Source: Mantamonas sphyraenae STR306 (Eukaryota > Protista > CRuMs). Taken from it: a stretch of DNA of 64,000 nt. The position numbers were made by a program, and so were the translations under genes. Of the stretch, positions 1 through 64,000 are shown in pieces. The stretch covers positions 62,001 through 126,000 of the forward strand of contig JAPMXV010000008.1 in assembly GCA_026936335.1 (NCBI GenBank). Direction: 5' to 3'. Numbering within the stretch: position 1 is the first letter of the stretch; the number at the start of each line of letters is the position of its first letter. Under the pieces are notes generated by a model. It was not told where the DNA came from, searched no databases, and saw only the letters and a list, made by a program, of their open reading frames with translations.

Positions 1-1
1 G

Positions 2-487
2 CGAAGCAACAAACGCAAGCAAAGCAATGTGTACCATGCACGCAGGAGGGCCAAGAGGGGGAGGCCAGACACACATGCACCACAGGACAGCAAGCGCCAA
101 CGCATAGACAACAGCACTACCCAGGGAGCCCTTGCTGGCGTGGCCGTGGGGATCAATGCCGTCACGCGGCGCTTGGAGAAGGACAAGGCGGCTTTGGTTG
201 TTTTAGCCACGCGTGTGTATCCACGTGTGATGGTGCAACACATTGCACCCCTTGCTCATCGCCACAACGTCAAGATGCTACTGCTGGACGTCGACTCGGC
301 CCAACTTGGCGCAGCACTCGGTCTGCGTTCCGCCGCCGTCGTCGCCTTTGCCTCTGGGGACGATGCAGTGCCCGTGATCGAGCAGCTACAGCCGCTTGGA
401 AAGCTGGTGGATGCTTTTACTGACCAGCGTCTGCGTCCCAGGTCGGTGGCACCTGTGGGCAAGGCGACAGCGGAGAATGATGCTTGA
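2..487 (+). CDS. L7Ae/L30e-family RNA-binding protein, RNase P/MRP subunit Rpp38-like (5' partial)
   Basis: Frame open from window start. VGINAVTRRLEK...LVVLA...HIAPLA...LGAALGLRSAAVVAF matches the L7Ae fold pattern. Confidence 0.7.
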   Translation, partial: RSNKRKQSNVYHARRRAKRGRPDTHAPQDSKRQRIDNSTTQGALAGVAVGINAVTRRLEKDKAALVVLATRVYPRVMVQHIAPLAHRHNVKMLLLDVDSAQLGAALGLRSAAVVAFASGDDAVPVIEQLQPLGKLVDAFTDQRLRPRSVAPVGKATAENDA

Positions 488-507
488 ATTTTGATTCATT
501 TGAGAAT

Positions 508-1004
508 ATGTGTGATCACATGGAAATGTAAATTAAGTTGTGAATCAAAAATTGTGTTCCCTCCAGTGGAGGCTTGTACACGTGTCTGTACATGGCTGCC
601 GACGGCATGTGGTGACCATCCTGGCTCAGATTACCCTTCCCAGATGGTATCTGAATCGGGCGCAGCGCTGGTTTTGGGTCAGTGCGGACTTGAGGGCGCG
701 CACGGAAACCCAACTCTTCGCATTCCCCCCGTTTGACTTCACACGTTCACAACAAACAGGCTTCACTACATGCTTTGTCTGTTCTTCCTCCTATCTGTGT
801 TTGCCCTCGTCTCCGCTGACACAGGGCGAATCGTAAAGATTGCCGATTTTGTCCACAAAACTTCCGTGGGTTCTCCTGACCATTGAGCTCATCCTGGGCA
901 TGTTTGCAGACAACCACTTTGAACCCAAGCTGATTTACACCATGAACATCATCTTTGACGAGGTTCTGTCCATCCACGCGCAGTTCCCAGCTGAAAAGAT
1001 CTGA
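508..1004 (+). CDS. Putative small multi-pass membrane protein (spliced; needs 2 indel corrections)
   Basis: Manual splice: gtaaat..ccctccag and gtcagt..caaacag introns. Gives hydrophobic segments WLHYMLCLFFLLSVFALV and LPWVLLTIELILGMF, ending ..QFPAEKI*. Confidence 0.35.
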
Positions 1005-1182
1005 GGACGCGAACGTTGTGCCTGCACGCCACACTACGCACTCCACGTCCACACAGATGCCTCTGAAATGGACATCCATCGCCACTCTCATGTCTTCCAC
1101 ACCAAGCATCCCCACCTTGCAGCCATCCAGAGGGAGGGAGGGAGAGAAGAGGGGACAGCTCCATTTTGCACCGAAACACAGC

Positions 1183-2396
1183 CTACTCCTCATGCTGTTC
1201 AACGTCACCCTGTGCCCGAGAGAGCTGTGCATCGTCGTCTTGGCCATCATCGACGCTTTTGTCGAGGACATCCACAAAGGCTTTGGCTACGTTTGGGGCG
1301 ACGGCCATGACACGCCCATGGCACAAGTCAAAGTCATCCGTGAGTGGATCTGTGCAAATGCCACCGGCCTCACGGACAATGACAGCACCAGCAGCACAAT
1401 CCCATGCCTTGATGGTGTACTCATAATAGCAATCAAGCCTACCACAGGCCACACTGCACATGTCCAGGGCACAGGATCCCAAACGACGCATGGCTTGGCA
1501 CTCATCCAGCACCACATTCAGGTTTCGTTTGGCCAGAGACATGTACTTGTGCTGTCTGTCGGTGGGCCATCCACATGCCACCAGACATTGCTTCAACGAA
1601 CTTGTCTCGGACGCCTGGATGCTCTTGCCATTCAGAGTGGCCCCCATGCCCTTGCGTGCCACAAACAGTTCATCCAAGATGGCATTGTACACCACTCCCA
1701 GCACAGGTTCACGTCCAACTGCAAGCCCAATCGACACACATGTCCACGGCAGACTGTGCACAAAGTTCGTGGTCCCGTCAATGGGATCCACAATCCATGT
1801 GGGCTGTGTCATGTCATGTCATCGTGCATCCCCAGCAGCCACCCCAAAGCAGAGTCCCCCGCGTTTGGGTCCCATTTCCAGTGTGTCAGTGTCTTGTGCA
1901 CACCCGAGTGACGTCATTGCGTTCACCCCACACCTGAATTCCCCTCCTATCCTACTCCATCCAACGGCTGACCTATTGCACACCCCCTCCTCCTCCTCCT
2001 CACCACACACACACACACACATGCTCCCCATTCCTCCCCTATGAACGTACCTCGTCGCCTACTGCGTACGCTCCGCCGCCCTCAAACGTTGTCTCTTCCC
2101 CCAGGAAGCTGTGTTCCGGAAACGTCTCCTCCACCATAGCCTTCAACGCAATCTCAATCTCCCTGGATCCCACCCAGTTCACCGAGTGTGTGTGAGTGTG
2201 TGTGTGTGTGTGTGTGTGCGTGGTGCCCGTCTTGGCGTGAAACTCACTGGTCCGTCGCCGTCACCAGGTCCACGGGGTTCTTAAAGTCCACATCCTTGTC
2301 TTTGGCATAAAACGTCTCCATGGTACGCTTGCCAGCCTCCTTGGCCATGGCCAGTGCCAGTTCCAATTCCTTTTCCAATCCCTCACTTGTGCTCAT
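1183..2396 (-). CDS. IMPA: Inositol monophosphatase (3 exons)
   Basis: DLVTATD, FLGEE, WIVDPIDGTTNF, RRLGSCALD and WDCAAG motifs. Introns at about 2245-2165 and 2050-1804. Confidence 0.95.
2186..2218. repeat. (GT)n microsatellite in IMPase intron, typical of many introns here
   Basis: Direct sequence; similar tracts at about 8896, 13868, 16953 and 47121. Confidence 0.9.
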
Positions 2397-2465
2397 CCTT
2401 GTCCCAAGTGTGTCAGTCTGCATCGGCTCCCGCTGCGCCGCACCACCCACCAAAGACCACCACAC

Positions 2466-3809
2466 ATGCCACACCCTGGGTCAGCTGCGTGGCATGTGCT
2501 CATCGTCACCATGACTCTGTGCGTGGTTTCCCTGGGCGTCGGTGTGCACGCATACACGTACGAGGCGTGCGCACAGGCGCCACCGGTTCCTGAAGATCGA
2601 CGCGCCGACGCCTCTCGCTTGCGGGTGGCCTCGTTCAACACAGAATGGCTGTTTTCCGGCATGCATGGCCCTTCGTACAGTCCACGTAAAAGTGCTGCGG
2701 ATGGAGATGCCCATCTGGCCAATGTGTCCTCTGTGCTGCCGCAATTGGACGCCGATGTGCTTGCGCTGGTGGAGGTGGAGGATTGTGCGATGTTGCGCCG
2801 CCTGGCAGACGCCGTGCCGGCCATGCGATACAAACCGTATCTGGTGTTGGGTACAGACACATCCACTCGTCAGAATGTGGGTCTTCTCACACGTGTCGAT
2901 CCCGTGGAGGATCTGAGCCGCACGGAAAACCGCACGGGGTGGCCTTTGCCCGGGTCAACGTGTGGGTACACCGGTGGCAGCAGTCACAGCACAGGAGTGA
3001 CCAAACATCTGTTTACCCGCTTGCGTGTGTCTGGTCACACGGTGGCCCTGTGTGTGTTGCACTTGTTGGCCATTCCCACCGATGCGTCGCGGTGTGCACA
3101 CAGAGAGGGCCAGGCAACGGTGATTCGACAACACTTGGACAGTTGGATCGCATCATCGTCACCCTCTGTGGACACTGTGATGGTGATGGGTGATTTCAAC
3201 GACTACAGTCGGGAGGTGGCGGATGTGAACAACAACACACCCACCTCACGGGTCCTGGACATTGTCCGTGGCCAAGACTTGACCAATGTCGTGGCCAACA
3301 TCAGCCACGCGCAACGTTATTCCAACTGGTACGACCGGAATCACAACAATGTGGACGATGGGGGCAACGAACGCTCCCAGATCGACCACCTGCTGGTGTC
3401 CACACGTGCCCTCCAACACGACGCATCTCTGCGTCTCACCTCGGCATACATGATGCACACATATAACCCTGCCCTCATCAGTGACCATTGGCCCCTTGTG
3501 GCAGATTTCCAGGTCACAGCTGCCACCCCCACCCCCACCCCCACCCCCAATCCCAACGGTTCCGAATCGGGTGACACTGTGCCTGTCATCCTGCCTGGTG
3601 TGTTGGCCAATCCCGACAGGCAAACGTCACGGGATGCAGCCAATCTGGTGTCTGCGATCCTCGCCTTGGAAATCCTGCTGGTGGTGGGCACTCTGGTGGC
3701 TGTGCGGGTGTACTGGCCCCTGGGTGGAAGCCATCAGGACGATGATGTGCCACGACGCAGTCTGCTGGACGACCAAGACCAGCAAGCAGGAGCAGATGAG
3801 GAAACATGA
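2466..3809 (+). CDS. Secreted/membrane-anchored endonuclease/exonuclease/phosphatase (EEP) family protein
   Basis: Signal peptide; SFNTEW, LVEVE, GDFND, IDHLL and SDHWP catalytic motifs; (PT)n linker; C-terminal TM helix. Confidence 0.88.
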   Translation: MPHPGSAAWHVLIVTMTLCVVSLGVGVHAYTYEACAQAPPVPEDRRADASRLRVASFNTEWLFSGMHGPSYSPRKSAADGDAHLANVSSVLPQLDADVLALVEVEDCAMLRRLADAVPAMRYKPYLVLGTDTSTRQNVGLLTRVDPVEDLSRTENRTGWPLPGSTCGYTGGSSHSTGVTKHLFTRLRVSGHTVALCVLHLLAIPTDASRCAHREGQATVIRQHLDSWIASSSPSVDTVMVMGDFNDYSREVADVNNNTPTSRVLDIVRGQDLTNVVANISHAQRYSNWYDRNHNNVDDGGNERSQIDHLLVSTRALQHDASLRLTSAYMMHTYNPALISDHWPLVADFQVTAATPTPTPTPNPNGSESGDTVPVILPGVLANPDRQTSRDAANLVSAILALEILLVVGTLVAVRVYWPLGGSHQDDDVPRRSLLDDQDQQAGADEET

Positions 3810-3849
3810 TGAATGAGATCCCACACACACACACACTCTCTCTCTCTCT

Positions 3850-5415
3850 TCACTCTCCTTTGCCACTCTTGCGCTCAATCTCATCCAACATGGAGGCAGC
3901 CATGGTGTCGGAGGCCACATTGATGGCTGTGCGACAGCGATCGAGAAACCAATCGACGCTAAGAAGCAACTCAATGCCCGTCAGGGGCAATCCAGCCGCC
4001 TGCAAGACCATGACCATGGTGACCAATCCAGCCTCTGGGATGCCTGCAGCACCCACAGCAGCCAATGTGGCAGTGACGGCAATGACAATGACCCTGCCTG
4101 CGTCCAAGGGGATGCCATGCACCTGCGCGATAAACACGGCTGCGACCCCCTCATACAACGCAGAACCGCTCATGTTGATGGTGGCACCCAGGGGCAGGAC
4201 AAAGTTTGCAGTGAGTTCATCCACGCCTGCGTTGGTGACATTGGTGATGGTGATGGGAAGGGTGGCCGAGGAGGAGGCAGTGCCAAAGGCGGTGAGGATT
4301 GCCTGGGAGACGGAACGCAGGTAATGGTAAGGGTTGCGTCGTGTGATGGCATAGAACATGACACACAGGGTGCCAGCGCCGTGAATCAACAATCCCAACA
4401 GCACACACAACACATACAAGCCCAACTTGGCCAGCAAGTCCCAAAAGTCTGGGTTGCCAGCCAATCGAGCGCAAATCAAGGAGGCCACGCCGAGGGGCAC
4501 CGTCCACACCACCACCTTTACCATGCGCATCAATGCTTCGTTGGTGGCTGTGAAAAAGTCGATGACAGGACGTGCCTGTGCCGATGGCATGCGCGCAAGG
4601 ACGGAGCCAAAGAAGAGGGAAAACACAATGAGACCCAGGACGTTGAAGTCGTACGCTGCCTCCACCAGGTTGTCGGTCAACATGCTCTTGATGATGCCCA
4701 TGATGGAGTCAAAGAGACTGGTGTCGGGTCGGTCGCCCTCGGGCACGGCGTTGAGATCAGCCCCAGCAGCACCGGGTTGGATGATGGCCACCAGGGTCAG
4801 ACCCAACACCACTGCCAACAGCGTGATGCTCAGGAACATGAGAATGGTGTTGCGACCCAAATGGCCACTGGTGATGTGATGGGGTGTTTCCTCGGAGGAG
4901 GAGGAGGAGGAGGAGGAGGAGGATGCTGCTGCTGCTTCTTCCGGGTCGTTGTTGCCCCGGGAAGGGGCACGGTGACGTGAATGGCCAGCCTGTGATTGTT
5001 GTGCTTGGGACAGTTTGCCCAAGGAGGAGACGCCGACAATCATGGAGGCCACAATCAATGGGGTCACCAGCATTTTCAGCACGCGGAGCAGAAGGGTGCC
5101 TGGCAGACCCAACACCTCCACGGTTTCTCGGCTGGGATGGCCATACGCGCCCACCAGACCGCCCACAAGGCCACCCACAAGCACACCCAGCACGGTTAGA
5201 CTGATGATGAGTTGGGATTCGGTGAGGCGAAGCACACGGCCGCCACACAGGGTCCAGACAAACTGGTGTTCCGCAGCCGCTGGGTGGCTTCGCAGCGGAG
5301 TGTCTTCACGCCCCTCCCGTGTCCGCATGCCGCCTTGTCCACGCTCCTCCACCACCCCACGGATATCATCCAGTGCTTCTTCGTCGCCGTCGTTGAATGT
5401 GTTGTACCCGGACAT
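3850..5415 (-). CDS. Dicarboxylate/amino acid:cation symporter (SLC1/EAAT family)
   Basis: AFGTASSSATLP, LPLGATINMSG, GAAGIP and VDWFLDRCRTAINV signature motifs. Confidence 0.95.
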   Translation of the reverse strand: MSGYNTFNDGDEEALDDIRGVVEERGQGGMRTREGREDTPLRSHPAAAEHQFVWTLCGGRVLRLTESQLIISLTVLGVLVGGLVGGLVGAYGHPSRETVEVLGLPGTLLLRVLKMLVTPLIVASMIVGVSSLGKLSQAQQSQAGHSRHRAPSRGNNDPEEAAAASSSSSSSSSSEETPHHITSGHLGRNTILMFLSITLLAVVLGLTLVAIIQPGAAGADLNAVPEGDRPDTSLFDSIMGIIKSMLTDNLVEAAYDFNVLGLIVFSLFFGSVLARMPSAQARPVIDFFTATNEALMRMVKVVVWTVPLGVASLICARLAGNPDFWDLLAKLGLYVLCVLLGLLIHGAGTLCVMFYAITRRNPYHYLRSVSQAILTAFGTASSSATLPITITNVTNAGVDELTANFVLPLGATINMSGSALYEGVAAVFIAQVHGIPLDAGRVIVIAVTATLAAVGAAGIPEAGLVTMVMVLQAAGLPLTGIELLLSVDWFLDRCRTAINVASDTMAASMLDEIERKSGKGE

Positions 5416-5465
5416 GATGCACCGCCGCCACAGCCAAAGGAAAGGGATTTGGCTTGGCTGCAACC

Positions 5466-6808
5466 ATGGACGACGACGACTTTTTCGACGACGTCCTGGA
5501 CGAGCCCTGCGAGTGTCTCGACTTGTCCAACCAGTCATTGGACAGTGTGCCTGTGGACCAGGTGCAGGCTGTGGACGGTCTGGGAAGGTGAGGGTGGTGG
5601 TGGTGGGGTGTGTGTGAAGAAAGGGGGAAGGTGGGGAACCATGAGCAACTCACTCACACTCACTCATGACCATGGTGTGTCACCCCCCTCACCCCCCCCC
5701 CCCCCCCCTTTGTGTGTTGGTTACAGTCTCGATCTCAGTGGCAATGCCCTGACGAGTCTGGCGGATGTGGAGTTGCCCGAAAGTGTGACGTCGCTGGATC
5801 TGCGAGACAACAGGCTGACCTCGCTGGGCGAAGGCACCTTCCGTGGCTTGGCACACCTGCAAACCCTGAAACTGGACCACAACCAGCTCACTCACCTGCC
5901 TGATTCCTTGCTCAGACTCAGTTCCCTCAGCACGCTCACCCTGGAGCACAATGCATTCAGTGTCGACTCGCTACGCGGACGCAAAGCAACCTCGGTGCGT
6001 TTTCTCGATGCGTTTCCCCCACCCCACCTTACCGTCCCGCGTCGCCCTGCGTGCAGCCCGCCTGACACCACCTCTCTGGCCGCGTCATGGATGGGTCACC
6101 CTTCCCACCTGCACACAGCTCGTGGCTCCCTTTGGCTTCTCCTTTGTGCTGGACATGAAGAAGGGAAGCCAAGGCGACGAGGAAGCCACGTCCTCGTCTG
6201 GCAGCGTCGAGTCGCAGTCGACCATCATGACACACTACATGCAAGCGGAGGATGATGATGACACCAACACCACCAACACCAACACCACCGACGACAATGG
6301 TGTTGATGACGACGACGACGACGACGACGTGCCTGCCGTGGGTTTGGCAGGCTGTTCCAAACCTCAGTTTGCCCACGAAATCGTGGCCCTACGCGCCCTC
6401 AATGTGGGCCTGCTGGTCACCGCCCTGGCCAAACCCGACCTGAGTGCAGAAGTCACCGAACAACTGGAGGCGCTGGACATGCGTCGGCTGCATGTACATA
6501 CAATCAACGGGTGTGTGCCCTCGTTCAGCGACGTCGATGCCTTTGTGGCAGAGACCCACGCCTGCCTCAGCCAAGGCACCTCGGTTACGGTCCATTGCAT
6601 GGCTGGCAAGGGACGCACAGGCACCCTCCTTGCCTGCTACCTTGTTGCAAAGCGAAACATGGATTGGGCAAAGGCCGTCGCCTACATTCGCTCCAAACGG
6701 CCCGGATCCATCGAAACCGAGACCCAGGAGGATTTTGTGTACAGATACGCCCTGCATGTGCATGGCACAGCAACCGACGACAGCACAGCTGGAGGGGGTG
6801 TGGGATGA
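5466..6808 (+). CDS. LRR-domain dual-specificity phosphatase (DUSP23/CDC14-like catalytic domain), 3 exons
   Basis: Exon 1 MDDDDFF..LDLSNQSL; exon 2 LRRs (LDLSGNAL, LDLRDNRL, LKLDHNQL); exon 3 VHCMAGKGRTG and RPGSIET. Confidence 0.85.
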
Positions 6809-6853
6809 ACACTGAAAAACACGGGCCAAATTGGATAGAACGGATGAATTCCT

Positions 6854-8155
6854 TCACGTTGCGTTGTCACCCTGCTGCCTTTGCCTTCGACGCAGCAGGA
6901 ACTGGGCAGAGCGCAGACGGCGCTTGATGCGCTCATCCTCGTCCTCCGATGACTCGTCTTCCTCCTCAGCAGCCTTTTTCGCTTCCGCGTCCGCTTCTTC
7001 GTCCGTCGACTCGTCGTCCGACGGCACCTGTTCCTTCACCTCCTTGGGCAGTCGGATGCGATGGTCCACTTCAAACTTGTGGAAGAACGCACGCAGGCCA
7101 CGGTAGAACATAAACAACACCAGTGCTCTGTGTGTGTGGGTGTGTGGGTAGGTGTCAGTTGTCTCGTCTCCTTCCTCCCGCTCTCTGTCCCGCATCTACA
7201 GGGTACCCTGTGGACGTGCAGCAACATACACCCCTGTGGTGGCCAAGATGAATGACCAGATGAGGTTGCCCTTGGCACTCTTTGCAGCGTAGTAGAAGCA
7301 GACCATCCAGGAAAAGGCAAAGAGAAAGTAGGTAAAGATCTCGCGCACGGGTTTCCACGAGCGAGGAAAGGTGATGAGCATAAACAGGGCTCCAATGGCC
7401 GTAAACAGACAACAGGCAGTGAGCGCAACCATAAACTCTTCGCCTCCAGGCGAGTCGTAGATGCCAGTGGCCAGGCACACAAAGCACTGGGCAATGCCCA
7501 CCAGCAGGGTGTAAACCACCGCCCCATCACACTTGACAACACGTGCCAGCCCAAACGTGATGCCCACAAGCACAGCATACAACACACTGGCCACAATGCG
7601 CCACACAAGCTGTTCTGTGAGCGTGCCAATCAACACATCGGTGACAATCAGCGCCACCACGGCCGACAGCGTACCCACAAACAACGACTTGCGCCTGCCG
7701 ATGCCCTTCCACATGCCCGTCACACCACCCAGCAGCCACGCAGCCAGAATCAGCAATTGCTGGCTCAGACGGTTGGTTGGGATCAAGTAGGGGATGCCAA
7801 GGAACGTCAGCGCATCTGTGAGCAGCCGTGGCTTGAGACTGGGCGACACCACAAGGTAGAACGAATAGATGAATGTGGGCAGCCACAACATGGTCGATGC
7901 CACCCATGCTCCCACCCACTTCAGGGTCCCCTTCCGCTTCTTCATCCTGTGCAGCCGCACCGCGTCTGGGTTTGTAAACAGCCACCACCACAGCTTGCCG
8001 TAGTGTGCAGGGTTCCTCGAGTTCAGAGGGTATTCTTCAATCAGTCGATCTGTGCCGCAAGTGTGCAAGGAGCGGGGGTGAGCGATTGGGGTCCAAAGTT
8101 CCTGACGTCAACGCGCGCCTCTCTACACACGCGCACAGGGCGCCACCGACGCCAT
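6854..8155 (-). CDS. Unknown polytopic membrane protein (~8 TM) with acidic/basic C-tail, 3 exons
   Basis: MASVAP exon splices in frame to (Y)RLIEEYP. Many hydrophobic helices follow. Intron at about 7205-7128. Confidence 0.7.
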
Positions 8156-8186
8156 GACACGCACACACGGAACATCACACTCGCAT

Positions 8187-8729
8187 TCACACGCTCGCTG
8201 TACACCTACCCAACTCATGTGCAAGATCTTCGGTGTCGCTGAGGGCCGCCAGCTCGGCTTCTTTGCGCTGCCGTTCCTCACGCAGCGGGCCGAGCACTTT
8301 GGCGGCCTCGGACTGCGACACGCCGTCCGACATGGGCGATCCTGCCTCCTCCGCATCTGCAAATTGGCCCGTGTGTGTGTTGGGTGACCCGTGTGTGCCA
8401 GGAAGCTCCACACGCTGGCCATTGGCGTCGTAAAACTCGTACACCAGCGGGTTTCCGTCTTCATCCGTCGCTGGCAGCTCGTCCATGTTCACGTCGTCCA
8501 ACGAAGCAAAGTGGTATGTTTCCAACACATCCCCATCGCCCAATTCATCGTCTCCATCCACCTCATACCCTTCGAATGCCTCGTCTTCAGCCGTCACTTC
8601 CTCGTACTCTCCGTCCAGCCCGTACGACTCCTCCTCCTCCTCCTCCTCCTCCAGGTCATCCTCCGTCATCATCCGCGGCACCTGTGTAGGCGACCGCTCC
8701 ACTCCCGGCGACGTGTCCCGTTGGCTCAT
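8187..8729 (-). CDS. Hypothetical acidic protein
   Basis: Open frame MSQRDTSP..., E/D-rich with coding-like codon usage. Confidence 0.6.
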   Translation of the reverse strand: MSQRDTSPGVERSPTQVPRMMTEDDLEEEEEEEESYGLDGEYEEVTAEDEAFEGYEVDGDDELGDGDVLETYHFASLDDVNMDELPATDEDGNPLVYEFYDANGQRVELPGTHGSPNTHTGQFADAEEAGSPMSDGVSQSEAAKVLGPLREERQRKEAELAALSDTEDLAHELGRCTASV

Positions 8730-8781
8730 GGGGCGTTGTGTTGGCGATGCTGCGCTGGCGCAGGCAGAAGCGTTCGCTGGC

Positions 8782-9596
8782 ATGGGCATCTGGCAAAACT
8801 GGCCGCGGCTCTTTGCCTCTGCCGAGGAGATGCTGGATGAGAACATGCGGCGCAATCCCACATACCCTTTCACTCATGTCTACGGCAGCAGTACGTGTGT
8901 GTGTGTGTGTGTGTGCTGTGTGTGTGTAAAACGCGGGTGCAATCAACGTGCTGACACTTGGTGACCCCCACAGCGTACACATACCGTGCCAAACACCCAA
9001 ACTACACCTACTCGATGATGCTGCTGGGGTTTTCGCTGCTCATTAGTCTTCTATTTATCGCTTTGGAACTCTACGGAGAGGTAAGCAGCGGGCGGGAAAG
9101 CATGCTCGGGAAAACGGCCGGCTCACATCCTCATCGCTCACCTGCTCGCCCTGCCTTCCCCCCCCCCCAACCCGCACCTTGCCACCACCCGTCACAGTTC
9201 TACTTTCTGCTGCCCCTGTTTGGTGTCATTGTGGGCGCACTGTCGCTGTACGAGTACCGCGAGCCTCGCGAGTACTGGCTCCACGGGAGCGAGAAGCAGT
9301 ACGAGTTCAAGGTGGGAGAGGCCACAGTGACGCGTGGGGATTACTACAACGTGTATGTGCGGCTGCGACGCAAGATTGGCGCCCAACGACCCGTTTACTA
9401 TCTGATTGTCAATGCATTTGGCATGGAGAAGCTGGTGTTGAGCAGGACCACCAGCAGCGCACGAGGACTGCGTCTTCTGGGCCAGCAACTGGCTGCCAAC
9501 CTCAACATCAACTACTTTGACGAAGCAAACATCTCCAAGCATCATGTGGTTCGTCATCTGCGTCCTGTCAGGCTCAAGGTCAAGAGCACAGGCTGA
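8782..9596 (+). CDS. TMEM249: TMEM249 (CatSper auxiliary subunit)-like protein; exons 8782-8890, 8974-9080, 9198-9596
   Basis: N-terminal NMRRNPTYPF, two TM helices, then YNVYVRL..YYLIVN..LAANLNINYFD..SKHHVVRH, resembling TMEM249 as I recall it. Confidence 0.75.
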
Positions 9597-9619
9597 ACCA
9601 ATCAAAATCCACTTCAAGC

Positions 9620-12289
9620 ATGAGTGTGAGTTGATGTTGTCGTCTTGCCCATCTGTGCCTAGTGGCTGCATGCTCATCCCGTCTCTCTCCAATCCCATCC
9701 ACACACAACCACACACACAGAGTGTGGCAGAGCTCGAAGCGCAAAGCGAGGCACCCGAGCAAAGCGACGTCGTGCTGGAGGAGCACGATTCGGACGAAGC
9801 AGCCGCAGCACCGACCGAAGAGACACAGACGGACAAGGAGGAAGACAAGGAAGAGGACGAGGAGGACGAGGAGGACGAGGAGGACGAAGAAGAGGACGAA
9901 AACGAGGCAAAGGAACACGTGGTCGTCACAACCGAATCCGGCACCTCCAGCTCCAGCTCCAGCTCCAGCACAAACACGGAAGAGGCACAGAGCAGCGCAG
10001 GGACACAGATGCAAGAGGAGAGTATCATTCTGATGGACGACACGCTGCGTGTGCGAGGCAAGGAGTACCTCGTCACCTTGACGACGTTTTCCATTGCGTA
10101 CACGCGCCTCAGCGCAACCGCAAAGGGTGAGTTGGCGTTGTGTACACCTGTGTCCGATGCCCATGGAAGACGAAAGCCCCAGAGTGTGTTTCCATGCCCT
10201 GTTGTGCACTGCATGCGGTGTGAGAGGCAAAAAGTGTGAAATCCTGGAGCCCACTGACACAAACCACCCCCAACGCGCATTTTTTTCGGACTTGCGGCGG
10301 CACACCACCGGGCACACGGCACACACGAACCACGGCGTGGGTGCTGTGTTGCCATGACGCACAGAGTCGACACAGCACGTGCCGTTCCAGTACATCATTG
10401 GAGCGAGTGGGGATGGCAAGACGACGCTGTTGGTGCACACGTACATGCCCAAAGGCAACAAGGAGACGCCGCTGGAGGCGTGGGACAGCACGGGAGTGAC
10501 CGAGGTGGGACGGTACATGGTGCCTGGGATGAAGTGGAAGCTGTCCATGCTCAAGTTTGTGTGTGAGAGCCAGGAGCAACGTGACACGTGGGTGGACGCC
10601 ATTCGCAGTGTGCTTGCAGGCGTGCGACCGGGCGAGCCCTACGATCGGCCACTGCTCCTCTTTATTGTCAATCCGTACGGAGGGAAGAAGAACTCGCCCA
10701 AGGTGTTCCGCAAGGAGGTTGTGCCCCTGTTGGAAAGGAGCATTGTGGACTACGAGATGATTGAAACCACACACGCGGGACACGCCGAGGAGATTGCCCA
10801 TGGCCTTGACTACACACGCTACCACGGCGTCGTGGGTCTCGGTGGCGATGGTCTCATCTACGAAGTGGTCAACGGCGTCCTGTCACGCGACGATTGGTAC
10901 AACGCATCGCAGAACCTGTGCATCGGACACATCCCAGGAGGCACAGGCAACGGATTGGCCACAAGTTTGGGTGCACGCAACGGCAGTCTCGGGGCATACA
11001 TTGTCCTTAAAGGACTCAAGGGACGGCGGTTTGACGCATGCACCGCCTTCTATGCACGCGATGGGGTCAACTACGAGCGCAAGTTCTCCTTCCTCACCTC
11101 CTCGTGGGGCTTCTCCTCCGACGTGGATTACTACGGCGAGAACAACCGATGGTTGGGTCCAGCACGTCAGTTGTACCTGTCCATTGCCAAGTTGCTGGAA
11201 CGCAACGAGTACAAGGGCCGCTTTGACTTTCTGCCCGTCGCCGATGCCTTTGACACACGTGCGGGCTCGTATGCCCTCAAGCGAGCGGCCAAGGGCGAAC
11301 GGGTCACGCTCAAACACACGCGCACATACCCAGAGCTGCAGAGACAGAGCAGCAGTGGTGGCGATGGTGGCGAGCTGGAGGCAGAGGGAACCAGCTCCTC
11401 ATCGACTGCCACCGGTGCTGCTGCAGACAACACAAGCACGGACAACAATGAGCCGCTGTCGATGCGAGATTTGGCGTTGGAGGGGTTGGAACACCTTCAC
11501 GATCACGACGAGCAGCGCGGTAGCTGGCACCCGTCCAGGCAGGATTGTGGACCCGGATGCAAGCAGTGTGAGCTGATGTATGCGGCGTACAAGGCACGCG
11601 GACTGGTGGCCACACCGGAGAACAGTGGAGAGGTGCCGTTTACACCGCTGCTGGACGAGTACCGAGCAAAGGACAGGAGCGAAGAGCCGCCCCCTGGATG
11701 GGTGCGTATGGATCAGAAGTTTGTGTTTTTCCTGGCCTGCAACATCCCATGGATCTCTTACGACATGTTCTCCACCCCGTGTGCTCACCTCACCGACGGT
11801 TGCCTGGATGTGATGAACGTGGGCGACGACTTTTCCCGCATGGACATGATCGGCATGTTCCTGAAGATCGAAAAGGGAGAACACATGGATTCCGCACCGG
11901 AGATGATGAAGGTGCGTGCCTTTGTGCTCGAGGTGGACCCAGAGGCCTTTTGCACCCTTGGTCTCGACGGTGAAACCTGGGGCTTTGATCCAGAGGGCCT
12001 TCGTGACGGACCCAACAGGAGTGACAAGGACGAACCCAAGAAGGGAAGCAGCAGCAGCAGCAATGCAGCAGAAGGCGACAAGGGCGATAGCAAGGGGCAA
12101 GGCAGCAGCAGCAGCAGCAGCAGCAGCGACGACGGATCAACCGCCACAGGCGACAACACCAACGACAAAGACAACGACACGTCGTCCTCACTGACGGCAC
12201 AAGAGAATCAAGAGAGCAGTGTTGGGGCTGCCAAACCCACCATGATGGTGGAGGTGCATCCGGGTCTGTTGAGATTGTTGGCACTGTGA
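9620..12289 (+). CDS. SPHK: Sphingosine kinase-like (DAGK catalytic family) with N-terminal PH-like region
   Basis: FIVNPYGGK, ETTHAGHA, GGDGLIYEVVNG, IPGGTGNGLA, DGCLDV and LDGE motifs. Confidence 0.9.
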
Positions 12290-12313
12290 TGATCGAATTC
12301 ATCCAATTTTCAA

Positions 12314-12911
12314 CTAGCCTTCCACCAAATCATCCGGTTTGCATAGCACATATTCTGGCAAATCATACGAATCCCCCTTGGCATCATAACAGCGTCGCAT
12401 GGACCCTCCCTCGAGTGTGATTTCGGCGCTTTCCAGCAGCACCATTGCCGTTTCGTCGTTTTCCGCCTCGCAGGCAGCCTTGAGGGTGTTCCACACCACC
12501 TTCTGACCCCCATAGTATGGTGCCGTGTGCCAGAATTCCTCTGGAGGGAAGTGATATGCGCATACGTGTCCAGTGGAGTGAGTGGTGGCCCAAAGTAGGG
12601 GCAAGGCGTTTGTGGAAATGGTTGGAATCGAGAAGTTTCCTTCCCACCCTCCCCCCGGACCACACAAGCATGATGGCGATGGATACCACACAGAATCACA
12701 CACACGGTGTCATAACATACCCCTTTTCTCATCCAATTCGGACGCTGTCATGCCACCACTCTTCCACGGCGGCCTCAACTCTGAGCCCTTCTTCTTGTCT
12801 CTGTTCCGCGAGGCTGGGTCATGCGTCGTGCCGTGTCAGTGACCGCATTGTGCATTGTGTACCATCTCCCCCGTCTGTGTGAAGTGCATCCAACTCACTG
12901 TTGCCTCCCAT
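12314..12911 (-). CDS. UBTD: UBTD1/2 (DC-UbP) ubiquitin-binding domain protein, likely N-myristoylated, 3 exons
   Basis: MGGNTS start; EKR|EEFWHTAPYYGGQKVVWNTLKAAC..CYDAKGDSYDLP. Confidence 0.88.
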
Positions 12912-12978
12912 GCGAAAAACAGGGTTCAAATACACTGCGTCTGCGCGCGGATGAAACCAACCATTGTCCGTGTTTCCG

Positions 12979-14655
12979 ATGCGAGTGGCCGTTGTGTACA
13001 AAGACAAGGCCAAGGTGCAATCATTGCCATCGTCGTTTGACCTGTCGATCGTCAAGGCGCTGGCGCTGCGGCGGTTCCCGGAAGTTGCTCGGCTCTTGGA
13101 AACTCGGGAGAATTCGGGGGTCGCTTTGTACTGGCGCAACCGACACCCTGAGGCGGAGGAGGAGGTGGTGGAGGGTGGTGGTGAGTCATGTCAGATGGAT
13201 GCCATCATGTGTGAGGAGTTGGCAAAGACAAAGGGGTCGCCCATGCCGGAGCTGGAGTTGCGGGTGAGCGATTCGTCGGCGGACACGTTGCAGGTGTGGA
13301 AGCCGCCAGTCGCGGCCAGCAGTGGCAGCAGTGGTGAGACGGAAGAGTCCTCGTCACGAGAGGAGGGGATGGCACGCAATCAGTTCAATTCGGCTCAGTT
13401 TTACGTGTTTGAGGACGAGGAGGAGCAACCGGAGCCGTATCCAGCCTGGCAGGATGAGGATCACGCGCTGCCCGTGTTTTCCTTTGCCCAATTGCAGAGT
13501 GAACTGGAGCAGGCATTGGAAGCAGCATCGTCATCCTCTTCGTCATCATCGTCATCGTTTGGATCGGGGACGGGATCGTTGTCAGAGGGATTGGAGGACG
13601 AGAGTGTGCTTGACGAGGCGATTGGGTATTGGAAGGAACACGGGTACTGTGTGGTGGACATGCACAAGCACACCGTGGAACAGCTGGACACACTGCATGC
13701 GCAATCATTGGACTATTTTGCACTGGACATGGAGGAGAAGAAGAAGCACACAGTGTCCCTGGAACGGTATCTCGGGTACAAAAACAGAGTGGATCTGGGA
13801 AAGGAGTTCTTGTGCGTGTGGTGTGGTTGGTGTGGGATACACTTCACCCCACAAGATAGACACTCACACACACACACACACACACACATACACATTGCCC
13901 ACAGCCAAGTGCGCAGGTGGCACAAAGACCTGAGCAGCATCTGTCCGGATGAACAGACACTTGCCGGGTGGAAAGAGACGTGCACGGCGTCGTTTGAGGC
14001 CGTATATGAAGTGGCACGCACCATGTTCCTTGGCATGGGACGACACGCAGGTCTGTCACACGATTATATGCTCTCGTTGCTCCCCGATGCGTTGGAGGAG
14101 GGCGAGCGTGTGAGTGGCACCGTGCTGGAGGTGTTCCACTACATGAAACCCAGCGAGGGTCTGTGTGTGGATGAGATTGCAGACGACGACCAACAGGCAC
14201 CGTTTGTGGATGGCAAACGTCCCATGCCATGTCCAGCACACACAGACATCTCCCTGGTGACGGTGATTCCACGCTCACGAGAGGGGGCCTCCCTCAATGT
14301 GTATGACTGGCACAGGGGCGAATGGATCGATGTGGAAACACACGCAGAACCCAGCTACTGTGTGGTCTTTGGCGGTGAATCCTTGCAGCGGCTCCTGAAC
14401 GGGTTGATCATCCCGCTGCCCCACAAGGTGTTGCCCACGCGCATACGACGCATCAGCACTCCCATGATCATGTTGGCTCGTTCCAAAGCCATGCTGGACA
14501 CCACACAGACCGATCCCTCTGTGTGTGGCGAGGTGAAAGGTCGCAATCTGACCCCTGTGCCCTCGCAACAGTTTGTCAACCACGTCAGCTCCACACGCAT
14601 CAGTTCGCTCTTCAAGTATTCGCCCCACGCCCAGAACAAGTCGACGACGACTTAG
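12979..14655 (+). CDS. 2-oxoglutarate/Fe(II) dioxygenase (IPNS-like) with N-terminal extension; intron 13812-13904
   Basis: WKEHGYCVV, HTDISLVT, HKV and RIS (HxD..H..RxS) motifs. Confidence 0.85.
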   Translation: MRVAVVYKDKAKVQSLPSSFDLSIVKALALRRFPEVARLLETRENSGVALYWRNRHPEAEEEVVEGGGESCQMDAIMCEELAKTKGSPMPELELRVSDSSADTLQVWKPPVAASSGSSGETEESSSREEGMARNQFNSAQFYVFEDEEEQPEPYPAWQDEDHALPVFSFAQLQSELEQALEAASSSSSSSSSSFGSGTGSLSEGLEDESVLDEAIGYWKEHGYCVVDMHKHTVEQLDTLHAQSLDYFALDMEEKKKHTVSLERYLGYKNRVDLGKEFLCVWCGWCGIHFTPQDRHSHTHTHTHIHIAHSQVRRWHKDLSSICPDEQTLAGWKETCTASFEAVYEVARTMFLGMGRHAGLSHDYMLSLLPDALEEGERVSGTVLEVFHYMKPSEGLCVDEIADDDQQAPFVDGKRPMPCPAHTDISLVTVIPRSREGASLNVYDWHRGEWIDVETHAEPSYCVVFGGESLQRLLNGLIIPLPHKVLPTRIRRISTPMIMLARSKAMLDTTQTDPSVCGEVKGRNLTPVPSQQFVNHVSSTRISSLFKYSPHAQNKSTTT

Positions 14656-15995
14656 GCGATGAAGAGGATGAGGAGGATGAGGAGGACGATTCACAGGCCA
14701 CTTTGCTCTGCACCATCGCTTCCACCGCGTCGATGATCGCCAAATCGTTTTCCCGCAGCTGAAGGGCGACATGCAGGGCCATTTGTTGCGATGGATTCCA
14801 TGCACTGGACTCCAGTTGTGCACCATTGTCGGCATACAGGGCACGGAGACCTTGGCAGAGGTCACCGACAATGGACCAAAGGTGAATCCTCCTCCTCTTC
14901 ATCGTCGTCACCGCCGTTGTCCTCGTCCTTGCCCTCCATGGCCTGGATGAGCAGGGTGTCGTTCAGACGACGTGTGGTTGCGTGAGTGGCCGCCCACCAC
15001 ACACGCAGGAGGGCCATGAGGTTCCAGGTGGGACCGTCGTGTTGCAAGGCAACGTGTTGCGTCAAGCCGTGAGCCTGCACAAAGCGTTGTGCCTGTGGTG
15101 GCATCTGATCCACGAGGGTGTGTGCCACGGCGGCCAATGATACGGTGTCCATGTCATTGGCAGTGGCAAGAACAACGAATCCGTAGTGTTTGCACAGCTC
15201 CCAGTTGCTCTGCCGATTGTAACATATAAAGGCTTGGGTGCCGCGTGCAAATGCACTGTGGGTGGTGATTTCAAACCGTTGTCGCTGCTCATTGAATGTC
15301 GCCGTCGTGCTCACCTCGTTGCTGTGGTTCAACAGGTCGCCAAAGGGCATCAGCGCATACCGATCCTCGGCCTCCCCGTTTTCCAAGTACACACAGCGTG
15401 TCATCACCGTGGCGTATGCCCACATCACATCGTCCTCCATGTCATCGCCATTCCATGCCAGCACCTCTCTGTGCACCTGTGCAAACGAGACACAGGCCGC
15501 TTGCAACGCTTCCACCTCGCACACCTCCTTCTCCACGGCTTCCCGCCTGCTTTTGGGGCCCAACACAGGCCATGCCTCGCGTGGCAGATGCACTGGTGTG
15601 CCATACGCCTGTGGGATGCTTTGCATGTACGCGTGCAGATGGCTGTCACTGCCCAGCGCTCGGTGGTGGAGCAGGTACACACACAGCACCCCCAGAGGAC
15701 TCAGGTCGCTTTCTGCCAATCGATCACCCAACACAGGATCCTGTTTTGCATGGGTACTTGTCACCATGCATTCCCATGGGATGGCAAACAGCACATCGCC
15801 CGCATGGATGGACGCCGTCGCAAGCAACCCTCGTCCGGTCTCGGGAAAATCCGCACACACCAGTGGCGTGTGTGGCATCCCTCCGTCTCGTAACCCTTTC
15901 ACCAATGGTTCCACCCATGGCTCTCGGACCCGCCGTAGCCGTTCCGCTTGTGATTTGAGCCGTTGACGACCACAACGGCCCAGACGACGACTCAT
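14612..15995 (-). CDS. SETD4: SET-domain lysine methyltransferase, SETD4-like (frameshift ~14890)
   Basis: FPETGRGLLA, WAYATVMTRCVY, LMPFGDLLNH, AFICY and LCKHYGF motifs; basic N-terminus. Confidence 0.8.
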
Positions 15996-16075
15996 CCGAG
16001 TGGTGGTGGATTGCGATGGCAGCGGCAGCGCAGAATCCATTGCAAATCCTCTCTCTCTCTCTCTCTCTCTCCCTG

Positions 16076-16948
16076 TTAATCATCCTTCCCGTCGCCGGTA
16101 AAGAAGCCCACCATCTTCTTGAACCAGCCAGCGGGGGACTTGCAGTCGCGGTCTGTGGTTTGCGGCTCGGGTTCGAGGGAGGCAAACTCCTCCATGAGTT
16201 CCCTCTGGCGATCGGTGATATTTTTGGGCACCACCACATTGAAGTGGATGTACTGGTGGCCATGTTTGTCCTTGTTGACCTTCTTGATGCCCTTGCCTCG
16301 CATGACACGCCTCTCATTGGGTTGCGTTCCCGCGGGCACCTTGAGTTCCACCTCGCCATCCAGGGTGGGCACCATGACAGTGCCACCCAACACAGCACGC
16401 GACACACTGATGGGCACTTCGATGTGTACGTCGGAGCCACGGCGCACAAAGCGACTGTCCTCCTCGACCTGGATGCGCACAAACAGGTTGCCATTCGGGG
16501 CGCGTCGTCGTCCTGCGTCGCCCTGTCCTGCCACACGGATGTTGACACCGGTGTCCACACCTGCTGGGATGGGCACTTCAATCACACGATGCTCCCTGCG
16601 CACGCCTTCGCCATCGCATGAACCACACGGGTTGGGATTGACCACCCCTTCGCCTCCGCAACGCGAGCAGGGCACTCGCATGTGAAAGAACCCGTCACTC
16701 ATTGTTTGTGTGCCACTGCCTGCACATTGCACACACTTTTGCATGCTGCTCCCCTTGGCACTCCCGCTGCCCTCGCACGTGCTGCACGTGACGTTGGAAA
16801 AGAAGCGCACATCTTTCGTCGCCCCCTTCACCGCCTCTTCAAACGACAGGTTCAACGACACCTGCACGTCCGACCCACGCTGCGTACGCGCCCCTCCGCC
16901 TGCACTGAACCCAGAGCCAAATCCACTCTGATTGAACATGTTTTCAAA

Positions 16949-16988
<40 letters not shown>

Positions 16989-18125
16989 TGCGTGTGTGAG
17001 TGAGTGAACTCGGCACTTTTCCTCGCCAGCCTGCCTGGGACCAGCATACCTCGCTGAATAGGTCGTCGGTACTGAAACCACCCGCTCCTCCGCGAGCCCC
17101 TCCTGGCCCTCCTGTGCCCATTCGACTGCCCGCATGTCCGTATGCGTCGTAATTCGCCCGTTTCTTGTCGTCGCTCAGCACCTCGTACGCCGCGTTGATG
17201 TCCGCAAAGCGAGACCCTGCGTCCTCCTCCTTGTTCACATCCGGGTGGTACTTCTTTGCCAACTGTGGCGTGCGTATGTCCCGAAGGGAAGCGGGGGGCA
17301 CGGCGCATGGATGCGCATGGATGGTGTGAGTGGTCCCCTTGCATGGTTGATTTTTGGGACGGCTGATCTCTCACACGCAAGTCAACGCTCCGGACACGCG
17401 CAAAAAACTCACGTCTCTGTACGCCTTTTTGATCTCCTTCTTGCTTGCCGATCGAGACACTCCCAGGATCTCATAATAGTCCCGCTTCTCATCGGCCTGT
17501 GTGACGGCTGTGTGTGTGGTGCAGTGCAGTGTGGGGTGTGGGGGGTGGGTGGGGGTGTGGGTTTTTCCGCTTCCGCCGCGCGGCCTCTCGCGCCCCGGGC
17601 CCTCTCGCTCCTGCGCAGCCCTTTGGCGCACTTACGTGTTGTGTGCAGTGTACGATGTGTCTGTGCATCCTTGTCCTGTGCCGTAGTCCTCTCACACAGC
17701 CTGCTGCTGCTGCCACCGGCGGCCAACACCGTGCAGCGATGCACAAAGCCTCCGCCTCGCGTGCTGCTCGCTGCCGCCAACGACGCCAGTCCGCGTCCCA
17801 CCACTCCACTTGTGCCATTGACGCCGCCGCCACCACAGCCATCCAACGCCATCATACGAGTGGTCAACCATGATGAATGTGTGGCGGATGCCGAGGTGGA
17901 GGCAGGGGACAAAGACGACAACGTCGTCAATCCTCGCGACCGTCCCACGGCCGCACCACTGCCTGTCCCACCTCCATTCCTGGCTGAGGTGGCCATTGAT
18001 CCTCTTGGCATCCACTTGGACGACCATGTTTGCGACTCGCCTCCCATGGCCAGCACACGGGCCGCCCGAGAGCAGGCTTTCCGAGTACGCTCTCGCATCA
18101 TGATGATTGAGTTGCCTTGCATCAT
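16076..18125 (-). CDS. Mitochondrial type-I DnaJ (Mdj1/Tid1-like); start uncertain
   Basis: [20 protein letters not shown]-rich region, 4 CxxCxGxG repeats, C-terminal domain; Arg/Ser-rich presequence. Confidence 0.92.
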
Positions 18126-18223
18126 GCACTCATCAAGCATTCACACACATGCGCATGTCACCTTTGCCTCCCATAGAACCCCCCTCCCCTTCGCCCTTCT
18201 CCCCCATCACCAACCCAATCATC

Positions 18224-19594
18224 ATGTCGGCATCGTCCAGGTTCACCGTGACGGCCTCGAGCTCCTCCTCGGCCGCACGCACGGCTGTCCTTTCGCTGGC
18301 CCATGGGGACATGCCCACTCCATCCATGATGCTGATGACAAGGTTTGGCACACCCCACTATCTACTGCCCGACATGGTGGCCGATCTGGGTACGGATCGA
18401 CCCCTTCAACTCAACCTCACCGACGTGTACGTTTTGAACCCACCAACCATCCCCCCCCCCCTACATGTGAATCACTCACATATCCATATGCACTGTGTGC
18501 AAACAGTATGAGCCGTCCGGGGCTGCCGATTATGAAGAAATACGCCGAGAAGTTTGGGGCTGGGTTCAATGCGTTCAGCAACCTGCGCCAGCAGGCGTTT
18601 GTGCTCACCCACCGCGACCCAGAGGTGTATGTGGCAGCCCTGCCTTGTGGAAACGACTATGTCAACATTATGACGGACCGTGGCAAGCTTCAGGTGACCC
18701 CTGAGGACCTGTACGAGCTGGTGCAGGCAGCCCAGCCCGACGCCTACGTCTGCCTCTCCGACGAGGTCCCACACAACGTCTCACGCAAGCGGTGCGGCAA
18801 ATCCACCAAACGCAGCGCCAGTCTACTGGAGGCCAGTCTCACCCTGCACGAACAGCTGAGTGGAAGCAGCAGTGAGGATAAGGAACAGGAAGAGGAAGAG
18901 CAGGAGCAGGAGCAGGTGGAGAGGGGGAAGCACTGCTGCCACTCCTCCTCCCCTCTTGTTTGCCGCCATCCAGGGGGGTGGGGACATGGAGAGTCGGGAA
19001 AACAGTGCAAAGGAGGTGGCAGCGGTGGCAGATCGAATTGACGGTGTGGTGTTGGGTGGCTTGGGATTGGGGGAGGATCTCAAGACGAGGGAGAGGTTGA
19101 TTGCCACCTGCCTGGAACATGTGCCAGACTCATTGCCACGCATGGCCTCGTGTATTGCAAGCACACCCATGGAGATGGTGTTGGCTGTGCGTGCGGGTGT
19201 GGATTTGTTGGATTCCACCTTTGCCGCCCGGTGCACGCAGGACGGCTTTGCCATTGCCTTGCCACTGTCCTTGGATGCCGCTGTGGCCCAGAGGGAAGAG
19301 CTGTCACAGGCACGCTTTGTGGAGGATGATCCACTCAAGGTGAACATGCACGATCAGATGCACCGCAAGGACACGGGGGCGTTGGTGATGGGTTGTGGTT
19401 GCTTTGCCTGCACACGACACACGCGCGCCTATGTCCATCACCTGCTGCGCACTCAGGAAATGTTGGCCGACACCCTTCTTTCTGCACACAACGCACACCA
19501 CATGCAACAGTGGATGGCACTCCTCCGTCAGCTAATCCAGGACGATGCCTTGCAAGACTACATCGACGTCCTCGGCGACCTCAGCAGCTTGTAG
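18224..19594 (+). CDS. QTRT2: Queuine tRNA-ribosyltransferase accessory subunit (frameshift ~18925)
   Basis: ARTAVL..TPS..TRFG, FAAIQGG, GVDLLDS and CGCFACTRHTRAYVHHLL..HN motifs. Confidence 0.9.
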
Positions 19595-19696
19595 CGTGGA
19601 GTTTGGAGCTTGGAGCTTGCAACACACAAATCACTCTCGAAAGGTGTACAACAAACTCCATCCATTTTCGTCCGTTGTCTCTCTCCTTCTCCCCCT

Positions 19697-20988
19697 TCAC
19701 CGTCCGTTCAATGACGACAAGAACCCAGGAGGTGCCACAGGACGCGAATGTGTGTCCACCCCACCACCGCCACCGCCACCGCCACCGCCGCCACGCAGCT
19801 TGGGCTTGGCCAGCTTCGGTTTGCCATCCTCCATCACACGCGTGTCAAACGACCACGCAGGACGTGGACGTCGCTTCCCACGTGGCCCACTCGGCCGCTT
19901 CACCTCCTGCTTGCCCTGCATGACCCCATGGAAAAACTCGTCCACCAGATCCTTTGCATACGGACTGCTTTCGTACGAGAACGACGTAAACTGGGTGGGT
20001 TGCAGCTGCCCGCCACCTCCGCCACCTCGGCTGTTCCCTGCCGTCTGCTCACGCATGTACGATCCAATCTTGCTCGACGCCCTTCGACTGCTCCCGTGTT
20101 CCTTCTTTCCTCCGTCCTTGCTGCTGCTGCTGCTGCTGCTCTCTTTCGGGTACTGCGGCACGTACCCTCGCCACTTGACAAATTGCTTCTCCAGATACGT
20201 CAGCTTGCTCTCCAGATCGTCCACCTCCTCCTCGTACATGTGCAATTGGTTGTCCTTGTACTGCACCGTCTCCAGGATGTCCCCACGTCGCATCTTGTCA
20301 TACTCCCCACGCTCCACCATGCTCAGCAGATCGGAACGCAACGCAGGCACCTTGCCCTTGCGTCGCTCCTTCTGTTTCCGCTTCTGCAACACAAAATCCA
20401 GCTCTTCCTCATCCAACGCCACTCCACGCACACGTTCTTGACCCTGTGGCTGCTGTCCCTCCTTGCTGGGGCTCACAAACGCAATGACCGCTGCCGCCGC
20501 CGCCACCGCCGCCACCCCTCCCTTCCTTCTCCTCCAGCAATTGCAACACTTCGATGTTGTCGTCGTAAAACACCACATCCTGTCCCTTGCCTCCTCGCTT
20601 TGTGGTGCTGCGTGGTGACGAACCGTGTGCGCGGCTGAGTTCTGCCTTGCTCATCCTCGCCTGCTGTTCCACCCTACGCTGCCGTGCCTCCTTTGCCTCT
20701 GCCTCCTTGCGTGCCTTTTGTGCCTTGTCCCTCTTTGCACGCTTGTTCTCCAACACCCCACTCTTGCGCACCTTGCGTCCACGCACCTGCGCTTGGATCT
20801 TGGCTGCTGCCTCGTGTTGCTTTGCCTCTTCTTCCAGCTCCTGTGCCATCAGTCGTTCAAAGTCGTCCATCTCCTCTTCTCGCTTCTCCAGAATGGCCAT
20901 CTCCTCCTCGCTCATTCCAACTCGCTTCTTCCCTCCTCCTGATGGCGTCCCGGGTGTGCTTGCGCGTGACTTGCTGTCTGCAGACGAT

Positions 20989-21028
<40 letters not shown>

Positions 21029-24000
21029 ACGATGCGCTTGTGAGCTTCTCACCTGTACCATCGCTTCCCTGTCCTTCCTTCCCTGTGCCCTTTGCCTCGG
21101 GTTGCCCGTCTGCATCCAAGGCCATGGGTTGCACCTCTCGACGCGTCGCATCCCCGCCACCCGCTGCTGCTGCATTGCTGTTGGGTGTCATGCTGCCGCC
21201 TGGTGAGTTCAAACTGGATCCGATGGTGTCCACACGTCCGCTTTCGATGCTGGATTGGATCGCTCGTTCGCTGTCCTCCAACCTGCGCCTCTCCACGTCC
21301 TCCTCCATCCTTCGCTTGGCCTCCTCCAACACCGTCTTCTTCTTCTTCGCCTTGGCCAACGCCTCCCGGTCCTTCTTGGCACGTGCCTCCTTGGCCTCCG
21401 CCGCAATCCGCTTCTCCTGCTCCAACAGACGCATCTTGCGCTCCAGCTTCTCCAGATTGAAGGCGATGCCGTTCACGTAGGGATGGTTGGCACCCAACAC
21501 ACGCTGTGCAATCTCAATTGCCTCCTGATAGTGTGTGCGTGCCTGCTCGTACTGTTCCATCAGTTCGTGCACAGCACCCATGTTGTGCAACGACGCACTC
21601 ACGTCCTCGTGAAAGTGGCCCCGCACCCGTTCGTACACCTCACGAGCGGACTCGAAGCACGTCAGCGCACCCTCCAGCTTGTTTTGCTCCTGCAACACCA
21701 CACCCAGGCTCGTGTACGTCGATGCCACCTGCACACTGTCCCGTCCCGACGAACGCAGACGCAACTCCAATGCCTCCCGATAGTACGCCTCTGCCTCTTT
21801 GGGTTTGCCCAGCCGTGCGGCAATCTGTGCCAGTGTGGTCACGCTGCCCACCACCGCCGACGCTGCCTCCACAGATGACGCCGTGCCCTTCTTTGCATTG
21901 TGACGCTCAATGGCCAGCGCACGCATCAGATACGAACGTGCATCCTCGTACCGTTCCATCTTCACGTACAACGAGCCCAAATTCGACAAACTCGCTGCAA
22001 GATCCGGATGGTGCTTGTTCAGCTGCGCCTCACGGATTTCCAGCGCACGCTTAAACAGCTCCTCCGCACGCACGTGGTTGCCCTGCTTGAAACTCAAGCC
22101 ACCCAGGTTGGTGAGACTGGCTGCCGTCTCCGAGCTGTCCTCGCCCAGGGCCGTGTTGCGAATGTCCAGCGCCATCTTGGCGAACCGCACGGCGCCGTTG
22201 ATGTCTCCGCTGGCCTTGGCAATCACCGCCAGGTTGTTCAGACTGGCGGCAGTGTCCGGATGATCCAGACCCAACACCTTTTGGCGGATGGCCAGTGCGC
22301 GTTGGGACAGGGGACGTGCCCGGTCATACATGCCTTGGCTCTTGTACAGACCCGAGAGGTTGTTCAGAGAGGTGGCCACCGCAGGGTGGTCCTTGCCCAG
22401 CACCGATTCGCGAATCTGCAACGCGCGCTGGTAAAACTCCTCTGCCAGGCCGTACTTGCGTTGCTTCTTGTACAGGAAGCCCAGGTTGTTGAACGCAGAA
22501 GCGACCTCGCGGTGTTCCTCACCGTAGCAGTCCACCAGCATGTCGATGGCTCGCCGTTGAAGCCGTTCCGCCTCGTTGAAGTTGCCCGTTTGTGCACTGA
22601 GCAACACCAGCGGATTCAGCGACGATGCCACCTTGGGATGTTCCAACCCGTACAGCTTCTCGTTCACCGCCAACGAACGCGAGTACAGATTCACGGCCTG
22701 TTTGAACTTGCGCAAACGCGTACACAGGGTGCCCAGCAGCTCCAGCGTCTGCGCCACCTCCTCGCTCACGGGACCCTTCACCGACTCGAGGATTTCCAAC
22801 GCACGCTGGTGCAAGGCCACACTGTTTTCCCACCTGTCCGGTTGCTTCTGGTACAGTTCGCCAAGGACGTTGAGCACGGTGGCCAACTCCTCGCTCACCG
22901 CCCCATACTGCTCCTCCATGAGCTTGCCGGCCATCTTCAGCGACTCCTGCGCCTCTTCCACTTCGTTCAACTCCATCAACGCCGCACCCCGGATCAGCCA
23001 CAGGTGGCCCAGTTTCTCGCCCTGCTTCAGGGTCGATGCAAACGCACGTGCCATGTCCAACCGTTGCTCGGCACGATAGATGGTGTGCAGACCCGAACTC
23101 AGCATGCTAAACAGGCGATCGATGCTCACCGTGTCCGCAATGGCATCCAGATGCTGCAACGCAGATTCCAGATCGCTCAACAGCAAGGCTTGCTTGCTGC
23201 TGCGTCGGCGATGGTCACTCACACGGTCCGCCTGTTTGATCAGAAGGCCAACCATGCGGAGGTACTTGCGGTGCAGGCTGTTGACCACACGCTCCAGCGC
23301 GCTGTCCCCGAGGTTGCTGCTGAGCATGTCATCCTGGTCCTGTTGCACCTGCTTGCCGCCTTGTACCTTGCTGCTCAGACCCTCAAGGAGCCAGTCGCGA
23401 TTGGCACGCAGCAGGGCGGCGATGTTTTTGTCCATGTGCAGCATGACTTGGTTGTAGTCCCATCCCGGTGTTTCCGAGGCAATGCGCACGAGTGCGGGCA
23501 CGACCAGGTGCGACGTCATGCACAGGTCCAGTGTTTCAGAGTCCAAACGCAGTGCCTTGTGCTGGGCCTCCTGGTCACGCTTGCGCGACAACTCTGTGGG
23601 CGGGTCCGACACGGTGTACAGGCGATTGTTGGTTTCGCGCCACAGCGACAGATACTCCTCCACGCAGGCCTCCATGTCCTCTTCGTCCAGTTGCACCACC
23701 GCCAGCGAGGCCATGGTGAACAGCGACGGAAACACAGAGCAACTGTGCAGCATCTCCTTGGTGGCGGCGGTTTGAAAGTGTGCAGCACGGTGCGTACCAC
23801 GACGGTGAGCGGATTGGGGTGCGAGTCGCTGGCACTGCTGGAAGGTGCCAGCTGAGCGAGTGTGTCCACAACCTCTTCAAAGGTCAACCCCATGGAAGTG
23901 CTGTCCTTGAGGAAGCGACCCAGCAGCGACAGGGCCAACGGGTGGCCTGCACAGATGGCCATGCACTGAGCCATCTGTTTCTCGCGGTTCTTGCGCGCCG

Positions 24001-26082
24001 TGGGCATCTTGGGGATGTGCTTCTTCACGTGTGCACGCAACAGTCGCTCCGCCTCTTCGTCGTCCAGGTAATCGGTGTGCACCGCCGCCGCCAGTGTTCC
24101 CCACCTCTTCTCGTCCCACAGCACCGACTTGCCGTCATCGCTGCGATCCAGCGGCATGCGCGACGTCACCACCACCAAGGCACGCCGGTTGCGCGGCAGC
24201 AGCGGCTCCACACTGGCCATGTCTGGTGCATCGTCCACCACCAACACAGAGTACGCCGAGTTGAAACAGCGCAAATAGTGTTCGCGCAGCTTGCCGTCGT
24301 CCGAGGGCACCGATCCCGTGGGACTGTGTTGCAGGATCACCGACGATATCGCAAGGTGCATGCTCAGCGGTGTCTCGGACGACGATCCAAGGTCCACCTG
24401 CATGCTGCGCGACACAATGTTGTTCTCACGTGCTTGTCGTGCCACCAGCGACGCAAGTGCGCTCTTGCCCGTGCACGCCGGGCCGTGGATGTACACGGTG
24501 ATGAGGTCGGTGGCACGCTGGTGTGCCTTGTTGAACCCTTTGATGATCTGTTCCGTCTGTCTATCCATGCCAAACAGAGGTCCCACGTGCGGCTTTTTCA
24601 ACACCGTCGACGGCATCTTCAGAGGCATCTTGTTGCCCACCTGCATGTCGACGTGGTGCCACTCCAGACGCACCTCGTTGCGTGCCAATTTGCCGCGCCA
24701 CACTGCCTGGATGCGTGTCGCTGCCGTTTCCAGCTTCAGTTGCTCCACGCGCGCCTGCTCCTGCTTTGCTTCCAGCACACCCATCTTGCGCACGCGTGCG
24801 CCCTTGTACGTCGCCTGGATCTTGGTTGCCGCTTCGTGCTGTTTCTTCAGTTCCTTGCGTGCTGCGTGTCCTCGGTATGCGCTCTGGATCGCCGTCGCCT
24901 GTCCGTGCACAAAGTTCATCTCACGACGGATGCGCACGCCACGGTACCACGCTTGCAGTCGGATGATGACACGGATCATGCGCATCTTCTGCAGCTTCTT
25001 GGCTTCTTCGGCCTGCTGCCTGGCCAAGTGTCCCCTGTAGTTTGCTTGAATTGTGGTGGCTGCACGTTCCTTTTTCTGATCCTGATTACGCGACTGGCGT
25101 CCACGCACCTGTGCCTGAATCTTGGTGGCTGCCTGGTGCCTGTGTCCCAGCTCCTTGCGTTCCTGATGGCCGCGGAACCCTGCCTGGATGATGGTGGCTG
25201 CCTGTGCCCGTGCGGACTCCTTTGTGCGCACGTGGTGGCCCCTGTACACGGCCTGGATTTTCAGAGCCGACGCCTCACGCTCCTGCGCCACCCGTTTCTT
25301 CTCCTCCTCCGGGTCGTACTTGATGCGCTTCTCCAGTTTGGCCCGCTTGATGGCCAGTTCCACCTCCTCCTCCTGTGTGCGTTCGTGCGACGCCCTGTAG
25401 CTCGGCGAGTTGGTGTACGGGTTATACTGGTCCGCTTCCGCGTCGTACTCGGGCATCCGTTCGCTCACAAACGACGAGTCCCACGGTTTGCTGTGGTCCA
25501 CTCGCTCCACCCCTTCCCCTTCTTCGCCCGCTCCGGCGGCCCCCGGGCTGTACACGTCGTCCACACCCTTCTTCTTGCGTGCCCGTGGACTGACGCCGTT
25601 CTTGCCGCCGTTGCTGCTGTTGCTCGTGTTGTTCGCCGCCGTCTTGGACGCCGAGCTGGCCGTGCCCATCTTTGACAAATCTCTGCCTGGACTCACTCCC
25701 CTCCTGGCCGGTTTGCTCTTACTGCTGCTGCTGCTGCTTTTGCCTCCCGTCCTTGCAGCGGGGGGCGTGGTGGCAGAAGCTGCGCTGCTTGGGCTGTGGC
25801 TGCTTTTGGTCGTCTTTGCCGTGGTTGCCTTTTTGTCACTCTGCGTACCTGTCTGCTGCTTGGTTGTCTTCTTGCCGTTGCTCTTGTTCTTGGCTTTCTC
25901 TTGAGTTGTTTCGTTGTGTGCTGCTGCCTTTTCCGGCGTTGCCGTTGTTGTCGTGAGTGTGGGTGTGGGTGTGGGTGTGGGTGACGTCTGCTTGGCTTGC
26001 TCCACATCGTCCACCACCACTTGCTCGGTCGTGTTGGCCTTGTTTGTCTCTTCTTTCTGTACATTCTCTGCGGCAGGTGGTG

Positions 26083-26126
<44 letters not shown>

Positions 26127-28388
26127 TTGTTCCCATTCGATGTCTTGCGCGCCGCCAGTGAGCTGCTGGATCCCGTGCGTGCATGTCCTTTGCCTTTTCC
26201 CCTGCCTGTGCCTTGCGTTGACTTTGTGTCTGATGCGCGACCATTCTGCGTCTCTTCCACGGACGACAACGACGACAATTCGTCCTGCTTCTCACCCTCC
26301 TCCTCCGCGTCACCTGCCCCTGCGTGCCTCTTGGCCAAATCAATGCCACTGGACGAGCCCGTAAGTTGGCTCATGGACACCTGCGACAGATTGCTGCTGC
26401 GACGCGCCAAATACCCGCGAAATTGGGCCTGAATGAGGGTGGCCGCCTGCGACTCCTCAGCACGTGCCCTGTGCACGTCTGGCAAGCTGCGTGCGGTGAC
26501 CTGTTCCGAGTGCACACTGGTGAGTGGATCCAGCGAGCCTCCCTCCAAGTCGTTGTCGTTGCCGTCGTCGTCGCCGCCGTCGCCGCCGTTGTTCATTGGC
26601 GGCGGATCGGATTGCAGGGCGTCGTACAGGAGTGCGGCACACTCTTTGTATCCGCCGTTGCGTGCCACATCATATGCCGTGAGTCCCTTGGCGTCCTTGA
26701 GGTGGACATTGAGTTTGAGCCCCAGCAGGATGCGCAGGACGTCGCGTCGACCAGCCTCGGCGGCGGCGTGACCCACTGTGCGTCCCGAGTTGTTGGTCAG
26801 GTTGACCTTGGCGTGGCCGTCCAACACCAGGGTTTCCACCACCTCGACGACATCGGCAGCAAACATGGATCGTGTGCGCACGTCGACCTCGGCATCCCTC
26901 TCTGCCGCCACACTGTAGTGCAACGCCGTGTTGCCTGCAGTGTCGGCCTGGTTCACATCCACCCCTGCACCCACCAACCAGGCTGTGAGTGTGGGATTGG
27001 CATTTTTGGCGGCGACGTGAAGACCCGTGAGTGCTGCGGGACCGGACAGGTGCAGATCGGCGCCGCTCTGGATGAGGTACCCTGCAATGTCTTCGTTGTT
27101 GGACATGATGGCCAGGTGCAAGGCGGTCCAACCCTGGGCGTCGACCACGTTGACGTCCGGATTGAGATTCAACAGTTGTGCCACACACTCGGTGGACCCT
27201 GCCAGGGCACCCAGATGCAAGGCCGTGCGACCCATTGCATTCGTGCGATTCACATCAAAGTCGGCCGATGTCTTTGGGTTGTCCTGTTTGGCCACCACCA
27301 TAATGTTCAACGCCGATTCGGCGTTGAGCAGGGTGGCATACTGCACGGCATTGTTGCCCGTCGACGGGTCGCACTCCTCCTCCACATCGTACCCCAACGA
27401 GATCAGTGTGCTCAATGCAAACAACGCCCCTTGCTCAATGGCCACCTCCACGGGGCTTAGGCCGGCGTTGTTCCGCTGTTTCATCAGACGCTTGTCCAGC
27501 TTGTGCACCAGAAGCACCACATCCTGCTCATCCGTGCCCACCGCGTGGTGCATGATGTTCTCCCCATCCGGTGTCTGTGTCCAGTGTACCCATGCATGCG
27601 ATTGCGTGTCAATACCATGTGTGTGGGTAGGTGGGTGTGGGTGGGTGGACGGGGGTGGGCGGAGCAGGCTCAAACGAGGAGAAACCCAACCCCGCGGGCA
27701 TGCCACTCACCTTGTACGCTACCACCGCCCCGTATCGTTCCAGAAGCTCCACTTCCTTCAGATTGCCTGATCGAACGGCCAACACGAGTGGAGTCATTCC
27801 CTGTGTGGATGCGAGTGTGTGAGAGAGTGTCAGTGTGAGTGTGAGTGGGTGAGGCTTTTGATATTTGGCAGCCCGCCGACCGTTGCCCGATCATCTCTTT
27901 TCGGGGACGCTGCTCGCCGCACAGACGCAACCAGCGCTCGTGAACACCGGAATATCGAGGCAGGTGCGGTATGGGTGGATGATACAGTGGAGGCAATGAC
28001 GCATGGGTGTGCAGGACAGGGCAGGAGAGCCTGGAAAAGCGGGTGCCGAAAGGGAGAACCTACGCTGGTTGTCTTGAGTTCGGTCTTGGCTCCCTTGGCC
28101 AGGAGGAACTTGGTGAGGGGTGGATTGCCCTGGCGAGCAGCGACATGGAGGGCGGTTTCGCCGTTGGGCATCTGTGCGTTGATGGAAGCTCCGTTGGCCA
28201 GCAAATCGGGCACAACGTCGAGCGAGGCGTTCTGGCAGGCCAGGCACAAGGCCGTCCATCCGTCCGACGTGGCTCTGTTGAGCAGCTCCACTTTCGAACG
28301 CTCCTCCATCAGGTCCAGAAACGCCACCAGCTTTGCCTGTTGGTCCGTGACCACGAGTTGGATCATGCGGTCGTGCAAACGAGGACAT
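19697..28388 (-). CDS. Giant ankyrin-IQ-NB-ARC(STAND)-TPR protein (introns ~28063-27801 and ~27710-27575; frameshifts ~28380, ~23775, ~20485)
   Basis: Ankyrin repeats (GWTAL, GETALH, GRTALH, GNTALH); about 10 IQxxxRGxxxR motifs; Walker A GPACTGKS; Walker B VLVVDD; VVTSR; CAGHPLAL; KLC-type TPRs (HPAVATSLNNL). Confidence 0.8.
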
Positions 28389-28493
28389 TCTCTCTCTCTC
28401 TCTCTCCGCCAGGCTTTGGCCACAGCCGCGCCACTTGCCCCAAAAGCGTGCCCTCCACTCATCGACCCAATTTTTGGTTCCGGCGTTTTTGTG
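28389..28493. promoter_or_regulatory. Putative ~105-bp bidirectional promoter between the ANK-IQ-STAND-TPR gene and STIL
   Basis: Divergent start codons flank the gap, which contains a (CT)n tract. Confidence 0.5.
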
Positions 28494-31400
28494 ATGTCCA
28501 TGTCCATGAGTGTGCCAATCGACACGGTGCGTGTCCCTGGGAAGCATGAGGAGGATCCCAAGGTGCTCAACGTGAGCCGAGTGAATTTGAGCCGGCGGCC
28601 GAGGATGGACACCACGCAGGTGCGTGTGCAGTCCAGCTCCTTCCATCCACTGCAAGAGGGCGCCTCCTCATCCTCATCCTCATCCAACGAGCGACTGTCT
28701 GCGCGTTCCTTGAGCCGTTCGCGTATCCCAAAGCCGAGCAAAGTGCCGTCGCAGCATCGGCGGCGTCGCGGCGAAGACGCGTTCAAACACGCGCGTGCGG
28801 GCGAGTGGGGCGCACAGCCCATGGCCTTTGGCGCGTCGCGGATGACGATGGGTGGAGAGATGGAGGATGATCAGGGCGAGGGAGAGGATGAGGATGAGGA
28901 GCATGTGGACAAGGTGGAGGCGTGGGCGGCACAGACGATGCAAGCGAAAAGTGGCGCCAAATCGGCGCTGAACGCGGATTCGCGCCAAACGCGAAGTGCG
29001 TTGCACATGACACGCGAGGAACGCTTCCGACTGAAATTGGAGCAGAGTGTACAACGTAGCATGGAGTCACAAGAGCACAGTCTTCGTGGTGGTCAGCAGC
29101 GTGGCACATTGGGTTCCCACCACCAGGCCTACGCACACAGCGTGGCAACCAGCAGCGTGTTCAATGCCCAGGCCGGCATCTACGGCACCGGCTCCTCCTT
29201 CTTTCCCGAAAGCAACAGCAGCAGTGGTGGTGCTGGTGTTGGTGGTGCTGGTGGTGACAACGGCAACATGCGACGCAGAGAGGATGCAAGGATGGGAGGA
29301 GGAGCGGATGAGGCTGAGGGACACAAGCAGGAGCTGGAGGAGAGACGCAACCGTGAAATCGCGGCATTGTTGGGTCACAGTGTGAGTGAATCGCATCATA
29401 GCAACCACACACGGGCACGGTTGGAGGAGTTGGACGATGTGGACAATGTCAACCTGCGATCGGTGCTGGTGCAGAACAAGCGACTGTTTGATGAGCACAT
29501 CCCGAGGGACGCCAAGTACAGCGAACAGTACCAGGAGTCGAAGGAAAGGGCGGCGGCAACACAGGAGGCGTTGGAGGAGGAGGGACGGCAGAAGATGGCG
29601 CTGGAAACATTCACTGGGGTGGAGCGTGTGTTGCGCTTCCCACTGGTGCGTGCCATGCTGTGGGACAGGACGGCGCAGGGGGCGGTGGAGGAGGTGCGTG
29701 CTCAGCTGCAGGTGCCTGCCATGCAGATGCGACGTGCGGCTCTGGCGGCGTTGTACAAGCATGTGGCGGCACACGAACGCAGGGCTGCACGCACGGGAGG
29801 GGTGGTGGAAGACGGCTTTGTCATCGGTTCCCTCTCGGTGATTGATTTGCTGAGCACACGCGACGGCAGTAGCAGACGGTACGTGAGCGGTGCGTCGGTG
29901 CAACAGGAGGACCAGTTGCAAAAGTATGCGTTGCATCTCAGCCTGGACAGGCTGGATACGGGCAAGACGGTGCGTGTGGAGAGCAGAAACGGAAGTGGTG
30001 GCAATGAGGGCGAGGGTGGTGCCACGCTGAGCTACCAGCGGGTGCCAAGCAGCAAATTGCCCGAAGAGGACGTGCCTGTGCAACTCAAGGTGGGCGAGAG
30101 CAAGGAGGATGCGACGGCGTCGTTCAGCGTGCGTGAGTACACAATGATGATGGCTCAGGCGGCGCACAGGCTGACAACACGGAGCAGCAAGCCGAGCAGC
30201 AGCCAGATGGGACGGATTGCAGAGCTTCTCAACGTCAGTGTCAAGTGTGTGACCCACCACGGGTGTGCAGACGTACCCAACGGCAAGATGCGCGTGCACG
30301 GCGAACTGATGTTGCCGTCCCTGCGTCTGCGTCTGAGTGTGATCAATTGCCTGCGCATTGTGCCCACCACCCTGGCAAAGTCGCTGCAGGCCGGCGGTGA
30401 GTACGCAGGCGCAGGCGTCACGTCGGGCTTCCTGACCATGGACCAGACGCGCAAACTCATCCCATTGCTGGAGAGCGACCAAAAGGTGTACGAGTGTCCC
30501 CTGGTGGGTCTGTGGATTTCAGGCATCACAGACGTACGCCATCCGCTGGTGTGGGCGCTGAGCCTCAAGTTTCTGCACAGCAGCAAGATTCGCGAGCGCG
30601 TGTTTATGGACAATGCCGCCTTTCTCGTGCTGCTCTACCCAAGCAAGAGCAACATGGAGATCCAGGGAGTCAAGATTGGCCAGCCCAAGCTCTACGATTG
30701 CCACATGGACCACGCAGCCAACGCATGGCAACGCTTTGGATTCAGTGAGTTGGTGGATCCGCTGGCACGCAGTGGTGGTGGTGGTGGTGGTGGTGGCAGC
30801 GGCGGCGGCGACGTTGCAAACTTTTTCTTTTTGCCCGTGACGACGGACGAAGACAACCGCAGGTTTGCACGCGCGTGGCGCACGTTGCACCAACACCAGC
30901 AACGGGTGGCAGCACGCAAGCAGCGTGTGGAGGACATCAAGGCTGGTGTGGGGGTGCAGGGACACACACAGGACAATGGGGAGGGTGCGGATGATGAGGA
31001 GGAGGCGACGTCGTCGGGTTCGTTGAACCAAACCGCTCGCCTGCGCAAGGCACGCATGGCTCGCAAGGCCAAGGCGGAGAAGCGACGACAGAAGCGACGT
31101 GGTGGTGCACACAGGAAGGACGCGGATGTGGAGGAAGAGGCAACCGGGGACGGCAGCAGCAAGGACAAGGGCAAGGGCAAGCAGGAAACGATCAACTGGA
31201 GGGAGATGAAGGTGGAAGAGAAGCGATTTGATCGCAAGGGTAACAGTGAGCTGGTGCAGGCAGCGAGGCAGCTGCTGGAGCAGCAGGAGGAGGAACCGCT
31301 GGATTTGGATGTCAGCACCTTGTACGGGTTGGAGTTTCGTGACGAGGAAGAGGGGGAAGAGGAGCAAGAAGAGGAGGATGAGGATGAAGAGGAGGATGAA

Positions 31401-33638
31401 GAGGAAAGTGGTGAGTTTGCAGTCCATGAGGATCTGGAGCTGGAAGACGAGGAGGAAGAGAGTGAGGATGTTGGAAGCCTGCACTGGACGTATGCTCAAG
31501 GGGGTGAGGCTGAGGAAGAGGAAGAGGAAGAGAAGAATGGCGGTGTGGAGCTGCATCGGGGCAGAGCCACTTTCCAGATGGCACAGGAGGCACACACGGC
31601 CATGGTCGGACCGCGTCCGATGGGCCAGCGCGCAGTGCTGCGCACAGAAGATACGGTGGATGATCACGACGAGGAGGATTACAACGAGGAAGAGGAGTAT
31701 GAAGAAGAAGAGGAGGAGGAGGAGTATGACGAGGAAGAGATGGAGCGGCTGGTGGAGGAAGCCGAGTTGGAGGACGATCTGGACGATCTGGACTTGCTGA
31801 ACGAAACACTGCTGAATGCATCCAACATGGCAGTGGTGGATGGGGACGAGGCGGAGGACGAGTACGCGGTGTACGAAGATACCGACGAGGCAGAAATGAT
31901 CTACTTGGGTGGCGGGGCAGGCACACGTGCGAGCAGAAGCAGCAGCAGCAGTGGGTATGGTGGAAGCAGGAGTGGTGCACCAGAGACGAGGGATGTGGAC
32001 GAGGCCTTGCTGAACGCAAGTGTGTTTTCGTCGATGGATCCGGAGGAGCTGCAGGCGTTTGTCGAGGCCAGCAAGCGTGCACGGGGGAAGAAGCAGCAGC
32101 AAGGCAAAAGGAGGGAGAAGCAGCGTGAGAAGCGAGACAAGCGACGCAGTAGGAGGGGCAGGGCACGCGGACAGGGAAGGGCAAACGAGGACACAAGTCA
32201 AGTGGGTGCAAACCCGTTGTTTGAAGGGCAGTCGTACAGCGAGGAAGAGGAATGGGAAGAAGAGGGACAGGAGGAGGAGGGGGAGGAGGAGTGGGAAGAG
32301 GAGGAGGAGCAGATGGTGGACCAGGGCAGGCAGGGAAGCAAGACACGGTCTGGCAAGGGCAAAGGGAAATCCAAGGCAAGGGGCAGGGGCAAGCAGGGTG
32401 TGATGCTGGATCCAGAGAACATCAACATGCAAGACCTGATGACACTGCTGATGCTTGCCCAGAAGGCAGAGGGGACGCAAGGAGGGGCAAGCGCGGAGGG
32501 CGGGCTGGGGATGAATGCCAACTTTGGCGTCAACACAACCAAGCTGAATGCGATGGAACGGCAACAGTTTCAGATCAGCGCACTGCGAGACCAGCTGGAC
32601 GAGTTGACACGTGTGGTGCAGCAGGCACACCTGTTCTCAGTGTTTGGGGCACACATTCCAGCCGGCTTTGTGGAGAGCAAACTGCCGACGGCACTGCGGC
32701 TGGCCAAACGACACGAGAACCCTGACGCAGAGTATGAAGGGGAGGGCTTCTGGAAGGCAGATGCACCCAAGGAGCAGAAGCAGGATGCAGGAGCAGAGGC
32801 GAAAGAAGAGGAGCCGTCATCGGAGATGGTGGTGGTTGTGGAAGGCGACGAGGATGGTGATGATGAAGATGGTGATGGTGGGAACAGGAAGGAAGAGGAA
32901 GAGGCCAGTGTGGATGCTGAGGAGCTGGAGTACGACCGCAAGTTTACACAACGGTTGCAGCAGCATGCACAGGCGCTGGCAGCGATGTCTGAACAGGAGG
33001 AGAACGACGACGTGCTGCTGGACAACCTGCACCTGAACCAGCTGCAAGCCATGGAGGACGCCAGTGTGGCCGAGGAGGCTGCGTCGAGGCTGTCGATTCT
33101 GAGCGGGGGCTCGGGCACGTCGTGGACGAGTGCAAGCAGTGGATCCGGGTCCGAGGCTGTGCTGGACGACACGCGTCTGTCTGTGCGTGGCGTGCCATCG
33201 AAGGAACACGACAGGAGTGTGCAGCGGCTTCGGGACAGCGGCGAAAGCTCGATGGCAGGTGTGGATATCCCACGCATTGTGTACGAGTCGATGGGCGAGA
33301 GCAGCGACAGCGACAACTCGCTGTTGGAACACTACCTGAACGGGGACATGAGCGAAGGCGAGGAGGAGGACGGAGGTGTCCACGACGGTGGCTACGTGCT
33401 GCATGGGGACACCGACGACGAGGGCGACGATGGCGAAGCAGAAGCTCGTTTCAGCTTCGACATGGAGGACATGTCCCTGGATACGCGGGCGTACCTGGAG
33501 AAGTACGGTCTGTTGGGCGGTTTGGGGGTGGATGACTCGACAAAGGTGTCGTCAAGCAGCCTGGCCACGAAGCAGAGCGAAAACACGGTGGCGAATCCGG
33601 CTGAGCAAAGCATCCTGCCACGCAAGACCAAGGGCTGA
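28494..33638 (+). CDS. STIL: STIL/SAS-5/Ana2 centriole assembly protein
   Basis: STIL_N motifs FPLVRAMLWD and GFLTMDQTRKL..PLVGLWISG..VWA; coiled coil QQFQISALRDQL; STAN-like DIPRIVY and MSLDTRAYLEKYGL. Confidence 0.88.
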   Translation: MSMSMSVPIDTVRVPGKHEEDPKVLNVSRVNLSRRPRMDTTQVRVQSSSFHPLQEGASSSSSSSNERLSARSLSRSRIPKPSKVPSQHRRRRGEDAFKHARAGEWGAQPMAFGASRMTMGGEMEDDQGEGEDEDEEHVDKVEAWAAQTMQAKSGAKSALNADSRQTRSALHMTREERFRLKLEQSVQRSMESQEHSLRGGQQRGTLGSHHQAYAHSVATSSVFNAQAGIYGTGSSFFPESNSSSGGAGVGGAGGDNGNMRRREDARMGGGADEAEGHKQELEERRNREIAALLGHSVSESHHSNHTRARLEELDDVDNVNLRSVLVQNKRLFDEHIPRDAKYSEQYQESKERAAATQEALEEEGRQKMALETFTGVERVLRFPLVRAMLWDRTAQGAVEEVRAQLQVPAMQMRRAALAALYKHVAAHERRAARTGGVVEDGFVIGSLSVIDLLSTRDGSSRRYVSGASVQQEDQLQKYALHLSLDRLDTGKTVRVESRNGSGGNEGEGGATLSYQRVPSSKLPEEDVPVQLKVGESKEDATASFSVREYTMMMAQAAHRLTTRSSKPSSSQMGRIAELLNVSVKCVTHHGCADVPNGKMRVHGELMLPSLRLRLSVINCLRIVPTTLAKSLQAGGEYAGAGVTSGFLTMDQTRKLIPLLESDQKVYECPLVGLWISGITDVRHPLVWALSLKFLHSSKIRERVFMDNAAFLVLLYPSKSNMEIQGVKIGQPKLYDCHMDHAANAWQRFGFSELVDPLARSGGGGGGGGSGGGDVANFFFLPVTTDEDNRRFARAWRTLHQHQQRVAARKQRVEDIKAGVGVQGHTQDNGEGADDEEEATSSGSLNQTARLRKARMARKAKAEKRRQKRRGGAHRKDADVEEEATGDGSSKDKGKGKQETINWREMKVEEKRFDRKGNSELVQAARQLLEQQEEEPLDLDVSTLYGLEFRDEEEGEEEQEEEDEDEEEDEEESGEFAVHEDLELEDEEEESEDVGSLHWTYAQGGEAEEEEEEEKNGGVELHRGRATFQMAQEAHTAMVGPRPMGQRAVLRTEDTVDDHDEEDYNEEEEYEEEEEEEEYDEEEMERLVEEAELEDDLDDLDLLNETLLNASNMAVVDGDEAEDEYAVYEDTDEAEMIYLGGGAGTRASRSSSSSGYGGSRSGAPETRDVDEALLNASVFSSMDPEELQAFVEASKRARGKKQQQGKRREKQREKRDKRRSRRGRARGQGRANEDTSQVGANPLFEGQSYSEEEEWEEEGQEEEGEEEWEEEEEQMVDQGRQGSKTRSGKGKGKSKARGRGKQGVMLDPENINMQDLMTLLMLAQKAEGTQGGASAEGGLGMNANFGVNTTKLNAMERQQFQISALRDQLDELTRVVQQAHLFSVFGAHIPAGFVESKLPTALRLAKRHENPDAEYEGEGFWKADAPKEQKQDAGAEAKEEEPSSEMVVVVEGDEDGDDEDGDGGNRKEEEEASVDAEELEYDRKFTQRLQQHAQALAAMSEQEENDDVLLDNLHLNQLQAMEDASVAEEAASRLSILSGGSGTSWTSASSGSGSEAVLDDTRLSVRGVPSKEHDRSVQRLRDSGESSMAGVDIPRIVYESMGESSDSDNSLLEHYLNGDMSEGEEEDGGVHDGGYVLHGDTDDEGDDGEAEARFSFDMEDMSLDTRAYLEKYGLLGGLGVDDSTKVSSSSLATKQSENTVANPAEQSILPRKTKG

Positions 33639-33728
33639 GTGGAGGGGTGAACCCAAGCGAGTGAGGAAATGAAGTCCTTGCCAAGCATCGTGTGCGTTCC
33701 ATTGGTTTGTGCTCCCGCCATGGCCACG

Positions 33729-35307
33729 TCACAGTGTGGTGTCACTATGGAGAGCGCCGAGCGAAGCCATCAGCTTGGCAATGGCCGCCCAGTCCAGGAA
33801 GGGCAGGTCGTGCAGGAGATGGGCCATGAGAGGCTGCAAGACAAGCATGCGTTCTTGGCACCAGTATGCGGGTTGGACACGCAAAGCAGCGTCTGTGTCT
33901 TGGAGGATGCGAAGGGTGATTGAGGCAGCGGTGTCTGCCACCAGGCGCTGTTGTGGGGTGGTGTCGCGAGATGGCAAGTGGCGCAGGAGCTGGAGGAGTA
34001 CAGTAAGGACATCGACGATGTGCTTGGCATCGCCGTGGTCGTCCACAGGCTGAGCCCAGAACGCATCCGATGCCACGGTGCGCATGGCACGTTTGGCGAT
34101 TGCTTCGGATTCGCTGAGGATCATGCGAGCAATCGCCGCACGTGCATGGAGCAGATGTTCCTTGGAAGTGAGCACATGCTCCATAGCCAGCTTGCGCACA
34201 CGCTGGCTGGCGTCGTGCTGCATCAGATCCACAAACAGGGTCGTGCTGTCGGTCAAATGCTCCTCGACTTTGATGAGCGCATGACACATCTGCATGCGCA
34301 CGGATGCGTGTCTCGGAAACCCGTACTCAGAGTGGATGCAACGCATCAACGCGCCTGCAAGCGCTTCCTGCCCGCTGCAGGCAAAGCGAAGCAGATCGAT
34401 CCGGCAGTCGTTTGGCAGCATTGTTGCAGGCGCGTGCAACACTACCACAGGCCAGTGGTTCTGCACGACACGAGCCCAAAGCGATTGTGACGACGAAGAT
34501 GCCATGCAAACGCGCACAAACGCACACAGCGCGTTGTCTGTGCCGGACAGCAGTTTCGCTCCAAACACGACCTCGGGCAGCCGGCTCTGCAGGCCCGCGG
34601 TAAGGATGGCTGCGTTCACTGAACTCACACGTCGTCGTTCCAGCAACAAGGCAACGAGGGCATCCACCCGCTCCAAGTACGCGCTGGCATCGACATCCAC
34701 CAGCCGTTGGCAGATGAGCCAGATCATCCGTCCCAGATCTGCGCGGCGTGTCAGCATCCACACACTCTCAAAACCCCAAACTCACCCCGATGCTCCAATA
34801 CTCACACATGCTGGCAGTGAGGGCATCCGCGCCACCAGCTACGGACCAGAACCAGAGGGCGATTCGCTTGAAATCCGTGTCAGGATCGCGCGATTCCTGA
34901 CTGCGCAGCTCGTCGCACGCCTTGAGCAACCATGCACGACGTACAGTCGCACGCATGTGACAAAACATGGAGTAGCACACGGCCGCGTCGATATGGGCAG
35001 ACAGAGTGGCGACCAAGACGTCGGTAGCAAAGGCGACAGCATGGCTGCAGCTGGCGGCCAGGTGATCCTGCATCCACGTATGCAATTCGAGCAAACGCGC
35101 ACCCACTCTCACGGCGTCGTCTTGCAACACCTTGCCCTTGCGCAGCACAAGTACAAAGTCCTGCGTTAGGATCTCCACGGGGCATTCTCCTGTACATTCC
35201 TTGTTCGAGCTGCACCCAGCGGCACACTCGTCTTCCACCACGTGTTCCTTGAACGCGGCCACGGCCGAGTTCAACCACTCGGCCAGTTCGGCGGCGGCGG
35301 CACTCAT
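33729..35307 (-). CDS. Hypothetical alpha-helical (HEAT/ARM-like) protein, 2 exons
   Basis: ORFs 34768-35307 and 33729-34763 are joined in frame by a gtgagt..gctgac..gcag intron; Leu/Ala-rich helical sequence. Confidence 0.65.
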
Positions 35308-35316
35308 TTCTGTGCC

Positions 35317-35886
35317 CTACACAGATTTTTCTTGCGACCCCACGCGCTCCCCGTCCTTTTCGTCGTCCCCTTCGTCAAGCCCCAGGCGACTGTTGAGCTG
35401 CGCTGCAACATCGCGAATGTCTCCCCTGCGCAGGAGTTGCCGTGCGCTGACGACAACGGGTTGTGTGCGACCTCGAACGCGCATCTGCAGCTGCACGCCC
35501 TGTCCCTTGGACAACGACGTCTCCACCTCTTGGATATCCTGCACGTCGCCTTCATACACAACCTGTGAGTTGTGGTCGACGGACAGCCAGCCACGACGAA
35601 CAGTGACGCGGCCGCGGTCGATCCGGATTCGGAAAACAGGCCGCACGACAATCCACAGCAGCACAAGGATGATGGGAAGACCCAGGACGTCCATCAGACC
35701 AAATCCACCGCCGAAATCGCACACAAGCGGGTTCCTGTTTGTCTCGTTGCCAAAGCAGAGGGCAAAAGTGATGGCAAAGTTTGTTGCGGCAACCAACACC
35801 GCCAGCAAGACACCGAGCACACGTTCCTCCACAGGCACACTCTCCAACTCGAGCAACACCAGCGAATTCTGCAGTTCCTTCCACAT
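35317..35886 (-). CDS. 2-TM + PH-like domain protein, EROS/CYBC1-like
   Basis: N-terminal strand, two TM helices, then RIDRGRVTVRR..GDVQDIQEV..GQGVQLQMRV..DIRDVAAQLNSRLGL. Confidence 0.5.
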   Translation of the reverse strand: MWKELQNSLVLLELESVPVEERVLGVLLAVLVAATNFAITFALCFGNETNRNPLVCDFGGGFGLMDVLGLPIILVLLWIVVRPVFRIRIDRGRVTVRRGWLSVDHNSQVVYEGDVQDIQEVETSLSKGQGVQLQMRVRGRTQPVVVSARQLLRRGDIRDVAAQLNSRLGLDEGDDEKDGERVGSQEKSV

Positions 35887-35954
35887 GTGGGCGTGCAGGA
35901 AAATGGAGTTTTGTTTGCGTTGGCGGGCGTTTCTCGTCCGTTTCATTTCTCTGC

Positions 35955-37894
35955 TCACGCCATGTTCATGAGCAGCAGATCGGGGTTCTCCAGGTAGCTG
36001 CGCCAGAGGTTAGAATAGCGTGCGACGGTGGCGCCGTCGAGGACGCGATGGTCGGCAGAGAAGCTTGCGTTGACGATGCGCACGGGCACGACGTTGTCGT
36101 TCTCGTCAAAGCGAGGCACACGCTGCATGCGTCCGAGGGCGACAATGGCGACGGTGGGCGGAAGGATGACCGGGTTGAGGTAGGTGCCTCCCACGTTGCC
36201 AATGTTGCTGATGGTAAAGGTGCCGCCTGTGAGATCGGCGGGACCCAACTTGTTCTGCGAGCCGAGCTGCTGCAGACGATTGAGCTCGCTGGCAATTTCC
36301 AGGATGCTCAGATCTTGCACGTTCTTGACACTGGGCACAAGCAGGCCCCCAGGCGTATCCATGGCCACCGAGATGTTGTGGGAGCCCTTGTAGGTGATCT
36401 GGGTGCACTCCTCGTTCGTGTGTGCGTTGAGCTCGGGAAACTGCTTCAGCGCCGTGCTCGCCGCCTTGATAATGAACGGCATCATGGACAGGCGGATGCC
36501 CTCCTCCTCCGCCATGGGCTTCATCTTGGCTCGCAGTGCGTGCAGTTCGTCAAACACAAACTCGTCGCTGTAACCAAAGTGCGGGATCTTCAGTGCCTTG
36601 GCCATGCTCGACACCATTGCCTTTTGCACACCGCTCACATTGACCACACGGTCTTCCCTCGGCGTGTACACGGGCGCCTGCTTCGCCGTGCCACTCTCCT
36701 GTGTCTGTGCAGCGGAGGACGACGACGACGAGGCACCGGCGGCGGCGGCGCGCGGCGCCGGTGCTGGCGCTGCTCGTCTCCTCACCGCCGCTTTCCAGGA
36801 ACCTCAACACATCCTCCTTGAGCACACGTCCCTTCTTGCCCGTGGCCGGCACAAAGGCCAGGTCGATGCCGTGCTGTCGTGCAAGGTGTCGTGTGGCCGG
36901 CGTGGCCAGCACCTTGCCGCCTTCGCCTGCCACCGATCCCGCACCTCCAGAGGATGCTTCGCTCACAGAAGGAGCAGATGATGATGATGATGATGATGAT
37001 GATGACGATGATGATGATGACGAGTCACTTTCAGCCTGTTTGGGAGCCTGACCCTTGAGGAGTTCCTTTGCGTCTGCTTCGCTGAGCTGGATGTCCACCA
37101 GTGGGGCACCGACGGCCTGCATGTCACCCTCACCGTTGTAGAGCTTGGTGACGACGCCGTCGTAGCGGCAGGAGATGTCCACATTTGCCTTGTCCGATTG
37201 CACCTCGCACAGCTTGTCAAACTGCTTCACCGTGTCGCCCTCCTTCACAAACCACTCCACAATCTCCACCTCGGCAATGCCCTCGCCAATGTCCGACAGC
37301 AGAAACTTAATCACTCCGTTGCTGTCCGGCAGCTGCGGTGCACCTGCGGCTGCCTTGCGCTCCAGCGCAGTGTGGAATGCGCTGCGATCAAACTGCCCCA
37401 CGGGTGTGTGTGTGAGTGTGTGTGTGTGTCAGCACATGCAACGCATGATCCCTCCCCGCCCACCTGTGTGTGCTGTGTTCTCTGTCCCTGGCTGTGTCTA
37501 TGTGCGTGTGTGCTGCCTCTGCTGGGGCAAAACCCCGTGGAGAGGGGAAAAGCTTCCGACGACCGAGTGCTTGTGGTGGTGGGGGGCACACACGCACACA
37601 CAAACACACCACACGCACACAGGCTGTGCGCTATGAACAGTTACTTACAGTGGCGCCTGCGAGACGGGGTGCCGAGGCAGCGAGCATGGAGCTGGCACTG
37701 CGGGAGGCTGTGACAAGAGTTGCCGGACGGGAGCTGGCGGCGGCGAGGTGCATCGGACGGACCTGCCGTTGGGCCGTGCCACGTGCACTCTGCTGCACCA
37801 GTTGTGACTGCATGCGCACTGCACCCTTGCTGTCACTCAGGGTCACACGCACTGCCTGCTTTGCCACACGACGGATGGGTTGACGAGAAAACAT
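35955..37894 (-). CDS. DBT: Branched-chain alpha-keto acid dehydrogenase E2 (frameshift ~36750)
   Basis: LSDIGEGIAEV..EVQSDKA lipoyl domain; LATPATRHLA subunit-binding domain; ADHRVLDGA catalytic motif; mitochondrial presequence. Confidence 0.95.
36978..37021. repeat. (GAT)n trinucleotide tract encoding the poly-Ser linker of DBT
   Basis: Direct sequence; similar coding tracts at about 20985-21033 and 26087-26123. Confidence 0.9.
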
Positions 37895-37945
37895 GGGGTC
37901 GCGTTTCGGTGGCTGCAGAGCGTCCACAACCAAACCCGCTCACAC

Positions 37946-40062
37946 ATGTCTCGTCGCTCCAGTCGCTCGCAGCGACGCAAGACCAAGGACCTGGCGAGTT
38001 CGGTGGACATCGAGTACACCAACCCGTTCAAGATGCCCGACGACGTGGAGCTGTTTGAAGCGCGGTCTCGCGAGCGGGCAGAACGTGAGCGACAACGCAA
38101 GGAGATGGCTCAGTTCTCCGTCATCGAAAAGACCACCAAGAGCTCAGAGATTGCATCCAACCGCTTCAAGCTGGACATCAACATCAAGGTAAGGACGGTG
38201 GTGGGCAGGGCCACAGGAGGGAGGGGGAGCTAGTGAGGGGAACACACAGCTACAGAAGCAAGAAAGTCGGGCACGCCGCTCGCCGGCAGCCGTTGCCAAC
38301 CCGATCCCCTCCCCACGGCTCATTCCACTCGCCACACACGTCTACTCACACCACCGCGTGCATACAGTCGCCACATCGCACGTCACAGGGACGCCCTCAT
38401 GCACGTTTCAAGGGGATGCCGGACGAGGACGACGAGCTGGACGACGAGGAAGCCGAGCTGGAAATCCAGGCTGAGGCCTCCAAGCACGAACGGCGCCGAG
38501 AAAAGGAGAATCTGGCCGACTTTATCGACAAGAAGCGACAGATGTTTCATGTGCAGATGTCACTCAACACCAAACTGGAAGAGGTGAGTGTGGAGAGAGC
38601 GTTGAGGAGCAGCAAAGGCCGGACAAAGGGGCGGCCAGAGGTGACCGTTGCTGACCTCGCTTGTGGAACAATCGCAGATTGCCAAGCTGGAGGCGCTGGC
38701 GGCCAAGCGCGACAAGGAGCTGCAGTACAACGAACAGATGTTGAACCAAGATGCCGTACGCTTCGACACCTTTCTCAAAGACAACGACAAACGGGCAGAG
38801 ACGGCGCAAAAGAGGTGAGCTCATCGCTGGGTGGGATTTTGTGCCAGAGTCACGTCGAGCATGGTCAAGCACATTACATGCTCACACACATGAACACACA
38901 CACACACTGCCGCCTGTCATCCACTCTCAGTGCGGAGCTGGAAACGAAAAAGAAGCTGGAGAAGTACCAGCTGATCAAGAAGCTGAACAGTGAGATTCTT
39001 GCCATCCAAAGTGAAATCAGCAAGTACGACGAGGACATCAACGAGTGTGCAGAGTACAAACGGTTCCTTGATCGCATGACACCGAGCGAGTGGAAGAAGC
39101 AGCAGGCAGACCTGCGCGCACAGCGAAGGCAATTCCGCAAGGAGCAGGCTCAGCTGGAGCGTGACGAGCTGCGACGCACACGGCGCCAGGAGCGCAAGGC
39201 AAGGGCGAGAAACAACAACGAGGAGGACAACAATGATGAGGAGTACGACGGCGAGGAGGAGGAGGAGGAGGAAGCGGAAGGGGAAGGGGAGGACGAAGAC
39301 GAGGAGGAGTACGAGGACGAATACGAGGAGGAGGAAACAGAATGGGATTCGGACGAAGAGCTGCCTCTGTACTTTACGGAACCCAAACAGCTGCTGAACA
39401 AGTTCCAGGAGCTGGAGGAGCGCAACCTGTTTCTGATTGTCAAGTCGCAGGAGACGGAGGAGCAGCTGGAAGACCTGAAGAGCAAATTTAAAGACCAGCA
39501 GGAACGCATGCATGCAGAGACAATGCAGCTGGAGGCACAGATCGGCAAGCTGGAGGAGCAGATTGAGAGGGAAAACGCAAAGGGCACCCAGCTGCGTGCC
39601 CTGTCGCAGGGCAAGAACAAGAATGTGGAGAAGCAGGAGGCAACGCTGGAGGAGCTGCGAAGCAAAGTGGCAGAGGTGTACAGGGCATGTGGTGCAGAGG
39701 AGGTGAACATCGACGTGATCCCCACCATCCAGATGCTGGCCAAGGTGGAAACACGCCTGGAGGAGCTGCTGAACATCATCCGGGCCCTGCCCGAGGACGA
39801 GTTCAAGGCTGCCATGCGCGTCAAGGAAAAGTTCCGAAGGCAGCAGCTGCGCAAGTCGCTCAAGGAAGAGGAGCGCAAGATGCAGGAGGGCCGCATCAAG
39901 CGCGCCCTCGAGCGTGCGCATGCACCTGTCAAGAAGCACGTGGGCAAACCCGTCATGTTCCGCAGCAAGCCTCCGCCCAAACGCACCAAGAAGAAGCAGG
40001 ACCGCGACGCAATTCGAAAGCAGAAGGAGGAAGAAGAGGACATTCGTGATTTCTTCACGTGA
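37946..40062 (+). CDS. CFAP100: Cilia- and flagella-associated protein 100 (CCDC37/MIA1), multi-exon
   Basis: NPFKMP, FIDKKRQMF, DAVRFDTFLKDND, LYFTEPKQLL..ELEERNLFLI and GKPVMFRS motifs. Confidence 0.9.
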
Positions 40063-40168
40063 TGGTCCTGTTTGCGCAAATGAACGAGCAACATTCGCTG
40101 TCGCTGGTGACAAAATGGAAGTGATTGAGTGTGTGTTTCATAACGTGTGTGTGTCCAGTTTCCAGTGC

Positions 40169-42423
40169 TCAGAAATCGCCAATGAGATCTGCCAGATCAT
40201 CATCGTCGTCAAAGTCACCCGAAGCGCCAGCATCGGCTGAAGAGGCGTCGGCTGCGGTTGAGAAGCCCGAGGCAGCGGCGAGGTCGTCGTCGCTGATGGG
40301 CAAGGGGTAAAACTCGGGAGGGAAGGCACAGCCAAAGACCTCCTCCTCGCGGTTGGCCTTGAAATCGAGCCAGTCGACGGGAGTCATGTCTGTGTGCTGG
40401 ACGAGGATGTGCTCGGGCCTGTTGAACAGCTGAAAGTCGTCGTCCTTCCAATGCTTCTTGCTGAGCTTGATGGAGGCGTACACGGGCCTGTAGTACACGC
40501 CGTCCTCGCGGCTGACAAAGACAAACGAGCGTTTGGTGTCGTTGCCCGTGGTGGGTTTGATGTTGTACGCACGGATCCACTCCTGTTCCACAGCTTCCAC
40601 CTCGGTGGGTTCGCCGTCCTCGCCCGTGAGGCTGACTCGCTGCTTCTTGCGCGTGGGCTGCAGCAGCGCCACAAACTCGCTGGCGCCGTCGCCGCTGGGG
40701 TCTTCGTACTGAAAGGCACGCAGCACAGGCTCCGCTGCACTGTCCAGATCGACGGCGTCCTCGGGCAGGTTGATTTCGTCAAAGGTAAATTGGTAGTAGG
40801 GGACTCCCGAGTGCTCAAAGTCCGGCTTCAGCCACTGTACGCTCTCTGCCTTGAGGTGCGGCTTGGTGGGATGCTTCACCTCTGCCCGTGCCTGCTCAAA
40901 CGACTGCTCGATCTCTGCACACAGGTCCTCAAACGACGGCAACGCCTCCTGTCGGTTGCGCTTGCGCGTGCGCACCTTGCTCCCACCCTCTTCATCCTCA
41001 TCTGCTTCTGCCCCATCCTCCTGCTGGCTTGTCCTGCGACGACGTGCGGTGCGTGCCAGCGTACGTGTCTCCTCGCCCATCTTTGTCGCCTCCTCCAGCA
41101 GCTGCCGGTAGTCCGTTTGCTGCACCTGCTCGTACTCACCCGTGAGGTACTGCGTCTTTCGCAGCCATGCCACGTTCTGCGACACCAACTCGCCACGCCG
41201 TTCAAATGCCTGCTTGCCACGCACCGAGTTGGCTCCCCGCTTGCTCGTCAGTTCCTTCTCGTCCACCAGCAGCGCTTCGTCCTCGGGTGCCATCTTGATC
41301 TTGCGGCCCCCCGCCCCGCTCCCGCTCCCGCTGCCTACGCCGCTGCCACCTGTGCCCACGCCGTGTCCGCCGTCATCGTCTGTGCGTGCGTCCTCGTCGT
41401 CGCGGTACTTCCATGGGTCCACAAGTGAGATGGGAACGCCAAGATTGCGCCGGTGGTGCACCACGTAGTTGTATCGTGCCTCCAGGCCCTGGCTCTGGTA
41501 TTCGATGAACTGACGTGCGTCCAGTGGATACTTCAGAAACTTTGATTCAAACGGGAGCGGCGGAAGTGTGTTGCGAAAGTCGATGTTGCACCGAAACTCG
41601 GTTGCCTCTCTGTGTGGTTAGAATAGGGTGTGTGTGTGTGTGTGAGAGGGTGGGTGTGAGTGTGCGAGTGGGTGGGTGTGCTTGTGTGTGTGTGTTGGTG
41701 GTGGCCAACAACGTGGCTCATTCGAGATGCACGGTGCAGCTGTGTGTTCAGGGGCTGACGTGCATGCCCAGCGCGCGTGTGATTGTTTCTTCCACGCCTG
41801 TGCACTTACTTGAGACTGTTAGGTTGCTCTGAGAGCGGGATAAAGGCACCTGCCTTCTTGGCCAGCTTGTCGCGCTTCCTCTTGCCCTCTCGACGCTGGC
41901 GTTCCAGCATACGCTTGCGTTCCTTTGTGCGTCGCTCGAGCTCGCGTTTCTCCTTTTCCTCTCGCAGGCGCTTCAGCTCCTCCGTGTCCACCTCCACATC
42001 CATACTGCCGTCGCCTGACTTGCCACGTTGCTGTTCATGCTCCTCCGCACTCACGTAGTACGGCTTGGCCGGCTCGTCCTGGTAGAACGGCTGCGCGGGC
42101 TCGTCGTACTCCCGCCCTCCGTAGCCGCCACCACCTCCTGCGCTTCCGCCTCCTCCCATTCCCATGCCTCCTCCTCCTCCGCCGCCGCCACCGTATCCGC
42201 TGCCCATGGATGACGTCTGCCCTGCAGCCTGCATTCCATACGATTGTCCGCCCGCCTGCATGCCGTAGGCCTGCATCGGTTGCTGGCCGTTCATCGACTG
42301 GAACCGCGGCGGTTGCCCTCCCTGTGCTGCTCCATACCCGGGTGGTCCCTGGCCGTAGCCACGCTGTTGCTGACCCGGTGGTGGGCCTTGCTGCTGCCAC
42401 GACTGCTGTCCTCCTCGGTTCAT
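40169..42423 (-). CDS. PAF1: RNA polymerase II-associated factor 1
   Basis: IDFRNTLP..KFL, LGVPISLVD, EDEALL, VAWLRKTQY, IEQSF and HPTKPHL..PDF motifs. Confidence 0.9.
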
Positions 42424-42539
42424 CTTCGGTCGCAGCTGAGGGGTGGAGAGAGGCGAGTTCAAGTTGGCAAACCCGCGCCACTCCACCCAGTCCCGGAGAA
42501 CCGCGCACACATCCATCCTCAGAACCGACGCGCGCGCGA

Positions 42540-45346
42540 ATGAGCACCTCCAATCGACATCTGACACCCAGGCGCATCGATTTCGACAAAGCATGGCCTC
42601 CCGTGCGTGACGAGCTCGAGGCGATCATGCGCAACGAAAACACAAGCACCACCTCCATGGAGGAGCTGTACAGGTGAGTCACCACACGTCGTGCGTGCAT
42701 AAAGGGCGGGAAGGGGGGGAAGGGGGCGAGTAGAACACAACAGAGGAGGCAGAGAGCTGTGAGCTGGCGCGGTTACTGCTCTCTTTGGGTGGGCATCTTC
42801 CCAGGAAAGCGCAAGAATTCGAGCAAAGCCGTCCACGGACGCACTGACGGACGTGTACCCATCCCACCCGCAGGACCATCTATCACTTTTGCATCGCACG
42901 TCCCAAGCCGCTCAGTGACGCCACGTACACTGCCCTGAAGGAGTTTTTGGACGGGCACGCAGAAAACGAGCTGAACGTGGGTTGAAGACTCGGCTTGGCA
43001 CACACGCCCTCCATTTCCACGCTCACACTCTCCCGTACACCACACACACACACACCACCACCCAACGACTGTGTGCACCGTCTGCACATCCCACGCTCCA
43101 CAGTTTCTGCTGGACCACCAGAGCGGTGACATCCTCAAAGTGTTCCACGAGAGCTGGACGAAATTCCACTTTGGCGGGATCTGCCTCTCGCGTCCCATGC
43201 GCTACTTGGTAGGTTGAGTGAGTGTAGCCAACGCGACGTACGTTACACACAAAGAGACGCATGCTGACTCGAGTGGCCGCGCACAGAACCAACACCACGT
43301 GCTGAACAGCTCGAAGCAGTCGCGGAGCTCATTCCGCAGCGCACGGCCCAAGAAGGAACTGTTTGAGGTGCACATTGTGAGTTACGGCCACTGTTGTGCG
43401 CTTCGTGTCTCGTGGTGCCAGTCTATACTCACGCCACACCTGTGCTTGTTGCAGCTGGCCTGGATGGCTTTTCGTCAGCGGGTGTTTACACCGCTGAAGG
43501 ACCGCATTACACACAACCTGCTGCAACAGATTGCCCTGCTACGTGACGGCGAACAAGTTGACACGCAAGTGCTGGCTGGTGTCATCCAAAGCTACGGTGA
43601 GTGACCGACAGAGGCAGCACGCGCGCACACACAGGACACCGTTGCTGACACAGCGAGATGCCCACCACAGTGCAAATGGGAGAGACCACACCCAGCAAAC
43701 AGCTGGAATTGTACAAAACGCAGTTGGAACGGCCGTTGCTGGAGCAGACGGGCGAGTTTTACGCACGTGAAGCGGCGCTGTTTGCTGCGAGCAGCTCGTG
43801 CGCAGACTACATGAAGAAGGCAGAGACACGGCTGGGGTTTGAAGAGTCGTTGTGCAAGCTGTACTTGGACAAGAGCACGCACGTGCCGCTGCTGACAATC
43901 GTGGAAGAGAAACTGGTGCAGTCGCAGGCGGCCATGCTGCAGAGCGAATTCCCAACTCTGCTACACAACGAGAGTCACGCAGACATGACACGCATGTACA
44001 ATCTGTTGCGTCGCATTGCAAATGGCACCGCGGGCATGCAGGAGGAGCTCAAGAAACACATTGTGCGTGTTGGCGGCGAACGGCTGGACAAACTGGAGCA
44101 GGACCACACCGCGTCGAGCAGCAGTGGAGCAAAGCAGAGCAAAGCATCGCGGCGCAGGCGTATGGATCCCACTGCGTTTGTGGAAGCCATGTTGTCGTTG
44201 ACCACAGAGTTCTCGGCGTTGGTGGTGCGGTGCTTCTCCAGCGACAGCCAGTTTGTGCGTGCGATGGATCAGGCGCTGACGTCTGTGCTGAACAAGCACC
44301 GTCGTGCACCAGAACTGCTGGCCAAGTACTGCGACCGGCTGCTGCGCAAGGGGAGCAAGCAGTTGGACGACCAGAGCCTGGAGCAGAAGCTGAACGAGCT
44401 GGTGGTCGTGTTCAAGTACCTGAACAACACCGACGTCTTTCTCAAGTTCTACAGCAATGCGCTGGCAAAGCGCCTGATTCAAGGTGCGTCGGGATCGGAT
44501 TATGCAGAGGAAACGATGATCAGCAAGCTGAAAACGGCACGAGGGTACGAGTACACGTCGAAGCTGCAACGCATGTTTACAGACATGTCACTAAGCACCG
44601 ACTTGAATGCCCTGTACCAAGAGAGCTCGCAGGCTGTGGCAAACCTGAGCGTGATGGTGCTGACGTCAGGGTCTTGGCCGCTGGCGCAGCCGAAAACGCA
44701 GTTTCTGCCGCCGGAGGAGCTGCGTGCGGCGTGCGACTCGTTTGCTTCGTTCTACGAGGATGCACACCAGGGGCGGCAGCTGTTGTGGATGCATTTGTAC
44801 AGCAAGGCCGAGCTGCGGCCGCTGTACACGAAGAAGCGGTACGAATGGAGCGTGACGGTGCACCAGGCGGCGGTGCTGCTGCAGTTTGACCGTGAAGAGG
44901 ACGTGCAATTGAGTGCCGAGGAGGTGGGCCAGGGGGTGGCGCTGGACGGGGACATGGTGAACGATTTGCTCACGTCGCTGACGGACGCCAAAGTGTTGTT
45001 GAGTGCCGAGGCGGGCAAGTATGCACTCAACACCAAGTTTGCGTCCAAACGCTATCGGGTGAAGATTTCCAGTGTCATGCAGCAGGAAACGGCGGAGGAG
45101 AGCGAAAAGGTGCACAAGCACGTGCTGGAGGAACGGAGGTTGCAGGCACAGGCAGCCATTGTGCGCATTATGAAGACGCGGCGCAAGCTTGCGCACACGA
45201 TGCTGGTGACGGAGACAATCCGGCAACTGGAGTCGCGGTTCCCGGTCAGCGTGAGCATGCTGAAGAAGTGCATCGAGCAGCTGATTGAGAAGCAGTATCT
45301 CGAGCGAGACGAGCACGCACGGGATGTGTATTTGTATGTCGCGTGA
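42540..45346 (+). CDS. Cullin (CUL1/CUL2-like), multi-exon
   Basis: PRRIDFDKAW N-terminus; APELLAKYCD, DVFLKFY..LAKRLI, KLQRMFTD and QAAIVRIMK neddylation motifs. Confidence 0.95.
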
Positions 45347-45437
45347 GTGGGAAGGCGTGGTGGGTGTGTAAGGAGAATGTGGAATGCAGCACTTGCCCCG
45401 GCGGCCTCAGTGATGGAGAGGGTGATGTGTGATCGCG

Positions 45438-46145
45438 TCAAACACACTCGGGCAAATCCGCCCTACGGCCGCACGAGAAAAACAGAATCAAATAGAGGAT
45501 AGCAAGGAGGAGGAGCATGAGAAAGACACGAAAGGCAGTGCTGCTCCACCAGTGTTTGGCCTGCAGGCGGCGGGAGTTGCGCTTGAAGGAGAAGCTGTTC
45601 TTGTTCAGCTCCATCGTCTTGCGCAGCGTGTCGTCGATGTTCTCGCCGCGAGCAATCACCTTTTCCCGATTCAGCGTCACAATCCCAATCAGCTCATCCA
45701 TTTCCTGTTTGAGTTCGGCCAACTTGTCCCTGCACTGCTGCAGCTCCGTTTCGATCAACGCCCCCAACGACGCGTCCAGCTCATGTGCCTGTGCCTGTGC
45801 AGCAAAAAGCACGTAGTCCTTGGCAAAGGCCAGCTGCAGGCGTGCCAGCATCTCGAAACAGGGTCTGCGTGACACGTCGGCGTCTGCAACGCAGGCAAAC
45901 GCGTACGTGTGTCCCTGTTGGGTCCACAGCAGCACATGGTACTGCTTCCCTTCCATACTATAGCTGAAGCGACCCTCCTTGTGATCCTGGGTGGCCTTGG
46001 CCACCAGCCGTGAGGCCACAAACGGGGTGTTGTCCCGTTGCGTGCGCGTGGTGAGGGACTTTGCCCAGCCATGCGCGAGAACAACCGACTCCCGCGCCAC
46101 CACACCGTACGTCAGGTCCACAGAGGGTGGTGAGGAAGACGCCAT
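45438..46145 (-). CDS. VAMP7: Longin R-SNARE, VAMP7-like
   Basis: YGVVARESVVLA longin start; VIARGENID SNARE motif; C-terminal TM plus Cys tail. Confidence 0.88.
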   Translation of the reverse strand: MASSSPPSVDLTYGVVARESVVLAHGWAKSLTTRTQRDNTPFVASRLVAKATQDHKEGRFSYSMEGKQYHVLLWTQQGHTYAFACVADADVSRRPCFEMLARLQLAFAKDYVLFAAQAQAHELDASLGALIETELQQCRDKLAELKQEMDELIGIVTLNREKVIARGENIDDTLRKTMELNKNSFSFKRNSRRLQAKHWWSSTAFRVFLMLLLLAILYLILFFSCGRRADLPECV

Positions 46146-46211
46146 GTGAGAGAGAGAAAGGGAGAGAGTGTGAGATTTGGATGGCCTGCCCTCGCCGGCG
46201 CAAAAGAAAAC

Positions 46212-49200
46212 ATGGACGACGACGACGCCTTTGCCATTGGCGACGATGACGACGACCTGTTTGTGATTGATGACACAGACACAGACACAGAGACAGGCAG
46301 AGGGGCTGAGGCTGAGGCTACAGAGGCTACAGAGGCTACAGAGGCAACAGAGGCAACAGGTGCAACTCAGACGGAGGATCTGGCCACCGTGGGTCTGTTT
46401 GGCGACTTGGAGATCAAAACGCCGCGGCGACACGTGCCAGGAAGCGACAGCCACAACGACGACGGGGATGTGGAGGGTGTGGACTCGCCACACATTGGAA
46501 TGGTGGATTTTGGGTTTGACGATGACGATGACATGCTGATGGGTAGCGGGGGAGGCGGCGGCGGTGTTCAAGCGCTGCTCCAGGAGGAAGGACGAGAGCG
46601 ACGAGGCAGCACAGCATCCAACAACATCTCCAGCCTGTTGGACAGCATGACCAACCTGTTTCCGGACGACGATGAGCTGCTGATGGGCTTTGGGGAGACG
46701 ACGACGCAGGGGCGGCAGGACGACGACCACAACGACGCCGCCGCCGTGGACGAGGACGACCACACGGTGCTGGTGGACTTTGAAAGGGAAACCACAGAGG
46801 CAGGGGTGGACAGTGACAAGACCAGCAGCAGCAGCGAGACGAACAGCCATGGCGAGGGGGTGCGTGCCAAGGTGGAGGCGCTGCAGTGGTGAGTTCGTGG
46901 AGGGAAAAGGGCAAACGCACGCTCGGCATACCGACTCAATGAGCACCACTGACACTGCCCACACATGTTCACTGCACGCAGGCCGGACAATCTCAACTAT
47001 GCTCTGGGTCACACGGCACCGGGTGATCTGGTGCTCAAGATATGCCGCGAGGCAGACATGCGCACCACACCGCTGCCCCAAGAGCTTCGCGGAGAGGTGT
47101 ACAAGGTGACTCATTATTCCACACACACACACACACGCACGCCCACACACTCACTCACTGACACACACACACACACATACACACACACACACGCAGCATC
47201 TGCTGATGACAACAAGCGAGGCAGCGTTGGATGCCCAGCTGGAACAGTGGGATGGGAAAATGGACCTGAGCGAACAGGCGGTCGTGGAGAGCGACTGTGT
47301 CAACACACGCACGGAAGACCCTGCGTACACCATCCAAGTGCGGTGGGCATTGGAGAGGGTGATTACCATGGTGTGCAAGTGCAAGGAGGTGACGTACGCG
47401 TCGTCGTTGTGCCTGAACGACCTCGCTTCACCCCTCATGCTGTTGGACCTCACCGACAGGGACATTTTCCAGTGTGTGGACGGCCTCCTGTCACGCTTCC
47501 TGCCCTCCACGTTCCCACAGCTGGGACAGAGTCTGCGTGGGTGCACACACATGCTGACGCTGCTGCTGCGGTACCACGAGCCCGAACTGGCTGCGTTTCT
47601 GCAACGGCAGGGCATTGACACGCACGAGTTTGCCACCAGTTGGTTTGCCACGCTGATGGCCAGTGCCATGAGCGAGGTGCACCTGGTACACAGGCTGTGG
47701 GACTATCTCATCACCAGCCCGCACACCTTTATGGTGTACTTTGCCGCCCTGGCACTGATGAAGGCCAACCAAGAGATGGTGTTGGCCATGGAGAACAGAG
47801 AGGTGATTGTGCAAATGCTGCGCACCATGCGTGTGAGCAGCGAGGAGCAGTTGCACACGCTGGTGGACGCCATGGAGGCGTATCGTGCAGTGACCCCACA
47901 GACCTTTGAACGCGAGTGTATGCTGCTTCACACGGGCTCTCCACACGAGAGCAGCCGCCTGGACAGCAGTTTGGAGGCGTTGGGTGCACGTGGGCAGTTG
48001 CAGATCAGCGTGCGCGAAATGGTGGCCCAATCCACCTTTAACCAGGGCACCATGTCCGCCCTCAAGTTTCTGCTGGTGGACATGCGCAGTGCAGACGACT
48101 TTCAGGCCGGCCATCTGCCCACCGCCATGTTTGTGCAGCCCGAGACACCACAGGAGGAGCTGCTGGACATGTTTGCCTTTGCCAAGGAGGGCCAGGATCA
48201 CGTGTGCTTCACAGGCTACGGCGACACACAGGCGGACACACACATGCTGGCGTTTGTGGACAGGCTAGTGACGCGTGAACGATGGCCGCACATCAGCACC
48301 CTGGAGGGCGGCTATGCAGCCTGCCATGACATACACCTCAAGCGCGACGTCGACCTCCCGGGCCATTCGGCACAGCAATGTCCACTGTGTCAGGCGCCTC
48401 AGGGAGGCAAGCGGTCCCTCAGCGGTCTCAAGAACTGGTTTGCAGGCGCCGCACGGGGCAAAGACGACGGCGACAACAGCGACGACGTGGAACGCACACA
48501 AGAAGCGACGACGACAGCAGCGGGCACGGTGGCCACAGGGACAGATGGGGGCGAGAACGACGGGAATGAGAACAGTGGAAGCGGCGGTGGCGGTGGGTTC
48601 TTGGGCTTCTCCAAGATGCGCTCGTTGTTTGACAAGCGTGAGCAGCAGGGGAGCCAGCAGCAGGGAGGCGACGACACTGGGTCGGGATCGTCGTCGAATG
48701 GAAGCGAGGGAAACGGGGGCGGGGTGGGAGGGGCGTTGTCGTCGTTTCTGGGCATTCGCAAGTCGGAGGAGACGGCGAGAGATGGGCAGGAGCAGAAGGC
48801 GAAGGAGGGAGACAAAGAGATGCAGAAGCAACAACATGAGGGTGTGGGAAACAACAACAGAGGGGAGCAGGCGGACGACATGTTTGCCATTGGGGACAGC
48901 GACGACGAACACGAAGACGGGGAAGATGCGTTTGGGGCGCTTGCAGCAGCTGGAGGCAACGGCATGCCGCAGGTGGCAGATGCACAGGTGGAGGCGGCAA
49001 CAACGGCAGCCGAGTTGGAGCAACAGGCGCAACGGGAGGCCAGGATGGCAGAGCAAGACGGGGAGGAAGGTGGGGACAACGTGAAGGACAACGGCAACGA
49101 CCAAGACGGACACGAGGAGGAACAGGCACAAGAGGGCATCGGAAGCGGATTCAGCACGCTGTTCTCTAGGCTCAAGGTGGGCAACAGTGGCAGCGAGGAG

Positions 49201-50004
49201 AAGGAAGGCAAGGAGGAAGGCGGAAGCGGGAGCGGTGGCAGTGGCGGTGGGATGGGCTTCAAGTCGCTGTTTGGACGTATGAAGTCGACGGACGAGGGAG
49301 GGGATGCGACAACATCGTCAGCGTCGACTGTGACGACGGGTGCAGGATACAAGGCATCCACGGGGTATTCGTTTGGCGGGCAGGAGGGTGCGGGCAAGCT
49401 GATGAGCAAGCTGTTTTCATCGGGAGGCGGGAGTGGCAGCAGTAGCAGCAGCAACAACAACAACAGCAACAGTACAGATGGAGGAGATGAGGAGGAGGAT
49501 GGCCAAGGGGCAGTGCAGCAAAGGCGCACGGCAGAGATTGTTGAGGATGAGGTGGCATTGGGATACAGCAGCACGCAGGCAAAGGGATTGCCGAGGAAAC
49601 TGGCGGAGCTGTACTTCTACTTCAAGGAAAAGGATGCGCCGTGTGTGGAGGTGGAGTCGTGGGTGCGCAAGGGTACCAAGTATGGCTTCCCATGTCACCA
49701 GGTGGAGGCCGATGGGCGGCAGCTGCCGCGGTATCTGGTGGTGAGCCAGGACAACGTGATTTGCATCCGTGCAGACACAAAGAACAGAGGCTACGGCTTC
49801 TTCACCTTTCGCATCCCGCTGGACAACCTGGTAAACATGGTGCTGAAGCGCAAGGCTCCCACCCTGATGGTGTTGGACTTTGACCTGGCACTGGACGACA
49901 ACGACGAGGAGTATTCTGTTTACTACCGCTTTGTGTGCCTCATGCCCGACGCCAAGCTGGTGCAACAGTGCAAAAAGGTCATCAGCAAGGCAAAGGGAGG
50001 ATGA
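46212..50004 (+). CDS. TBC1D23: TBC + rhodanese + C-terminal PH-like protein, TBC1D23-like
   Basis: LRGEVYK, LLLRYHEPEL, WFATL and LWDY TBC motifs; VDMRSADDFQAGHLP rhodanese; FPCHQV..PRYLVV C-domain. Confidence 0.85.
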
Positions 50005-50110
50005 ACGCTGCGCTGCGCACGCCGCGAATGAACCCAACCCTTCTTCGTTCACCCGTGGAGAGTCGCCCAGTGTGCACGGAAGCAAGCAGTAGACGTTTTA
50101 ACTCAGTAGC

Positions 50111-51755
50111 ATGTTGGCGTGGGTGCTTGGGGCCTTTGCGTGGGTGCTGCTGTTGCTTGGGCTGCAGTTTGTCTATGGGCAGGTGACACATCCATGGGCA
50201 GTGTGGATGCACGTGCATGGCCTGGCTGTGTCCAATGGCATGATGACGTGGTCCACCGAGCGACACCTTCGCTGGCTTCTCTCCTGGGTGCGTCCTCGTC
50301 GCTCGCTGGTGCGCAAATGGTTCGTCCTGGGCTCGGCGGCCACCCTCGTGCTCATCCCCTGCAGTCTCTACCTGTTGTGGACAAACCTCACCGCCAATCT
50401 GCACTATGTGTGGGCTTGGCTGACAAGTGCAACTCCGGACACCGATGCATACGCACCCGTGCTACAGCCTTTGGTGAGCATGACTCAGGAAAACGGGAGC
50501 TTCTCTCTCGCCCTTCCGGAGCTGACACGATCCAATCCCAATTTCGCACAGCTTCCTGGGGTCAATCTGCCTCGCTTCGACCTGGTGTACATATTCGTGG
50601 CCCTGCTGGTGAATGCAGTGGTACACGAAGCCGGCCATGCGATGGCTGCCGTAAGGTAGGAGCAAGGAGAGGGAGAGTGCGTGTGTGTGTGCTGCGAAAA
50701 TTCCGTCGTGCTGACGTGGCGGCGTGCATCCACCCAGCGAGGGCATTCCCATCGGCAAAGCCGGTGTGTTTGTGATGCTTGTGTATCCAGGGGCGTTTGT
50801 GGAGCTGGACAGGGCTGCGGAGGGACTTGGTCGATGGAGCAGGCTGCGTGTGTTTGGGGCTGGGGCGTGGCACAATCTGGTGCTCGCCTGTGTGGCCTTC
50901 CTGCTTCTACAGGCCTCCTTCCTCCCCTACGAGGATGTTTCTGAACACGGGGTCAGTGTAGAAAGTGTACATCCGGGCTCTGTGCTGGAGGGTGCGTTGA
51001 AGCCGTGTGATACGCTTGTCGAGCTGAACGGCTGTGCCACAAGGGGCTCCACGGCCTTTTATGGCTGCTTGCAACGGGTGTGTGGGCAGAGAGCGGCCGA
51101 AACGCGTCAATTCTGCGTGGATGGTGCGCAGCTAAGGCAATGGGGGGTGGCAGGAGACCAGGAGCATCCGTGTTGTGATGCAGACAGCCGCAGGAGACTT
51201 GAATGTTACGCGGACACACAAGCCACACAGTATGGGTCGGCTGTGTGTCTTGGGGCAAAGCACACGCTGGCACCGAGTGCATGCGAGGTGTGCCAGGCCG
51301 CAGGAAAGCGGTGTATCGCGATGCAGCTCGAGGGCACAGGAGTCAGCAATCAGAGTGCGCGGTACGTGGTACGCGTACAGGATCAAGGCAAATCAAGGGT
51401 TGAGCATGGCGATGGGACGACGTCGACACGTACTCTGGTGGTGTTTGGCACATGTTCGGACCTGGTGGGCGTGACAGTGTCTGATTTCCGGGGCCGATCG
51501 CAGTTTGCCTGCTCGGCCCGGGTACGGGCCTGGATAGATGTGGCACAGAACCAACTGCGTTACATGGTGTCCCTTGGCCTTGGTCTTGCGGTCCTTAACG
51601 TCTGTCCGACATACATGCTGGACGGCGAATGGTGTGTGCGGTCGCTGGGCATGCTCGGCTTCACTAAGCGTGCACAACGCCTGATTCTCGGCCTGGGTTC
51701 GAGTCTCTTTGTCGCCAACCTGATCAGCATGGTGTTGGGTGTCTGGGTGGCATGA
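50111..51755 (+). CDS. MBTPS2: Site-2 protease (M50), 3 exons
   Basis: LPGVNLP, VHEAGHA, PGAFV, AGAWHN, PDZ/Cys-rich insert and LNVCPTYMLDG. Confidence 0.93.
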
Positions 51756-51823
51756 TGGATGGAGGAAGTGAGGCGGGAGAATGATAATGCACACCCTGCG
51801 CTCGTGCACCCAACCCACCACCC

Positions 51824-53137
51824 ATGTCCAAAAGCGAATCGGTGTTTCGTGCTTGGGAGAAACGCTTCCGAAGGGGTCCTCTGGGTAAGAGGGCACGTGG
51901 GGCAAAGAAGAAGCGCAAGATGGTCGACGGCGCACGGGACCCTGGAGGGGAGGACAATCATAGCAGCAGCAGCAGCAGCAGTAATAGGAACAGCCTGGAT
52001 GTGGACAATGTGGATGTGGATTACGATGCAGAGGCTGTGGATGAGTTGATGGGCCAACATGGCGGGTACGTGTACGATTTCGGTCGCTTGGAGCAGAATT
52101 CGCAGGAAATGCGGGCCAACATCGACGTGGTGGACATGAGCCAGGTGGAAGAGAGGGCGGTGGATGGCGTGGGCGATGGACGCACCACAAATCGGGAGTG
52201 GCGTGTGTATGGCCTGCGCAACGCGCCTGGGTTCCGCTTTGTGGTCAATCCGTTCACGGCGGCGCAACAGCGGGCGTGGACGACCACTTGCCTCACCGAG
52301 TACACGCGTGCACCCAACAACACAAACCTACATGCGTTCTATCACGTGCCACACGACCTGTGGGCCAGTGCACACGGGCGGGCAGGCGCCGAGTCGTCGT
52401 CGTCGACGACGATGATGCAGCTGCAGGGCGAGAGTGCCACCACAGGCGGGGGCCAGCAGGATACGCCACAGGGCACAGAGGCTACGTTTGATCAAAGCAC
52501 ATTTGGGGCAGTGGAGGAGCCAAAAAAGAAAGTGGCAGCGAGTGAGCTGCTGCGGAAGCTGCGCTGGGCTTCGCTGGGGTTTCAGTACGACTGGACGATG
52601 CGCACGTACCACGACAGCCACCGAGAGACGTTTCCAGAGGCACTGCAGAAGCTGAGTGCAGGCTTGCTTGCGGCATTGGGGCAGGATGAAGCATACAAGG
52701 CGGAGGCGGCGATCATCAACTTTTCGCACACCAATTCGAGGATGAGTGGACACAAAGACGACGCCGAGAGTTGCGATGCGCCAATTGTGTCGATCAGCTT
52801 TGGTCACACGGCGGTGTTTCTTCTGGGAGGCGACAGTGTGGACGAGGAGCCGCAGGCGGTGTTGATCCGCAGCGGCGACATTGTGCTGCTCGCAGGAGAA
52901 TGCCGCTTTGCCGTCCACGCGGTGCCTCTGATCATGGAAAACACTCTGCCGCCGTGGATGACGACGGAGGCGATGCATGTTGGCGAGGAGGAGGACCACA
53001 GCTCCACTTGGCACGAGGTGGCTGCCTGGATGGCCAACTCGCGTGTGAATCTCAACGTGCGTCAGGTGTTGCCACAGGGAGTGGATTCGCTGGCCGGGTT
53101 GGATGAGATGGATGAGGAGGAGGGTGGAAAAAGGTAG
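51824..53137 (+). CDS. ALKBH1: AlkB homolog 1 dioxygenase
   Basis: PGFRFVVNPF, KLRWASLGFQYDW, EAAIINF, GHKD, SISFG, HAVP and RVNLNVRQV motifs. Confidence 0.93.
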   Translation: MSKSESVFRAWEKRFRRGPLGKRARGAKKKRKMVDGARDPGGEDNHSSSSSSSNRNSLDVDNVDVDYDAEAVDELMGQHGGYVYDFGRLEQNSQEMRANIDVVDMSQVEERAVDGVGDGRTTNREWRVYGLRNAPGFRFVVNPFTAAQQRAWTTTCLTEYTRAPNNTNLHAFYHVPHDLWASAHGRAGAESSSSTTMMQLQGESATTGGGQQDTPQGTEATFDQSTFGAVEEPKKKVAASELLRKLRWASLGFQYDWTMRTYHDSHRETFPEALQKLSAGLLAALGQDEAYKAEAAIINFSHTNSRMSGHKDDAESCDAPIVSISFGHTAVFLLGGDSVDEEPQAVLIRSGDIVLLAGECRFAVHAVPLIMENTLPPWMTTEAMHVGEEEDHSSTWHEVAAWMANSRVNLNVRQVLPQGVDSLAGLDEMDEEEGGKR

Positions 53138-53175
53138 CAATACAGTAGCGGCACATTGGCCACAACAAACCCAAC

Positions 53176-54111
53176 ATGTCGACCCGCCCTGAATTGCACT
53201 CGATCTCCTGGTCGCACTACAACGACGCTGTGCGTCTGCTGTTTGCGTACACAAACACGCCGTACGACGAGCACTCGCACCTGCCCCTTCTGCACATGAA
53301 GCACATCAAGGCGTTGACGGGCGGCAAGCAGACAAGCACACCGGTGGTCAGGACGGCTGAGGGCAAGCTGCTCACAGAGTCTGTGGACATCTTCAAGAGT
53401 GTGGCCGAGAAGCATGCGTGGTTGCTTCCGGAAGGAGAAAGCGAGGAAATTCTCGAGTTCATGGAAGACGTGGGGAACAAGTTTGGCAAGGCCGCACGCC
53501 TGGCCGGGTACCGTCGCGTGATGGACTCAACCATGGCAGTGTTCAAGTACGCCATGCGCAACGATGTGGATCTTGCAGAGCGTGCAGCGCTTGCCGTCAC
53601 GTTCCCGCTTGTGGCGTTCATCCTGGCAAAGGCCATCCGCTACGACGACGATGCCATGCTGGCCAAATCGGTGGAGGAGATTGATCGCGTGTTTGCGGTG
53701 GTGGACAAACGACTGGAGGAGAACAAGACGGAGTATCTGTACGGGGACGAGCCCACGGCCGCCGACCTTTACTTTGCCGGCCTGGCAGCACCCGTGGTGT
53801 TGCCCAAACGGTATGGCATGAGCATCGGACCGCTGCCACCGGTGAGCGAACTGACCAGTGATGCGCAAACTGCAGTGGAGGAGGCACGTAAGCGTCCAGC
53901 AGGCAAACTGGCACTCAAGGTGTACGAAAAGGCACCTGTGGTGGCTGTGAGGAGCACACCGAGCAGCAGGGGCGTGGGATTGATGTTTCCCATCCATTTT
54001 GTGCTGAATCTCCTGACGATTGTGATTGTGTTTGTGATGGTAGTGAGTAAGGTGCTGATGGGGAAGTTGTTTGCACGAGGCAACGGGGGCAAGACCAAGA
54101 AGAAGGAGTGA
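53176..54111 (+). CDS. Glutathione S-transferase-like protein with C-terminal TM anchor
   Basis: SHY, TPV..ESVDI and YLYGDEPTAADL GST motifs; hydrophobic tail followed by basic residues. Confidence 0.8.
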   Translation: MSTRPELHSISWSHYNDAVRLLFAYTNTPYDEHSHLPLLHMKHIKALTGGKQTSTPVVRTAEGKLLTESVDIFKSVAEKHAWLLPEGESEEILEFMEDVGNKFGKAARLAGYRRVMDSTMAVFKYAMRNDVDLAERAALAVTFPLVAFILAKAIRYDDDAMLAKSVEEIDRVFAVVDKRLEENKTEYLYGDEPTAADLYFAGLAAPVVLPKRYGMSIGPLPPVSELTSDAQTAVEEARKRPAGKLALKVYEKAPVVAVRSTPSSRGVGLMFPIHFVLNLLTIVIVFVMVVSKVLMGKLFARGNGGKTKKKE

Positions 54112-54170
54112 GTGTCATGGGTGGAAAGAGAGAGAGAGTGAGAGAAGTGATTTCCATGATACATTTTTTT

Positions 54171-55503
54171 TCACACATAGGTTGTGTTTTCCAGCTCCTG
54201 GACGATGGCACGAATCATCTCGTTGTCGCCGAGCGAGTCGAGCTCGCTGTAGATTTGTTGGACGAGGTCGTCGAGGACCTGTTTGGTGTACTCGAAGGAG
54301 CCCGTGTTGTGCATGACATTGATTGCGTGACGCTTGAGTTCGACGTCCTCTGTCTTTTGCTTGAGGATGTTGATGAGCTGGGTGTCTTCGGGTTCGGAGC
54401 GGATGCTGTGGATGATGGGGAAGGAGAACTTGCCCTCGGTGAGATCCTCGGCAAAGCTCTTGTTCTTGTGGTACTCTTCAGAGACGAGGTTGATGTAGTC
54501 GTCGCGCACCTGGAAGTAGTACCCGAGCAGGTTGACGAGGGTGGTAAAGTCCTTGTCGCACTCGCTAAAGGCTGCCATCAGGCGAGTGGCCAATCGAAAC
54601 AGGCCGCCGGTTTCTGTGTTCGAGTGGTGGGTGAGTGTTGCGGGTGAGCAGGGTGGGAAAGAGTGTGAGCGGGCCACGAGAGGGAGATGGGGGGGGGGGA
54701 GTGCAGCAACGACAAAGTAACCCCCCAAGCACCACCACAACGTACTGTCTTCGACCATGCCACGGTACTGCTCCTCTGTGGGGCAGCTGACCGAGTCGCG
54801 CCAGTAGATGTCGAGACCCTGGCCTCGGTGGAGATTGAGCAGCTCCTCGGAGAAGACGGAGACGAGCTCAAACTTGCCAAACTTCATGAGCACGTCGAGA
54901 GCGCGGAAGTACACGTAGTTGGCGCAGTTAATTACAATGGGCATGCCGTAGATGTTGTGTGCGACTGTGGGACAAGGCGTGTGAGGGGAGGGGGGGGGGG
55001 GAACACGCGGGTGTGTGAGCGCTGTGTGCAGTGCAGGCGAGAGGAGAATGAACAACGGCAACGGACCAGGCGAGCCACGGCGCAGGGTGGAATTGTCCTC
55101 GATGTCATCAATGCTGTGTGGGGTGGGAGGAAGGGGACATGACAGGCAGCAGAGAAGCAGAGTGAGTGAGTGAGTGAGTGAAGGAGCACCCGAGGGGTTT
55201 GTGTGTGTGTGGTACCTACAGCAGGCTAGCGTTGTGGAGCATCTCGATCACGGAGCCGATGTCCTTGAGGATGTCGTCGTCGACCTTGAGCCACTGGTTG
55301 AATGCGGCCATCATCTTTGTGCGGATGCCTTTGCCGGAGAGCTTGGTGAGGTAGCGGTAGGGTTCCATGATGACTTTGGGTACGAGGTGCTTGCTTGGGG
55401 TGTGCTCGAATTCGGTGGACACTTCGGATAAGAGGTGGTGATCCTCCGATCCACTGGCGCTTCCGAGGCTGCTTGTGCGCAGGAGTTTGTCGTTGGTGCT
55501 CAT
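54171..55503 (-). CDS. GGPS1: Geranylgeranyl pyrophosphate synthase, multi-exon
   Basis: GKGIR, LHNASLL|IDDIED, LHRGQGLD, KTGGLF, FQVRDDY and EDLTEGKFSFP motifs. Confidence 0.95.
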
Positions 55504-55636
55504 TTGTGCAACGTGTGTGCGGCGGATGGGTGTTGAATGGAACACGTGAGCGCTTGTTTGACGAGACGATTTGGGGGTCCTTCGCTTGGTCTCGCCTGCG
55601 CTGCGCAGCGACATCCAACCCACTCCGATCCTCACC

Positions 55637-56127
55637 ATGGGTGTCAACGAAAACATGAAGCTGCTGTGGTACCGGTGGAACCTGATCAACGCAGGGTACA
55701 TGCTTGAGCCGTGGGAAAACCTGCTGCTGAGTACGTTTTTGGCGTGGATGATGCGCTCGCTGCCCGCGTCAGCGATGTCCTCCCACACGCCCCAGCGTGA
55801 CACGAGGGACATGGCACGTGCCACACTGCGTGTGGACGGGCCTCGCACACGGAATGCGTTTGCTCCTGCACAGGTGTGGGCCTTGCCATGGTGTGCGAGG
55901 CCAAAAAGGGGACCGAGCGGGAAAATGCGCGGTGGAGAGAACAGGCCGCTAACCCATTCACCCTCAAAACCCGACACACAGACTCGCTGTTTCTGCTTGT
56001 GCTGGGCGTGACGATCTACGGACTGTACGACTACATTGCAGAGACGGTTGCGTTTGTGCACATGCTTGTGGCAGGCCCGTTGGCGGCGACGATGCGCACA
56101 CTGCAGCCGGCAACGGCGGCGACGTAA
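55637..56127 (+). CDS. SPTSS: Serine palmitoyltransferase small subunit; exons 55637-55730 and 55982-56127
   Basis: YMLEPWE motif spliced to NSLFLLVLGVTIY TM segment. Confidence 0.85.
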
Positions 56128-56229
56128 CCGTGACGCGTGCCTGCCTGGCCGTGGAGACGACCCAGCGCCCACGCCGGGCAAGAGTGCGAAAAGAGACACA
56201 AAATGCAAACAAAGAAATTGATGTTGTTG

Positions 56230-56799
56230 CTACGTTTCGAGGGTGCGAAGGGCGGTTTCCAGCTCGGTTTTGTCGTCGTCAGCGAGCGCTCCAGCGAGCT
56301 CGAGTCGCTGCAGCGAGACTCGGATGGCCTCCTTGGAGCAGGAACGCACGGAGCCACCGAGATGGAGGACGGTGAGGGAGACGCGTGTGTTGCCAGCGCG
56401 TGTCATGCGGCACATGGCAGCAGCCACCATGTCGTAGTGGGCGCGGGCGGCGCGGATGATCACCAGCCGCGTGGTTGCGTTCAGGTAGCGGACTGTGTTT
56501 TCACACGCGCCACACACGCGCGTGTCAGCTTCCCTCCTTTCATCCATGGGCATGGAACAGGAAGGCATGTGCATGGAAAGAACAACGCAAGAAAGGAAGG
56601 AGAACGCACTGGAAAGCATGGTTTGTACAAGGCCCTTTCCCCATAAGCCGTACAGGGCGGCGACGTTGTTCAGGATCCCCGTCTGCAACGAGCGCTTGTC
56701 GACACTGTGTTTCCTCTTGTCCTCCTCCATCTCTTCCGTCTCTTTGACAGCTTCCACTGCATACTCCACCAGGAAGTACCTGTTGCGCATGCGCACCAT
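56230..56799 (-). CDS. POP5: RNase P/MRP subunit Pop5; intron 56493-56609
   Basis: MVRMRNRYFL, LYGLWG, VRYLN..IIR and HLGGSVRSC motifs. Confidence 0.9.
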   Translation of the reverse strand: MVRMRNRYFLVEYAVEAVKETEEMEEDKRKHSVDKRSLQTGILNNVAALYGLWGKGLVQTMLSSAFSFLSCVVLSMHMPSCSMPMDERREADTRVCGACENTVRYLNATTRLVIIRAARAHYDMVAAAMCRMTRAGNTRVSLTVLHLGGSVRSCSKEAIRVSLQRLELAGALADDDKTELETALRTLET

Positions 56800-56990
56800 G
56801 GTGACGCTTCGAGGGAAGGAGTTTGCTGCTTCCCCCTGGCGCATGGTCAAGGTGCTGGTGCATGGTGACGCAAAGGCGAGACTTGCACGACGCCCCCCCC
56901 CCCTCCCTGACCCTTCCATGTCAGTCCACACACAGTCTTGTTGTGCCCATGTGCTGCGTTGCTGCAGGCAAAGGAATTTTCTGCTGTGTC

Positions 56991-57287
56991 ATGAGCACCT
57001 CCAAGGTGGGTGCAACACTTGCCATCATGACAGGCACCATCTTGGGTGGCATGGCAGGCTTTTACATCCAGGACCAATTCCGGTTGAAGCAGCTGGTGAG
57101 TCCTCGCAGTTGTTGACCCCCCGTGGTTTCGGCACAACTGCCCGTGGGCTCTCACACATGCACTCTACTTGCACAGGAGAGGCTGGATAAGGACTTGGAA
57201 GAGTTGGACCGGCGTTTGAAAGAGACCACAGACCAGAGTGCAGACGCTGGGGCTGATTCCACGGGGCAGGAATCCGCAGGCGACTGA
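56991..57287 (+). CDS. ~70-aa single-TM + coiled-coil microprotein; exons 56991-57095 and 57177-57287
   Basis: In-frame GT-AG splice gives MSTSKVGATLAIMTGTILGGMAGFYIQDQFRLKQL|ERLDKDLEELDRRLKE... Confidence 0.7.
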
Positions 57288-57408
57288 TCATCTCCCAAAT
57301 GAAAATTTACTCTCGCGTGGTGTTCGTATATGTGTATCTCATGGATGACAATGGCTCTTGTGTATGTGTGTGTGTGTTTGTGTGTTTGTGTGTGCGTGAG
57401 CAAAGCGC

Positions 57409-60400
57409 ATGGCGAACCAAACCAGCCGACCGATGGAGCAACTGAGGGAGACGGCTCGTCGTCGAAACACACGAGCCAAACACCATCGGGCAGGCGGCGT
57501 GCGTTCGCCAGCCGCCCAGGCAGCACAAGCCATCATGGCCAGGCGTACCATGCCCAGTAGCTCGCCCGGTCTGCGAACGCAGCCGCGCGGTAGACTGGCG
57601 GAGGAGGAGGTGGAGGAGGAGGACGAGGAGGAGGATGACGACCAAGTGCCGCTAGAGTCCGAAGATGTGCGTTTGGACGACGAGGGCGATGAGGAGCAAG
57701 CGACACAGGCGCAGGCGCAGGAGACCACTGTGGACGACGGCCCAATGCAAGTGAGCGAGTTGCAGCGCGTGCAGAAGCGCGTCGAGTGGTCGTCAGGAAA
57801 GATTGGGGTTGTCGCTCGAATGCGTCCTCTGGCCTCCTCCGAGAACATCACCTACGAGTACGACATCGAAGCCGGCGGCAACATCATTCATGTCAAACGG
57901 CCCGAGCTGGACTCGATGGACGCAAGCACAGCAAGCATCGACCTCGAGATACAGCGGGCGAAACACAATGCCGGCTCGCCCAGCCACTCCACGTAAGCTT
58001 CAAACACACGCCCCACCCTCCATTTCCCCGCGCATAGCATCCGTGCACAGACAGATCCCCCTTGGCATGGGACGCAGCCATTTTGCTCTGTGCACGTGTG
58101 CACTTGCAGGCGCATGGACGAGGTCTCTTTGTCGCCTAGCTTTGTCGCGCCCATCATCACTCACCCTCTCCGTTCCTCCGATTTCGCAGTTCGTTCCGCT
58201 ACGATTGCGTGTTTGACGAACGCAGCTCCCAGGAAGAGGTGTACGAGAGCAGTGTCAAGGCGGTGAGTTGCGTGTGCAGTGGGGCGACGGCGACAAGGTG
58301 CGATAGGCCCGGCTGTTGAGCTGACGACGACGACCCAAACCCGCGCGCAGATGCTGCAAGACGTGTTGCAGGGCCGCTCGGGCACAGTGATCGCCTACGG
58401 ACCCATTTGCTCGGGCAAGACACACACATTGTTTGGACCCAACGGCCTGTGCATGCAGACCATCCAGGATGTCTTCCACGCCTTGCAGGAGCCGACAAAG
58501 TTCGGGCTGCCTGAACAGGGCGCGCAGCTGAGGTAGGTTTGAGCCTTGAATCACACGTATCTCGCAGTGCTGCAACCACCTTGCTCCACTTTGGCACCCA
58601 AACCCTCATTCCACACATTCACCCACTCACTCACTCACTCACGCATACACACGCACGCACACACAGTGTGTCAGTGGTGGAAATCTTCAAAGAGAAGCTG
58701 CACGACCTGTGCGACCTGCGCAACCACGACAACCTGGAAGTGCGCGAGGATTACTACGGTGGCCACGGGGCCTTTGTGCATGCGTTGACACGAGTGCGTG
58801 TGAACAGCGTCGAGGCGGCCGAAGAGGTGTTGGACAACGCATTGAGCCACCGCAGGCTTGCCAAGGCCAACCAGGCCCTGGATGGCCACGAATCGTCCGC
58901 TTCACATGTGTTGGTCACCTTGCATGTGGTGCCACTGCGAGGAGAGGGTGGCGGCGAAGGAAGCAGCAGCAGCAGCAGCGGGAACACACCACTGCTTCCG
59001 TCGCGTTCGCAGCGCAGCAAACGGGCCACAGGAAACGTGCATGCGTCGCAGGTAAAGGGAGGCACACGTACGACGTTGGAAGGGGTGCAGGACGAGTGGT
59101 CACGCTTGATGTTTGTCGACTGCGTGGGCACCAACCTGCGTGCACAGAGTCGGCCGGCACCCGGTTCGGCGTCCATCAAGGCGCAATACGACAGTGCTTC
59201 GGGAATGCCGCTGGGAGGCGTCAAGCACGGCAACACCACAAACCTGTCGCTCATTGCCTTGGGACAGGTTGTGGCTGCCCTCAACGCTGGCAACTCGCAC
59301 GTGCCCTACCGCGAGTCTCTGCTCACCCGTCTGTTGGAACCTGTCCTCAGTGCCAACGGCCTCTTTGTGGCCACCCTCACACCCAGTCTGCACGACTGGC
59401 GTGAGGTCTTGCGAGTGCTTCGCTTTGCCTACAGGGTCAAGCACGCAAAGCCTGGCCTGGTGCCCATGAAGGAGCACCACGCACACCATCAACTGGACGC
59501 TCAGGATGACCAGAATCTGGACAAAGACGTGCGTCTCATGCGCATGAAGCGGCAGAACATGCACCTGCGGCGCGATCTCACCAACAAACTCGGCGAGGTT
59601 GCCCAGCGCGTCAGCCAAGCCAATCGACACAGGCGTACCCTGCCGCAGACCCAGCAGCACAGCCAACAGCTGCAACAGCATGCCGAGAAGCCCTACGACG
59701 AGGACAGGGACGACAAAGAGGATGAGGATGAGGATGAGGATGATGATGATGACGACGACAAGCTCTTTGAGCAGGAAGCCCTCAAGGAGAGCCTGGCACG
59801 CAAGCGAGCACGCCAGGCGGACGAGGAGGCAGAGTGGCAGGCCAAAGTGGACGCAGAGCGACGTGTGCAGATGGAACGTGGCGAGGAGAACGTGTCGGCC
59901 ACTGCAGACAGCCACTTTGGGCCCGGCTCGTCGGCACAGCCACGCAGCAGCAGCCGCAGCACCACCACCACCAGGCTCAAGCAGAGTGTGAGCAGCCACC
60001 ACGGTGCCAGCACACGCAACAGTGTAGAGACAGATGACGCAGGAAACGGCACACAGACAAGGGTGCACGTTCAACCCGGCGACGGCAAGGTGTACCAGTC
60101 GCGGCTTGTGCGTGACGCACGTCCCGAGCACGACCGTGGCGACCCGTCCAGCAGCTACGCAGAGTGGATGCACGAACAGTATCCAGACATGGATCGTGAG
60201 GCACTGCTGCCAGCGCGTCGCAAGCCGGCGACGACACCTCCGGGTAGTGGAGGCAACAGCAGCCATGGCGACGCGACCGACGACCACAACAACCACAACC
60301 ACACCCGCGTGCCGCGTTCCACACAGAGCACACGCATGCGCTCGCGTTTGCAGGGCACCTCTTCTGTGCCCAACAGTGCCTCGCTCACCACGTCCCGTTC

Positions 60401-62759
60401 CGAAGGTCTCGACGTCGACCGACGTGCAGGCATCCGCGGCAACGAAGAAGGCCTGCGCGAACCCAATGTGCGACCTCGCTCCTTCCTGGACGAGCTCATG
60501 CAATCGCAGCAGGATCATCATCAACAACATCAGCAACAACAACTACATCAGCAGCAGCGACCGGGAGTCTCGTCCATGCGCGTGACGAGCGGCAACAACA
60601 ACACCATGCAGCTGCGTGAGCTGGAACTGGATGGCAGTGTCAACACAAGCACATCCCCCAACGACTCGTTCTTTCTGCACGGCCACGGCAACGGCGCACG
60701 GGACGAGGACGACCTGCACGATGGCTCACACCTTGTGGTGGACGTTCCCACACCCATGCGTCGTGCCGTCCAGAAGCGCGATGCTCGCTCGCCCTCGCAG
60801 CGCGGCGAAATGTCCTTTGCCTCCTCCTCTCTTCAGCAACGGCGCGTCTCGGTGAGTACCATGGCCATGCATCGAAGCAGTACGACCACGAGCGGCGCTG
60901 CAGCCCCCGCAGCCGCATCTGCCTTTGGTGGCGCCGGGGGCAGAGTGGTTTCCACACCACAACGACCCACGGGTATAGCCACCGCCACCACCAACGTGTC
61001 CTCGTCGACAACAACGAGGCACGTGTCGATGGCCTCTGTGAGTCCTGGAACGCCTGCGTCGCGCGAATCGACACGCTCCTTCAAGGGACTGAACAGTCTG
61101 AGCACGCCCATTGGACCGGCCATGGGCAGATCGTGGGGCGTACAGAGTGCATCTGGCGCAGGAGGGTCGCCACGTGCTGTGCAGGAGCTGATGGGCAGCA
61201 CTGCAAGCACGCGAGCGGGTCAGATGTCCATGCGACTTGACAGGGCGATGGAAAACATTGGCGTGCCGGCAAGCGGACGCGGAACACCCACGTATGCGGG
61301 CTCCGTGCCGAGGCTGCCCCACCCGTCCAGCGCAGGGAGCGCAGGGAGTGCAAGGAGCACAGGGGGCAGCGCAGGGAGCGCAGGCAGTGTGCGACAGAAG
61401 GGGCGCAAGGAGAGAGGATCGGCGATTCGCCAGTGGCGCAAATCGCGACGTGGGAGCATCTTGGAGCAGGACGGGCGACGTTCGGTCAACAGCAGTCTCA
61501 TGAGCGAGTTTGACATTGTGGCGGAGTACACAGGTGGCGAACTCGACGAACTGCTCAGCCAGAGCAACATTGTGTGGAACAACGAACCCAGTAGCAGCAG
61601 CGTGGGGGCAGTGCGAGGCGATGATGATGATGATGATGATGACAATTACGACGACAAGCTGGGTGGCCAGGGACGCACACGCAGCGGATCTCACGGAGGC
61701 AGCAGCGTCGCAAGCATGAAGCTGCAGGAGCTGGACGGCTTCTCCGCCTCGGAAGCGGTGGAACGCGATCTGCAGCGTTTGCGTGAGGAGCAGCACAGTC
61801 GAATGATGCAAGTGCCGCAGGTGGATGACGGCTTTGTCAAGCTCAACCTTGCCAACGCCAGCAGCAGCAGCAGCAGCAGCAGCAGTGCCTCCACTACTGG
61901 CGCCCACGTCGGTGTTGGTGTGGGAGCTTCGTCACGACGCACCTCGGTGACGTCCAACGCATCGTCGTCGGCCGTGCCAGCAGCGCGTGGCGTGGCGTCG
62001 TCGCCTCGTCCCGCCCGAAGCGTCGGGTCCCCGGGCTACACCAGTTTCCAGGGCGCAGCTGTTCACGACCGTTTGTACGACGAAAACGGCCGCCCGCGTT
62101 CGTGGGCCGACCTCAACGATTGCGATCTGGGCGACGTCGGCGCCCGTTTGCTCGCCACGGAACTGTGCAAGCCCAATTGTGCCATCACTTGGCTCAGCAT
62201 CAGCGGGAATGGCATTGGAGACGCTGGCGTGGGTGCACTTGCCGCCGGGCTGCTTCACAACACCTCTGTCACCTACCTCAATCTTGAGGGCAACCTGTGC
62301 GGCGACGCAGGCGCCCTCAAACTCGCCCTCATGCTGCGCCAGAACCATACCCTGGTGCATCTCAATCTCAACGACAACACACTTACCAAACGGGGCATCG
62401 ACACCCTTCTCCAGGTGGCTGCCAAGCGAGAAGACGGCGAGAAACTCGCCCTGCTTCTTGAGGGCGAAGTCGACGAGCAACAGCAGGCACAGGAAAAGGC
62501 GCACGGCGACACACAGTCGACTCAGGCGATGGACACAGTCAGCAGCAGCAGCAGCAGCGACGCACCTGCACAAGCACAACGTGCACAGGCTCCCTCGAAA
62601 GACAACACTGCCAAGGGCAACAAGCAAGAGACGAGCGGCGCACAACGCAAGCGTGCCAGCAGCGACTCGACCAGTGGCTGGGGATGGGCAGCTGCAGCCG
62701 TGGCGGTCGCAGCCGGTGCCACGGCGGCATTTGTCCTCTCTCGCAACCAGCAGCAATGA
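57409..62759 (+). CDS. Divergent kinesin with disordered stalk, RI-like LRRs and C-terminal TM tail, multi-exon
   Basis: VVARMRP, FRYDCVFD, AYGPICSGKTHT, VEIFKEKLHDL, NLSLIALG and HVPYRESLLTRLL motifs; LRRs (LSISGNGIGDAG); tail WAAAAVAVAAGATAAFVLSR. Confidence 0.88.
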
Positions 62760-62829
62760 ACCAGTCGGTGTAATGAAGCAGAGTTTGATTTTCTTGCAGC
62801 AGCGATTGTCTCTCACTGTGAGCCACCCG

Positions 62830-63688
62830 TCATCCCTCGGTGGCAAGGTACAACCCCTCGGCTGTCTTCCACAGGTTGTCCCTGTTCTTGGTCTTGTAGC
62901 AGGTGACCTCAAACTGGCCAGGAATCGGGTTCTGGTACTGGTGCTTGTGCGAGTGCAGATAGCATTTGGTGGCCACGTGCTGCAGACGCACCGTGCTGTC
63001 TCGCTTCCACATCTTGCTCCCCTGCAGCTCCACACGCCAGTAGTCGCCCGTGTCGCCCGATCCGCCGTCGCCAAACGCACTCACCTCCTGCTGCTGCGTC
63101 AGAGGCGACTTGAAATAATGAGAGTGCAGGTTGCGGCTTGTCGACAGGTGCTCCAGACGCACCTGCTGCCCATTCTTCACCTTCTTGCCCCGTGCGCACG
63201 CTCCGTCCCGGATACCCTTGACCAGCCACAACGAGTTGGGGTCGTTGGCTCCGGGAAAACCCGTCACCGATTGCTGTCCAGATCCAGGATGGTTTCCGTA
63301 CGTCACCTCGTGGCTGTGCAGTCGTGCTCCCGTGCCCACGTGTTGCAACTGTGTCCCATCCTCCTGCGTCAGTGCTCCTGCCGCACGCCGTGTGCATTTC
63401 TTGCGTTTTCCGTCGCACCACGTCATCGTCCCTCCTGCCCTCCGCTCCGTCACCACGCCCTCCTCACGCCTGTGCACCGCCATCCTACGCATGCACACTA
63501 CGCCGCAACTCGTATCCATCTGCCCATGCCTTGCCTACCTTGATCACCGACCCGCACGTGACAAAGCTGTAATCGGCCAGGTCTTCGTCTTCGTCGTCGT
63601 CGTCGCTCTCCTGTGCGTATGCACTGTGCACACTGACCAGCAGCACACACATGCACACGACGGCCACAAACATCCACTTGTTCGACAT
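62830..63688 (-). CDS. SDF2: Stromal cell-derived factor 2 (MIR domains), 2 exons
   Basis: Signal peptide; VTCGSVIK|LQH..RLHSHEVTYG..SGQQSVT; three LHSH MIR repeats. Confidence 0.95.
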
Positions 63689-63807
63689 TTCTCCGGTGTG
63701 TGATTCGTTTGTTGTTGGCGTGGCGCGGGCCGCCGACGCAAGCAAAACAAAGTCACCCCGCATCGCCGCATCCACCGTTCCACATACGCTCGCACGCACA
63801 CACAACC

Positions 63808-64000
63808 ATGCGTCGCAATCGAATGCTTCGAATGAATTCGGGGTTGATGTCTGTGGGAAGCCAGAACAGCGGTGTCGACTCGGACGAATGGGAGAGCAGC
63901 AGTGAATCAGACTCAGACTTGTCCATTGGGGCATCTGTTGCCTCGGAATCCATGTCTTTGCCCGTGATCGAACAAGAAGCCACCGGCACCGCCTCACAAG
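63808..64000 (+). CDS. 5' end of an unidentified gene (runs off window)
   Basis: ATG in a caaccATG context, frame open to window end, divergent from SDF2. Confidence 0.5.
   Translation, partial: MRRNRMLRMNSGLMSVGSQNSGVDSDEWESSSESDSDLSIGASVASESMSLPVIEQEATGTASQ

What the first reader, a model, noticed from the sequence alone, without database searches (positions are those of the whole stretch)
19697..28388. One giant ankyrin-IQ-NB-ARC-TPR protein: a possible calmodulin-gated NLR-like STAND switch
Seen: three long ORFs and two upstream exons join into one ~2,700-aa protein if single-base indels near 23775 and 20485 are corrected (TFK[P]AATKEMLHSC; GSGH|AFVSPSK). The domain order is ankyrin repeats, 1 IQ, a disordered linker, 8 tandem IQ motifs just upstream of a P-loop ATPase, a winged-helix region, more than 12 KLC-type TPRs, a coiled coil and one more IQ. 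Established: NB-ARC+TPR is the tripartite STAND/NLR layout, and IQ motifs bind calmodulin-family EF-hand proteins. Inference: this is a STAND ATPase whose activation is coupled to Ca2+/calmodulin. I do not know this architecture from characterised proteins.
Basis: partly seen in the sequence, partly recalled or inferred. Interest (0 to 1): 0.85.

Follow-up and report, generated by a model that had tools for sequence, protein, structure and literature searches.

The report
Calmodulin-binding NLR-like giant protein
A deep-branching marine flagellate has one roughly 2,750-residue gene that attaches ankyrin repeats and ten calmodulin-binding motifs to an immune-receptor-type (NB-ARC plus TPR) switch, a combination not found elsewhere in these searches, although whether calcium controls the switch is untested.

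Summary
Confirmed as one gene. Both 'frameshifts' look like assembly errors: contigs from three runs lack 2 nt at 23778, and their length over the GGC repeat at 20484-20522 differs by -7, +2 or -31. All restore the frame, but neither is clearly a single-base indel. The model is about 2,750 aa: ankyrins, IQ, disordered linker, 8 IQ, NB-ARC (over the Pfam cut-off; folds like ZAR1/Apaf-1), winged helix, 12-13 KLC-type TPRs, coiled coil, IQ, unknown tail. The genome has about 19 NB-ARC matches; other readers of this scan noted its CHAT-NB-ARC-TPR arrays. No examined paralogue or listed database hit combines NB-ARC with IQ arrays. New here: the IQ rod sits in the effector slot; Walker A/B and sensor-1 are kept, but the ADP-latching MHD histidine appears replaced by serine; the TPRs are old and nearly invariant, unlike the near-identical repeats of immune-type paralogues. 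Best reading: a domesticated STAND scaffold whose calmodulin-stiffened arm is the output. Calcium gating of the ATPase is possible (about 0.2) but untested.

The parts
28064..28366 (-).
27801..28063 (-). Predicted intron 1 (GT..AG, 263 nt, phase 0); not tested with reads
   Evidence: the splice keeps the ankyrin register
27711..27800 (-). Exon 2, one ankyrin repeat (30 aa)
   Evidence: (Ank E 8.5e-4)
27575..27710 (-). Predicted intron 2 (GT..AG, 136 nt, phase 0); not tested with reads
26620..27574 (-). Ankyrin repeats at the start of exon 3
   Evidence: Ank_2 E 4.7e-32, 4 stretches
26402..26434 (-). IQ motif 1, directly after the ankyrins
25307..26389 (-). About 360-aa S/T/A/K/G-rich low-complexity linker
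   Evidence: no Pfam match there
24680..25258 (-). Array of 8 tandem IQ motifs, all IQxxx[RK]GxxxR, mostly at 23-aa spacing
   Evidence: (E 1.9e-42); IQ7-8 fold as one helix
23780..24574 (-). NB-ARC nucleotide-binding domain and HD1: Walker A 24461-24484, Walker B about 24230-24247, sensor-1 Arg at 24160, GxP at 23947
23778..23779 (.). 2-nt insertion in the assembly, absent from both alleles in three runs
   Evidence: tables 4 and 8
23562..23777 (-). Winged-helix domain; the MHD-equivalent position (about 23604-23609) reads Ser-Asp instead of His-Asp
   Evidence: model confidence there is only pLDDT 53-56
23022..23561 (-). Helical connector (HD2-like), poorly conserved
   Evidence: no Pfam match
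21432..23021 (-). 12-13 KLC-type 42-aa TPRs
21252..21449 (-). Charged helix or coiled coil
   Evidence: sequence
20766..20798 (-). IQ motif 10
   Evidence: 16.6 bits, under the cut-off; consensus match
20484..20522 (.). GGC repeat where the assembly is out of frame; run contigs differ by -7, +2 or -31 nt
   Evidence: table 8
19697..20483 (-). C-terminal tail of about 260 aa with a probable coiled coil; no known family; stop codon 19697-19699

Best explanation
One expressed gene of about 2,750 aa in Mantamonas sphyraenae, built from the genome's own NB-ARC-TPR (NLR-like STAND) stock, with the usual enzymatic effector (CHAT-like protease, Schlafen) replaced by an ankyrin head, a flexible tether and an 8-IQ rod. 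Shown: single reading frame over 19702-25500, the domains, the NB-ARC fold, and intact Walker A/B and sensor-1. Inferred from known STAND logic: the C-terminal TPRs bind a fixed cellular partner, the NB-ARC exchanges ADP for ATP and oligomerises, and this clusters the N-terminal arms. Inferred from myosin necks: calmodulin or a related EF-hand protein coats the IQ array as light chains and stiffens it into a rod (about 29 nm if about 195 residues form one helix), and Ca2+ changes its stiffness or occupancy. Calcium would then tune the output arm of a domesticated, probably non-immune signalling or cytoskeletal scaffold, not act as the primary trigger. With the MHD histidine apparently lost, the switch may rest close to 'on'.
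For: Frame restored at both breaks in three runs. Run X2 behaves like the study's RNA run: longest record 20 kb against 169-278 kb, coverage ending at 19702, and four runs listed for the species. One X2 contig spans 20149-23780. An intact 1,405-aa paralogue carries NB-ARC, winged helix and TPR in one frame. A profile of relatives matches the upstream frame to node 226 and the downstream frame from node 253. Paralogues carry effector domains at the position of the IQ array. All ten IQs match the consensus with Gly at position 7 (PMC4914028), and the genome has many EF-hand proteins. TPR repeat-to-repeat identity is 0.36 against 0.64-0.95 in the CHAT-type paralogues, and only two allele differences, both synonymous, fall in the TPRs.
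Against: No orthologue was found, so conservation cannot be read. The tool does not label X2 as RNA; that is my inference, and contigs cannot show one transcript. The contigs over 23778 have only 25 letters on one side (the tool asks for 31). The introns and the start were not covered. Oligomerisation, nucleotide binding and calmodulin binding are all untested. The Schlafen paralogue C1, which looks immune, also has old TPRs (0.26), so repeat age alone does not exclude defence.
Confidence: 0.4

Rival explanations
1. Degenerate STAND used as a structural ciliary or centrosomal scaffold, analogous to inversin (ankyrins plus IQ) and NPHP3 (NTPase plus TPR) joined in one chain; no real switching.
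For: Three departures from the relatives' consensus: Met where 54 of 62 have the Arg of FxGR, Ala-Cys in Walker A where 40 of 62 have Gly-Gly, and Ser for the MHD His; long branch. Inversin has ankyrins and two calmodulin-binding IQs and forms a complex with NPHP3 in cilia (PMC4263411). The gene lies head to head with a STIL_N gene. The best matches of the IQ array are ASPM-like proteins.
Against: The NTPase is NB-ARC type (34.4 bits), not NPHP3 type (NPHP3_N 14.1 bits over the P-loop only). A separate NPHP3_N match of 54.4 bits exists on contig C21. No inversin name or IQ motif among the 120 best ankyrin matches. TPR_NPHP3 also matches the TPR-bearing paralogues. Catalytic Lys, Asp-Asp and Arg are kept. 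Neighbours in this genome are functionally unrelated.
Confidence: 0.25
2. Calmodulin-gated STAND: calmodulin on the last IQ motifs holds the NB-ARC off in place of the lost MHD latch, and Ca2+ releases it.
For: IQ8 ends about 35 residues before the nucleotide-binding domain. The MHD histidine, which locks ADP in plant NLRs and in AfsR (bioRxiv 10.64898/2026.09.02.748808), seems absent, so another brake could be needed. In myosin-5A Ca2+ releases calmodulin and raises ATPase activity (PMC4914028). A tenth IQ beyond the TPRs could clamp both ends.
Against: The linker between IQ8 and the NBD has pLDDT under 50, so the model gives no confident docking (calmodulin was not in the model). N-terminal domains of STANDs are normally outputs (PMC12258605). 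Eight tandem IQs look like a spacer, not a single gate. The same review doubts that Ca2+ is the cellular activator of myosin-5A. The MHD assignment rests on a low-confidence region.
Confidence: 0.2
3. Immune NLR in which the ankyrin and IQ parts are integrated decoys or adaptors that recruit an enzymatic partner such as one of the CHAT-like proteases.
For: It belongs to a genome with about 19 NB-ARC matches, most with CHAT-like N-termini; its nearest paralogue is Schlafen-NB-ARC-TPR; calmodulin-binding integrated domains (not said to be IQ) are reported in wheat NLRs (PMC7422411).
Against: No enzymatic effector; single copy among housekeeping genes; TPRs neither homogenised nor polymorphic.
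Confidence: 0.1
4. Two or three separate genes, or a decaying pseudogene.
For: The assembly shows three frames; the 5' exons were not covered by reads; no single contig spans the whole stretch.
Against: Both breaks vanish in the run contigs; the first break cuts through a single NB-ARC module; no stop codon among the 23 coding allele differences.
Confidence: 0.05

Closest known systems
NB-ARC-TPR STAND proteins of bacteria (AfsR-like; Anaerolineales TPR protein MCC6190576.1) and fungal NB-ARC-TPR NLRs
   Same: NB-ARC, winged helix, helical connector and TPRs in order; best sequence relatives are 26-39% identical over the NBD.
   Different: N-terminal ankyrins and IQ array, C-terminal IQ and tail; MHD histidine apparently missing; about 2,750 aa.
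Plant NLRs ZAR1/NRC and Apaf-1/CED-4
   Same: Best structural matches of the NBD-HD1 model (Foldseek E 9e-11 for ZAR1; VIA Z 16.5, rmsd 3.3 over 236 residues for NRC2). ORC/Cdc6 AAA+ chains follow closely at Z 15.3.
   Different: TPR instead of LRR or WD40; no CC, TIR or CARD; 13-18% identity.
Myosin-5 neck and ASPM (tandem IQ arrays)
   Same: Tandem canonical IQ motifs, mostly 23 residues apart; ASPM-like proteins are the top matches.
   Different: No motor or CH domain; the array adjoins a STAND ATPase.
Inversin (NPHP2) and NPHP3
   Same: Ankyrins plus IQ at one end, NTPase plus KLC-type TPRs at the other.
   Different: Analogy only: the NTPase is not NPHP3 type, no specific inversin similarity was found, and a separate NPHP3_N-type gene exists.
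M. sphyraenae paralogue G000:C1:201974-206188 (Schlafen AlbA_2, NB-ARC, TPR, C-terminal hydrophobic segment)
   Same: Closest NB-ARC in the genome (29% identity, E 3.7e-16; sister at SH-aLRT 90 in one quick tree).
   Different: Nuclease-type effector, canonical LHD motif, no IQ or ankyrin.

Membership tests
NB-ARC / AP-ATPase STAND | NB-ARC profile above the curated cut-off | tested here: met
   34.4 bits against 23.5
NB-ARC / AP-ATPase STAND | Walker A GxxxxGK[ST], Walker B hhhhDD, sensor-1 hhhTsR, GxP | tested here: met
   Walker A has an unusual Ala-Cys at positions 3-4
NB-ARC / AP-ATPase STAND | NBD-HD1 fold followed by a winged-helix domain | tested here: met
   (NBD-HD1); secondary structure and for the winged helix (low confidence; the two parts were folded separately)
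NB-ARC / AP-ATPase STAND | MHD latch histidine | tested here: not met
   Ser aligns with the His that is nearly invariant in relatives; 56 of 62 relatives have His. The alignment there is weak.
NB-ARC / AP-ATPase STAND | ADP/ATP binding and activation-dependent oligomerisation | not testable with these tools
   needs biochemistry
NLR-like immune receptor | Tripartite effector-NBD-repeat layout | tested here: met
NLR-like immune receptor | Known N-terminal effector (TIR, CC, CHAT, nuclease, HeLo and others) | tested here: not met
   only ankyrin and IQ match the N-terminal part
NLR-like immune receptor | Rapidly diversifying or homogenised sensor repeats | tested here: not met
   0.36 against 0.64-0.95 in paralogues; two synonymous differences in one diploid strain
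IQ calmodulin-binding motif | IQxxxRGxxxR consensus, helical, tandem spacing 20-27 | tested here: met
   ten of ten match the core; five of seven spacings are 23
IQ calmodulin-binding motif | Binding of calmodulin and its Ca2+ dependence | not testable with these tools
   needs pull-down or calorimetry
NPHP3 | NPHP3_N-type NTPase domain | tested here: not met
   14.1 bits against a cut-off of 24.8; better match elsewhere in the genome
Inversin | Ankyrin array specifically similar to inversin | tested here: inconclusive
   no inversin among the top 120, but that ranking favours long arrays and no inversin sequence was at hand for a direct comparison

The most novel reading that the evidence does not exclude
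An NLR-type STAND that has traded the ADP-locking MHD histidine for a calmodulin brake, so that a Ca2+ rise, not ligand binding to the repeats, triggers oligomerisation: a directly calcium-gated NLR-like switch, in a lineage near the root of eukaryotes.
Probability: 0.15. Interest if true: 0.85.

Novelty: new variant of a known kind. Interest (0 to 1): 0.52.

Why it matters
STAND/NLR proteins normally pair a repeat sensor with an enzymatic or pore-forming effector. Here the effector slot holds a calmodulin-binding rod and ankyrins, and the usual off-latch seems gone. That is a candidate for an immune-type switch recruited to calcium or cytoskeletal signalling. It also shows that Mantamonas has a sizeable NLR-like repertoire; my paper searches listed no paper on it. 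In practice, gene models built on this assembly will split the protein in three. The limits are that every part is a known domain, it is so far one gene in one unculturable-to-genetics lineage, and no function is shown.

Tried and rejected
Introns as the cause of the two breaks: GT..AG pairs exist near both, but the run contigs show short indels and no skips, and the candidate at 20485 would create a stop; rejected. Orthologue searches: phmmer of the NB-ARC part over 1.84 billion representatives gave best E 1.7e-12; of the 150 listed, one had a single IQ-like match and none an ankyrin pattern. The word-based searches see only 768-2,443 aa proteins and so cannot find a full-length relative. Two IQ-plus-TPR proteins (P0329, P0347) have no P-loop. 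The C-terminal tail gave nothing in Pfam or the Atlas. Horizontal origin from bacteria: the quick trees disagree, the branch is long, and a single Mantamonas clade is not rejected (p-AU 0.70), so no donor is claimed. Paper searches for NB-ARC or NLR with IQ motif and calmodulin returned none. The bacterial promoter scan was uninformative. The joined protein was not sent to any search or folding tool; pieces were used by reference.

Full report
Source. The window is G000:C8:62001-126000 of a 25,061,354-base, 78-contig assembly. The Mantamonas sphyraenae paper gives 78 contigs of mean length 321,299.41, which multiplies to the same total. It describes a diploid FALCON PacBio assembly polished with Illumina reads, mostly single-exon genes, and four runs: PacBio, paired DNA, mate-pair DNA and RNA (PMC10492846). 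The identification rests on that match.

Observation. The splices 28063-27801 and 27710-27575 are GT..AG, phase 0, and keep the ankyrin register. Ten IQ motifs match IQxxx[RK]GxxxR; eight form an array spaced 23,23,23,31,23,23,36 (Pfam E 1.9e-42).

One gene. Contigs of runs X1-X3 leave out two letters at 23778, in both allele contigs of each run. At the GGC repeat 20484-20522 the tool dropped its gap rows, but aligned lengths differ from the assembly by -7 (X1), +2 (X3) and -31 (X2, over a longer span), each equal to -1 mod 3. Both breaks therefore look like assembly errors; they are not clearly single-base ones. X2 is probably the RNA run (longest record 20 kb, coverage ending at 19702 beside the stop codon); this is my inference, since the tool labels it 'DNA?'. 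One X2 contig covers 20149-23780 without a skip. Caveats: the contigs over 23778 have 25 letters on one side, under the tool's 31; none spans the whole stretch; the 5' exons lay outside the 6,000-letter limit. Independent support: the paralogue on C1 carries NB-ARC, winged helix and TPRs in one 1,405-aa frame, and a profile of 62 relatives matches the upstream frame to node 226 and, weakly (E 0.015), the downstream frame from node 253. Local scripts joined the two NB-ARC pieces with X for alignment and trees and put the ankyrin exons in a row to list repeats.

The ATPase. It passes the NB-ARC cut-off (34.4 against 23.5 bits). Its model (mean pLDDT 82.5) matches ZAR1, Sr35, NRC and Apaf-1 best. 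Walker A Lys-Ser, Walker B Asp-Asp, sensor-1 Arg and GxP are present. Three consensus positions differ: Met for the Arg of FxGR (54 of 62 relatives have Arg), Ala-Cys inside Walker A, and Ser at the MHD histidine. The last rests on a region of pLDDT 53-56, though the strand-to-helix position fits. That histidine locks ADP in plant NLRs, and changing the motif makes AfsR autoactive (bioRxiv 10.64898/2026.09.02.748808). The nearest sequences are bacterial or metagenomic NB-ARC-TPR proteins at 26-39% identity, but the trees cannot place the long branch and do not reject one Mantamonas clade.

Family context. The genome has 19 matches over the NB-ARC cut-off. Most of those examined have a CHAT-like N-terminus (by eye; a Pfam hit in one) and TPRs, some have SH2 or Cbl-N domains, and one has Schlafen AlbA_2. 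None of the fetched NB-ARC frames shows an IQ or ankyrin pattern. The CHAT-type TPRs are near-identical copies (0.64-0.95), as expected of fast-shuffling receptors; the TPRs here are old (0.36) and differ between alleles at only two synonymous sites. No protein among the 150 listed NB-ARC hits, 120 ankyrin hits or 120 IQ hits joins an IQ array to a STAND domain, and paper searches found no such case.

Mechanism. In NLRs the C-terminal repeats sense and the clustered N-terminal domain acts (PMC12258605). The IQ array lies exactly where paralogues keep their effector. Tandem canonical IQs in myosins carry calmodulin as light chains that stiffen a lever, and Ca2+ can loosen them (PMC4914028). The simplest reading (0.4) is a domesticated STAND hub that displays calmodulin-stiffened arms with ankyrin heads, with calcium tuning the arms. 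A degenerate ciliary or centrosomal scaffold (0.25) is suggested by the motif drift, the inversin/NPHP3 analogy and the head-to-head STIL gene, but the NTPase is not NPHP3 type and a separate NPHP3_N match exists on C21. I noted that analogy before seeing that another reader had (note, look-up); the repeat is not evidence. Direct calmodulin gating (0.2) gains from the missing histidine but has no structural support: the IQ8-NBD linker is unresolved in the model. An immune decoy role (0.1) and separate genes (0.05) fit worst.

Verdict. Real, very probably one protein, and an unreported arrangement of known parts: a new variant of the NB-ARC-TPR kind. It passes the NB-ARC sequence and fold tests but fails the MHD test and has no known effector, so it is called NLR-like, not an NLR. 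Interest 0.52; 0.85 if calcium gating were shown.

Noticed in passing
window:27771-33635 (+): Long frame with STIL_N (E 2.7e-39), head to head with this gene; its likely start lies within a few hundred bases of exon 1.
   Followed up: partly
L026, L027, L029, L031-L038 (contigs C51, C67, C68, C72, C73, C76): Expanded CHAT-like-NB-ARC-TPR family with near-identical TPR units; looks like a fast-evolving immune repertoire.
   Followed up: partly
L030:3337-5538, L039:3843-6134, L041:3790-6984: STAND proteins followed by SH2 (one with a Cbl-N EF-hand-like domain) and preceded by CHAT-like domains: possible phosphotyrosine-linked STANDs in a CRuMs flagellate.
   Followed up: no
L003:5974-10188 (+): Schlafen AlbA_2-NB-ARC-TPR protein with a C-terminal hydrophobic segment; the closest paralogue.
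   Followed up: partly
L025:1959-9119 (-): 2,387-aa frame with two CHAT-like-NB-ARC units in tandem.
   Followed up: no
L030, L037, L040; window:54174-56229: Several genes change frame in mid-course (NB-ARC paralogues; a polyprenyl synthetase in two frames), possibly further assembly indels or introns.
   Followed up: no
window:23785-23861 and 25142-25191: Allele differences cluster in HD1 (6 sites) and around the second and third motif of the IQ array (5 sites, 4 changing a residue); the poly-Gly at 20484-20522 may differ by 9 nt between alleles.
   Followed up: partly
G000:C21:20184-20657 (-): NPHP3_N match (54.4 bits) in a 2,005-aa frame: candidate NPHP3-like gene; it could not be fetched.
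   Followed up: no
P0329, P0347: About 2,400-aa proteins with N-terminal TPRs and long IQ arrays but no P-loop, from other sources (Logan, EukProt).
   Followed up: partly
window:58515-62756 (+): Kinesin motor domain with C-terminal leucine-rich repeats. Other neighbours include Paf1, a cullin, TBC1D23-like, synaptobrevin/longin, SET and DUF4200 genes.
   Followed up: no
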